Source: Candidatus Methanomethylicaceae archaeon
Lineage (GTDB): Archaea > Thermoproteota > Methanomethylicia > Methanomethylicales > Methanomethylicaceae
Assembly: GCA_049970435.1 (NCBI GenBank)
Contig: JBMFMY010000001.1
Span: 1 to 29,177 of the forward strand
Direction of reading: 5' to 3'
DNA length: 29,177 nucleotides
Shown here: one piece after another, positions 1 through 29,177 of the stretch
How positions within the stretch are numbered: the first letter of the stretch is position 1
How the letters are laid out: each line of letters opens with the position of its first letter
Program-made: the position numbers and the translations under genes
Notes under the pieces: generated by a model
Databases searched by the model: none
Told to the model about the DNA's origin: nothing
What the model saw: only the letters and a program-made list of their open reading frames with translations

Positions 1-286
1 AGGAGGCCACTATCAAATCCAGCGAAACCGTAAGTGGGGAAGTCGGTCTACGCCTAATAGGAAGAGAACAGTCGGGCATCGAGAAGTACAACAGTCTGGT
101 AGACGTCAAATCCATGGGGTTAGAGCCAGGATACATCTGGTTGACAGCCCCAGGGTGCTCGTAAGATACAACGAGCTTGATGGGACCTATGTGGTCTTTC
201 CGCTTCCATCCTTTGGCGGGGAGCACCTTGCGAGAGCGGGGGGATGTCACTGTTTCCATTTTGCTTTTTCAATTTCATTTCCATAA
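1..286 (+). pseudogene. 3' end of a possible beta-propeller (Vgb/NHL-like repeat) gene with an apparent frameshift; partial at the window edge
   Basis: Frame 3 is open from the window start (EATIKSS...GYIWLTAPG) to TAA 162-164. Frame 2 continues VLVRYNELDGTYVVFPLPS... to TAA 284-286. Joining at the GGG run (153-155) gives GYIWLTAPG-VLVRYNELDGTYVVFPLP, which resembles a propeller blade. Confidence 0.3.
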
Positions 287-392
287 GTAAATACATCAGA
301 GCTCTAACACAAGGGAAAAGCCTCTTTGGATTGAAACAGGGCATTGACTTTTTATTGTGGCTGCATGATACAAAACAAAGGGGGTCTCAATT

Positions 393-764
393 ATGGTTCT
401 AAAGGAGGACACCTTCAACCAAATCGTAACCTTCGAGTACATAATGTGGCGGAAGTCATACATCTGTGGGGAGATCAAGGTACTCCTTGATGTGATCGAG
501 GATCACGGTGTGACGGGTACTGGCAAGATCGTCGACATCATCAGCGTCCAACGACCATACCTCTATGACGACTACACCGACCTCCATGGGGGAATAGACT
601 CCTTCTCCAGGCGGTCTTCACTTGAAGAGATAAAGTTCATGGTCGTGGGGCGCGAGGGAACCTTCGAGCATGACGATAGAACAGTCCCGCCGACACACTG
701 CTTCAAACTCAAGGAGCAGTTCCCAATCGACATAAAGCCGAAGGGTAACCCATTTGGTCCATGA
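393..764 (+). CDS. hypothetical protein (123 aa)
   Basis: ATG start with upstream GGGGGT, natural-looking composition, overlaps the mobA start by 11 nt. No family recognised. Confidence 0.65.
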   Translation: MVLKEDTFNQIVTFEYIMWRKSYICGEIKVLLDVIEDHGVTGTGKIVDIISVQRPYLYDDYTDLHGGIDSFSRRSSLEEIKFMVVGREGTFEHDDRTVPPTHCFKLKEQFPIDIKPKGNPFGP

Positions 765-1407
765 GATCGCCGCCGTCATATTGGCTGGTGGGCGCTCATC
801 TAGACTGGGCGCGTTCAAGCCCCTCGTCAGACTTGCGGGTAAGCCACTCATATGCTACTCCTTAGAAATAGCAAGTTTCACTTCAGAACCCTATATTATA
901 GTGAGCAACAGCGCGCAGTCAGAAGCAATAATGGAAGTAATTGGCAAAAAGCGGGCGAAGATTATTGTGGAGTCTAAAGAGAGAGTGGAGGAGGCCGAGG
1001 ATCACGACACCTACCACAACAACGAAGAAAACAAGGACCGCCCTCTCCACTTCACCTCTGCGATCTCCAGAGTCTATGAGGACCTAATTTTTCTGATGGC
1101 GTGCGATACCCCCTTTTTGGATCCCCTCCTTCCAAAACTTCTGAGTCTGCACATTGGCGACTCCTCCGCAGTGGTGCCAGCCTGGCCGAATGGCTATCTG
1201 GAGCCCCTCGCCGCCCTATACCGCAAAGAGCCCCTCTCTAAGATGAACTCCGCAACAACATTCAGGGATCTACTCTTCAAGATAGGCGCGAGGACCGTGG
1301 CCATAGAGATCCTTGGGGTAAGTCCGGAGTCCTTCCTAAATATCAACACGCCATCAGACTTGGAAAGAGCTGAAGCATTTCTCAGGAAAAGAAACAAAGA
1401 AATATAA
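754..1407 (+). CDS. mobA: molybdenum cofactor guanylyltransferase (NTP_transf_3)
   Basis: AVILAGGRSSRLG-x-FKPL, ACDTPFL, EPLAALY and SFLNINTPSDL motifs. Confidence 0.9.
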   Translation: MVHEIAAVILAGGRSSRLGAFKPLVRLAGKPLICYSLEIASFTSEPYIIVSNSAQSEAIMEVIGKKRAKIIVESKERVEEAEDHDTYHNNEENKDRPLHFTSAISRVYEDLIFLMACDTPFLDPLLPKLLSLHIGDSSAVVPAWPNGYLEPLAALYRKEPLSKMNSATTFRDLLFKIGARTVAIEILGVSPESFLNINTPSDLERAEAFLRKRNKEI

Positions 1408-1426
1408 TAAGCAGTCAAGAAAATTT

Positions 1427-1455
1427 TTTATAATATACTCACGAGTATTATACTC
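1427..1455 (+). promoter_or_regulatory. TATA box (TTTATAAT) followed by alternating ATACTC/GAGTAT half-sites abutting the ATG; probably a leaderless promoter with an operator
   Basis: TTTATAAT at ~1427-1434, about 25 nt before ATG 1456. ATACTC-AC-GAGTAT-T-ATACTC at 1435-1455. Confidence 0.5.
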
Positions 1456-2760
1456 ATGCGTATACCTTTTTATAATAGGGAAAAAGAGCTTTCTCTACTC
1501 ATGGAAGTAGTCTCTTCAAAGAGAGCAGAGCTAGTAATCCTTTACGGTCGGAGGAGGATCGGGAAGACTGCACTCTCAACTCAACTTCTGAATATGACTC
1601 GTGGCTTTTACATCTATGTAGAGAACTCCAGTCTCAAGAGCTTCCTGACCAACGCCTCCACAATATTTGGCAGAAGCTTCAAATCTATTGATGAGTTCTT
1701 GGACTATGCATTCTTGGAGCTCGGAAAGGAGAACGTCCTCCTAGTTCTTGATGAATATCAAAGGATATCGCGGGCTCTCTCCCCGAGAATACAATACCAC
1801 TGGGACGCAAGTTCAGGTGTGAGTAAAATCAAACTTCTTCTCTTGGGATCCACTATAGGAATGATAGAACGAGACATCGGATATTTGGGCCCGCTCTACG
1901 GTCGGGCTACAAGAATAATCAGGCTGAATGGCTTTGATTATAGTGATGTGAGGAAGATATTCAAATGCAAAGAGAGAGAGTCTATAGAGATCTATTCGGT
2001 TTTGGGGGGCACGCCATACTATTTATTACTTTACAACAAGTCCAAAACGCTCGAAGAGAATATTCGCGACTTGTTCCTGAAAACTGGTGCCCCCCTCTAC
2101 GAGGAGGTTGAGAGGCTTCTTGCCACCGAATTGAGGGATCCTTCTAGATACCTCGAAATACTTGAGGCAATAGGCATGGGGCGATTAACACTGAAGGAGA
2201 TCTCTGACTATACGGGATTGGAAAGGCACCAGTTGAAAAAGTATCTATTGACGCTTGAGAAGCTGATGCTGATAGAAAGAGAGGCTAGTATACTGAAGAA
2301 AAGCGTGCCCAGGTACAGGTTCAGGGACAACTTTTTCATGTTCTACATGCGCTTCATACACCCAAACATCCAGAACATTGAACTTGGACAGGAAGAGTAT
2401 GTGATAAATAAAATAATTGAAGAATTGCCGACCTATTTAGGAAACACATTCGAAAATATCTGCCTATCAATGATCTCAAAAAGACTGCAGGGATACCGAG
2501 TCGGCAGGTATTGGGACAGGGATGGGAACGAGATAGACGTAGTCGCAATAAGGGAAAGAGATGGAGATGTGGTCTTCTTTGAGTGCAAGATGGGAGGCGT
2601 TGAGCCTTCAGATGCTGTAAAGTTCAAGGGCATCGCTTCCATAATTGCTGGAAAGTTGAAGATCCCGATCCCAAAACTCTACTTCATAGTGCCTGAGAAA
2701 ACCAAGGAAGAGGTGGAGGGCATAAAAGTTATCGGGGTTGGAGATAATTTCAGTGAATGA
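1456..2760 (+). CDS. archaeal AAA ATPase with wHTH and DUF234/PD-(D/E)xK C-terminal domain (COG1672-like)
   Basis: FYNREKEL start, Walker A YGRRRIGKT, Walker B VLDEYQ, LGGTPYYL, YRFRDNFFMFYMRF, GRYWDRDGNEIDVVA...FFECK. Confidence 0.9.
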   Translation: MRIPFYNREKELSLLMEVVSSKRAELVILYGRRRIGKTALSTQLLNMTRGFYIYVENSSLKSFLTNASTIFGRSFKSIDEFLDYAFLELGKENVLLVLDEYQRISRALSPRIQYHWDASSGVSKIKLLLLGSTIGMIERDIGYLGPLYGRATRIIRLNGFDYSDVRKIFKCKERESIEIYSVLGGTPYYLLLYNKSKTLEENIRDLFLKTGAPLYEEVERLLATELRDPSRYLEILEAIGMGRLTLKEISDYTGLERHQLKKYLLTLEKLMLIEREASILKKSVPRYRFRDNFFMFYMRFIHPNIQNIELGQEEYVINKIIEELPTYLGNTFENICLSMISKRLQGYRVGRYWDRDGNEIDVVAIRERDGDVVFFECKMGGVEPSDAVKFKGIASIIAGKLKIPIPKLYFIVPEKTKEEVEGIKVIGVGDNFSE

Positions 2761-2891
2761 ACACTGTTGATAAGAACTACACCTATGTCAGCGTGGCAAG
2801 TTGGAGATCTAAATTTCAGTGGATGAACCCTATTACGTTGGAGGGCGTCAAATATCCAGTGGTGCGCCCTTTCTATTTTGTTATCTTCTAA
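2757..2891 (+). CDS. possible 44-aa small protein translationally coupled to the ATPase
   Basis: ATGA overlap with the ATPase stop; open to TAA 2889-2891: MNTVDKNYTYVSVASWRSKFQWMNPITLEGVKYPVVRPFYFVIF. Confidence 0.3.
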   Translation: MNTVDKNYTYVSVASWRSKFQWMNPITLEGVKYPVVRPFYFVIF

Positions 2892-2924
2892 TGAAGCTCT
2901 CGATGCAATTTCTCTGCCGAGAAA

Positions 2925-4940
2925 CTATTCCCACCTCTCAATATCCACGTAATTTGTGTGGTAGGTCGAGCCTCCACCCATATCCGAGACCCTACTACTC
3001 GTGGTGAAGTTTGGCGTCTTGCCCATCCTCACAATCTTGGGCCAAGGTATCCCGTAGCTCAAAACCACCCCACTCTGAACCTTAGAAGAGAGCTTTGCCC
3101 TCATAATGCACCAGCCCCTCTCGTTGTAAACCCTCACAAGGTCACCGTCCTTTATGCCACGACTGGCCGCATCCTTCTCGCTAACCTCTACAACTAGGTC
3201 CTTCTTCCCGCCTGGATATATCCCTTCGATGTTGAAGTACTGGCTCTTCATCAGATCCCTGTGGAAAGGCGTGATCAACCTTAGGGGATAGTCGCCATGA
3301 ACCTCGGTATATCCTGGCACGGGCGGAAGACCATCGGCCTCGGCCCTCTTTGAGTAGAACTCAACCTTACCGGTCGGAGTCCCGAACAAAAACTCCGAGA
3401 AGGCTACATGCGGTGCGCTCGGGGTGTTTAGCCTCACAAACCCCTTCTCCCTCAACCTCTCCAACGTTATTCCCTTCATAAACCCTGTACCTCTCCTCAA
3501 AACCTCGTCCGCTAGCCTCTCCGGCTCTGCGACTATATCGTTGAAGCCCATCCTCCTGGCGAGCTCTGCGAAGACCTCGAAGTTGGACTTGCACTCCCCA
3601 AGCGGCTCTATCGCCCTCTCATTCACCGCGACGTAGAGCCCACAGTACGTGAAATGGACGTCAAAGGTCTCGAAGTAGCTCGTAGCTGGCAATACAATGT
3701 CAGCAAAGTCAGCGGTGTCTGTCATGAAGAGGTCATGTACCACTGTGAAGAGGTCCTCCCTTGAGAGCCCTTCCCTCACCTTATTCAGGTCGGGACAGAC
3801 CGCCGCAGGGTTGGAGTTGTAAACGAAGAGGAACTTTATAGGTGGCTTCAGGTTCTCGTCCAGCAACGCCTCACCAAGCTTTATCATGTTTATCTTCCGC
3901 CTCTCACCGGTGCTGCCTTTCAGGAAGTCATAGTCCACTGTGAAATACGCAGAGTTCGAGTAGAAGAACCCTCCCCCCCGCCTCCCTATGTTTCCGGTGA
4001 GTGCTGGCAGGAGGCATATGCTCCTGACAATCTCTCCCCCATTGGCGTTCCTCTGGATGCCAAGCCCTATGAGCACCGCTGATGGCTTTGTCCTAGCATA
4101 CTCCTCGGCAAAACCCTCCAAAACATGCTCATCCACGCCGCATATGGATGCCACCCTCTCAGTGGTGTACTGCTCGACGGACTTCCTGAACTCCTCGAAT
4201 CCATAGGTGTGCTTTTCCACAAATTCCCTGTCGTATAGCCCGTTCTGTATTATGTAGTTCGCCACGCCAAGTGCCAGCGCCGAGTCGGTCCCTGGCTTAG
4301 GCTGGATGTGGAGGTCAGCATGCTCCGCGGTCTCGCTCCTAACAGGGTCTACCACCACGACCTTCGCGCCGCTCCTCCTTATCAGGGAGTAGAGGTGTAC
4401 CGCGGTCCATGCCGGGTTGAACCCCCAAACCACAACGTACTTTGAGTTCAGGAGATCCTCGGGGTCCATCCCCGCATAAGTGCCGTAGTGGTAAGTGATC
4501 GCCCACTTACCAGTCTCAGAGCATATTGTGTACTCCAGCTGCGACGCACCTATCCTGTTGAAGAACCTGTATGGGTAATACCTGCTCAGAATACCCATGT
4601 GCCCAGCATATTCATACGGAAGGATGGCAAGCGGTCCATAATCCTTTATAACACTCTTTAATCTCTGGACGATTATAGAGAGGGCCTCATCCCAGCTTAT
4701 CCTCTCAAACCTTCCACTGCCCTTCGGTCCAATTCTCCTCATGGGATATTTCAGACGTTCAGGCGAGTACACCCATTCCAATACCCTCTGCCCCTTCCTG
4801 CAGAGGAATCCCCTCGTTAGCCCGTGGTCTTTCCTACCCTCTACTCTGACAACCCTGCCGCTGTCGTCGACATAGGAATACATTGCACATGTGTCGTAGC
4901 AGTCCTTGGGACATGCCGAAATGAACCTGATCTCCACCAT
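2925..4940 (-). CDS. molybdopterin (bis-MGD) oxidoreductase, DMSO reductase superfamily, cytoplasmic, with N-terminal [4Fe-4S]
   Basis: ACPKDCYDTC...GFLCRKG Fe-S motif, YSPERLKYPMRR, TICS ligand region, VHDLFMTDTADFADIVLPATSYFE, C-terminal molydop-binding domain. Start moved to ATG 4940 (MVEIRF) behind a GGAGG-like RBS. No Tat signal. Confidence 0.9.
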   Translation of the reverse strand: MVEIRFISACPKDCYDTCAMYSYVDDSGRVVRVEGRKDHGLTRGFLCRKGQRVLEWVYSPERLKYPMRRIGPKGSGRFERISWDEALSIIVQRLKSVIKDYGPLAILPYEYAGHMGILSRYYPYRFFNRIGASQLEYTICSETGKWAITYHYGTYAGMDPEDLLNSKYVVVWGFNPAWTAVHLYSLIRRSGAKVVVVDPVRSETAEHADLHIQPKPGTDSALALGVANYIIQNGLYDREFVEKHTYGFEEFRKSVEQYTTERVASICGVDEHVLEGFAEEYARTKPSAVLIGLGIQRNANGGEIVRSICLLPALTGNIGRRGGGFFYSNSAYFTVDYDFLKGSTGERRKINMIKLGEALLDENLKPPIKFLFVYNSNPAAVCPDLNKVREGLSREDLFTVVHDLFMTDTADFADIVLPATSYFETFDVHFTYCGLYVAVNERAIEPLGECKSNFEVFAELARRMGFNDIVAEPERLADEVLRRGTGFMKGITLERLREKGFVRLNTPSAPHVAFSEFLFGTPTGKVEFYSKRAEADGLPPVPGYTEVHGDYPLRLITPFHRDLMKSQYFNIEGIYPGGKKDLVVEVSEKDAASRGIKDGDLVRVYNERGWCIMRAKLSSKVQSGVVLSYGIPWPKIVRMGKTPNFTTSSRVSDMGGGSTYHTNYVDIERWE

Positions 4941-5048
4941 GTACAAAAATACGCCTCCCGTCTGTATTAAGGTTTGCACAACCTGAGAGAGTCTTGCGGA
5001 CCTCCTCGACGCTCTCTCAGTGCCACAGCTGCTCTTCTCCCAGCAATA

Positions 5049-6062
5049 TCAACTCAACAATACTTTCTGTTGAGAGAGCACTGACTTTAGAAGTGTGATT
5101 ATTTCGGAAACTGTGGATCCCTCGAGTACGGTTATCCCATAGAGAGGTGCGAGCTTTCTTGCACTCTCAGTCAACCTCGGCATGCAGACGAGTATGGTCT
5201 TTGCCGAGCTTGTATCCAGCACCTTCACGTAGGTGTTCAAAATAACCGATTCATTAATCGCCTCTTTAGAAGTTATCACATCGACAACGACGGCTCTGCC
5301 TGAGTTATCTATGCCGACGACGTCAAACGGGTGCATTGTTCCAGACTTACCAACTAGAGTCCCAGGGGAGTTCACGGTTAAACCTGCGGCTTTAAGTTCG
5401 TTCATTATCGGTCTTATGACAAGATGTTGCCGCAAGAACTCCTCCATAGCGGCTTTGTTCATTATAACACGAGGTACAGATGATATAACAAGCCCGTGAA
5501 CAGTAACCTCCTTTTTGCAGGTACTACACAAGTATGTGATCTTCGGCAGATCTGCTTGCCTGTAACAGATCAGACACCTGTACCACACCCCTATCGTCCT
5601 ATAATCTCTCCCTTCAACATTGAGTTTCGAGCCGCAACTTGGGCAAACCAAGGTGCCGGAAGGATCTTTAAACTTTGAAACGGGCCCTATGACGCCATCC
5701 CTAATATGCTCAAGCAGGAGCTCCTTGTAAAGCTGCGTTGAGTTGCAAAAAGGGCAATGGAAGTACACGCGAATGTGTTCGGAGCCGCAGTATGGGCACT
5801 TAAGGACTTGGTCATGGTATTCCGTCTTGCCAAGGCCGAGGGAGATCAATTTATTAATAATCTCGACCGTTTCCTGTGGGGTCGATTTGCAGCTCTTTAT
5901 TATATCTGGGTAAGTGTAGCCATACTGGAGATCGAACTCTGGCAGCAGGACATCCTTAGCCTCCCTCACCAAGTATTCAAACAGGCATACAAGCCGACTA
6001 TCGCTTACTATAGCATTGTAGTAAGACTGTGATGCTGGAGGTGAGGCCAATTTTTCCACCAA
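5049..6062 (-). CDS. TackOD1-type multi-zinc-ribbon protein with C-terminal Mrr/REase-like domain
   Basis: YGYTYP; CPYCGS, CPFCNS, LLEH, CPSCG, GRDYRTIG, CLIC, CSTC. C-terminal GKSGTMHPFDVV...AKTILVCMPRLTESARKLA resembles an Mrr_cat-like fold. Confidence 0.75.
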   Translation of the reverse strand: MVEKLASPPASQSYYNAIVSDSRLVCLFEYLVREAKDVLLPEFDLQYGYTYPDIIKSCKSTPQETVEIINKLISLGLGKTEYHDQVLKCPYCGSEHIRVYFHCPFCNSTQLYKELLLEHIRDGVIGPVSKFKDPSGTLVCPSCGSKLNVEGRDYRTIGVWYRCLICYRQADLPKITYLCSTCKKEVTVHGLVISSVPRVIMNKAAMEEFLRQHLVIRPIMNELKAAGLTVNSPGTLVGKSGTMHPFDVVGIDNSGRAVVVDVITSKEAINESVILNTYVKVLDTSSAKTILVCMPRLTESARKLAPLYGITVLEGSTVSEIITLLKSVLSQQKVLLS

Positions 6063-6157
6063 ACATTGTCGATATTACATGGAATTAGCTACTATTTTTC
6101 CCCTTTTTATATAAATATATCACTTATTACCATTTTTATCTCTACTTCACAAGAAGA

Positions 6158-6181
6158 CCCGTCCGCCAGGGCGGGGATCAC
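6158..6181 (+). mobile_element. solo IS200/IS605-type right-end hairpin (remnant)
   Basis: CCCGTCC-GCCA-GGGCGGG-GATCAC matches the CCCCGTCC-TTTA-GGGCGGG...TCAC ends at 13679-13705 and 21468-21496, with a different loop. Confidence 0.6.
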
Positions 6182-6424
6182 AATATTTTCTAAACCAAAC
6201 CAGAGTGGATAGTCTCTGAAACTCCATTTCTGAATTTTGCTCATTAAACTCAATGAACAATCTACCAGTTATGCTCTTCAATAAGCTTAGCCAAAGTTTT
6301 TCTATTATGGGGAGCCTAAAAGGGCAATGAAAAAACAGACCAATGAAAGTCCTAGAAGCAAGAACCTTCCAGCTTCAGCCGTGGAGAGTGTCAAAGGGCT
6401 GTATAAAGACTCCCTAACATATAG

Positions 6425-6496
6425 TGGACCGGGTGGGACTTGAACCCACGACCCCCTGCGTGCAAGGCAGGTGATCTGCCACTAATCTACCGGCCC
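6425..6496 (-). tRNA. tRNA-Ala(UGC), no intron, CCA not encoded
   Basis: Cloverleaf GGGCCGG/CCGGTCC with the G3:U70 Ala identity pair, anticodon loop CTTGCAC, T-arm GTGGG-TTCAAGT-CCCAC, discriminator A. Confidence 0.97.
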
Positions 6497-6623
6497 TCCC
6501 TTTGTTGTAAAGACCGTTAGGAGATTTTTATCTTTTTTGTTCCCTAATTTGAAAAGCATAATTATTTGCTGAGAATATATTATTCTGAAGAGTATAAAGA
6601 TTGGTGAACTTTCATCGTCGGAT

Positions 6624-7442
6624 TTGGTTGTTAAGTTCAGCGATCCCCTAATTAAGGCAGTGAGCCTCCTTGGAGGCGAGAAGGCGCGCTATAGGTTGCC
6701 AGTAACAGACGATGAGGGCAAGGTTGAGGGTTTTATAAGCGGTAGAAGGGTCATTGAGGTGTTGGTCGGAAGACGCGGCACCTCGCTTATTGAGGAAAAA
6801 GGCTTGGACGCCATACTGAATGAGCCCATAAATTTATTCATGGATGAGATACACCACTTATTCTTTGATGATGCCAGGCTAGATACTATTCTGAAATATA
6901 TATGCGAAAACATGGTGGGGTATGTTATCCTGGTGGATCAATCTGGCAGGTTCAAGGGAATAGTCGAGGAAGTTGGATTTCTCGAGAGGCTCAAGGGCAA
7001 GGAGATGGGGATAAGCGTGGATCAGATAATGAGCCGTAGGATCCACGCTGAAGAGGCAAAGTCCACGATTCTTGAGGCCTCACAAAGAATGGTAAACGAG
7101 AGGTTGAGGCGCCTCCCGGTTACTGACAGGGGCAAGGTCGTTGGCATAATAACTGTGAGCGACATTCTGAGAGAGCTCGTCAGGGCCAGAAATGCAGGTG
7201 TAGAGAGAGCCTTGGCAAACATATTCAAGCAAAGGGTAGAGGAGCTTATGTCCAGAGATCTTGTGGGGATAGATCCTGACGCAGATGTAGGAGCAGCAGT
7301 AAAGAGCATGCTGGACATGGATGTGAGCGGGCTCCTAGTATTTCGCGACCAGCAACTCGTGGGAATAGTCTCGAGGGTCGATGTCTTGGGGAGGAGCGTG
7401 AGGATCAAGGGCATAGAGCACATGATCGAGATGATGGTCTGA
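6624..7442 (+). CDS. CBS-domain protein (two CBS pairs)
   Basis: RLRRLPVTDRGKVVGIITVSDIL, VSGLLVFRDQQLVGIVSRVDVL, RYRLPVTDDEGKVEGFIS. The true start may lie ~10 codons upstream. Confidence 0.88.
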   Translation: MVVKFSDPLIKAVSLLGGEKARYRLPVTDDEGKVEGFISGRRVIEVLVGRRGTSLIEEKGLDAILNEPINLFMDEIHHLFFDDARLDTILKYICENMVGYVILVDQSGRFKGIVEEVGFLERLKGKEMGISVDQIMSRRIHAEEAKSTILEASQRMVNERLRRLPVTDRGKVVGIITVSDILRELVRARNAGVERALANIFKQRVEELMSRDLVGIDPDADVGAAVKSMLDMDVSGLLVFRDQQLVGIVSRVDVLGRSVRIKGIEHMIEMMV

Positions 7443-8654
7443 ATGGTCAGAATAGAGGAATATGCGCCCATAGTTGGTAGCGGTGAGGTCGAGAGCATAA
7501 AGGGTCTGGCTGAGCACATAAAGGGAGCAAAGGTTCTCCACGTGAATTCAACAAAGTTTGGCGGTGGCGTCGCCGAGATCCTCAGCAGGATAGTCCCTCT
7601 TGCGGAGTCTGTTGGGCTCAGGGCTGAGTGGCAGACCATAGAGGGGAGTAAGGAGTTCTTTTGGATAACAAAGAAGATACACAACGCCCTGCAGGGGGAT
7701 GAAGGAGTATCATTAGATAAAGATATGTTCGGGCTATATCTGGAAACGAACAGGAGAAACGCCTCAATAATATGCCACGACTCCGAGGTTGTGGTGATAC
7801 ATGACCCACAGCCACTCCCACTAATAGAGAACAGAGGGGACGAGAAGTGGGTCTGGCGCTGTCACATAGACACCTCTAACCCCAACATGAGGGTTTGGTC
7901 GATGCTGAGGGAGTATGTGAGGATGTATGATGCTGCGGTGTTTTCGTTGGAGAAGTACATTCCAAGAGATCTTGCAGGCATGAGGGTTTTGATAGATTAC
8001 CCTACAATAGATCCGCTGGCAGTGAAGAACATGCCACTGACTACCACGGATATCCAGAAGGTGCTCGAAAGGTACGGTGTGGATCCTGAGAGACCGATCA
8101 TAGGGCAGGTGGCGAGGTTTGATCCTTGGAAGAACCCAACAGGTGTGATCGACGTATTTAGGATGTTGAAAAAAGACTTGGAGGGGATCCAGCTCCTGAT
8201 GATCGGATCTTTTGCACATGACGATGCGGAGGGAGACGAGTGGTACAATAAGACAGTAAGGTACGCTGGAGGGGACAGGGACATACACATACTCACCAAT
8301 TTGGATGGGGTGATGGATAAGGAGGTGAACGCATTTCAGAGGTCTATGACCGTAGCCCTGCAGCTTTCGATTCGTGAGGGCTTCGGCCTCACCGTCGCAG
8401 AGGCTCTATGGAAGGGTGTACCAGTGGTAGGGACGAAGGCAGGTGGGATCACTCTGCAGGTCATAGACGGGGTTACAGGGTTCTTGGTCGGAAGTGTCGA
8501 GGAGGCTGCCGAGAGGGTCAGGATGATGATCAAGAGACCTTGGCTTGCGAGGGAACTTGGGTACGCGGGAAGGCAGCACGTGAAGCTGAACTTTCTAATA
8601 ACCAAGGGACTGAAGAATTACCTGAGGATGCACATTGATCTGGTTGGCAGGTGA
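7443..8654 (+). CDS. treT: trehalose synthase (glycosyl-transferring, GT4)
   Basis: HVNSTKFGGGVAEIL, VIHDPQPLPLI, WRCHID, VARFDPWKNP, EGFGLTVAEALWKG. Confidence 0.88.
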   Translation: MVRIEEYAPIVGSGEVESIKGLAEHIKGAKVLHVNSTKFGGGVAEILSRIVPLAESVGLRAEWQTIEGSKEFFWITKKIHNALQGDEGVSLDKDMFGLYLETNRRNASIICHDSEVVVIHDPQPLPLIENRGDEKWVWRCHIDTSNPNMRVWSMLREYVRMYDAAVFSLEKYIPRDLAGMRVLIDYPTIDPLAVKNMPLTTTDIQKVLERYGVDPERPIIGQVARFDPWKNPTGVIDVFRMLKKDLEGIQLLMIGSFAHDDAEGDEWYNKTVRYAGGDRDIHILTNLDGVMDKEVNAFQRSMTVALQLSIREGFGLTVAEALWKGVPVVGTKAGGITLQVIDGVTGFLVGSVEEAAERVRMMIKRPWLARELGYAGRQHVKLNFLITKGLKNYLRMHIDLVGR

Positions 8655-8671
8655 ATATGATTTTTACCACC

Positions 8672-8735
8672 GTGAAATAAAAGCGAAATGAAAAATGGAA
8701 ATAAAAATAAAAGTTCAAAAACTAATAAATGAAAA
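8672..8735. repeat. degenerate A-rich ~6-nt periodic tract between convergent genes; possible T-tract terminator on the minus strand
   Basis: GTGAAA TAAAAG CGAAAT GAAAAA TGGAAA TAAAAA TAAAAG; the reverse frame reads FYFYFHFSFRFYF. Confidence 0.5.
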
Positions 8736-8755
8736 GTTTAGGCTTTTTCTATAAT

Positions 8756-9373
8756 TTACGAAGTTTTGTTCTCTGTGGTGGCTACTGTTGCTTTGGTCTT
8801 ATTCAAATAAGCCTCGAGATAGATCCTCTTGCTCCTAGAGTCAAGTATGGGCTTGTTCAATCGCTCGATTGTTTCTACGACCTGAACGAGAATAGATCCC
8901 GGAATCCCGACGAGCATCTCTTGCCAAGCAATATCTGTTGCGGATCTTGAGCCGTAGCACCCAAGACCAATCTGTATTTCGTTCTTTAGGTATGAAGAGA
9001 CGGTGACACCTGAGCAGAGGCTAGCCTCGGTCTGTAGTTCAATCTTGAGATGACCTCCCTCCTTGTAGGAGTGGGTGTGGCAGAGCCACATGGCCTGTTC
9101 AGGCAAGACCCTGAGTATCACTGTGTCAGGAACGAGCAAGTTCAGCTCCAATGGCGCCTTCAGTACATATGCAACCGCGCCAGGCATCATCTTTGTGTTG
9201 GCACTTAGGCACTTTGCTGCAGCATCTGGCTTTTCGAAGAGACCTAGAGAGTGGTGGGTCTCTCCTCTGAGCACCCTGTCCTTAACGGGAGCACCGAAGG
9301 ATCCTGGACCTGGACCGCACGCCATCTCCGTTGGCGAGACGATGAGCGCTCTTCCCAATGTAGCCTCCATCAC
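8756..9373 (-). CDS. DUF169 family protein, apparently N-terminally short
   Basis: ACGPG, PDTVIL...PEQAMWL, CSGVTV..., GLGCYGSR...EMLVGIP match DUF169. The conserved KIRxCQ motif lies in frame upstream of the GTG (9374-9400). Confidence 0.8.
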   Translation of the reverse strand: MMEATLGRALIVSPTEMACGPGPGSFGAPVKDRVLRGETHHSLGLFEKPDAAAKCLSANTKMMPGAVAYVLKAPLELNLLVPDTVILRVLPEQAMWLCHTHSYKEGGHLKIELQTEASLCSGVTVSSYLKNEIQIGLGCYGSRSATDIAWQEMLVGIPGSILVQVVETIERLNKPILDSRSKRIYLEAYLNKTKATVATTENKTS

Positions 9374-9400
9374 CGCTTGACAGAACCTTATCTTTTTACA

Positions 9401-10039
9401 TCACTGCACCAAAACTAGCCCGTACAGACCTGCACACGGTATTGATGATATCTCCTTCGTCGGGGTTATCGTGTGTATCTCCCAGCCTGCCTTTCTGACA
9501 GTGGCGAACACGTCTATGCCTGCTGCCTCCATCGCTGGTCTCGCCTTGAAGGGATACCTGCACCTGCCTATCTTTAGAGCATCGCACTCGATGTTCCTTG
9601 ATAGGCAAAGCGAGCACTCTCCCGCAGCAAATCCAAGCGCAAAGTAGTATCCCATATTGTGCGCCTCACTCTCCACTAGCCCCACGACCTCCCTGAGCTT
9701 GAGTTCATGCGGCACATGCCTCTTAGCCCAATCCGGTCCCGCAAGATCCTCTACGGGGATGCCCAGCCTTATCAGTATGGCAAACCTGTACTTCCTAATG
9801 ATCCTTCTAGTCACGCTTGGGACCAACTCGAGGTGCGGCGGACACATTATGCTACTGCCGTACCAACGACATGGAGGATACATGCACTTCAGCCGCGCTC
9901 TCTCATCCACCACTATATCCCTCGTCTCCACTACTTTGGCTTCGCCCCCGTGTCTCTCGACCAGCTTCACAAGCTCCTCAAGGTCCCTCCTCAGAGAATC
10001 CTCAACATGAACGGTTGCTGGCAAGAGACCATCCCACAA
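9401..10039 (-). CDS. DUF2284 family predicted metal-binding protein
   Basis: IVVDERARLKC..PPCRWYG..IMCPP, AGECSLC, CRYPFKARPAMEAAGIDVFAT. The start may be slightly downstream. Confidence 0.85.
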   Translation of the reverse strand: MWDGLLPATVHVEDSLRRDLEELVKLVERHGGEAKVVETRDIVVDERARLKCMYPPCRWYGSSIMCPPHLELVPSVTRRIIRKYRFAILIRLGIPVEDLAGPDWAKRHVPHELKLREVVGLVESEAHNMGYYFALGFAAGECSLCLSRNIECDALKIGRCRYPFKARPAMEAAGIDVFATVRKAGWEIHTITPTKEISSIPCAGLYGLVLVQ

Positions 10040-10132
10040 TCAAATTACTTGGGCGATATATTTTTACAATTATAATTCAGTTATGTATAGTTTATATAAT
10101 CCCTTTATTTTAACTTAACGTATGTGATCTTT

Positions 10133-10669
10133 ATGGCAGTTGCCCACAAAGTTCCGCTCACGAGAATGATCGCGATGACCATCGGACTGGCTGGTTTAGG
10201 TGTGGCCCTCTCGCCTTTCTTCATTCCGATAGGTCCAATCAAGGCTTACCCCTTCCAGCACATGATCAATATAATAGCTGGGATCCTTCTGGGTCCTTTC
10301 TGGGCTGCAGGAGCAGCTGCTCTAACTGGCATACTCCGAAATATGCTCGGTCTCGGGACCCTTTTTGCCTTCCCTGGGGGCATTCCAGGTGGATTCGTCG
10401 TTGGAATAATCTACCACTATCTGAGGATAAAGAGGGACGCGGTCGCCTTCACAGAGAACATAGGGACGACAGTAATAGGTGCCACCCTGGCTTATTACCT
10501 CCTTGTCCCAGCCATAGGCGTCAGCGTGCCGCCCATAATGGGTTTATCCGGCGTCTGGGCTCTCTGGATAATGTTCGAGGTCAGCTGCGGTCCGGGCGCC
10601 GTTATAGGATACCTCGTGATAAAGGCACTGAGAAGGGCAGGTATCACTGAATACTTCGCCTCTGATTGA
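10133..10669 (+). CDS. thiW: ECF transporter S component, thiazole/thiamine-precursor (ThiW family)
   Basis: KAYPFQHMINIIAGILLGP, LRNMLGLGTLFAFPGGIPG. ATG 10133 chosen over GTG 10124. Confidence 0.9.
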   Translation: MAVAHKVPLTRMIAMTIGLAGLGVALSPFFIPIGPIKAYPFQHMINIIAGILLGPFWAAGAAALTGILRNMLGLGTLFAFPGGIPGGFVVGIIYHYLRIKRDAVAFTENIGTTVIGATLAYYLLVPAIGVSVPPIMGLSGVWALWIMFEVSCGPGAVIGYLVIKALRRAGITEYFASD

Positions 10670-10682
10670 TTGGTGTTAGACC

Positions 10683-11534
10683 TTGAAGGTAATCTCTGTC
10701 GAGAACCTCACATACCACTATCCCAGGAGACGAGACCCCGCTCTTTTCAATGTGAACCTCGAGATCAACAGTGGCGAATTTGTGCTCATCACCGGACCCT
10801 CAGGCGGCGGAAAGTCCACACTCTGCAGGTGTTTCAACGGGCTCATCCCTCATTTTTACGGCGGCAGGATGGAAGGGAGGGTGACGGTGATGGGGATGGA
10901 CGTCGGGAGCACCAGCACCAGCGAACTCTCCCGACATGTGGGCATGGTCTTCCAAAACCCCGAGGATCAGATAACTCGGATGTCTGTGGAGGCAGAGATC
11001 GCATTTGGGCTCGAGAACCTCGGTCTTGAGAGGGGAGAGATCTCTAAGAGGATCAAAGAGATATCTGAGTTGCTCCAGATCGAGCACCTATTGAAGAGAT
11101 CCGTTGAAGAGCTTTCCAGCGGGCAGTTGCAGAAGGTTGCCATTGCATCTGTACTCGTCATGCAGCCCGACATCCTCGTGCTTGACGAGCCAACCTCCGA
11201 ACTCGACCCGAGGAGCGCCCAAGACCTGATTGACCTTGTTGCCCGACTGAACAGGGATCTCGGAATGACCGTCATAATCGTGGAGCATCGCCTAAACTTC
11301 ATACTCAAGAAGGTGGGAAGGGTGATTATCATCAACGACGGGAGGGTCGTGGTTGATGGCAGACCCGCCGACGCTCTGAGGAGTAGTGACGTGGAGAGGC
11401 TCGGCGTCTCCCTACCCAGGGTCGTGCAGCTCTACCACCTACTCTGCGGGAACGGGGTGACTCTTGGAGAGGTTCCGCTATCCGTCGACGATCTGGAGAG
11501 CGAGTTGAGGGGTGCTTTGGAGTGTCGGCGCTGA
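10683..11534 (+). CDS. ecfA1: ECF transporter ATPase A
   Basis: GPSGGGKST, VFQNPEDQ, LSSGQLQKVAIA, VLDEPTSELD. Confidence 0.92.
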   Translation: MKVISVENLTYHYPRRRDPALFNVNLEINSGEFVLITGPSGGGKSTLCRCFNGLIPHFYGGRMEGRVTVMGMDVGSTSTSELSRHVGMVFQNPEDQITRMSVEAEIAFGLENLGLERGEISKRIKEISELLQIEHLLKRSVEELSSGQLQKVAIASVLVMQPDILVLDEPTSELDPRSAQDLIDLVARLNRDLGMTVIIVEHRLNFILKKVGRVIIINDGRVVVDGRPADALRSSDVERLGVSLPRVVQLYHLLCGNGVTLGEVPLSVDDLESELRGALECRR

Positions 11535-12361
11535 TAGAGTTTGTGAATGTTAGCTACACCTATCCAAATGGGAACGAGGCTCTCAGAGACGTAAACTTGA
11601 AGATCAATCGCGGCGAGTCTGTGGCTATAATGGGGGAGAATGGTGCAGGTAAGACGACCATAGCCAAGCTCATCCTCGGGCTGCTCCGCCCGACGAGCGG
11701 CAAAGTCCTCATAGACGGCACCGACACTAGGAAGACCACCTCTGCCAAGCTCGCAAGGAAGATCGGGTATGTCTTCCAGAACCCGCTCTACCAGTTGTTC
11801 TCCGACACAGTCGAGAAAGAGGTGGCGCTTGGTCCCAGGGCTTCTGGTGTGAGCGAAACCTCAGCCTCAGAGAGGGTCGCCTCCGTCCTAAGAGAGTTAG
11901 GGCTGGAGCACCTTAGGGATCTACCCCCGCTCTCCCTGAGCGAGGGCGAGCGAAAGAGAGTGGCTATAGCCTCTGTGCTGAGCATGGACCCGCAGGCTCT
12001 CATCATTGACGAGCCCACATTGGGACAGGACGAGATTGAGCGCATTAGGCTGAGGCGCATCCTGGGGAGGCAACTGGAGAAGGGAAAATCGGTTGTTATA
12101 ATCTCCCACGACGTGGACTTTGCCTACGATGTGGCTGAAAAGTTCATCATAATGAAGAGGGGCAGAGTCCTAGGGGTTCTATCAAAGAGAGAGCTACTGG
12201 GTAACAGGGCAATTCTTGAGGATGCTAACTTGATGATGCCCCAGCTACTCGAGATCGCCGAAATGCTGAAGCGGAACCATCTGCTCGAAAACAACCCTGC
12301 CCGCGACCTTGGAGAACTGACATCTGTGATAATAAGGGCTCTGAGGGGTGAGAACATTTGA
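11522..12361 (+). CDS. ecfA2: ECF transporter ATPase A'
   Basis: GENGAGKTT, VFQNPLYQ, LSEGERKRVAIA, IIDEPTLGQD, ISHD. Confidence 0.92.
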   Translation: MSALIEFVNVSYTYPNGNEALRDVNLKINRGESVAIMGENGAGKTTIAKLILGLLRPTSGKVLIDGTDTRKTTSAKLARKIGYVFQNPLYQLFSDTVEKEVALGPRASGVSETSASERVASVLRELGLEHLRDLPPLSLSEGERKRVAIASVLSMDPQALIIDEPTLGQDEIERIRLRRILGRQLEKGKSVVIISHDVDFAYDVAEKFIIMKRGRVLGVLSKRELLGNRAILEDANLMMPQLLEIAEMLKRNHLLENNPARDLGELTSVIIRALRGENI

Positions 12362-13095
12362 GCAGCTTCCTCCAGGCACTTCAGTGGCATAGGGGAGACA
12401 CACCCATCCACAGGCTGGATCCGAGGACTAAGATCCTTTGGTGCTTGCTCACCATCGCATTTTCGATCTACTTCTTGACAATAGAGTCACAGCTAATGGT
12501 CTTGGCAACGATAATTGCATACATGGTCGCAGCAAGGAGCCTTGCGAAGTTCGTTAGGGCGCTCTGGTCTGTTCTACTTCTGGTAGTCCTGATAGCCGCC
12601 CTCAACTACCTGTACTTGGGCCTTTACTATACCGTTTCAACATCTCTGCGCCTCATAAACATATTGATAGCGTTCTCGGCGTTCTCCCTGACAACACACC
12701 CCGACGACCTCAGCGCGGCTCTGATAAAACTCAAGTTGCCATACAACTTTGCCTACATGCTCGTTGCCTCAGCCAGATACGCCGTCGTAATAAGCAGAGA
12801 ATTTTCAAACATAGTTGACGCATACAAGGCTAGAGGGATAGAGTTCGAGGGCATGCACCTGAAGAAGATGAGGAAGTACGCCATGATCTTGGTCCCCCTC
12901 ATAATGTGCACCATAAGGAGATCCTTCAGACTAGCCGAGGCTATGGAAGCTAGGGCATTTGGCTTGAGGGTCAAAAAAACCTACTACAGGGAGCTTTCTC
13001 TCAGAAAAAGCGACGCCATCTTCATATTATTCGTGGTGATTTACCTCTCTCTGATATTCTGGCTCTCCCATAGACTCGTAGTCTTCGTGATCTGA
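12358..13095 (+). CDS. ecfT: ECF transporter transmembrane T component
   Basis: IHRLDPRTK, hydrophobic helices, AYKARG and AEAMEARAF coupling-helix motifs. Confidence 0.92.
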   Translation: MSSFLQALQWHRGDTPIHRLDPRTKILWCLLTIAFSIYFLTIESQLMVLATIIAYMVAARSLAKFVRALWSVLLLVVLIAALNYLYLGLYYTVSTSLRLINILIAFSAFSLTTHPDDLSAALIKLKLPYNFAYMLVASARYAVVISREFSNIVDAYKARGIEFEGMHLKKMRKYAMILVPLIMCTIRRSFRLAEAMEARAFGLRVKKTYYRELSLRKSDAIFILFVVIYLSLIFWLSHRLVVFVI

Positions 13096-13313
13096 AGTCT
13101 TCAACATATTGTAAAAATGGTAATAGTGCTGCGAAGTGATCTTTGGAAGGAACCTGCAGGTCGACCAATTTCAAAAGATCAAATTTAGCTCATTGCAACT
13201 TGCTACACGTAAAGCATACGAAGTGATCTCACAGAAATATCTAATAATTTAATAATAATAAAAATATATTCAACTCATTTTATTCTAATGAACTGTGAGG
13301 AGTAGAGAAAGTT

Positions 13314-13402
13314 GGGCCCGTGGCCTAGCATGGATTAGGGCGTCGGCCTCCGGCGGTTTCGGGGAGAGTCGATAGTCGAGGGTTCAAATCCCTCCGGGCC
13401 CG
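13314..13402 (+). tRNA. tRNA-Arg(CCG) with a 13-nt intron at 37/38
   Basis: Acceptor GGGCCCG/CGGGCCC, D-arm GCCT/GGGC, anticodon stem TCGGC/GTCGA, loop CT-CCG-G|A, T-arm GAGGG-TTCAAAT-CCCTC. Confidence 0.95.
13354..13366 (+). other. tRNA intron CGGTTTCGGGGAG
   Basis: Removing it restores a 7-nt anticodon loop. CTCC(32-35) pairs with intron GGGG, leaving an AG|A 3-nt bulge (BHB/BHL-type). Confidence 0.85.
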
Positions 13403-13408
13403 CTTTAA

Positions 13409-13705
13409 CTTCATCGGCAGGAAGCCCCCTTCTGTAATGGATGGGTGAAAGCCGAAAGACATACAACTTTTCTTGCCGCATATACCTTCACGGATGCGGG
13501 GAGTGGTCACCCCTAAAGCACCTCTGCGCTGGTGATACGAGGTCCGACGCTGGTCCTCTGCCCAAACTGAGAGTTGCCGATGAGGGCAAGTCCTGCGGAT
13601 GGGGCAGAGTAGATACCCTAAAAGGAAGTTCAGAAACGCTCCCCGAGCATTGTAAGAGTAACTAAAGAAAAGTGGAAGCCCCGTCCTTTAGGGCGGGGAG
13701 GTCAC
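13409..13705 (+). mobile_element. non-autonomous IS200/IS605-family mini-element, copy 1 (LE hairpin + omegaRNA-like core + RE)
   Basis: Preceded by TTTAA; LE TCGGC...GCCGA stem; RE CCCCGTCC-TTTA-GGGCGGGG-AG-GTCAC; homologous to 21213-21496; no TIR or TSD. Confidence 0.85.
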
Positions 13706-13775
13706 CCTTGAACCTTGATACCTAAACCTCAAACTTCAAACCTCAAACCCTAAACCCAAAACTCTAAAACCTAAA
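13706..13775 (+). repeat. ten consecutive degenerate 7-nt units (consensus ~CCTCAAA/CCCTAAA)
   Basis: CCTTGAA CCTTGAT ACCTAAA CCTCAAA CTTCAAA CCTCAAA CCCTAAA CCCAAAA CTCTAAA ACCTAAA, in strict 7-nt phase. Confidence 0.85.
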
Positions 13776-13862
13776 CCAAAACATTAATCCTTACTCTTGA
13801 TTAAAAACTCCCTTAAAACTCAAATCTTAACACTTTTATTGGTAAATCTACGACTTCAACTC

Positions 13863-14174
13863 ATGGTGACCGAGATGGACGAAGAAACCACAAAGAAAAA
13901 AATTGAGCGCTACATCAACTACACACAATCAGTTCTAAAGGATATGGTCGTCTCTCCGCCAACCGATCCTGAGTTATCCTCAAAATTCCACTATAATATA
14001 TCCTTGGCGAGGCAATACTTCGAGGACTCGAAGTACTATTTCAGTAGAGGAGATCTTCTAACATCTCTCGTATGTATAGCGTACTGCGAGGGTCTGCTGG
14101 ATGCGTGCAGGAACCTCGGATGGCTGAAGTACGAATGGGATTCGAAAGGTAACGAAAAGCGATTTGTAAATTAA
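13863..14174 (+). CDS. DUF357 domain protein
   Basis: LARQYFEDSKYYFSRGDLLTSLVCIAYCEGLLDACRNLG is the DUF357 signature. ATG 13863 (or 13875) preferred over TTG 13797. Confidence 0.88.
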   Translation: MVTEMDEETTKKKIERYINYTQSVLKDMVVSPPTDPELSSKFHYNISLARQYFEDSKYYFSRGDLLTSLVCIAYCEGLLDACRNLGWLKYEWDSKGNEKRFVN

Positions 14175-14300
14175 GTGCCTTTATTGGAAATCAAGTGCCC
14201 AACAAAAAAGCAAGGATTAAAACAATTAGAAATATAACTCCCAAAATGGGAGCAAAAACAAGATTAAGGATGAAGCAAGATCGAGTTGTTGTGAGGGTGA

Positions 14301-14765
14301 GTGCAGATGGGTAAGAGAGTCCTCGCAGCCGGATGCTTTGATCTCCTTCACTACGGTCACCTAAGGTACCTTGAGGAGGCCAAGAAACTGGGAGGCGAGG
14401 GCGCAGAACTCATAGTCGTGGTGGCAAGGGACTCCACGATAATGAACAAGAAGGGCAGACCTCCAGTAATGAAGGAGGAGCACAGGAGAACCCTCGTCGA
14501 GGCCCTCAAGCCCGTGGACAAGGCTATTCTTGGCGGTGAGGACTTCGACACCCTTGCCGTGATAAAGGAGGTCAATCCCGACATAATTGCTCTTGGCTAT
14601 GACCAAGACGACCTCGCCGAACTCCTATCAAAGCAGAACCTCGGGGTCAAGATAGTGAAGCTAAACAAATACGGTGATGTCAGCTCCTCGATGATCCGAA
14701 AGATCATCTATTCGACAAACCCCATCAAACAAGGACCTTCAGCTGGACCAGATCCCCATCCTTGA
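14301..14765 (+). CDS. ribL: archaeal FAD synthase (cytidylyltransferase family)
   Basis: AGCFDLLHYGH (HxGH), LIVVVARD, ALKPVDKAILG, PDIIALGYDQ, SSSMIR; adjacent to ribK. Confidence 0.82.
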   Translation: MQMGKRVLAAGCFDLLHYGHLRYLEEAKKLGGEGAELIVVVARDSTIMNKKGRPPVMKEEHRRTLVEALKPVDKAILGGEDFDTLAVIKEVNPDIIALGYDQDDLAELLSKQNLGVKIVKLNKYGDVSSSMIRKIIYSTNPIKQGPSAGPDPHP

Positions 14766-15393
14766 GTTGGAGCTTCTTCCTGACTCTCTCCCCTGCTATG
14801 ACCTCTACAACGTCCTGCCCATAGTGCGTCCTGTGTATCAGGAGCAATGCACCGTCCATCTTATCGTTTATCTTGACTTTGAAGCACTTCACATCGCCGT
14901 AGGTCCTCTCTCCATTCACGAAGCCTTTAACCACGATCCCTGGAAGTAGCTCAAGCTCCTTCCTCACCTTTATATCCTCTATAGACCTGAGCCTCAGGTT
15001 CAGCGTTCCTGGATAAGGCTTGAAGCCCAGCTTCTCTTCGAACTGTCTGCTGTAACCGCTCTTGGTAACATAGTAGGCCCCTTCCCCAAAGCCCGTGAAG
15101 ACTATCCCGCTCAGGAAGAATATGTTCCTGCCCTCCTCGAAACCTGTCCTGAGCCCCTCGTAGACCTCCCTCAGAGCCGAGAGCCCCTTCTTGGTGATTA
15201 TTATACTCTGCCCCCTGGGGGTAATCTCCCTGTCTACATACCCGTCTCTAACCAGCTGTAGCAGCCTCCTCGACGCCGTCTGCTGAGAGATGCCCATTAT
15301 CTTGCCGAGCTCCTCTGTGCCTATGACCACCCTCCTCTTGTGTCCACCCAAATTTAGGAGGTGGTACAGCGCGAACCACTCCTCACTTTCCAA
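14725..15393 (-). CDS. ribK: CTP-dependent riboflavin kinase with N-terminal wHTH (RbkR-type)
   Basis: ISQQTASRRL HTH, GIVFTGFGEGAYY, LGFKPYPGTLNL, RTHY...EVIA...LKDGD. TTG 15393 behind GGAGGG is the likely start. Overlaps the 3' end of ribL convergently by 41 nt. Confidence 0.92.
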   Translation of the reverse strand: MESEEWFALYHLLNLGGHKRRVVIGTEELGKIMGISQQTASRRLLQLVRDGYVDREITPRGQSIIITKKGLSALREVYEGLRTGFEEGRNIFFLSGIVFTGFGEGAYYVTKSGYSRQFEEKLGFKPYPGTLNLRLRSIEDIKVRKELELLPGIVVKGFVNGERTYGDVKCFKVKINDKMDGALLLIHRTHYGQDVVEVIAGERVRKKLQLKDGDLVQLKVLV

Positions 15394-16006
15394 GCCCCAC
15401 CCTCCTTGCCCCTTCATCTGATATTCTGTGAGCGAGAAATAAAGGCTCCGGAACCCTGTGCCCCCTCATGCACCCCGACACTATCCGGACGGAATCCTCT
15501 AAAGTTATCCTGTTTCCCACACTCACGTAAACTCTCCTCACAATCCTCCCCAAAATCTCCCCATTCACCCTGATAGTATCCCCAACGACCTCCGAGCCTT
15601 CCAGGCTCAACATTTCCTTGGCAACCCCGACAGTCGCCACGTCGAAGACCACCCCAAAGTGGGAAGCAAGTCCACAACGGCGTGGGTGCAAGACCCCGTG
15701 CCCGTCTAGCATGAACACTTCCGATCTGATCCTCAATTTCTTGAAGAGCTTGAAGAGCACCGGCATCTCCCTGAACGCCAGGAGCGACGGGATGTAGGGC
15801 ACCCTCACCTTGGCTTCTGCAGTCTCGATCTCTAGGACCTCAAGTTCTGGATAGGTCATCACCACGGCCGAGCCAAAACCCCTTGTACCAGTATATGCCA
15901 CATCCATCCCGCATATCGTCTCAGGATCTCTTGACAGCCTCTCCTCCCTCACCATACCGGCAAGCCTCTTCTGCGCCTCGATCGCCCTCCGGACATCAAA
16001 GATCAT
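15383..16006 (-). CDS. nfi: endonuclease V
   Basis: GMDVAY, PYIPSLLAFRE, MLDGHGVLHPRRCGLASH, GVAK, VYVSVG, PEPLFLAH. ATG 16006 chosen. Confidence 0.93.
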   Translation of the reverse strand: MIFDVRRAIEAQKRLAGMVREERLSRDPETICGMDVAYTGTRGFGSAVVMTYPELEVLEIETAEAKVRVPYIPSLLAFREMPVLFKLFKKLRIRSEVFMLDGHGVLHPRRCGLASHFGVVFDVATVGVAKEMLSLEGSEVVGDTIRVNGEILGRIVRRVYVSVGNRITLEDSVRIVSGCMRGHRVPEPLFLAHRISDEGARRVGLGK

Positions 16007-16062
16007 AGTCTGCCCTCTTTGCAATCTAAGAATTCAAAATAAAAAAATCGAATGTTCATGGA

Positions 16063-17643
16063 TCAGGGGGCAACTCTCGAGTATACGCCCACGAAGACAG
16101 GACCCCTCACATCGATCCTTCCACCCCTGCTTGTGATGTACCTCATCCCCACGTCGGTGAGTCTGAGGTTCACATCGCTGAGAAGCTTCGCCATCCTCAC
16201 CCTGAGCTCCACGTTCCCCTCCCTCTCTATCCTCGCAGCAGCCGCCTTGGCTATGGCGTCCAAGTACCTTATCCCTGTCCTTACGCCTTTTTCCCTTGCA
16301 TCCTCCACCAACTTCACCCTCTCGAGCCCCCTCTCTGGCACTCCGAGGATGTTTGCGTTGTAGACCACGATCTCATTGAAGGCTGCCGGTCCAACGAGCT
16401 TTACATTGGGATCCGGCTCGAATACTTTCACGACCACCCTTCTCCCTCCCACGTTCCCCTCGTAAGCCAGGAACTCACATGGACTGCTGGCATCTCTGTT
16501 CTCCTCGAGCGCCCTGACTATGGCAGCCTCGACAGCCCTCCCCTCCTCTGTCGCAGGCTCTTCTATGAACTTTATCTGCCTAGCAAGGGCCGCATCAGAG
16601 AGTATCCACTCGCCATAGAACTGCGGATAAGAGAGCTCCCTAACATCGCTGTATCCGTACAGCAATGCTGCCACTCTCTCGACCCCTATCCCAATATTGA
16701 GGACAGGGAACTCTATGCCATACTTAGCAAGCGCCACGGGGCTGTAGAGCCCGAAGTCGACGACCTCGAACCACTCAGATCCTCCCATTCTGGCGAAGAC
16801 CTCGTACTCGGTCCCGGGTGCATAGTACTTCGCCGTTATCTTCTTTCTCTCAAACCTCACATCCTTGAATCCCAGCCTCTTCAAGATCTCCTCAGAGACC
16901 TTCTTACCGTCCTCTAACGAGACCTCCTCATCCATTATAACAGAAGAGGCTGCATGGTGGAACTTCAGGTGCTTTGCGTCCTCCTGCTGCTCCCTCCTAG
17001 CCCTGAGCCCAACGGAGAAGAGCATCACCGGTCTTTCCAGCTTGTGCTGAACAGCAGCACAAGTCAAAAACCAGGCACTGGTCATGTGCGACCTGAGAAG
17101 TTGCTTGGTGGGGATAGGCTCAAGTTTGCTGAACTGAGGGAAAGCCTCATTGAGGATCTTCAGTGCCACTGTGTCCTCCACCTTCAGCGCCTCTGAGATC
17201 TTCTCCACCAGGTCGTCTCCATCGATCCTCCCCTTCTTGTAGTCGTGCAGGGTCGCCTTGAGCCTCTCTAAGCTGCCCTCGTCCACTGGTCCTCCAGCCC
17301 GCCTTATCGCCTCTACCTCCTTCGACCCTATGCCCACATCTGGTCTCGGCAAAGTCGCGAGGTAGTAGCACCTGTCCAGTATAGCCGGAGCCTCGCTCCC
17401 ATACTGTTTGTAAATGTCTGCCTCCTCAACTATCATAGGGTTTACCACCTCGTCAAATCCGAGCTCGAGATAAGCCTCCCTCAGCCTGTTTACGGTCTCC
17501 ATCAGCACGTGCGGGCTACCCTTCTTCCCTGCCCTGAACGCCCCTCTGCCGCCCACAAGGCTTCCAGTCTCGATCCAGCACCTCTCAAAGTCACTCTCAG
17601 CCTTCTCTAAGATCTCCTTTATGTTGAGCCTCATACCCTTCAC
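16063..17643 (-). CDS. sepS: O-phosphoseryl-tRNA(Cys) synthetase
   Basis: LREAYLELGFDEVVNP, QYGSEAPAILDRCYYLATLPRPDVG, LRSHMTSAWF, RREQQED, SKYY-like AKYYAPGTEYEV, GIGVERVA. Confidence 0.95.
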   Translation of the reverse strand: MKGMRLNIKEILEKAESDFERCWIETGSLVGGRGAFRAGKKGSPHVLMETVNRLREAYLELGFDEVVNPMIVEEADIYKQYGSEAPAILDRCYYLATLPRPDVGIGSKEVEAIRRAGGPVDEGSLERLKATLHDYKKGRIDGDDLVEKISEALKVEDTVALKILNEAFPQFSKLEPIPTKQLLRSHMTSAWFLTCAAVQHKLERPVMLFSVGLRARREQQEDAKHLKFHHAASSVIMDEEVSLEDGKKVSEEILKRLGFKDVRFERKKITAKYYAPGTEYEVFARMGGSEWFEVVDFGLYSPVALAKYGIEFPVLNIGIGVERVAALLYGYSDVRELSYPQFYGEWILSDAALARQIKFIEEPATEEGRAVEAAIVRALEENRDASSPCEFLAYEGNVGGRRVVVKVFEPDPNVKLVGPAAFNEIVVYNANILGVPERGLERVKLVEDAREKGVRTGIRYLDAIAKAAAARIEREGNVELRVRMAKLLSDVNLRLTDVGMRYITSRGGRIDVRGPVFVGVYSRVAP

Positions 17644-18275
17644 CCCCTGAGCCTGCCCATCGCCCTCTCTATGCTACCCCTAATAAGCCTACCTTGGTGC
17701 GCCAAGGTCACATCAGCCCTCGTCTCCTCAACCTGCTTCCTTATCATGTCCACTCTCCTCTTCAGGTTCGGAACAACAGCCCTGGGATAATCCAGTCCCT
17801 TCAAGGAGACGTAGACCTCCTCCATCGCCTTTAGGATCCTCTCAGCCTCCTCCAAATTGTCCTTCCTGAGCGAGTCGAGTGCGTATCTCCTCATCTCACC
17901 CACTGCGTCTGCGAGCCCAGCGATGTAGGACTCTGCGGGCACCCCGACTTTCTCGGGCGGCAAAAACCCCTCTCCCTTCAACAATGACGTCACTATGGAA
18001 GCCTCGGCGAACTCCTGCATCGCCTGTGGTAGCGAGCCTGTATAAAGGTACTCGGGCTGTTCCCTGCAGACCTCCAACGCGCACTGGAGGGTCTCTCGCG
18101 CAGCCTCGAGGTGCTCCGAAGCCCTGCCAAAATCCCCCCTATGTATGGCCAATATGGCGCTTCCCGACCTCCTAATCACCTCTCTCGAGTAGGAGATCAA
18201 CTTCTCCCTCCTCTCATCCTTCAACTTCAGCGATTTGTTTATCTCGGATATTATATCACCGATTTCCAAAATCAA
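17640..18275 (-). CDS. translin/TRAX (C3PO-like) family protein
   Basis: REKLISYSREVIRRSGSAI, QEFAEA, YIAGLADAVGEMRR, LKRRVD. Confidence 0.88.
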   Translation of the reverse strand: MILEIGDIISEINKSLKLKDERREKLISYSREVIRRSGSAILAIHRGDFGRASEHLEAARETLQCALEVCREQPEYLYTGSLPQAMQEFAEASIVTSLLKGEGFLPPEKVGVPAESYIAGLADAVGEMRRYALDSLRKDNLEEAERILKAMEEVYVSLKGLDYPRAVVPNLKRRVDMIRKQVEETRADVTLAHQGRLIRGSIERAMGRLRG

Positions 18276-18292
18276 CTCACCTATTTTCTGCC

Positions 18293-19231
18293 CTAAAATT
18301 TCCTTCTATGAGCGACCCTGCTCAGCAGTGCAACCCTGCTCGCAGGTACATCGTCAACCATATCGTAGCCACACTTACTTGCTATATCACCCGCGAATTC
18401 CACTACCTCTTTATGGCTGGGCATGGCCTCCGCTGCCAGCCTCCAGATGGAAGACCCAACATGCATGTAAGCCTTCACCTCGACATACGTTGGGTTGCCC
18501 ACATTCAGGATCCTCGCATATCCCTCTGGATCCTCCATATTTAACCCCTTCACAAGCGTGATCCTCACCACAGTCGGGCAGGAGAATGTCTGAAGCATCC
18601 CGATGGTCTTCATGAGCCTCTCCCAGCCCCCCTCAGCGCTGGGCCTGCAGACCCTCCTGTAAACCCCCTCAGAGGGGGCGCTCAAAGAGACGTAGAGCTG
18701 AGTCGGCTCCCTCAGATCCTCAAGCACCCTTGGGTTGGTCCCATTTGTCACGAGAAATGTTGTCATACCCCTTCTGTGGAACTCCTCTATCAATTCGGAG
18801 AGCCTGGAGTAGAGTGTGGGCTCCCCGCTCAGACTAATAGCCACATGCCTTGGATGTATTGCTTCCTTGTACCTCCCTTCAGAGACCTTCGGGTTCCCCT
18901 TGTAGCCGCTCAGCGCCCTCCTGTGAGCCTCTATCGACCCTTCCACTATCGCCCTCGGCTCGTCTTCAAGTGGTATCTCGCCCCCTGCCCACTCGAAACC
19001 TCTCTCTCCAGGCAGGGGCCTCCAACAATAAACACACCTGTTGGTGCAGTAGACCACAGCCGGGCTCATCTGTAGGCATCTATGCGTCTCTATACCGTAG
19101 AACTTGCCCTTGTAGCATATTTTGCCTTCTGTGAGCGCCTTTCTGACCCAGTGGCACGTCTTCACTGCCGAGTGCCTGCCAACTATCTGATAACCTTGTG
19201 CCCTGAGCGTCCTGAAAGGCTCCTCTGCCAA
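18293..19231 (-). CDS. taw1: 4-demethylwyosine (imG-14) synthase, radical SAM
   Basis: HSAVKTCHW, CYKGKFYGIETHRCLQMSP, CTNRCVYCWRP, HVAISLSGEPTLY, EVKAYMHVG. Confidence 0.95.
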   Translation of the reverse strand: MAEEPFRTLRAQGYQIVGRHSAVKTCHWVRKALTEGKICYKGKFYGIETHRCLQMSPAVVYCTNRCVYCWRPLPGERGFEWAGGEIPLEDEPRAIVEGSIEAHRRALSGYKGNPKVSEGRYKEAIHPRHVAISLSGEPTLYSRLSELIEEFHRRGMTTFLVTNGTNPRVLEDLREPTQLYVSLSAPSEGVYRRVCRPSAEGGWERLMKTIGMLQTFSCPTVVRITLVKGLNMEDPEGYARILNVGNPTYVEVKAYMHVGSSIWRLAAEAMPSHKEVVEFAGDIASKCGYDMVDDVPASRVALLSRVAHRRKF

Positions 19232-19243
19232 AACTACCAGCCA

Positions 19244-19858
19244 CTACTTGGCGGGAAAGAACTCCTCCTTTGACCCTTCCTTGGATATGACCACCACGTC
19301 AACACCGTCTCCAGAAGCCACGTCCCTCGAGATGGCTGCCCTCACTGCCTTCACAGCGAGATCCTTGCCCTCTCTGGCACTCATGTCCTCCTTGTAGCCA
19401 TCCTCAATGACGCTGATCGCCATGGCACCGCCTGTCCCCAGCGCGGCGAACTTATCCTCGATCAGAGAACCGAGCTGGTCCAGGACAAAAAGCCTGTTCC
19501 CGTCCTCGTCCACTCCTCCAACAATGGTCTCAGTGAAGACTGGGTAGTACCTCTGCAAATACAGAAGGTTTGCAAGTAGCTTTGCTGCGGATCTTACACT
19601 CATCCTCGTGTGGTACTCGAGCTCGTATAGCCTGACCTCTGCACTAAGCCTCCTCAGGACAGCCTGCGCGTCTGAGACCAGCCCTGCAAAGGCAACGCCT
19701 AACCTGTCATTCACCAAGAATACCTTCTTACCCGCCTTACTCATTATGGAAAAACCGTAAGAGATCCTCTTCTCAGAGGCGAGAACGACGCCATCCTTGC
19801 AAACGATCCCTACAGTCGTCGCACCCACCGGTGGATACCCTATTTGCGCCTCAGGCAA
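19244..19858 (-). CDS. psmB: proteasome beta-type subunit, probably the non-catalytic paralogue
   Basis: GATTVGIVCKDGVVLASEKR, KKVF, AGLVSDAQ, ALGTGG, RDVASGDGVDV. Ala occupies the Thr1 position. Confidence 0.93.
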   Translation of the reverse strand: MPEAQIGYPPVGATTVGIVCKDGVVLASEKRISYGFSIMSKAGKKVFLVNDRLGVAFAGLVSDAQAVLRRLSAEVRLYELEYHTRMSVRSAAKLLANLLYLQRYYPVFTETIVGGVDEDGNRLFVLDQLGSLIEDKFAALGTGGAMAISVIEDGYKEDMSAREGKDLAVKAVRAAISRDVASGDGVDVVVISKEGSKEEFFPAK

Positions 19859-19930
19859 TATTTAAAATCCCCCTTCAGCATTCAAAGGATGAGAAGCGGA
19901 TTAAATAAGCTTTTACCTTGTTGATGAAAG

Positions 19931-20167
19931 ATGCCCACCATTAGAGACGTTCTAAACAAGATCAGGTGGACCTCCAAAGATGGCTTAACGGGTGTGGAGG
20001 TCGTCATACTACACAGGGGGGCACCTGATGACAGGAAGGTGATAAGGGGGGAGGAGATAAGGGACGTTGCCCCAAGGGCTATAATATGCGAGGATGTGGT
20101 CATCCCTTACCACAGGGTCTTATGTATAAGGAGGGGTGAAGAGATCATCTGGAGGCGATCGAGATGA
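19931..20167 (+). CDS. DUF504/UPF0248 (MJ1316-like RNA-repair-associated domain) protein
   Basis: IRDVLNKIRW, HRGAPDDRKVI, IPYHRV...GEEIIW; overlaps the next gene by 4 nt. Confidence 0.88.
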   Translation: MPTIRDVLNKIRWTSKDGLTGVEVVILHRGAPDDRKVIRGEEIRDVAPRAIICEDVVIPYHRVLCIRRGEEIIWRRSR

Positions 20168-21177
20168 GGCAGCCATTCGAGAACATACCCACGGTCCTCA
20201 CTGCGGAGGAACTCATTAACAAGTCACTACGCGAGGCAACGAGGGCGGAGGTGTCCATGCCGCAGAGGATGCCTGCCATATTGAAGGCGAAGAGGAGGGA
20301 GGCTGCCAGGATCAAAACTGCGGAGAGGATCTCTGCTGGCTACCTCGAGCACCTTGTCAAGTCCTTCCCTTCCATAGAGAAGATCCACCCTTTCTACAGG
20401 GATGTGCTGGAGATAACCTTCGGGGTAGCTAATACAAGATCCCTTCTCGGTAGGATCAGCAGGACCTCTAGGATAATCAGGGAGATCAGCAGATCCTCCA
20501 CCTCAAGCCTAAAGCGCGTCTCAACGCCAAGCGAAGCCGCGAAAGTGAGGAGGTCCTTTATGGGTCGCCTCTCATCCCTCATCAGGGAGTTAGAAAACGA
20601 TCTTATCACACTCTCCTCCATCAGGGAGAAAATGAAGGATCTGCCAGCCGCGGATCCCGATCTGCCAACTGTGATCCTTGCTGGATATCCAGGAGTGGGG
20701 AAATCTACGATAGTGAGCGCGATCTCTTCGGCCAAGCCAGAGGTCCGGTCTTATCCCTTCACAACAAAGGAGGTTATGATCGGACACGTCGAGGTCAATG
20801 GCAGGCGGTTGCAGATTGTAGACACCCCTGGACTGCTGGACAGACCTCTCGAGAAGAGGAGCCAGACCGAACTACTCGCCATATCGGCGCTGAGCCATCT
20901 GCCAGGACCAGTAGCATTCATTGTCGATGTCTCAGAGTCGAATGGCTTCACACTTCAGGATCAGCGGTCCCTCTACGAAGATCTTAAGAAAACCCTGAGC
21001 TCAAACAAGTTTCTCACGTTCTTCAACAAGACAGACATATCGACGCCCTCCCAGATCGCCTCAGCAGAATCAATATTTGGCCCATGCACAAAGATGGCTG
21101 CGACAAAGGGTCAGGGGCTCGAAGAGTTCATAAACGAGGTCATGAGAGCTGTAGAAGGCCACCAAAATTGCAAATAA
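20164..21177 (+). CDS. NOG1-family (nucleolar GTP-binding-like) GTPase
   Basis: PFENIPTV, IHPFYRD, GYPGVGKST, SYPFTTK, IVDTPGLLDRP, NKTD. Confidence 0.92.
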   Translation: MRQPFENIPTVLTAEELINKSLREATRAEVSMPQRMPAILKAKRREAARIKTAERISAGYLEHLVKSFPSIEKIHPFYRDVLEITFGVANTRSLLGRISRTSRIIREISRSSTSSLKRVSTPSEAAKVRRSFMGRLSSLIRELENDLITLSSIREKMKDLPAADPDLPTVILAGYPGVGKSTIVSAISSAKPEVRSYPFTTKEVMIGHVEVNGRRLQIVDTPGLLDRPLEKRSQTELLAISALSHLPGPVAFIVDVSESNGFTLQDQRSLYEDLKKTLSSNKFLTFFNKTDISTPSQIASAESIFGPCTKMAATKGQGLEEFINEVMRAVEGHQNCK

Positions 21178-21212
21178 TTGTCTCTAAAAGTGTCGTTCAG
21201 CGAACTGATTAA

Positions 21213-21496
21213 CTTTGTCGGCGGGAAGTCCCCTTCCGTAAGGGTGGGGATGAGAGCCGAAAATTAATCTCTTCTTGCCGCATATCTTCACAGATGCATG
21301 GATCCCTAAGGCGCCTCTGCGCTGGTGATATGAGGTCCAACGCTGGGCCTCCGTAACTGTATGGATCGAGCCCTACGGACAGAGCAGGAACCTCGCCCCT
21401 TAAAAAAAGGGAAAATTCAGAAACGCTCCCAAAGCGCTGTTAGGGAGTAACTAAAGAAAAGTGGAATCCCCGTCCTTTAGGGCGGGAGGAGATCAC
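21213..21496 (+). mobile_element. non-autonomous IS200/IS605-family mini-element, copy 2
   Basis: Preceded by ATTAA; LE TCGGC-...CCCCTTCC-GTAA-GGGTGGGG...-GCCGA; RE CCCCGTCC-TTTA-GGGCGGG...GATCAC; exact blocks of 14-22 nt shared with copy 1. Confidence 0.85.
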
Positions 21497-21633
21497 TATA
21501 AACACTCATCAATAAGCTAGGAGAGTTGTTATAAAAAGATTTATGCAGAAATAACACGTAAAGTTAAATTACATAGACATCAAAAACTGGGGGCTATCTT
21601 CTCCACTTTTGGTTTTCGGATTTGTTAGAGGAA

Positions 21634-22650
21634 CTACGTTCTCCGAACCAACAAACTAAAAGCAAAAAAGACGAGCGAAAACGTTCCTAAGTAAACAGTT
21701 AAAATATACGCAACATCGCTTATCATAGCGAAATGGGGTGGTAGCATCATTGCCAGAGATAAAGCGCTCCAGTAGTAGTTAAAGAACCAGTGCAATAGAA
21801 CCGCACTGTCAAAGCCATATCTCACCGAGCAGTATCCTATTACCAGTCCTGCGAAGAATGTGGATGGAATCTTTCCCAAACCCCAAGTCCCATACAACAT
21901 ATGGGCGTAAGAGAACATTGATGATGATATTAGAATTAATAATACTTCCAACACTCTTAACCCTTGGTCTGGTTTGAAGCCGATCCTCCTTTGATAAGAC
22001 TCTGGCTTCAACATCGCAACGAAGATCATGAAGACCAGAGATCTTTTACTCACCCCCCTGAGAAGACGCCTCGTCTTAATCAACACGTAGACTGCCACTG
22101 GTAAGAGTATCGGCACCAACCTAAACCCAATCTCCTCCGATATTGCAGCATATGAGAGTGTGAAGATCTCAGAAAATGGATCGGTAAAAGAAGGGCCTCC
22201 CACACTTACCCCTGCCTTTTCCTCAAGGAGGTTTAGCGCAGTTGTTAGTAGCAGAGTCGCAGAGGTTATTCCAGGCATAACTGCCAAGAAGTTCCTTTTG
22301 GCTAACCCAACCCTGCCCTCTGTTAACATGAGTTTAATCGAAGAATGCCAGCGCTCGTTAGAAAAAAATGCCGTCAAAAAAGCGAGAGCGAATATGCCAT
22401 TTAGTAGTAAGAAAATCTCCGATGCCTTTACATCAAGTTGAACACTCACACTCCAGAAGTAAAGTGCGTTAATTTTGAGGATCTTGTAACTTTGACTCGC
22501 AAAAGAGCTCCCCTCAGGCGAAAAGAACGCATAGAGCGCAGAAACAAATGCCAACAAATATGTAATGGTGACTATCAATGCTAATATGCCATAGAACGAA
22601 GCTAAAATTCTGTTGCAGTCATAATCTGATTTTACCATCACAATACCCAT
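21634..22650 (-). CDS. CPBP/Abi (CAAX type II) family intramembrane metalloprotease
   Basis: SEEIGFR, FSYAH, AVLLHWFFN motifs; multiple TM segments. Confidence 0.85.
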   Translation of the reverse strand: MGIVMVKSDYDCNRILASFYGILALIVTITYLLAFVSALYAFFSPEGSSFASQSYKILKINALYFWSVSVQLDVKASEIFLLLNGIFALAFLTAFFSNERWHSSIKLMLTEGRVGLAKRNFLAVMPGITSATLLLTTALNLLEEKAGVSVGGPSFTDPFSEIFTLSYAAISEEIGFRLVPILLPVAVYVLIKTRRLLRGVSKRSLVFMIFVAMLKPESYQRRIGFKPDQGLRVLEVLLILISSSMFSYAHMLYGTWGLGKIPSTFFAGLVIGYCSVRYGFDSAVLLHWFFNYYWSALSLAMMLPPHFAMISDVAYILTVYLGTFSLVFFAFSLLVRRT

Positions 22651-22655
22651 ACGCC

Positions 22656-23570
22656 TTAGAAGTGTATCCTGCCGACAATTACCCTGTTCCTGACAACATC
22701 CGTCATGAACTCCACTCCTCTGAGCTTAGGGAGCTTTAGTAACAGATCCCGCTCAGTTAAGATCCCTACAGGGGCTCCGGAAGAGACAACGATCAAAGAC
22801 CCAACATTATTTGCATTCATTATTCTGACAGCATCGCTGAGATCCGCATCTGGACTAACTGTCTTAGGGTTCAGGGTTGCGATCTTAGAGACATTCGTGT
22901 TGAGAAGATACTCGCAGAGCCCTCGCTTTATGGCGTCTTCCACATAATCGCTTGCCAAAAATCTCATGATGTCCTTGACGGTCAAAATCCCCCACAACTG
23001 ACCATCGCTCATTATAGGGACCCTTCTAATGTCCCTCCCTATCATCAATCTTGAGATGTCCAGTAGCGTGGCTTTAGTGTCGAGTGTTATGAGTGGCTTT
23101 GACATCACCTCAAAAACCTTCACAAACATCTGGTTGCTCTCAAACAATTTGAAGAGGTGCCTCTCAGATAGTGAGCCCCAAATCCTGGAATTCTCATCTA
23201 TCAATGGTAGCATGCCTATATCTTTCTTAGCCATTAGAGACATAAGTTCGGGGAGGGTGTCTGTGGTTCGAGCAACTATCGGCTTCTTATTGACTATAGG
23301 CTCTATAGGCGAGTGGAGCGCCTTATGCAGGTCTCCTCCATGAAGGTCCATGAGGATATTGAACTTCTCTCCCCCTCCCAAATAATTGAGAATGTCCTTG
23401 GCGGAGACCAGTCCATCTACCCTCTGCCCATCATTGGATACGATTGCATGTCTAACACTCTTTTTGTGCATCATCCTTATGGCATCAATGACACTCGTGC
23501 TCGAAGGAAATACTACTGCAGGTGGGTGTCTGGCTATTGACGTTACTGAAAACGACGTCATTCTAATCAC
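22656..23570 (-). CDS. CBS-domain protein (two CBS pairs)
   Basis: SVRHAIV..GLVSAKDIL, DIRRVPIMSDGQLWGILTVKDI, VGSLIVV..PVGILTERDLL. Confidence 0.9.
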   Translation of the reverse strand: MIRMTSFSVTSIARHPPAVVFPSSTSVIDAIRMMHKKSVRHAIVSNDGQRVDGLVSAKDILNYLGGGEKFNILMDLHGGDLHKALHSPIEPIVNKKPIVARTTDTLPELMSLMAKKDIGMLPLIDENSRIWGSLSERHLFKLFESNQMFVKVFEVMSKPLITLDTKATLLDISRLMIGRDIRRVPIMSDGQLWGILTVKDIMRFLASDYVEDAIKRGLCEYLLNTNVSKIATLNPKTVSPDADLSDAVRIMNANNVGSLIVVSSGAPVGILTERDLLLKLPKLRGVEFMTDVVRNRVIVGRIHF

Positions 23571-23627
23571 GTCTATTATCTTTTATTCAGTTAAAGTTAA
23601 AGTTGACGGTGAATATATTCTAAACTG

Positions 23628-24569
23628 GTGAAAATGTTTCTACTACTTTATGACATAGAGGGCAAAAGGGACCCTCGCGGGATCAGGATAAGGCTCATCC
23701 GCGCCTTAAGAAGCGTTAACGCTTTCCAGTTGCAAAGGTCTTCTTGGATCGTGGAATCATTTGACGATCGCCTCATCAAAATAATTGAAGAGCTGAGGTG
23801 TGCTGGTGGCTCGGTCAAGATCATGGAGTGGCTGCCCCGAAACTTGGCTGACACCCTCGGTGGAAGGTTATCCAAAAAAATTGTGATCGCACCACTTTCA
23901 TCAGAACCTGTACTGGAGGGATGGCTCGAGAGGATAAGATATGCTCTGGAATTCGCTGGCTTCAAAGTCTCGATCATACCGGTCGGAGAAAGTGCTATGA
24001 AGGCTCTTTACAGAGAGGTCAAAAACAGAGTTATCAAGCCTGAAAAGCCCCTGAGTCGTATTCTTGATGAGATATCAATCATGGATATAGACGGGCTAGT
24101 GTTGTTGAACTCGGGCAGGAGCATGCAAAGCGGGATTATGTACGTTGCTCAGATCATCTCCAACACAAAATTGCTAAAGAACATGCCATCACTTCCTCTG
24201 ATTCAGATAGAGAGGTATGGCAGACCCGACGGTACTATAATAGTGTGGAATGAATCTTTTGAAGTATTGTTAGAGGCAATTAAAAAAGCAACATCCTTGG
24301 GTGTGCTGCGCCCGAGTCTGGAGATCAGGAAAGTAAGCAAAGAGGGCAACAGGGAGATCAGGCAGATTCAATATGCCGAATATGGAGACAGGATCATACT
24401 GAATGGCAAACAAGTTGGCATCTGTCTATCCAACAGCGTTTATCTGATAGCCGAGAATGGCAGGCTCGTAGATATAATGGGTGGTAAGATCTTCAAAAGA
24501 GCCGCGAGAAGAGTTGTATTTGACTCCTTGGCAAACGCCATAGTCAAGACTCTGCCCGCAAAGGCTTAG
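23628..24569 (+). CDS. fusion of an N-terminal Cas2/PaaX-like ferredoxin-fold domain and a DUF2117-like domain
   Basis: N-term LLLYDI...RIRLIRALR...FQLQRSSW. C-term EKPLS, LVLLNSGRS, PLIQIERYG.PDG.IIVWN, GDRIILNG..VG, LIAENGRLVDIMGGKI, as recalled for DUF2117. Confidence 0.65.
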   Translation: MKMFLLLYDIEGKRDPRGIRIRLIRALRSVNAFQLQRSSWIVESFDDRLIKIIEELRCAGGSVKIMEWLPRNLADTLGGRLSKKIVIAPLSSEPVLEGWLERIRYALEFAGFKVSIIPVGESAMKALYREVKNRVIKPEKPLSRILDEISIMDIDGLVLLNSGRSMQSGIMYVAQIISNTKLLKNMPSLPLIQIERYGRPDGTIIVWNESFEVLLEAIKKATSLGVLRPSLEIRKVSKEGNREIRQIQYAEYGDRIILNGKQVGICLSNSVYLIAENGRLVDIMGGKIFKRAARRVVFDSLANAIVKTLPAKA

Positions 24570-24648
24570 TTCTATTTGATTCTCTCAAAATCATCCTAAG
24601 AAAAGCAATCAATAAACATTAGCCAAACACATCAACATTGTGCTTTAA

Positions 24649-24960
24649 TCATGGCTTATGTATCTCGATTTTTCTACCCTCAAAGAAAGCTGAGATGAGC
24701 TTCTCCTTCCCACTCTCAACCAGGCGCCATATAGTGTTCCTCGAGACACCCATGGTCAGGCCTGCCTCATCATAAGACAGTTTCTCCAGCTCCACAAGGC
24801 GGAGCGCCTCCAACTCTGCCAGATCCAAGTGTACTGGGGCGTTAAGCTCCTTTGGATATGGAATTAACGCGTCGATGGGCGGCAGATTATGTATCTGAAC
24901 TGGTTTAGGGGTTCTGCCTACCATCCCCCTTCGGCATCTACAGCAAAATCCTCTTGGCAT
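24649..24960 (-). CDS. DUF134 family HTH protein
   Basis: GRTPKP, LDLAELEALRLVELEKLSYDEAGLTMGVSRNTIWRLVESG.EKL. Confidence 0.9.
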   Translation of the reverse strand: MPRGFCCRCRRGMVGRTPKPVQIHNLPPIDALIPYPKELNAPVHLDLAELEALRLVELEKLSYDEAGLTMGVSRNTIWRLVESGKEKLISAFFEGRKIEIHKP

Positions 24961-25106
24961 AGAGTAACTTTATGTTCTGGCGACTTAATATCCTTGCGGA
25001 GTGAAAACTGCTAGAAAAAATTTTGTATTAGATTATGAAGACTCCTGCAACAGGATTGATGTTTTACTCTGGCATTAAGCCTGCCAACTTCCGTCTTAGG
25101 TATCCC

Positions 25107-25298
25107 CTATCCTTCTACCTTCTTTTCACTCTTTATTCTCTCTATCTCACGCTTGATGTACTCCAGCTCTTTTTCTAAAGATTCCTTGATAGCTTCGAGT
25201 TCTACCAACGGGGGTGTTCTGTACCAGAAACCGTAGGCATGAGGACCAAATCCGCACCTGCAGGGTCCATACCTAGGATACCAATAAGGTCTGTACAC
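25107..25298 (-). CDS. small DUF5320-like protein (Gly/aromatic N-terminus + coiled coil)
   Basis: GTG start after GGTGAT; YGPCRCGFGP, ELEAIKESLEKELEYIKREIERI; lies next to DUF134, a common neighbour. Confidence 0.7.
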   Translation of the reverse strand: MYRPYWYPRYGPCRCGFGPHAYGFWYRTPPLVELEAIKESLEKELEYIKREIERIKSEKKVEG

Positions 25299-25433
25299 GC
25301 CATATCACCATCAACAAACATGTGAAAACCATTATTTAAATTTTGTGATATATCTCATTATAGTTGCCGAAATTTAGTAACAATGAAGAGGGTTCACGTA
25401 AGGGATCCCTCTCCATTCGTGAATTGGCGGTTA

Positions 25434-26654
25434 TCACATTAGAGGTATTATTGTAATGTATAGCGAGCATATCACCGCAGTTGTTATAACTCCAGCGATA
25501 TTTGGACCCATAGCGTAAAGTATTATGTAATTCTTGGGATTTATCTCTTGGGCCATCTTTTGTGAGATCTTAGCTGTTGTGGGAACACATGAAACGCCGG
25601 CAGGACCAAGAAGTGGATTTATCTTTTTTCCACTTATAAAATACAGTACCATCCCCCCGATCGCTCCTCCAACACAAGAAAGGATTAGAGACGTTATCCC
25701 TAGCACAAGTATTAGAAATACTTTAGGGTTAGTTACTACATCAGATGTGGTCAACATTCCCAGGACAAATGCCAAGAAGAAAGTCGATCCTGACAGCACG
25801 ACTTCATCCAAGAACTTTGTGTACCTCTCGATCTTCACCTCTTTTATCACGACGCCCAAGAAGAAAGATGCGAAGAGTGGTGCGGCGGATGGGAACAGTA
25901 GACAGAGCAAACCACCCACCAAGACGGCGAATATCAGCTTCTCCCTTTGATCTACTTTGCCAATCTTCATCGGATCCATGTAGGTTCCCATAGCTGCCTT
26001 TGGGATTATCGCCTTGTTGATGTATGGTTGCAGTATGTATAGAACGCTCAAGTATATGTAGGCAATTATCCCGATCGGCACAAACAACTCAGGGGCAAGG
26101 AAAAGTGAGGTGAGAAGCACAATCGGTCCGTCCGCTCCACCCACTATTGATACTGCGGCTGCCTCCTTCAGACTCAAACCAGCCATCACTCCCATCGGGA
26201 GTGTGAAGACTGTCCCCAGCTCTGCAAAGGATGCCAAGAAGAGACTCATGAGTGGTTTCGAGATGAGGAATGATAGGTCGGTGATCAGACCAATCCCGAG
26301 AAAGATCATGCATACTATAAGAGTGTTCAAGAAAGCCAAGGTGTAAACAGGCTGTAGCCAGAATATCTGCAGTGCCTGTACCACATCTGATGGCGAAGAG
26401 ACCATGGGGTTTACATGGAGCGTTCCGATCGCACCGTTTGGCAGAACAAGCATGGACATATTTGAGAACAATATCCCTAAACCCATGGGGAGTATTATTA
26501 GTGGTTCGACTATCTTCTTGTAGCCCAAAAACACAAACAAGCCACCAATGAATATGAGCGCAAGCCTCGCCAAAGCTTGAAGGGGCTGGACCAAGAAAAA
26601 AGTCCATATACCTGGGAAAAACGGGCCTATGATGTCAAAAAGATTAAATGGCAT
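25434..26654 (-). CDS. oadB: Na+-translocating decarboxylase beta subunit
   Basis: IIEPL-like IVEPLIILPMGLG, IFLGIG, SIVGGADGP, GIIAYIY, GPAGVSCVP, MGPNIAGVI. Confidence 0.92.
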   Translation of the reverse strand: MPFNLFDIIGPFFPGIWTFFLVQPLQALARLALIFIGGLFVFLGYKKIVEPLIILPMGLGILFSNMSMLVLPNGAIGTLHVNPMVSSPSDVVQALQIFWLQPVYTLAFLNTLIVCMIFLGIGLITDLSFLISKPLMSLFLASFAELGTVFTLPMGVMAGLSLKEAAAVSIVGGADGPIVLLTSLFLAPELFVPIGIIAYIYLSVLYILQPYINKAIIPKAAMGTYMDPMKIGKVDQREKLIFAVLVGGLLCLLFPSAAPLFASFFLGVVIKEVKIERYTKFLDEVVLSGSTFFLAFVLGMLTTSDVVTNPKVFLILVLGITSLILSCVGGAIGGMVLYFISGKKINPLLGPAGVSCVPTTAKISQKMAQEINPKNYIILYAMGPNIAGVITTAVICSLYITIIPLM

Positions 26655-26661
26655 ATTTTCA

Positions 26662-26784
26662 TCACTTTGCTTTTTCTCTGGTCAAACGCCTAATGAGTGA
26701 AATCACCCCTGCAACGAACAGTGAAAACATGAATAAGCTCAAAAATACTTCCAGCGAGAAGAGAAAGACGCTCTGGATGTCCAT
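26662..26784 (-). CDS. OadG/MmdD-like single-TM gamma subunit (40 aa; absent from the ORF track)
   Basis: ATG 26784 to TGA 26662: MDIQSVFLFSLEVFLSLFMFSLFVAGVISLIRRLTREKAK. Fills the gap between BCCP and oadB exactly. Confidence 0.75.
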   Translation of the reverse strand: MDIQSVFLFSLEVFLSLFMFSLFVAGVISLIRRLTREKAK

Positions 26785-26789
26785 ATAGA

Positions 26790-27014
26790 TCAACCCTCAA
26801 CATCTATTGTCATGAGCGTGCTTCCCAATTCCACCTGATCGCCTGTTTTCACCTTGATCTCTTTAATTTTACCTGACTTGGGTGCAACTATCTCCGTCTC
26901 GAGCTTCAGCACATCCATGGTCAAAACGACGTCGTTCTCCTTGACATATTCCCCCTCCTTAACCTTTATCGACAAAACTTTACCCACAACGGGGGATATC
27001 ACCGGCTCGTCCAT
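26790..27014 (-). CDS. stand-alone biotin carboxyl carrier protein (biotin/lipoyl domain)
   Basis: ISPVVGKVLSIKVKEGEYV, DVLKLETEIVAPKSGKIKEI.V..GDQV. ATG 27014 after GGTGG. Confidence 0.85.
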   Translation of the reverse strand: MDEPVISPVVGKVLSIKVKEGEYVKENDVVLTMDVLKLETEIVAPKSGKIKEIKVKTGDQVELGSTLMTIDVEG

Positions 27015-27104
27015 TTTTCCACCCAAGATGAAATACGCCTCATTTAATATTAATTTTTTTTGTATAAACGGAATTTATTATTTATTTAAAAACTAAGAAA
27101 ATAA

Positions 27105-27162
27105 ACGTAAAATTTTAACTATGTCATTAAAACTTAACAATATGACAATCAAAATTTTACAT
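27105..27162. promoter_or_regulatory. nested imperfect palindrome upstream of BCCP-oadG-oadB
   Basis: GTAAAATTTT (27107-16) / AAAATTTTAC (27151-60) enclose TGTCAT / ATGACA. Confidence 0.5.
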
Positions 27163-27207
27163 AGGTCTGGCGATAAGGCTCCAGATTCTTATTGTGGAGA
27201 GCGTCCA

Positions 27208-28305
27208 CTAGGTAAATATGCTGATCACTTTGTCAACGGTCTTTATGCCCGTCCCAGTCATCGGTATCAAAGTATCCCTTAAGCCTTTGAGTTTTTTAAA
27301 CGCCGCATATGCAGTTGCGGATGTTGGTTCTACTATTATGCCTCTCTTATAGAGCTGCTTTAGTGCTTCGATTATCTCGTCATCATTTACTGTGAGCACA
27401 TCACCATGAGTCGCTCTGATCACATCCAAAATCTCGTTCTTCCTGGGTGGATCTTCAATTCTGAGCCCGTCAGCCAACAAACTCTTTTTTGATCCTTGCA
27501 TCGAGCCGTGAACCGCTTCGTATATCGGAGCGCACCCCTCCCCCTGTACAGCATAGAAAGTTGGGATTCTATCGATGAATCCCATCTCTGTGAGCTCGGT
27601 AAAACCCTTAAACAGCCCTAAGAACAACGTACCACTCGCAACGGGCACCACAAGCGCCTCAGGGACTCTACCTCTCTCAAACAACTCGAACACTACCGTC
27701 TTCATACCCTCTATGTAAAATGCGTCCCACGTGTGTCCTATGTAGAGATCTTCTGGTCTTAATTCTCCTACAGCTCTGATCGATGCCTCCTTCCTTGTAG
27801 CGCATTCCACAATGTCTGCACCGCATGAGCGAATTAGAACGCGTTTTGCAACAGGCGCATCCTTCGGAACATATATCCTGGCTTTTATGCCCGCCCTGGC
27901 AGCATAAGCAGCTGCAGCTATACCCGCATTCCCTGAAGAGTCCTCAACAATGCTTTTGACACCTATCTGTCTTGCCCTGTTGACACTCACTACTGCGCCT
28001 CTATCCTTAAAAGATCCCGTTGGCGAAAAGTATTCAAGCTTTAAAAAAACTCCCTCATCTTTTATCTCAATCAGAGGAGTGCCCCCTTCACCTAAAGTTA
28101 TGTGTCTTTCTGAGAAGGGGATGAGTTTCTTGTACCTCCAAAGCCATGCCTCCTCCTTTTCGACCAATTCTTCAAACCTGTTATATCTTGGATACTCAGC
28201 GACTAAATTTAGTGGAAGTTTACACGATGAGCAGCTCCAGCACCGAGCATCAAGAGGGTATTCCCTTCCACACAGTCGGCACATAAGCCTAAATATCATA
28301 GCCAC
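27208..28305 (-). CDS. threonine synthase-like fold-type II PLP enzyme
   Basis: N-terminal CxxC..CxxC, LGEGGTPL, LKLEYFSPTGSFKDRG, DSSGNAG, PVASGT, VEPTSA, GTGIK. Confidence 0.85.
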   Translation of the reverse strand: MAMIFRLMCRLCGREYPLDARCWSCSSCKLPLNLVAEYPRYNRFEELVEKEEAWLWRYKKLIPFSERHITLGEGGTPLIEIKDEGVFLKLEYFSPTGSFKDRGAVVSVNRARQIGVKSIVEDSSGNAGIAAAAYAARAGIKARIYVPKDAPVAKRVLIRSCGADIVECATRKEASIRAVGELRPEDLYIGHTWDAFYIEGMKTVVFELFERGRVPEALVVPVASGTLFLGLFKGFTELTEMGFIDRIPTFYAVQGEGCAPIYEAVHGSMQGSKKSLLADGLRIEDPPRKNEILDVIRATHGDVLTVNDDEIIEALKQLYKRGIIVEPTSATAYAAFKKLKGLRDTLIPMTGTGIKTVDKVISIFT

Positions 28306-28311
28306 ACACCA

Positions 28312-29177
28312 CTAATTACTCTTTACCTTCTGATTAAAGCGTTTCCTTCTTCTCTGCATGAACTCGAGTGCCACATTTGGAAGAAGCGCATAACTGAGGT
28401 AGTCTTCCTCCTTCTCCACTAAATCCTTCGGCAATTCGCTCTTGACTTTTTCCCACATTGGCGGTAAAAGATCAGCTGGTCTGACCGTTATGACCTCTTC
28501 CTTTGTCAGCTCCAAAACCTCCTTCGATATAGGTGCAGGAGGTCTGCCATAAAGTCCCTTTATGTAGTCTTTGACCTCTTTCGGCACCAGTCTGTATTTA
28601 CCAACCAATACGTTGAGGACTGCCTGTGCGCCTATTATCTGGCTAGTTGGGGTTACCAAAGGGGGCCATCCAAGGTCTTCCCTGACCCTCGGCACCTCTC
28701 TGAGAACTTCCTCTAGCTTGTTGAGTGCTCTTTGCTGCTCAAGCTGGTAGATGAGGTTGCTGAGCATCCCGCCCGGGATTTGATGTATCAAAACTCCCAA
28801 ATCGACGGGGCGCTCCTTCTTGGCATAGTCGAACTTCTCAAACCCCTTTCTAATCTCCCAGAAGTAGTCTGAAACCTTTTGAATGGCGTGCAGATCCAGC
28901 TCTACTGGATACTTCTCCTTCAATGCATAGTAGAGGCTCTCGATAGGAGGCTGAGAAGTGGCCCCAGACATCGAAGATATTGTACAGTCCAATATATCAG
29001 CGCCAGCCTCCACTGCCTTCAAGTAAGTCATTGGTGCGAGGCCTGCTGTACAGTGGCTGTGTACATCGATTGGAAGCCCTATTCTCTTCAGCATGGTGAC
29101 TAGTTGGAAGGCAACATGCGGGGTCAAAATTCCAGACATATCCTTTATGCAAAGGTAATCGGGCTCTAGAGATGCCA
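28312..29177 (-). CDS. oadA: oxaloacetate decarboxylase alpha / pyruvate carboxylase B carboxyltransferase (5' part outside the window; no fused biotin domain)
   Basis: LCIKDMSG, DVHSHCTAG, HQIPGGMLSNL, RVREDLGWPPLVTPTSQIIG.QA. The frame stays open to the window edge. Confidence 0.88.
   Translation of the reverse strand, partial: ASLEPDYLCIKDMSGILTPHVAFQLVTMLKRIGLPIDVHSHCTAGLAPMTYLKAVEAGADILDCTISSMSGATSQPPIESLYYALKEKYPVELDLHAIQKVSDYFWEIRKGFEKFDYAKKERPVDLGVLIHQIPGGMLSNLIYQLEQQRALNKLEEVLREVPRVREDLGWPPLVTPTSQIIGAQAVLNVLVGKYRLVPKEVKDYIKGLYGRPPAPISKEVLELTKEEVITVRPADLLPPMWEKVKSELPKDLVEKEEDYLSYALLPNVALEFMQRRRKRFNQKVKSN

Follow-up and report, generated by a model that had tools for sequence, protein, structure and literature searches.

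PATEs (palindrome-associated transposable elements) are non-autonomous derivatives of IS200/IS605 insertion sequences (IS) and have been described in Haloquadratum walsbyi (PMC3119063) and Halobacterium (PMC4615843), as well as in Geobacillus and Clostridioides (PMC10055086; bioRxiv 10.1101/2023.11.20.567912). The guide RNA of TnpB, called omegaRNA, reRNA or sotRNA, overlaps the 3' end of tnpB together with the right end of the transposon and takes its guide from the flanking DNA (PMC8612924; PMC4615843). Gomes-Filho et al. (2015) drew a connection between HgcC RNA, transcripts of tnpB 3' ends and a PATE RNA that is transcribed, and overexpression of PATE-derived RNA altered the growth of H. 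salinarum (PMC4615843). According to Meers et al. (2023), PATEs 'often encode omegaRNAs', and these RNAs would need the TnpB of other IS elements, acting on them in trans (PMC10055086). A guide cassette that acts in trans is thus an idea which that publication already contains.

The element that we describe here lies in a Candidatus Methanomethylicaceae archaeon. The window, by which we mean the whole stretch of 29,177 nt that was analysed, is contig C1 of an archaeal MAG of Methanomethylicota type (G000; 1.40 Mb, 316 contigs, 87% complete), and its sequence is present in hot-spring metagenome runs. It contains two copies of the element (Table 1), the first of which starts 5 nt past a co-oriented tRNA-Arg(TCG) gene. 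The original prediction portrayed copy 1 as a protein-free mini-element with a TTTAA target, a left-end hairpin and a right-end hairpin finishing in TCAC, without terminal inverted repeats or a target-site duplication, and each of these features was recovered. The terminal TCAC occupies positions 13702–13705 and the cleavage point lies directly after it; the two ends of copy 1 are not complementary, and no terminal inverted repeats are present. Every reading frame of copy 1 is broken, leaving no usable protein-coding capacity. Its GC content is 54%, compared with 49% for the window, and its 3' part scores 150 bits with model R1. Of the five blocks that had been reported as exactly shared between the two copies, each has precisely two occurrences in the window, one in either copy, and their order is the same in both. 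The flanks of copies 1 and 2 have nothing in common save (T/A)TTAA on the left, and copy 2 is the less worn of the two.

Going from left to right through copy 1, the left end is followed by the position of a BRE/TATA-like box, which reads GCCGAAATATATAAAT in six of the 18 complete copies of the genome and is mutated to GACATACAA in copy 1; this box might serve as a promoter. Further on comes the stretch that goes back to the tnpB 3' tail. Within it lie the 'RMRGVVTPKAP' frame, here broken, the hairpin H1, a further hairpin region that is variable, and a GATG..GCAGGAAC motif, conserved in the family and damaged in copy 1. The TTTAA in front of copy 1 would also be the TAM if a TnpB acts there. 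A G-poor, degenerate run of CTAAACC-like repeats (window 13706–13775) begins right at the right border of copy 1, and this run would be the candidate 'guide' of copy 1. The 16-nt flank at 13706–13721 is single in the genome, the next best match being 15 nt with one mismatch.

Table 1. Coordinates of the features discussed; positions are those of the window unless a contig or locus is named.
Feature	Position	Strand	Basis or remark
tRNA-Arg(TCG), intron-containing	13314..13403	+	Rfam tRNA 50.1 bits and ARAGORN; context only
TTTAA insertion target of copy 1	13404..13408	+	Base counts before 18 complete copies
Mini-element copy 1, 297 nt	13409..13705	+	Borders common to all copies; nhmmer 239 bits
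Left end of copy 1: subterminal hairpin and enclosing TCGGC/GCCGA stem	13409..13457	+	Match to left ends of C17 IS and G004 IS
BRE/TATA-like box position, copy 1	13458..13470	+	Comparison of copies
tnpB 3'-tail-derived segment of copy 1	13488..13633	+	Profile alignment to tnpB tail of G004:C16
Hairpin H1, copy 1	13539-13558	+	Helix pairing test
Hairpin H5, copy 1	13638..13659	+	Family form GCTCCC...GGGAGT
Right-end hairpin CCCCGTCC-TTTA-GGGCGGGG, copy 1	13679..13698	+	Helix pairing test
Terminal AGGTCAC, copy 1	13699..13705	+	Alignments of copies; family consensus AGGAGGTCAC
Would-be guide flank of copy 1, CCTTGAACCTTGATAC, 16 nt	13706..13721	+	Guide role putative
ATTAA target of copy 2	21208..21212	+	Sequence comparison
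Mini-element copy 2, 284 nt	21213..21496	+	nhmmer 297 bits; model R1 174 bits
C59-type IS	G000:C59:236-1853		tnpB = L098:716-1843; also L089, L088

BLAST and profile searches of the whole source genome returned 18 complete copies of 283–353 nt and about 45 fragments, numbers that are lower bounds; the total family size in this MAG is about 40 or more copies. Most of the fragments end at contig ends, which makes the family a main cause of the fragmentation of the MAG. Dozens of contigs break off within the repeat, in many cases close to its central hairpin, which is variable (for example C74:1-144, C46:1-144, C117:4468-4608, C82:5696-5844 and C5:17852-18000). The borders are sharp and common to all copies. 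On the left, they start at the same base after TTTAA, the five bases preceding the 18 complete copies being T14 T16 T18 A16 A15. On the right, the copies end at ...AGGAGGTCAC, with TCAC in all but one, which has TCAT. With 18 complete copies and about 45 fragments sharing these borders, the features are far beyond chance. The left-end hairpin is visible in every copy, and identity among the copies is about 68% overall, compared with 81% across the last 52 nt.

Only the 5' TTTAA is common to the flanks of the 18 complete copies, and no target-site duplication was found among them. So many copies with differing flanks imply past mobility; the public contigs at the copy 1 locus stop at the repeat, with none spanning an unoccupied site. 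A search of the source genome for second genomic targets of the presumed guides found none. Each flank is unique, which fits self-homing, and nothing indicates other targets. The copy on contig C52 is nested, its TTTAA target being part of the region that holds the left-end hairpin of a different IS605-type element (left flank G000:C52:6728-6767), and a TnpB zinc ribbon lies about 800 nt away on the same strand.

The source genome contains ten Y1_Tnp matches and 41 TnpB zinc-ribbon matches, several of the latter in long open frames. An IS on contig C17 is laid out as ...TTTAA, a left end, a 127-aa Y1_Tnp gene and a tnpB gene that runs off the contig; Pfam identifies Y1_Tnp and OrfB_IS605 in it. 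The left end of copy 1 matches the first ∼53 nt of this IS with an E value of 1.3e-11, the right end of the C17 IS lying beyond the contig end, such that the sharing of ends with the mini-element is read on the left end only. In the relative G004, the element profile matches the left end of the orthologous IS (G004:C16) with an E value of 2e-6, and profile positions 79–247 align to the tnpB tail and right end of the same IS (E = 4.8e-8). Intact orthologues of the C17 TnpB in related genomes are 76% identical and end in '...NRIKMRGWDDPKAPVEM...EAGSP...'. The broken frame '...SRMRGVVTPKAPLRW*' of copy 1, whose resemblance to a tnpB tail had been remarked upon from the letters, is present in frame 1 and corresponds to 'NRIKMRGWDDPKAPVEM' of these intact proteins. 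The element is, as originally proposed, a protein-free IS200/IS605 derivative, with the left end of the C17 IS and a core taken from a tnpB tail. As the deletion junction is identical in all copies, the family arose once and was then transposed. We consider it very probable that the element is a PATE with a core derived from a tnpB tail or an omegaRNA.

Other reduced elements accompany this family in the source genome. Contig C15 carries a deletion derivative in which a left end is fused to mid-tnpB, a protein-free mini-element of ∼150 nt that stems from a C59-type IS and ends in TAGTTCAC is found at G000:C309:1-150, and a second protein-free IS605-type family of ∼330 nt, with another core and the same AGGAGGTCAC end, is represented at G000:C9:5255-5584. 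Insertion of IS605-type elements just behind tRNA genes is recurrent in this genome: another element (G000:C2:13993-15520) closely follows a second tRNA gene, has a different left-end hairpin and a tnpB with an in-frame stop, and finishes in AGGACGTCAC. The TnpB clade with the same left end as the mini-element (the 376-aa protein of C59, the C17 type and the orthologues in G004 and G018) appears to be without a Cys4 zinc ribbon. Its Pfam TNB match covers only profile positions 1–33 of 60 and its sequence runs ...NPRGTS...(no Cys)...RD(Y/F)ISA..., while the RuvC Asp/Glu/Asp residues look kept. An origin of the mini-element from two tandem right ends was also considered, given that an inner hairpin plus GTTCAG aligns to the right end of G004:C16; a similar multi-stem layout occurs in HgcC and in other tnpB-linked tails, and we leave this as an idea.

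The right end is where the mini-element and the resident IS elements part. The mini-element ends in AGGAGGTCAC, whereas the tnpB genes of the source genome end in TAGTTCAC, GAGTGTCAA or AGGACGTCAC; the IS copies related to C17 have a similar right-end hairpin and finish in TAGTTCAC, not AGGAGGTCAC. A tnpB with a AGGAGGTCAC right end was found neither in the source MAG (87% complete, with many contigs ending in the repeat) nor in the relatives G004 (97% complete) and G025. One candidate on G004:C14 was rejected on inspection, being a tnpB with its own end and a separate mini-element 215 nt later. The nearest tnpB-linked scaffolds, from another genus of the family, reach only ∼36 bits with R1. 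As regards the genome-wide BLAST search for a parental tnpB that had been suggested as a check, the left end does sit on a resident tnpA–tnpB IS, and none of the tnpB genes found in the source genome carries the AGGAGGTCAC right end.

Next, the internal part of the element was compared with known RNAs. At the gathering thresholds Rfam reports two tRNAs only, and at permissive thresholds it adds sub-threshold hints of HgcC and sot0042. Over its last ∼150 nt the element is similar to the HgcC RNA of archaea (RF00062), with end-to-end matches in four copies at 31, 28, 21 and 16 bits. The best of these (30.9 bits, the C63 copy) and that of copy 1 (16.3 bits) stay below the RF00062 gathering score of 50 bits. 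In related genomes, tnpB genes too end with the terminal hairpin of the element. Blind folding of 19 copies with RNAalifold gave a poor consensus with a covariation term of ∼0, for which reason helices were proposed by eye and then tested. Four helices were put forward: H1, the short H3, H5 and the right-end hairpin. In the 19 copies from the source genome 88% of the cells are paired and five of 24 pairs show double changes. When copies from relatives are added to give 27 sequences, 88% of the cells are again paired and double changes are seen in 11 of the 24 pairs (31 cells). These observed values are reached by 0–1 of 500 shuffles and lie well above those of slid controls, in an alignment that was fitted to the model and consists of related sequences, which can beat shuffles without selection.

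Individually, H1 has 85% of its cells paired with double changes in three pairs, and H5 has 88.5% paired with compensatory changes in three of six pairs; Hadarchaeota copies show further swaps in H5, for example GCGCCC/GGGCGT. For the right-end hairpin the figures are 92% and four of eight pairs, although pairing of this hairpin as DNA is required by TnpA regardless. A possible long-range CCTCC/GGAGG pairing, perhaps a pseudoknot, was dropped, as it offers no informative variation and clashes with H1 and the right-end hairpin. Of the details in the original prediction, the stem CTCTGCCC/GGGCAGAG, put forward as one that was kept despite sequence change, did not hold up: it is peculiar to copy 1 and results from damage in that copy to the otherwise invariant GCAGGAACC motif. 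The more general proposal, that the 3' part retains an omegaRNA-like scaffold, finds support in the distant likeness to HgcC and in moderate covariation.

The family extends well beyond the source genome. With model R1, this protein-free element was also detected in further genera from the taxonomic family of the source archaeon (G004, a Candidatus Methanomethylicota MAG, together with G022, G025 and G026), and an exact-pattern scan over the genomes of 185,579 species shows that several Hadarchaeota MAGs also carry it. In left end, TTTAA target, tail remnant, helices and right end the Hadarchaeota copies agree with those of the source genome. Three of these Hadarchaeota genomes contain 15, 10 and 5 model matches. 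A 'Bacteroidia' match in the same scan is due to chance, as it has neither hairpin nor element context. In none of the genomes that were checked does the element adjoin a tnpB, and in the relatives no open reading frame of more than 124 aa ends near any copy. The assembled parts of the Hadarchaeota MAGs G150 and G151 (loci L177 and L168, with 15 and 10 copies, respectively) contain no Y1 TnpA and only three to four TnpB-like zinc-ribbon matches, none of which adjoins a copy.

The explanation that we favour combines these observations as follows. A C17-type IS consisting of a left end, tnpA and tnpB would have lost tnpA and nearly all of tnpB. What was left would be the left end, the terminal portion of tnpB together with the omegaRNA-type scaffold that overlaps it, and the TCAC right end. 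By the rules of the IS200/IS605 family, a Y1 TnpA made elsewhere in the genome would recognize both end hairpins on single-stranded DNA, excise the element and paste it 3' of TTTAA. An RNA running across the scaffold into the right flank could then be loaded by the TnpB of another IS, with the flank as the guide. After excision, this TnpB would cut the empty site (TTTAA plus flank) and recombination would restore the element. As a whole, that is PATE origin, mobility by TnpA and an RNA for TnpB in trans, we give this explanation a probability of about 0.5. Its last component taken separately, the use of the family RNA by a TnpB in trans, has an even chance of being correct. Points against the explanation are that no tnpB with the AGGAGGTCAC right end turned up in the source genome or in G004, that the element adjoins no tnpB in any genome checked, and that two Hadarchaeota MAGs rich in copies show no Y1 TnpA in their assembled parts.

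The strongest competitor, to which we give somewhat less credence, is a PATE that is moved by TnpA alone. The tnpB-tail and scaffold segment would then be a hitch-hiking remnant devoid of RNA function, and its conservation would result from a few master copies and from horizontal spread between hot-spring archaea rather than from selection. The missing cognate tnpB agrees with such an element, as do the near-zero RNAalifold covariation term, the fold of copy 1, which as RNA is no more stable than shuffled sequences (MFE z of only -1.3), the absence of the TATA-like box from most copies and the several lesions of copy 1. The ∼12% of helix cells that are broken, which indicate that some copies are decaying, point the same way. 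However, TnpA needs the ends only, yet the internal helices H1 and H5 keep their pairing through compensatory changes among copies that are only ∼68% identical and that come from two phyla. Furthermore, one Hadarchaeota lineage has cleanly lost H5 and has retained everything else, which also speaks against this reading.

Considerably less probable is a structured small RNA that is encoded by the element and acts independently of TnpB, for instance in regulation. Such a role was reportedly suggested for the Halobacterium PATE-derived RNA VNG_R0052 and for HgcC RNAs before the activity of TnpB was known. Persistence of the element in genomes where no tnpB adjoins it, and in two MAGs without Y1 TnpA in their assembled part, would fit an RNA of this kind, as would the growth effect in H. 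salinarum mentioned above (PMC4615843). Its scaffold, though, shows homology to 3' ends that are linked to tnpB and, like an omegaRNA, stops precisely where the transposon stops, and outside the scaffold no conserved target or seed is seen, each flank being unique in its genome. An immobile housekeeping or tRNA-linked RNA gene (RNase P RNA, SRP RNA or a tRNA trailer product), as might be thought from the position of copy 1 directly behind a tRNA gene and its raised GC content, is refuted by dozens of sharply bordered copies that follow the same TTTAA target and are otherwise flanked by unrelated sequence, and by the left end held in common with a tnpA–tnpB IS, and no Rfam family is matched at threshold.

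Within the favoured explanation, a TnpB acting in trans, copy 1 itself is one of the poorer candidates. Its score with model R1 is the lowest among the complete copies, which lowers its own odds of activity. A 2-nt deletion leaves H5 with four base pairs, and a 3-nt deletion has removed part of the pre-guide AGGAGG of the family consensus. Judging from these lesions, we think it doubtful that copy 1 is itself used by a TnpB in trans. Its transcription could be supplied by read-through from the tRNA gene upstream.

A further reading of the distribution can be formulated, to which we attach little weight. The family could be an independent 'guide-only' selfish lineage of ∼300 nt, made up of transposon ends and an omegaRNA gene, that has persisted and reached at least two archaeal phyla, has at no time carried a tnpB or tnpA of its own, and parasitizes both enzymes from unrelated IS elements. 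Were this unlikely reading true, the genome would hold dozens of different guides for a shared effector and would in function resemble a CRISPR array, but one that is dispersed and carried by transposons. Provided that the RNAs are used at all, this genome would offer an example from nature in which dozens of guides, each encoded separately, serve one TnpB nuclease or a few. It would then bear on how, on the path towards CRISPR, RNA-guided nucleases and guides turned into modules that can be separated, and on how elements without genes secure their own retention. As a scaffold family of thermophilic archaea with a defined TAM (TTTAA), the family could be paired experimentally with compact TnpBs. 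For the annotation of MAGs, the repeat family should be masked or modelled, as it explains much of the fragmentation.

Among known systems, one parallel is that of the bacterial REP/REPIN sequences and their RAYTs. These are likewise short, hairpin-bearing, non-coding and multi-copy, and are moved in trans by a single-copy enzyme of the HUH/Y1 type. In contrast to the present element, REPINs are paired inverted REPs without a guide-RNA scaffold, and RAYTs are domesticated rather than borne on an IS. The HgcC RNA of Methanocaldococcus and Pyrococcus is another. A 3' end of the form GGAA-CCCCGYCC-TTTA-GGGCGGGG-AGGAGGTCA(G/C), followed by a variable tail, relates the two, the HgcC consensus ending in the same hairpin, AGGAGGTCAG and a variable tail. 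A GATGA..AACCTG motif is present in both and the matches span the whole model. The central stems differ, and with scores of 16–31 bits against a gathering score of 50 the element is not a member of RF00062 by the Rfam rule.

With the omegaRNAs of TnpB the element shares a core that comes from the tnpB 3' tail and, behind a GC hairpin, ends at the right end of the transposon. Its terminal hairpin and its conserved GATG..GAACC motif are those of the tnpB-linked tails in relatives, and the TAM would equal the transposon target, TTTAA. It differs from omegaRNAs in that no tnpB lies upstream, and from the nearest tnpB-linked tails in having the extra hairpin H5 and an A-rich linker.

The closest match is to PATEs. 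Like these, the element has IS200/IS605 ends and no protein gene, lacks terminal inverted repeats and a target-site duplication, is inserted 3' of a short motif and is present in many copies; PATEs depend on TnpA in trans. Three differences stand out. None of the tnpB-bearing IS in the genomes examined has its right-end motif, members of its family occur in both Methanomethylicota and Hadarchaeota, and at ∼290–330 nt it is long for a PATE, which is explained by the retention of ∼230 nt of tnpB tail and scaffold. Since the principle of guides supplied in trans has been published, the gain lies in a well-delimited new family and not in a new mechanism. The new contribution is to have delimited a long archaeal PATE family, not seen attached to tnpB, that has kept its scaffold and crosses the boundary between phyla.

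Follow-up and report, generated by a model that had tools for sequence, protein, structure and literature searches.

The window considered here, that is, the whole stretch of 29,177 nt that was analysed, carries on its + strand a short element of 284 nt (positions 21213-21496), almost certainly a non-autonomous member of the IS200/IS605 family, whose limits come from the boundaries of the alignments and from a family profile, which it matches over profile positions 1-291 with 305.5 bits (nhmmer). The element is free of overlapping ORFs of 60 aa or more. The left neighbour, which lies outside the element, is the gene of a NOG1-type GTPase (20164-21177, + strand; Pfam NOG1_N 7.2e-34, MMR_HSR1 9.6e-18, NOG1 9.4e-15), and 35 nt separate its stop from the start of the element, while the right-hand gene (21634-22650) lies on the - strand. 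We will refer to this element as copy 2, copy 1 being found in the same window at 13405-13705, directly past an intron-bearing tRNA-Arg. The preliminary description of this DNA had proposed a mini-element with these ends and this architecture, co-oriented with copy 1, and placed it 35 nt downstream of a co-oriented NOG1 GTPase gene; the sequence, the alignments and the family profile bear out the former, and the Pfam matches of the ORF the latter.

Copy 2 is preceded by the target, or transposon-adjacent motif, ATTAA (21208-21212, + strand), with the core TTAA at 21209-21212. Its left end (LE) contains a subterminal hairpin (21218-21260, + strand) that is composed of an outer stem, TCGGC at 21218-21222 with GCCGA at 21256-21260, and of an inner hairpin in which CCCCTTCC (21230-21237) and GGGTGGGG (21242-21249) enclose the loop GTAA. 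The inner stem is imperfect in copy 2, with one T.T mismatch, which two other copies have in common with it, and one T.G pair. Folded as ssDNA, this LE reaches -9.4 kcal/mol (z -2.13), which 6 of 200 shuffles equalled. It had been described as the cleaner LE hairpin, and this holds with respect to copy 1, but it is weaker than the family consensus. The A+T-rich box AAAATTAAT (21260-21268, + strand) is, judging from the alignments, a possible archaeal TATA box; at this position behind the left end, 6 of the 21 aligned copies read ATATATAAAT, and the full IS605 of C53 reads TTTATATAT.

The right end (RE) contains a terminal hairpin, termed T (CCCCGTCC-TTTA-GGGCGGG, 21468-21486, + strand), followed by the tail AGGAGATCAC (21487-21496, + strand; family consensus GGAGGAGGTCAC), of which TCAC is the closing word. 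The 3' end of the copy reads ...CCCCGTCCTTTAGGGCGGGAGGAGATCAC and is continued by TATAAACACTCATCAA, the 16 nt past the element (21497-21512, + strand) that had been put forward as its putative guide, and whose ownership by the copy on the NOG1 side is uncertain. There are subterminal hairpins at both ends and terminal inverted repeats are absent, the LE being unlike the RE. At gathering scores, Rfam gives nothing in 21100-21650 and two tRNAs only in the whole window.

The repeat family and its affiliation

The genome to which the window belongs (G000) amounts to 1.40 Mb in 316 contigs and is 87% complete. Searching it with the copy 2 stretch gives 43 matches (78 blastn pieces), and the family profile gives 79 matches at E<=0.01 with nhmmer, 18 of which are whole copies inside contigs. 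The remaining matches are mostly cut by contig ends or limited to the LE, and since most copies that are not whole end at contig ends, we conclude that the assembler broke at the family repeat. We put the size of the family in this genome at about 40 copies.

Homology between the copies begins at TTAA and ends at TCAC, and the flanks outside are unrelated. TTAA precedes 42 of the 43 left ends that have a flank, and it is itself preceded by T in 37, by G in 3, by A in 2 (copy 2 being one of these) and by C in 1. The target is thus TTTAA/TTAA rather than the WTTAA suggested earlier, which does not survive these counts. Among the 39 right ends with a flank, TCAC is final in 38 and GGTCAC in 34; the 39 right flanks are mutually unrelated and do not repeat TTAA, which indicates that there is no target-site duplication. 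Identity to copy 2 is 73% for copy 1, but 88-91% for the copies of C122, C28 and C8. Rather than a diverged copy of copy 1, as it had been presented, it belongs to another subfamily: the two window copies represent two subfamilies with a different middle arm, which is short in copy 2.

The affiliation of this family can be read from longer elements of the same genome, in which the TnpB Zn-ribbon domain is matched 45 times and the Y1 TnpA 11 times. The left end at C17 is the same as that of copy 2 (TTTTAAC, then, past the boundary, TTTATCGGCGGGAAGTCCCC...GCCGAAAAGC) and is followed by a Y1_Tnp ORF (127 aa, 1e-40) and then by an OrfB_IS605 ORF (3.5e-29) truncated where the contig stops. The left end of the mini-element also begins longer elements at C53, C50 and C153, and a closed relative genome (G006) contains a complete IS605 with this same LE, tnpA and tnpB, which ends in ...GAAGCAGGAAGCCC-hairpin-GGGGTAGTTCAC. 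The right ends of the tnpB elements in the window's own genome read GGAAGCCCC-hairpin-GGGG-TAG-TTCAC, and a second type ends in GTGTCAA. Copy 2 has the hairpin type and the TCAC word in common with these local tnpB elements, but not the tail, which is GGAGGAGGTCAC in the window family as against GGGGTAGTTCAC in the IS605 copies that have this left end. Because the LE is common with copies that encode TnpA and TnpB (it is identical to that of C17, for example), and because the RE is of like build, copy 2 is almost certainly a non-autonomous IS200/IS605 element (PATE/MITE) served by TnpA in trans, and the earlier assignment to an IS200/IS605-type mini-element is upheld. Mobilisation by TnpA is what we infer, the one line of evidence that bears on it being the presence or absence of the element between strains.

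A conserved 3' module

The 3' part of the element (164 nt, 21333-21496, + strand) forms a conserved module that we consider a putative omegaRNA-type scaffold, and copy 2 scores 159.1 bits against the corresponding covariance model (R1). Besides hairpin T, two helices structure this module. Helix P1 is long-range, its 5' strand GGCCTCC (21346-21352, + strand) pairing with GGAGATC (21488-21494); in the consensus, GGCCUCC pairs with GGAGGUC, two bases short of the boundary. Helix S (21425-21448, + strand) joins GCTCCC (21425-21430) to GGGAGT (21443-21448). Pairing was scored on two alignments, A1 with 21 whole copies and A2 with 27 copies of the 3' module, including 6 from other phyla. Taken together on A2, P1, S and T are paired in 93.0% of 543 cells, against 48-55% with slid partners, and 25 cells have changed on both sides, a number that 0 of 500 shuffles reached, although such shuffle controls overstate the support since the sequences are related copies.

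The three helices contribute differently to this result. Hairpin T is paired in 93.8% of cells, with both-sided change in 3 of 8 pairs (10, 8 and 1 cells), but this covariation is ambiguous, as it would be equally expected if TnpA alone read the hairpin as DNA. Helix S is 91.3% paired, and 2 of its 6 pairs have changed on both sides (U-A to G-C/C-G, 5 sequences). P1 is paired in 93.5% of cells over the 27 sequences, and its changes are one-sided only (G-U/A-U, C-G/U-G); these variants fit a + strand RNA and prove little. Copy 2 has a private G-to-A change at 21492 that breaks one P1 pair. P1 has a competitor in the local hairpin H4 (21333-21351), whose pairing is less consistent (17 of 26 cells at two positions). 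As for the LE helices, 88.5% of their cells are paired over the 21 copies, against 33-58% when slid, and covariation is near absent there (3 cells, a number that 79 of 500 shuffles attained). The RNA fold of 21262-21496 gives z -2.96 for the + strand, as against -2.06 for the - strand. In the middle of the element the alignment is uncertain, and RNAalifold consensus structures obtained from plain MAFFT alignments are poor there; a brute-force scan for covarying helices returned mostly low-complexity artefacts. We think it probable that the 3' module acts as an RNA.

The divergence between the two window copies had been taken as a sign of selection on structure. At the level of the family, pairing is indeed kept with compensatory changes. 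The comparison of copy 1 with copy 2 alone does not carry the claim: stem columns differ less than the others (13/67 against 86/249; Fisher p 0.018), yet what has changed in the stems of copy 1 disrupts pairing and does not compensate. The one variable arm, which had been given the same meaning, turns out to be a difference between subfamilies.

How the module relates to tnpB genes was examined with a module profile, which gave 10 short matches in the 35 tnpB 3' regions of the genome, in two blocks only. Module positions 11-63 match the 3' ends of tnpB elements in C96, C59 and C2 (...GCCUC..GGCAAGCC..GAUGAAGCAGGAA), and positions 131-162, which are the terminal hairpin, match several tnpB right ends. 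For the ~70 nt between these blocks, which include helix S and lie at 21393-21460 in copy 2 (A2 columns ~101-190), no tnpB-linked counterpart was found in the 35 regions. Model R1 behaves in the same manner, with 56 matches in the genome, the tnpB-linked ones of which cover the terminal hairpin only. Applied to 151 genomes of the phylum (own included), it has matches in 7. Out of 12 R1 loci inspected in other genomes, 10 have an LE hairpin within 200 nt upstream, and not one of the 12 has a tnpB ORF; the neighbouring ORFs that reach 120 aa number 8, are host genes or unassigned, and encode CitG, a prefoldin, a deoxyhypusine synthase, a DUF996 protein, a methyltransferase and three proteins without a family. 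Some R1 loci are other mini-element families, which have different left ends and the same module, and what these families have in common reads GGAAC..hairpin..CUUCC..AAAC..helix..GAAGGAAAAGYUGGAAGCYCC-hairpin-GGAGRGGASGUCAC.

A motif scan over one genome per species yielded 15 loci, in MAGs titled as Hadesarchaea/Hadarchaeota, Ca. Methanomethylicota, Nitrososphaeria/Nitrososphaerota and Bathyarchaeia. Seven of these loci are whole gene-less elements, two are internal and partial, with no tnpB-sized ORF found upstream, and the others are truncated where their contigs stop. In MAGs titled Hadesarchaea/Hadarchaeota, Methanomethylicota and Nitrososphaerota, the same interior is found in whole elements that are 270-345 nt long. 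A whole module on a tnpB gene was found neither in the genome of the window nor in the 150 other genomes of the phylum nor at the 15 loci of the motif scan. The homology to tnpB 3' ends, confined to two short blocks, is in favour of the omegaRNA reading given to the element earlier, but the function is one that we infer, no tnpB gene with the whole scaffold occurring in the genomes searched.

The module also resembles HgcC, a family of RNAs from Methanocaldococcus and other hyperthermophiles. Copy 2 matches the Rfam model RF00062 with 17.0 bits at 21332-21507, the gathering score being 50, and the genome contains 35 HgcC matches at E<=1, nearly all of which lie in the mini-element, with 13-31 bits (best 30.9, all below 50). 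The likeness consists of a 5' hairpin whose loop contains CUGAC, of the 3' hairpin CCCCGCCC-UUUA-GGGCGGGG and of the tail GAGGAGGUCA; the 3' hairpin of copy 2 and its GAGGAGGUCA tail nearly equal the HgcC consensus. The difference is that, with respect to the model, the element of the window contains insertions of 24 and 45 nt, and that it scores below the gathering score. According to the accessible part of an earlier study, the function of HgcC is obscure, and HgcC and the PATE-derived RNA share an IS1341 right-end tetraloop motif (PMC4615843). In the literature joining HgcC with TnpB, we found nothing beyond the 2015 paper.

Flanks, empty sites and the putative guide

The positions 20700-22000 were compared with four hot-spring metagenome runs, and one run, X4, turned out to be informative on both sides of the element. 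A 7.2-kb contig of this run (record 19) is 92.8% identical to the window over 20700-21210 (37 differences in 511) and then diverges from it. Past the point that corresponds to 21210, 25 of its next 28 letters match, from the first base, the DNA that follows the TCAC of another copy of the family, the one in C183. A second X4 contig, of 24.8 kb, contains the right flank of the window preceded by ...CAGCTTTAA, with TTTAA joined directly to TATAAAC..., and the left flank in this contig was not found in the genome of the window. In the X4 strain both sites are empty, and their junctions fall exactly after TTAA and before what follows TCAC. The boundaries of the element and its past insertion are confirmed by these empty-site junctions.

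Gene order in relatives concurs with this picture. The closest GTDB relatives are 69-78% identical in NOG1, and at this distance intergenic DNA is not alignable, so that gene order was used. Beside the right end of the C183 copy lies an ORF of 351 aa, the orthologues of which (81-83% identity) are directly downstream of the NOG1 orthologue and convergent with it in 3 of the 5 NOG1 loci of the relatives (L079, L080, L082), the other 2 loci ending earlier. The right-hand gene of the window is unrelated to this ORF, and in the relatives it is found on contigs other than that of NOG1. The NOG1 orthologues in three relatives and in the X4 strain are without the element.

In the contig of the window, the repeat thus links two sites, the left flank coming from one and the right flank from the other. 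Whether this is due to recombination of two copies or to a chimeric assembly is about an even question, leaning to misassembly. It follows that the empty allele that had been predicted, GAACTGATTAA joined to TATAAACACTC, is not to be expected, because the flanks of copy 2 come from different ancestral sites, and X4 indeed places them at two. Pattern scans of JGI metagenome contigs for an empty allele, made with the right flank of the window and with the 30-letter loose end of X4, gave 0 matches each. More generally, since the contig crosses a 284-nt repeat of ~40 copies between flanks that are ancestrally separate, neither the gene order at 21.2-21.5 kb nor the guide read there can be trusted without read-pair or long-read support.

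This affects the 16-nt guide directly. X4 places TTTAA and a different left flank before TATAAACACTCATCAA, which makes it unsafe to regard this word as the guide of the copy beside NOG1, and judging from these flanks, the guide of that copy may be the C183 flank instead. At up to 2 mismatches in the genome, TATAAACACTCATCAA matches itself only. The 39 flanks, when compared with their own genome, have no exact second site, and none of the 62 other matches (1-2 mismatches) lies directly after TTAA; the lack of a second flank match preceded by TTAA fits the idea that the guides are simply flanks. A search of guides against viral contigs, which had been suggested for this element, found 0 matches for TTAA plus 16 nt and 0 for the right-end motif.

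Readings of the element and known systems

We favour, with a probability of roughly 0.6, the reading of this family as a high-copy gene-less IS200/IS605 transposon with an omegaRNA-like 3' RNA that a TnpB could use in trans. In such a scheme, TnpA from the IS605 copies of the genome would excise the element and insert it as ssDNA by means of the two hairpins. The 3' 164 nt would be transcribed on the + strand, either from the A+T-rich box behind the left end or by read-through from NOG1, and the transcript would be an omegaRNA-like RNA to which the flanking DNA supplies the 3' extension, that is, the guide. A TnpB encoded elsewhere would then cut the vacated site, made of TTTAA and the flank, and recombination would copy the element back, so that it is kept. 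Taken separately, the step in which the RNA of the module guides a TnpB in trans is one to which, from the sequence comparisons, we would give slightly less than an even chance.

The most serious competitor, which we nevertheless find rather unlikely, is a purely selfish MITE in which the RNA plays no role, the interior being what is left of the 3' end of a tnpB gene that has since been lost. The sameness of this interior would then reflect recent bursts of transposition and transfer between hot-spring archaea, an account that we judge equally doubtful, even though recent spread is consistent with the 73-91% likeness of the copies within the genome. That the strongest covariation lies in the RE hairpin, which TnpA would read as DNA, and that a tnpB-linked full scaffold was not found in the genome or in the 150 genomes of the phylum, also agree with a selfish element. 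It accounts less well for helix S, which lies outside the end hairpins and yet has kept its pairing through both-sided changes, and for the interior, which is kept, its ~70-nt part included, across phyla (by MAG titles) and in families with other left ends; the G-U/U-G variants of P1, for their part, fit a + strand RNA only.

An RNA with a function other than serving TnpB is a further option, and we hold it to be quite improbable: the module would be an HgcC-like stable small RNA, with a role for the host or for the element such as the regulation of transposition or of neighbouring genes, carried in a transposable cassette. It is attractive in that all copies have weak but consistent HgcC matches (35 at E<=1), in that the 3' hairpin and the GAGGAGGUCA tail are near the HgcC consensus, and in that over-expression of a PATE-derived RNA altered the growth of Halobacterium, as the consulted part of that report has it (PMC4615843). 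All these scores are nonetheless below the gathering score of 50 and the function of HgcC is itself obscure; moreover, the end of the module coincides exactly with the transposon boundary, as is the case for omegaRNA scaffolds, and the 39 flanks have no second TTAA-preceded match in the genome, which leaves no visible target in trans. A 3' UTR structure or a terminator of NOG1, repeated by chance, could be thought of from the position 35 nt past a co-oriented stop and from the G+C-rich, folded character of the sequence. The same element occurs in dozens of unrelated contexts, and the empty orthologous sites in three relatives and in X4 rule this last explanation out in practice.

The part of the module that distinguishes it from tnpB elements deserves attention. 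This extra domain (GGAAC..hairpin..CUUCC..AAAC..helix S..GAAGGAAAAGUGGAAGCCCC) is seen with gene-less elements and, in the searches described above, never on a tnpB gene. A bolder proposal, which we regard as unlikely for now, is that the gene-less elements are not deletion relics and constitute a separate, horizontally spreading lineage of 'guide-only' transposons, the RNA of which has acquired an extra domain of ~70-90 nt, and that HgcC belongs to the same class. In this proposal, the domain would let the RNA dispense with co-translational processing from a tnpB mRNA, whether for its production, its stabilisation or its loading onto a TnpB in trans. If the extra domain is truly specific to gene-less elements, it would show guide RNAs becoming independent of the nuclease gene and would provide a function for the HgcC family. 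Whatever the outcome, with its 45 TnpB and 11 TnpA matches and at least 3 families of mini-elements, this genome is a dense natural test bed for the use of guide RNAs in trans.

REPINs of bacteria are inverted doublets of REP sequences served by a domesticated RAYT. Like the window family, they are short gene-less hairpin repeats moved by a Y1-type protein encoded elsewhere (a point also made in the accessible part of PMC4615843), but the window element has the asymmetric LE and RE of a true IS605, a TTAA target and a long structured interior. The likeness to the omegaRNA of TnpB (reRNA; IS200/IS605, IS1341-type) is closer: the module forms the 3' end of the element, stops at the RE boundary and lies on the tnpB strand; it places a terminal hairpin before a guide taken from the flank, is in part homologous to the 3' ends of tnpB, and the TAM would be TTTAA. 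It differs in that the window element has no tnpB in cis and is known here from its sequence.

The closest known systems are the PATEs. As far as the consulted parts of these papers go, PATEs often encode omegaRNAs for use by TnpB in trans (PMC10055086), the PATE-derived RNA comes from gene-less IS200/IS605 derivatives with transcribed right ends (PMC4615843), PATEs occur in haloarchaea and in Geobacillus stearothermophilus (PMC4615843, PMC10055086), and a PATE with IStron ends has been described (10.1101/2023.11.20.567912); in what was accessible of the literature on TnpB, MITEs and archaea, we found nothing closer. The kind of element is thus already described, copy 2 being a clean example of it, and use in trans has been proposed in print before. 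The window family is like the PATEs in having no ORF, many copies, ends with subterminal hairpins in common with TnpA/TnpB elements of the same genome and an RE of the omegaRNA type. It differs from them in that ~70 nt, made up of helix S with its flanking parts, are added between the block derived from tnpB and the terminal hairpin, in its length of 284-345 nt, and in occurring near-unchanged in MAGs whose titles name several archaeal phyla. A potential novelty lies in this extra domain, confined to gene-less elements and spread over several archaeal phyla (by MAG titles), together with its tie to HgcC.

A candidate mini-element beside tRNA-Ala

Judged from its two ends, the stretch at window 6141-6395 (+) looks like a third gene-less mini-element of the window, of a kind different from copies 1 and 2. 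It was recognised by a left-end hairpin, GAAGACCCGTCCGCCAGGGCGGGG, preceded on its 5' side by TTTATC, and by a right end, ...GCCGTGGAGAGTGTCAA. The source genome has a second family of mini-elements (contigs C9, C10, C24 and C66), whose left ends the hairpin matches; the right end matches those of the tnpB elements of the C5/C254/C32 type. The candidate sits between an ORF with a TackOD1 domain (window 5049-6062) and a tRNA-Ala gene (window 6424-6496).

Flanks, internal words and nested copies

Copy 1 is directly followed, at window 13706-13800, by low-complexity units of the CTAAAC/CTCAAAC kind (ACCTAAACCTCAAACTTCAAACCTCAAACCCTAAACC...). Next to copy 2, positions 21537 and 21639 of the window are separated by 3734 other letters in the contig of the hot-spring metagenome run X4 on which the window's right flank is found. 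This difference in the 21497-21640 region is either an insertion in X4 or a deletion in the window.

Within the family, two (C/U)GAUGA words are found, GGUGAUAUGAGG and, in the long-arm subfamily, CCGAUGAGGG; they lie at about 21324-21332 in copy 2 and in the long arm of subfamily B. We take them to resemble the K-turn or box C motifs that are bound by L7Ae in archaea.

The elements also seem to insert beside or into one another. At C63:3140-3530 and C52:6439-6775 the arrangement is nested or tandem, with a whole copy immediately preceded by a left end on its own or by a second hairpin of the left-end kind, and the right flank at C39:77 is the start of a new TTAAC and left end.

tnpB-linked ends and the second family

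The closest tnpB-linked match to the mini-element tail is the right end ...AAGTGGGAAGCTCCC-hairpin-GGAGAGGACGTCAC, which is that of the IS1341-like tnpB copies at C2:13981-15800 (-) and C32:7543-7860 (+). Both of these copies adjoin tRNA genes.

The second mini-element family, about 330 nt in length, has copies at C9:5251-5584, C3:13212-13547, C10:6363-6676 and C66:3665-4002, and its target looks to be TTTATC. The interior shows homology to tnpB of the C93/C21 type, at the 3' end of that gene, and GGAGGA(G/C)GTCAC is again the tail. As in the family of copies 1 and 2, an inserted extra block separates GCTGGAA from the terminal hairpin.

Follow-up and report, generated by a model that had tools for sequence, protein, structure and literature searches.

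DUF2117 (PF09890) is a methanogenesis marker, m19 (arCOG03231, MMP0143), whose "function cannot be predicted" (PMC9635834 supplement). The same supplement equates MMP0337 with DUF2102. MMP0143 is also listed as methanogen-specific, where it corresponds to COG4069 (PMC1852104). The purified MCR activation complex contains McrC, Mmp7, Mmp17, Mmp3, A2, and DUF2098, and DUF2117 is not listed (PMC12176620). DUF2117 is tied to the MCR activation machinery by gene neighbourhoods only. In Methanobacterium, for instance, the canonical DUF2117 gene stands at the head of a marker operon.

The gene described here encodes a three-domain protein, a paralog of m19 from the DUF2117 (MMP0143) family that carries a Cas2-like domain at its N-terminus. 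It lies in a stretch of 29,177 nucleotides, called the window below. The preliminary description of this DNA named DUF2117 correctly but overlooked its published status as marker m19.

A conserved gene and its surroundings

The open frame at 23628..24569 (+) spans 313 aa from a GTG, as read from the list of open reading frames and its translation. The true start is most likely a later ATG, at 23634, because 27 homologues and a 311-aa database record begin at MFLLLYDI. The M of this motif is the start, or lies near it, in all 27 of the aligned homologues, and the 311-aa record is that of the protein itself. Shine-Dalgarno support for this ATG was considered and dropped, since the candidate GGTGA sits only 2 nt 5' of it.

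The frame is a genuine gene, conserved among the methane-making archaea of the Methanomethyliaceae. Across 28 sequences, mean column identity is 60% for the whole protein, with 51 invariant columns, and 67% for the N-terminal domain. An AF2 model of the protein reaches a pLDDT of 84.8. An NCBIfam search with the protein returned no match, and it therefore falls outside all of NCBI's named methan_mark families. Searches of PDB sequences with the whole protein and with a profile of the N-terminal domain gave chance matches only (E at least 0.17). The coordinates of the features are collected in Table 1.

Table 1. Features of the fusion gene and of the genes divergent from it.
Feature	Coordinates	Strand	Basis and remarks
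Polytopic membrane protein, 3' of the CBS gene	21634..22650	-	CPBP-like motifs; no Pfam match
Divergent protein with four CBS domains	22656..23570	-	Pfam CBS, E 4.4e-48; conserved partner gene
Cas2-like/DUF2117 fusion gene (most likely start)	23634..24569	+	311 aa; open frame from GTG 23628; starts of homologues; sequence of the start region
N-terminal Cas2-superfamily ferredoxin-like domain	23634..23843	+	Residues 3-72; AF2, Foldseek, hhalign; predicted homodimer interface
Flavodoxin-like alpha/beta domain of DUF2117	23868..24314	+	Residues 81-229; AF2 model, motif table, structural matches
Beta-rich C-terminal domain of the DUF2117 core	24333..24557	+	Residues 236-310, ending in the conserved VKT; AF2, Pfam, alignment

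The preliminary description placed the gene opposite a CBS protein and a CPBP protease. The first of these labels stands. A CBS gene is divergent to the fusion gene in all 12 other Methanomethyliaceae loci compared (48-71% identity in the fusion protein), and the membrane-protein gene adjoins the CBS gene in 10 of the 12. The protease label finds no support in Pfam, which gives no family for this product at E<=10 other than a spurious Wzz match. Its translation holds only motifs that resemble EExxxR, FxxxH, and HxxxN.

The locus was also said to lie outside any CRISPR context, and this is borne out. The 29-kb window contains no CRISPR array, and Pfam searches of its main open frames name no cas family. 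The sole Cas2 match found by a genome-wide search lies on another contig (C55), and the loci of relatives likewise show neither an array nor a cas family. Genes for MCR, markers, or F430 are absent from the window and from the surroundings of the canonical DUF2117 paralog in the same genome. Because of this, the link between the protein and MCR rests on its phyletic pattern and on its relatives.

A Cas2-like domain joined to a diverged DUF2117 core

The N-terminal domain belongs to the Cas2/PaaX_M/ChrB_N superfamily. In an AF2 domain model, residues 3-70 adopt a beta-alpha-beta-beta-alpha-beta arrangement (pLDDT 87.7), with strands at 3-9, 33-36, 39-42, and 62-68 and helices at 16-29 and 47-58. 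The N-terminal motifs quoted in the preliminary description are present and highly conserved; Y8, D9, I10, R20, R22, R25, Q34, S38, and W40 are invariant in the 28 sequences. Its proposal of a Cas2/PaaX-type ferredoxin fold, including the Asp that ends strand 1, agrees with the model, with Foldseek, and with hhalign.

When the domain is searched on its own, Cas2 leads the PDB matches in Foldseek (probability 1.0, TM 0.54-0.60), and the chains that head the list include 2ivy, 3exc, 1zpw, 4qr0, and 4es1. An hhalign comparison with 28 genuine Cas2 proteins of the same phylum gives probabilities of 86-93% and E-values of 4e-7 to 5e-6, and its alignment pairs up the YDI and Q-x-S motifs. The structural alignments of VIA-align score Cas2 at Z 7.3-7.9, not above other ferredoxin-like domains (such as EF-G domain V or 5ueb; Z 7.1-8.2). 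The Cas2 assignment rests on the Foldseek ranking, hhalign, and the motifs.

In Pfam, the domain stays under the cut-offs. At E<=10, neither residues 1-75 nor residues 1-135 draw a match to the Cas2 family, and ChrB_N reaches E 0.08-0.16 and 12-13 bits, for a cut-off of 23. Relatives show sub-threshold matches to CRISPR_Cas2, to PaaX_M (described as a "central Cas2-like domain"), and to ChrB_N. An example is P0057, which scores 20.5 bits for ChrB_N and 17.9 bits for PaaX_M, both under the cut-off. A shape search of the ESM Atlas leads to clusters of ChrB_N, PaaX_M, and Cas2. An ACT domain was also considered, as the model of the whole protein matched formyl-THF deformylases (ACT plus Rossmann); the search with the domain alone is led by Cas2.

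The predicted homodimer scores an ipSAE of 0.57 (median of three runs), compared with 0.00 for the best control. Of 30 proteins whose solved structures are pairs of one chain, 20 attain this ipSAE mark, compared with 1 of 23 with single-chain structures; the calibration is only approximate here, because the prediction was fed with a custom alignment. The runs share at least 94% of their contacts, with a partner pLDDT of at least 81. The interface (residues 4-9, 35-39, 45-58, and 61-84) lies almost entirely on the N-terminal domain. The score above the controls may stem from solved Cas2 dimers memorised by the model. On this prediction, the protein would dimerise through its Cas2-like domain.

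The rest of the protein is DUF2117. Pfam aligns residues 136-308 with profile positions 51-217 of 325 (E 4.1e-28; 98.8 bits, cut-off 25), and alignment with canonical members shows that residues 84-135 correspond to the family's N-terminal part in diverged form. The preliminary description held that an HGPE-type motif and the C-terminal part are lacking, and both Pfam and the alignment with canonical members agree. HGPE and GGTMGR are gone from the protein and from its family, where L-S-S-E-P and P-V-G-E-S-A are found instead. Both motifs are retained in Methanobacterium-type DUF2117 and in full-length fusions. Also missing is the C-terminal domain of about 140-150 residues (GDDTT...DxDxD; profile positions about 218-325): the protein ends 5 residues past VKT, while canonical members run on for 128-175 residues. 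Nor is it encoded by a separate gene in two single-contig genomes of the family. Two DUF2117 loops are kept, NxGRSxxSG and IQIERxGxxDG.

Structurally, the flavodoxin-like domain comes closest to the N-domain of a CbiG homologue (3eeq_B; Z 10.5, rmsd 2.6 A over 110 residues), and the next matches are B12-binding and flavodoxin domains at Z about 7. A likeness to Mmp7 was considered and not confirmed. In 8s7v, the MCR activation complex, Foldseek had matched chain H (probability 0.99, TM 0.25), which judged by its length is probably Mmp7. This chain is absent among the 50 best VIA-align rows, and a match to "marker 7" in the Atlas is weak (TM 0.39) and comes from a poor Atlas model.

Distribution and the neighbourhoods of relatives

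The fusion tracks MCR-encoding archaea and MCR-related neighbourhoods. It occurs in 15 of 16 sampled Methanomethyliaceae genomes, from 8 genera, with one match per genome and intact frames. Among 151 genomes of the phylum, DUF2117 is found in 17 and McrA in 16. All 16 McrA-positive genomes carry DUF2117, and McrA is absent from all 134 DUF2117-negative genomes. In 14 control genomes, DUF2117 and McrA occur only in the two methanogens.

The N-terminal domain is present once per genome in 14 of the 16 McrA-positive genomes. In G032, it was not detected by the search of the 151 genomes. G072, whose 0.9 Mb assembly is rated 93% complete, has a further, partial copy at the end of a contig. Weak matches in three other genomes belong to a different protein family. 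These genomes are kin and not independent: within the phylum, the phyletic pattern amounts to two lineages (f1 and f5:g12).

Most genomes of the family carry the fusion together with a canonical DUF2117. Four of them (93-98% complete) retain the fusion without a detectable canonical copy, and the fusion paralog is kept more consistently than the canonical one. An obligate heteromer of the two was considered, as the paralogs keep complementary motifs in several Methanomethyliaceae. The four genomes that lack a canonical copy speak against it, as does G002, in which motifs 3 and 4 are found in neither paralog.

Beyond the phylum sample, a search of 1.8 billion representatives with a profile of the N-terminal domain yields only 17 proteins. 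Leaving aside fragments, small stand-alone forms, and two weak repeat matches, every one is a fusion to DUF2117, in full-length (445-472 aa) or truncated (282-294 aa) form. A single clade for all fusions is not rejected by an AU test (p 0.53), and the branch leading to the gene's clade is long (1.88 changes per column). The preliminary description did not recognise this architecture, and indeed no known role is catalogued for the fusion.

Relatives that share the Cas2-like domain are found in several recurring contexts. One adjoins a double-ABC A2-like gene and the marker cluster DUF8179/DUF2102/DUF2112/BcrAD/DUF2113/MCR_C. Another lies beside mcrD/mcrC, and a third lies beside mcrC and an A2-like gene, with canonical DUF2117 adjacent. 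In G002, the fusion gene flanks mcrBGA and is also near BtuF/BtuC-type genes. A further relative is found beside CbiA, Oxidored_nitro, and Mur_ligase genes that resemble those of F430 synthesis. Peripla_BP_2 immediately adjoins relatives in 4 contexts. The gene described here has none of these neighbours.

Possible roles and comparison with known systems

In the preferred reading, this m19 paralog uses a Cas2-like dimerisation module and is a dimeric, non-CRISPR accessory factor of MCR-based metabolism, an interpretation held with slightly more belief than doubt. The Cas2-like domain would take no part in CRISPR; it would serve to bring two DUF2117 cores together symmetrically, as a module for dimerisation or docking, much as Cas2 dimers are built structurally. 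The paralog carries this domain and has lost HGPE, GGTMGR, and the C-terminal GDDTT/DxDxD domain. Its task could be the maturation or activation of MCR, or the handling of MCR's tetrapyrrole cofactors, a link suggested by association only. In Methanomethyliaceae, it may be co-regulated with the CBS-domain sensor protein. The protein is probably non-catalytic, although this is not established because both DUF2117 loops are retained.

A more specific form of this reading can be given tentatively, as possible but on balance doubtful. Here the Cas2-like/DUF2117 proteins as a whole would be a hitherto unrecognised dimeric part, or regulator, of the apparatus for maturing or activating MCR or for delivering F430 or corrinoid. 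The Cas2 fold would have been recruited for docking or dimerisation, and the Methanomethyliaceae form would be a sub-functionalised m19 paralog.

Cas2 and VapD offer another model, in which the domain is a working nuclease or nucleic-acid binder and the protein an RNase, a DNase, or a transcriptional or post-transcriptional regulator, perhaps of methane-metabolism genes. The preliminary description guessed at a nuclease or nucleic-acid-binding regulator, with the fold as sole support. This is unlikely, but several observations are compatible with it. D9, at the end of strand 1, does not vary in the 28 Methanomethyliaceae sequences and is kept in nearly all wider relatives, and the conserved Arg residues of helix 1 (R20, R22, R25, and R28) sit outside the predicted dimer interface. 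A conserved D9 together with a conserved, Arg-rich helix 1 would fit binding of metal or of nucleic acid equally well, and the Foldseek neighbours include VapD and Cas2 structures deposited as RNases or DNases (3exc, 4es1, 3ui3). However, D9 lies inside the predicted dimer interface, so that its conservation may be structural, and its position is taken by Glu in one full-length relative and by Tyr in one fragment. Nearby in the window there is neither a DNA-binding domain nor a toxin-antitoxin partner nor a cas gene. According to the Pfam descriptions, the other non-CRISPR members of the superfamily, PaaX_M and ChrB_N, occur in regulators, not nucleases.

The protein may instead have left MCR work in Methanomethyliaceae and formed a lineage-specific sensing or regulatory module with the CBS and membrane proteins, for instance one that couples the sensing of adenosyl ligands to a membrane process. 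The steady company of these two genes (12 of 12 and 10 of 12 loci), a window devoid of MCR-related genes, and the four genomes that keep the fusion alone would all fit. Yet the arrangement is limited to one family, and shared ancestry may explain it. In G002, from the other lineage of the phylum, this architecture has BtuF/BtuC-type genes and the mcr operon as its neighbours instead, and apart from the partial copy in G072 the gene occurs only in McrA genomes of the sample. Such a module is judged rather improbable. Decay of a DUF2117 duplicate with no function of its own is hardly credible: the lost motifs, the loss of an entire C-terminal domain, and the long branch might suggest it, but the frames are intact in a single copy across nearly the whole family, retention is more consistent than that of the canonical paralog, and the identities and invariant columns given above are high for both the protein and its N-terminal domain.

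The finding matters because DUF2117 is a marker without predictable function in the literature, and the protein offers four concrete handles on it. These are a distinct and widely conserved paralog recognisable by its Cas2-type domain, the interface of the predicted dimer, an inventory of kept and lost motifs, and recurring neighbourhoods (A2, mcrC/mcrD, marker genes, F430-synthesis-like genes, and BtuF-type transporter genes). Current understanding would change only if a link to MCR or to its cofactors were shown by experiment.

Compared with m19, residues 84-310 have the same flavodoxin-like and beta-rich domains ending in VKT, and the motifs NxG[KR][ST]xx[ST]G and IQIERxGxxDG are common to both. 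Like m19, the protein is confined to MCR-encoding genomes in the sample, except for the one partial copy in the McrA-negative G072. Unlike canonical m19, it has HGPE and GGTMGR replaced, lacks the C-terminal domain, and bears about 70 Cas2-like residues added N-terminally. The full-length fusions of metagenomic archaea (445-486 aa; for example P0055 and P0081) share the junction with DUF2117, and their N-terminal domains are 31-45% identical to that of the protein. They differ in keeping all canonical motifs and the C-terminal domain, and in directly adjoining A2-like, mcrC/mcrD, and marker genes.

The N-domain of the CbiG homologue of S. solfataricus (PDB 3eeq) stands about 2 Z units over the next match of the flavodoxin-like domain in an exhaustive search. 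Identity is 12%, and the protein has neither the middle nor the C-terminal domain of CbiG; the common fold is no proof of common function.

With Cas2 (PF09827), the N-terminal domain has in common the beta-alpha-beta-beta-alpha-beta fold, the YDI and Q-x-S positions, the Asp that ends strand 1, and, as predicted by modelling, a symmetric homodimer. It differs from Cas2 in falling below the Pfam threshold, in lacking the C-terminal strand 5, and in being fused to an unrelated enzyme-like core, with neither cas1, an array, nor any further cas gene in its vicinity and with the real Cas2 of the genome elsewhere. The central domain of PaaX (PF20803) and the N-terminal domain of ChrB (PF20229) likewise place a non-CRISPR Cas2 fold within a larger protein. 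Their likeness to the domain is weak in both sequence and shape: scores stay under the curated cut-offs, and the protein lacks the wHTH and PaaX_C of PaaX and the ChrB_C of ChrB. It adds another reuse of the Cas2 fold outside CRISPR, alongside PaaX and ChrB.

The gene and its domains

Because homologues of the fusion gene and the database's own 311-aa record begin at MFLLLYDI, two codons after the GTG, the gene is probably best placed at the shorter of the two spans in the table. Its full-length homologues, at 45-74% identity, form about 35 clusters, derived from Candidatus Methanomethyliaceae genomes or from metagenomes. Next in rank stand Methanobacterium DUF2117 proteins (375-389 aa), whose matches are limited to the C-terminal half of the fusion protein. 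The sequence has no match in NCBIfam or, searched by sequence, in the PDB. This is a genuine gene that evolves under constraint.

The N-terminal domain is the best-conserved part of the protein, with a mean column identity of 67% (n=28). Residues Y8, D9, I10, D15, P16, G18, R20, R22, R25 and Q34 are invariant in its first half, as are S38, W40, E55, R57, G60, G61, K64, E67, W68 and P70 in its second. Both AlphaFold models (whole protein, pLDDT 84.8; domain alone, pLDDT 87.7) show a beta-alpha-beta-beta-alpha-beta fold. When the domain alone is compared with the PDB by Foldseek, most of the highest-ranking matches are Cas2 proteins (2ivy, 3exc, 4qr0, 1zpw, 4es1, 8d3l and others; probability 1.0, TM 0.5-0.6), and VapD stands lower. 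Compared with a profile built from 28 bona fide Cas2 proteins of the same phylum, the domain scores 86-93% probability (E 4e-7 to 5e-6), the YDI and Q-x-S motifs falling in register. Distant relatives of the domain have sub-threshold Pfam matches to CRISPR_Cas2, PaaX_M ("central Cas2-like domain") and ChrB_N, and an ESM Atlas shape search leads to ChrB_N, PaaX_M and Cas2 clusters.

Against this likeness, Pfam finds no family in residues 1-135 beyond a chance-level ChrB_N match. Its Cas2 model misses the domain and, across the whole genome, finds only the real Cas2, on another contig. In VIA-align, Cas2 structures score Z 7.3-7.9, not above other ferredoxin-like domains. The domain is therefore placed in the Cas2/PaaX_M/ChrB_N superfamily but outside Cas2 proper. 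The preliminary description of a Cas2/PaaX-type domain holds. It was right that CRISPR context is lacking: the window contains no array, and Pfam names no cas family among its main ORFs.

By Pfam, residues 136-308 belong to DUF2117 (E 4.1e-28; score 98.8 bits, cut-off 25) and cover positions 51-217 of the 325-position profile. Alignment with canonical members, which carry HGPE and GGTMGR motifs and a C-terminal domain, places the diverged start of the family at residues 84-135. Both motifs are replaced, and the C-terminal domain (GDDTT...DxDxD, 128-175 residues) is wholly absent. The loops NxGRSxxSG and IQIERxGxxDG are retained. The replaced motifs and missing domain make the earlier label "degenerate DUF2117" a fair one.

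Residues 81-229 form a flavodoxin-like domain. In both Foldseek-led and exhaustive searches, the structure that ranks first is 3eeq_B, the N-domain of a CbiG homologue (Z 10.5, rmsd 2.6 A over 110 residues), followed by many B12-binding and flavodoxin domains at Z about 7. Residues 236-310 are beta-rich. The architecture is thus a Cas2-superfamily domain, a flavodoxin-like domain and a beta-rich DUF2117 core, without HGPE, GGTMGR or the C-terminal domain.

Two copies of the full protein were modelled together in three runs with controls, using homologue alignment A1. The median ipSAE is 0.57 (0.54-0.66), against 0.00 for the best control. Of 30 proteins solved as one-chain pairs, 20 reach this mark, and so does one of 23 solved as single chains. 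Contact agreement is at least 94% and partner pLDDT at least 81. The predicted interface (residues 4-9, 35-39, 45-58, 61-84 and 151-153) consists of the Cas2-like sheet, including D9, and its C-terminal linker. Since solved Cas2 dimers exist, the pass may come from likeness to them. The prediction supports binding but falls short of showing it.

Coordinates of the gene, its surroundings and related loci
Feature	Location	Strand	Remarks
Open frame of the fusion	23628..24569	+	313 aa from GTG
Gene as best placed	23634..24569	+	
Membrane protein gene	21634-22650	-	338 aa, polytopic
O-phosphoseryl-tRNA synthetase (SepRS) gene	16063-17643	-	elsewhere in window
TackOD1-domain zinc-ribbon protein gene	5049-6062	-	elsewhere in window
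Double-ABC (A2/AtwA-like) gene, then full-length fusion	L042 6307-9398		same strand, gap about 100 bp
Double-ABC (A2/AtwA-like) gene, then full-length fusion	L043 6307-9401		same strand, gap about 100 bp
Truncated DUF2117, genome G032	G032:C18:25134-25664		in-frame TAG; no detectable N-domain
Canonical DUF2117 of the window's genome, first part	C14:13821-14429 (L044 9804-10433)		profile positions 3-211; at contig end
Canonical DUF2117 of the window's genome, second part	C224:2-151 (L045 2-244)		profile positions 272-323; at contig start
Cas2/ChrB_N-like protein, genome G057	G057:C1:672486-672680 (L066 1675-2211)	-	178 aa

Distribution of DUF2117 and of the fusion

DUF2117 is listed as "m19_DUF2117, arCOG03231, MMP0143" among 38 methanogenesis markers (Adam et al. 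2022 supplement, PMC9635834), and Gao and Gupta 2007 (PMC1852104) count MMP0143 (COG4069) among the methanogen-specific proteins. Our counts agree. Among 151 evenly sampled genomes of the phylum, 17 have DUF2117: 14 of 15 in family f1 plus the window's genome, and two of three in genus f5:g12. McrA occurs in 16, all of which have DUF2117. Among 14 named control genomes, both occur only in the two methanogens. Because the sampled genomes are related to one another, this pattern reflects few independent events.

Of the 16 McrA-positive genomes, 14 contain a single match to the N-domain profile; so does G072, whose copy is partial and at a contig end. Wherever the gene is assembled whole in this sample, the domain sits on a truncated DUF2117. 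The profile search does not detect it in G032; there the truncated DUF2117 gene may have decayed into a pseudogene or may reflect faulty assembly. Weak matches in three genomes of genus f11:g36 are ORFs of 178-210 aa; the one translated resembles ChrB_N-type proteins.

In most genomes of the family DUF2117 is present twice, as a canonical and as a fusion gene; four (93-98% complete) show the fusion alone. Among 42 DUF2117 proteins, the paralogs of several Methanomethyliaceae keep complementary motifs: the canonical copy retains the His of HGPE, GTMGR in part and the C-terminal domain, and the fusion retains the two loops. In G002, neither copy keeps these loops. The canonical copy of the window's genome is split by the assembly, and its neighbours are not MCR-related (glycosyltransferase, SSF symporter, Macro, HtrA-like, RNA polymerase B).

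A scan of 1.84 billion representative proteins, whatever their length, with the N-domain profile yields matches to only 17. Fragments, small stand-alone proteins and two weak repeat matches aside, all are DUF2117 fusions, either full-length (445-472 aa, entire DUF2117 profile) or truncated like the one studied here (282-294 aa). The stand-alone proteins number two or three (69-75 aa) and have weak Cas2 matches. In a second search, full-length fusions of 458-486 aa form some twelve clusters. In a shared-core tree the truncated fusions cluster (SH-aLRT 94), and a single clade of all fusions is not rejected by the AU test (p 0.53). The fusions form a small family that, in the genomes sampled, is restricted to archaea encoding MCR.

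Gene neighbourhoods

By Pfam, the genes around the fusion serve housekeeping and transport. The only stable neighbour is the divergent CBS gene already reported, whose product has four CBS domains; it adjoins the fusion in each of the 12 other Methanomethyliaceae loci compared, and in 10 of these the gene of the 338-aa membrane protein follows it. The name "CPBP protease" given to this protein finds no backing in Pfam, which has no match at E<=10; the translation shows only EExxxR, FxxxH and HxxxN-like motifs of CPBP type.

The neighbourhoods of relatives are more informative. In two genomes (L042, L043), one with a 3.05-Mb contig, a full-length fusion lies directly downstream of a 531-aa double-ABC (A2-like) protein gene, as if in one operon. 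It adjoins an AIR-synthase-related gene and lies opposite DUF8179, DUF2102, DUF2112, BcrAD_BadFG, DUF2113, radical-SAM, MCR_C (306 aa) and DUF2099 genes. At L007 the fusion has mcrD, mcrC, TiaS-like and radical-SAM genes upstream, with a BtuF/C/D-type transporter and canonical DUF2117 downstream. Found with it at L008 are mcrC, an A2-like gene, the transporter, canonical DUF2117 and DUF2124, and at L048 DUF2099, mcrC-like, mcrD, MCR_C (321 aa) and DUF2113. A truncated fusion (L006) accompanies Peripla_BP_2, CbiA-type, Oxidored_nitro and Mur_ligase genes, which, on our reading of these Pfam families, would be the make-up expected of F430 synthesis genes. In G002, from the second phylum lineage, a 287-aa fusion with the same N-domain (24% identity overall) and a canonical copy flank mcrC-mcrA-mcrG-mcrB. 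Canonical DUF2117 is the first gene of the marker operon in Methanobacterium. Several relatives are surrounded by genes for MCR activation, markers and cofactors. Three further contexts show a CCG/FAD-binding pair or other genes, with no MCR gene in view.

A Peripla_BP_2 (BtuF/FhuD-type) gene immediately adjoins the fusion in four contexts (L006, L007, L008/L009, L046), in most cases accompanied by FecCD and an ABC ATPase. At L010/L011, L047 and L048 the full-length fusion is followed by a CCG-domain (HdrD/GlcF-like) and a FAD_binding_4 (GlcD-like) gene as a pair, directly in two contexts and after two HGD-D genes in L047.

Possible roles and known relatives

The N-domain would serve as a dimerisation or docking module in a protein that probably contributes to MCR-centred metabolism, either in maturation or activation or in the handling of F430 or corrinoid. 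A weak hint at a tetrapyrrole comes from the recurrent BtuF-type neighbour and from the fold, which resembles CbiG-N and B12 domains. The purified MCR activation complex includes Mmp3, Mmp7, McrC and A2; DUF2117 is absent from the co-purified proteins (PMC12176620). Alternatively, the N-domain may be a nuclease or nucleic-acid-binding module, as conservation of D9 and of the exposed, Arg-rich helix 1 would suggest. The constancy of the four-CBS gene beside the fusion is consistent with a further putative role, specific to the family, which the two proteins may share.

In another family of the phylum, a 178-aa protein (G057; equivalents in G049 and G113) combines a charged helical tail with an N-terminus distantly like Cas2/ChrB_N. 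The N-domain profile matches these proteins at E 3e-6 to 1e-3, and the G057 protein is similar to those of an archaeal Atlas cluster labelled "ChrB N-terminal domain".

Full-text literature searches found no description of a Cas2-like/DUF2117 fusion or of the truncated paralog, and in this architecture Pfam names only DUF2117. Already known are DUF2117 as a marker and the Cas2 fold outside CRISPR, in PaaX, ChrB and VapD.
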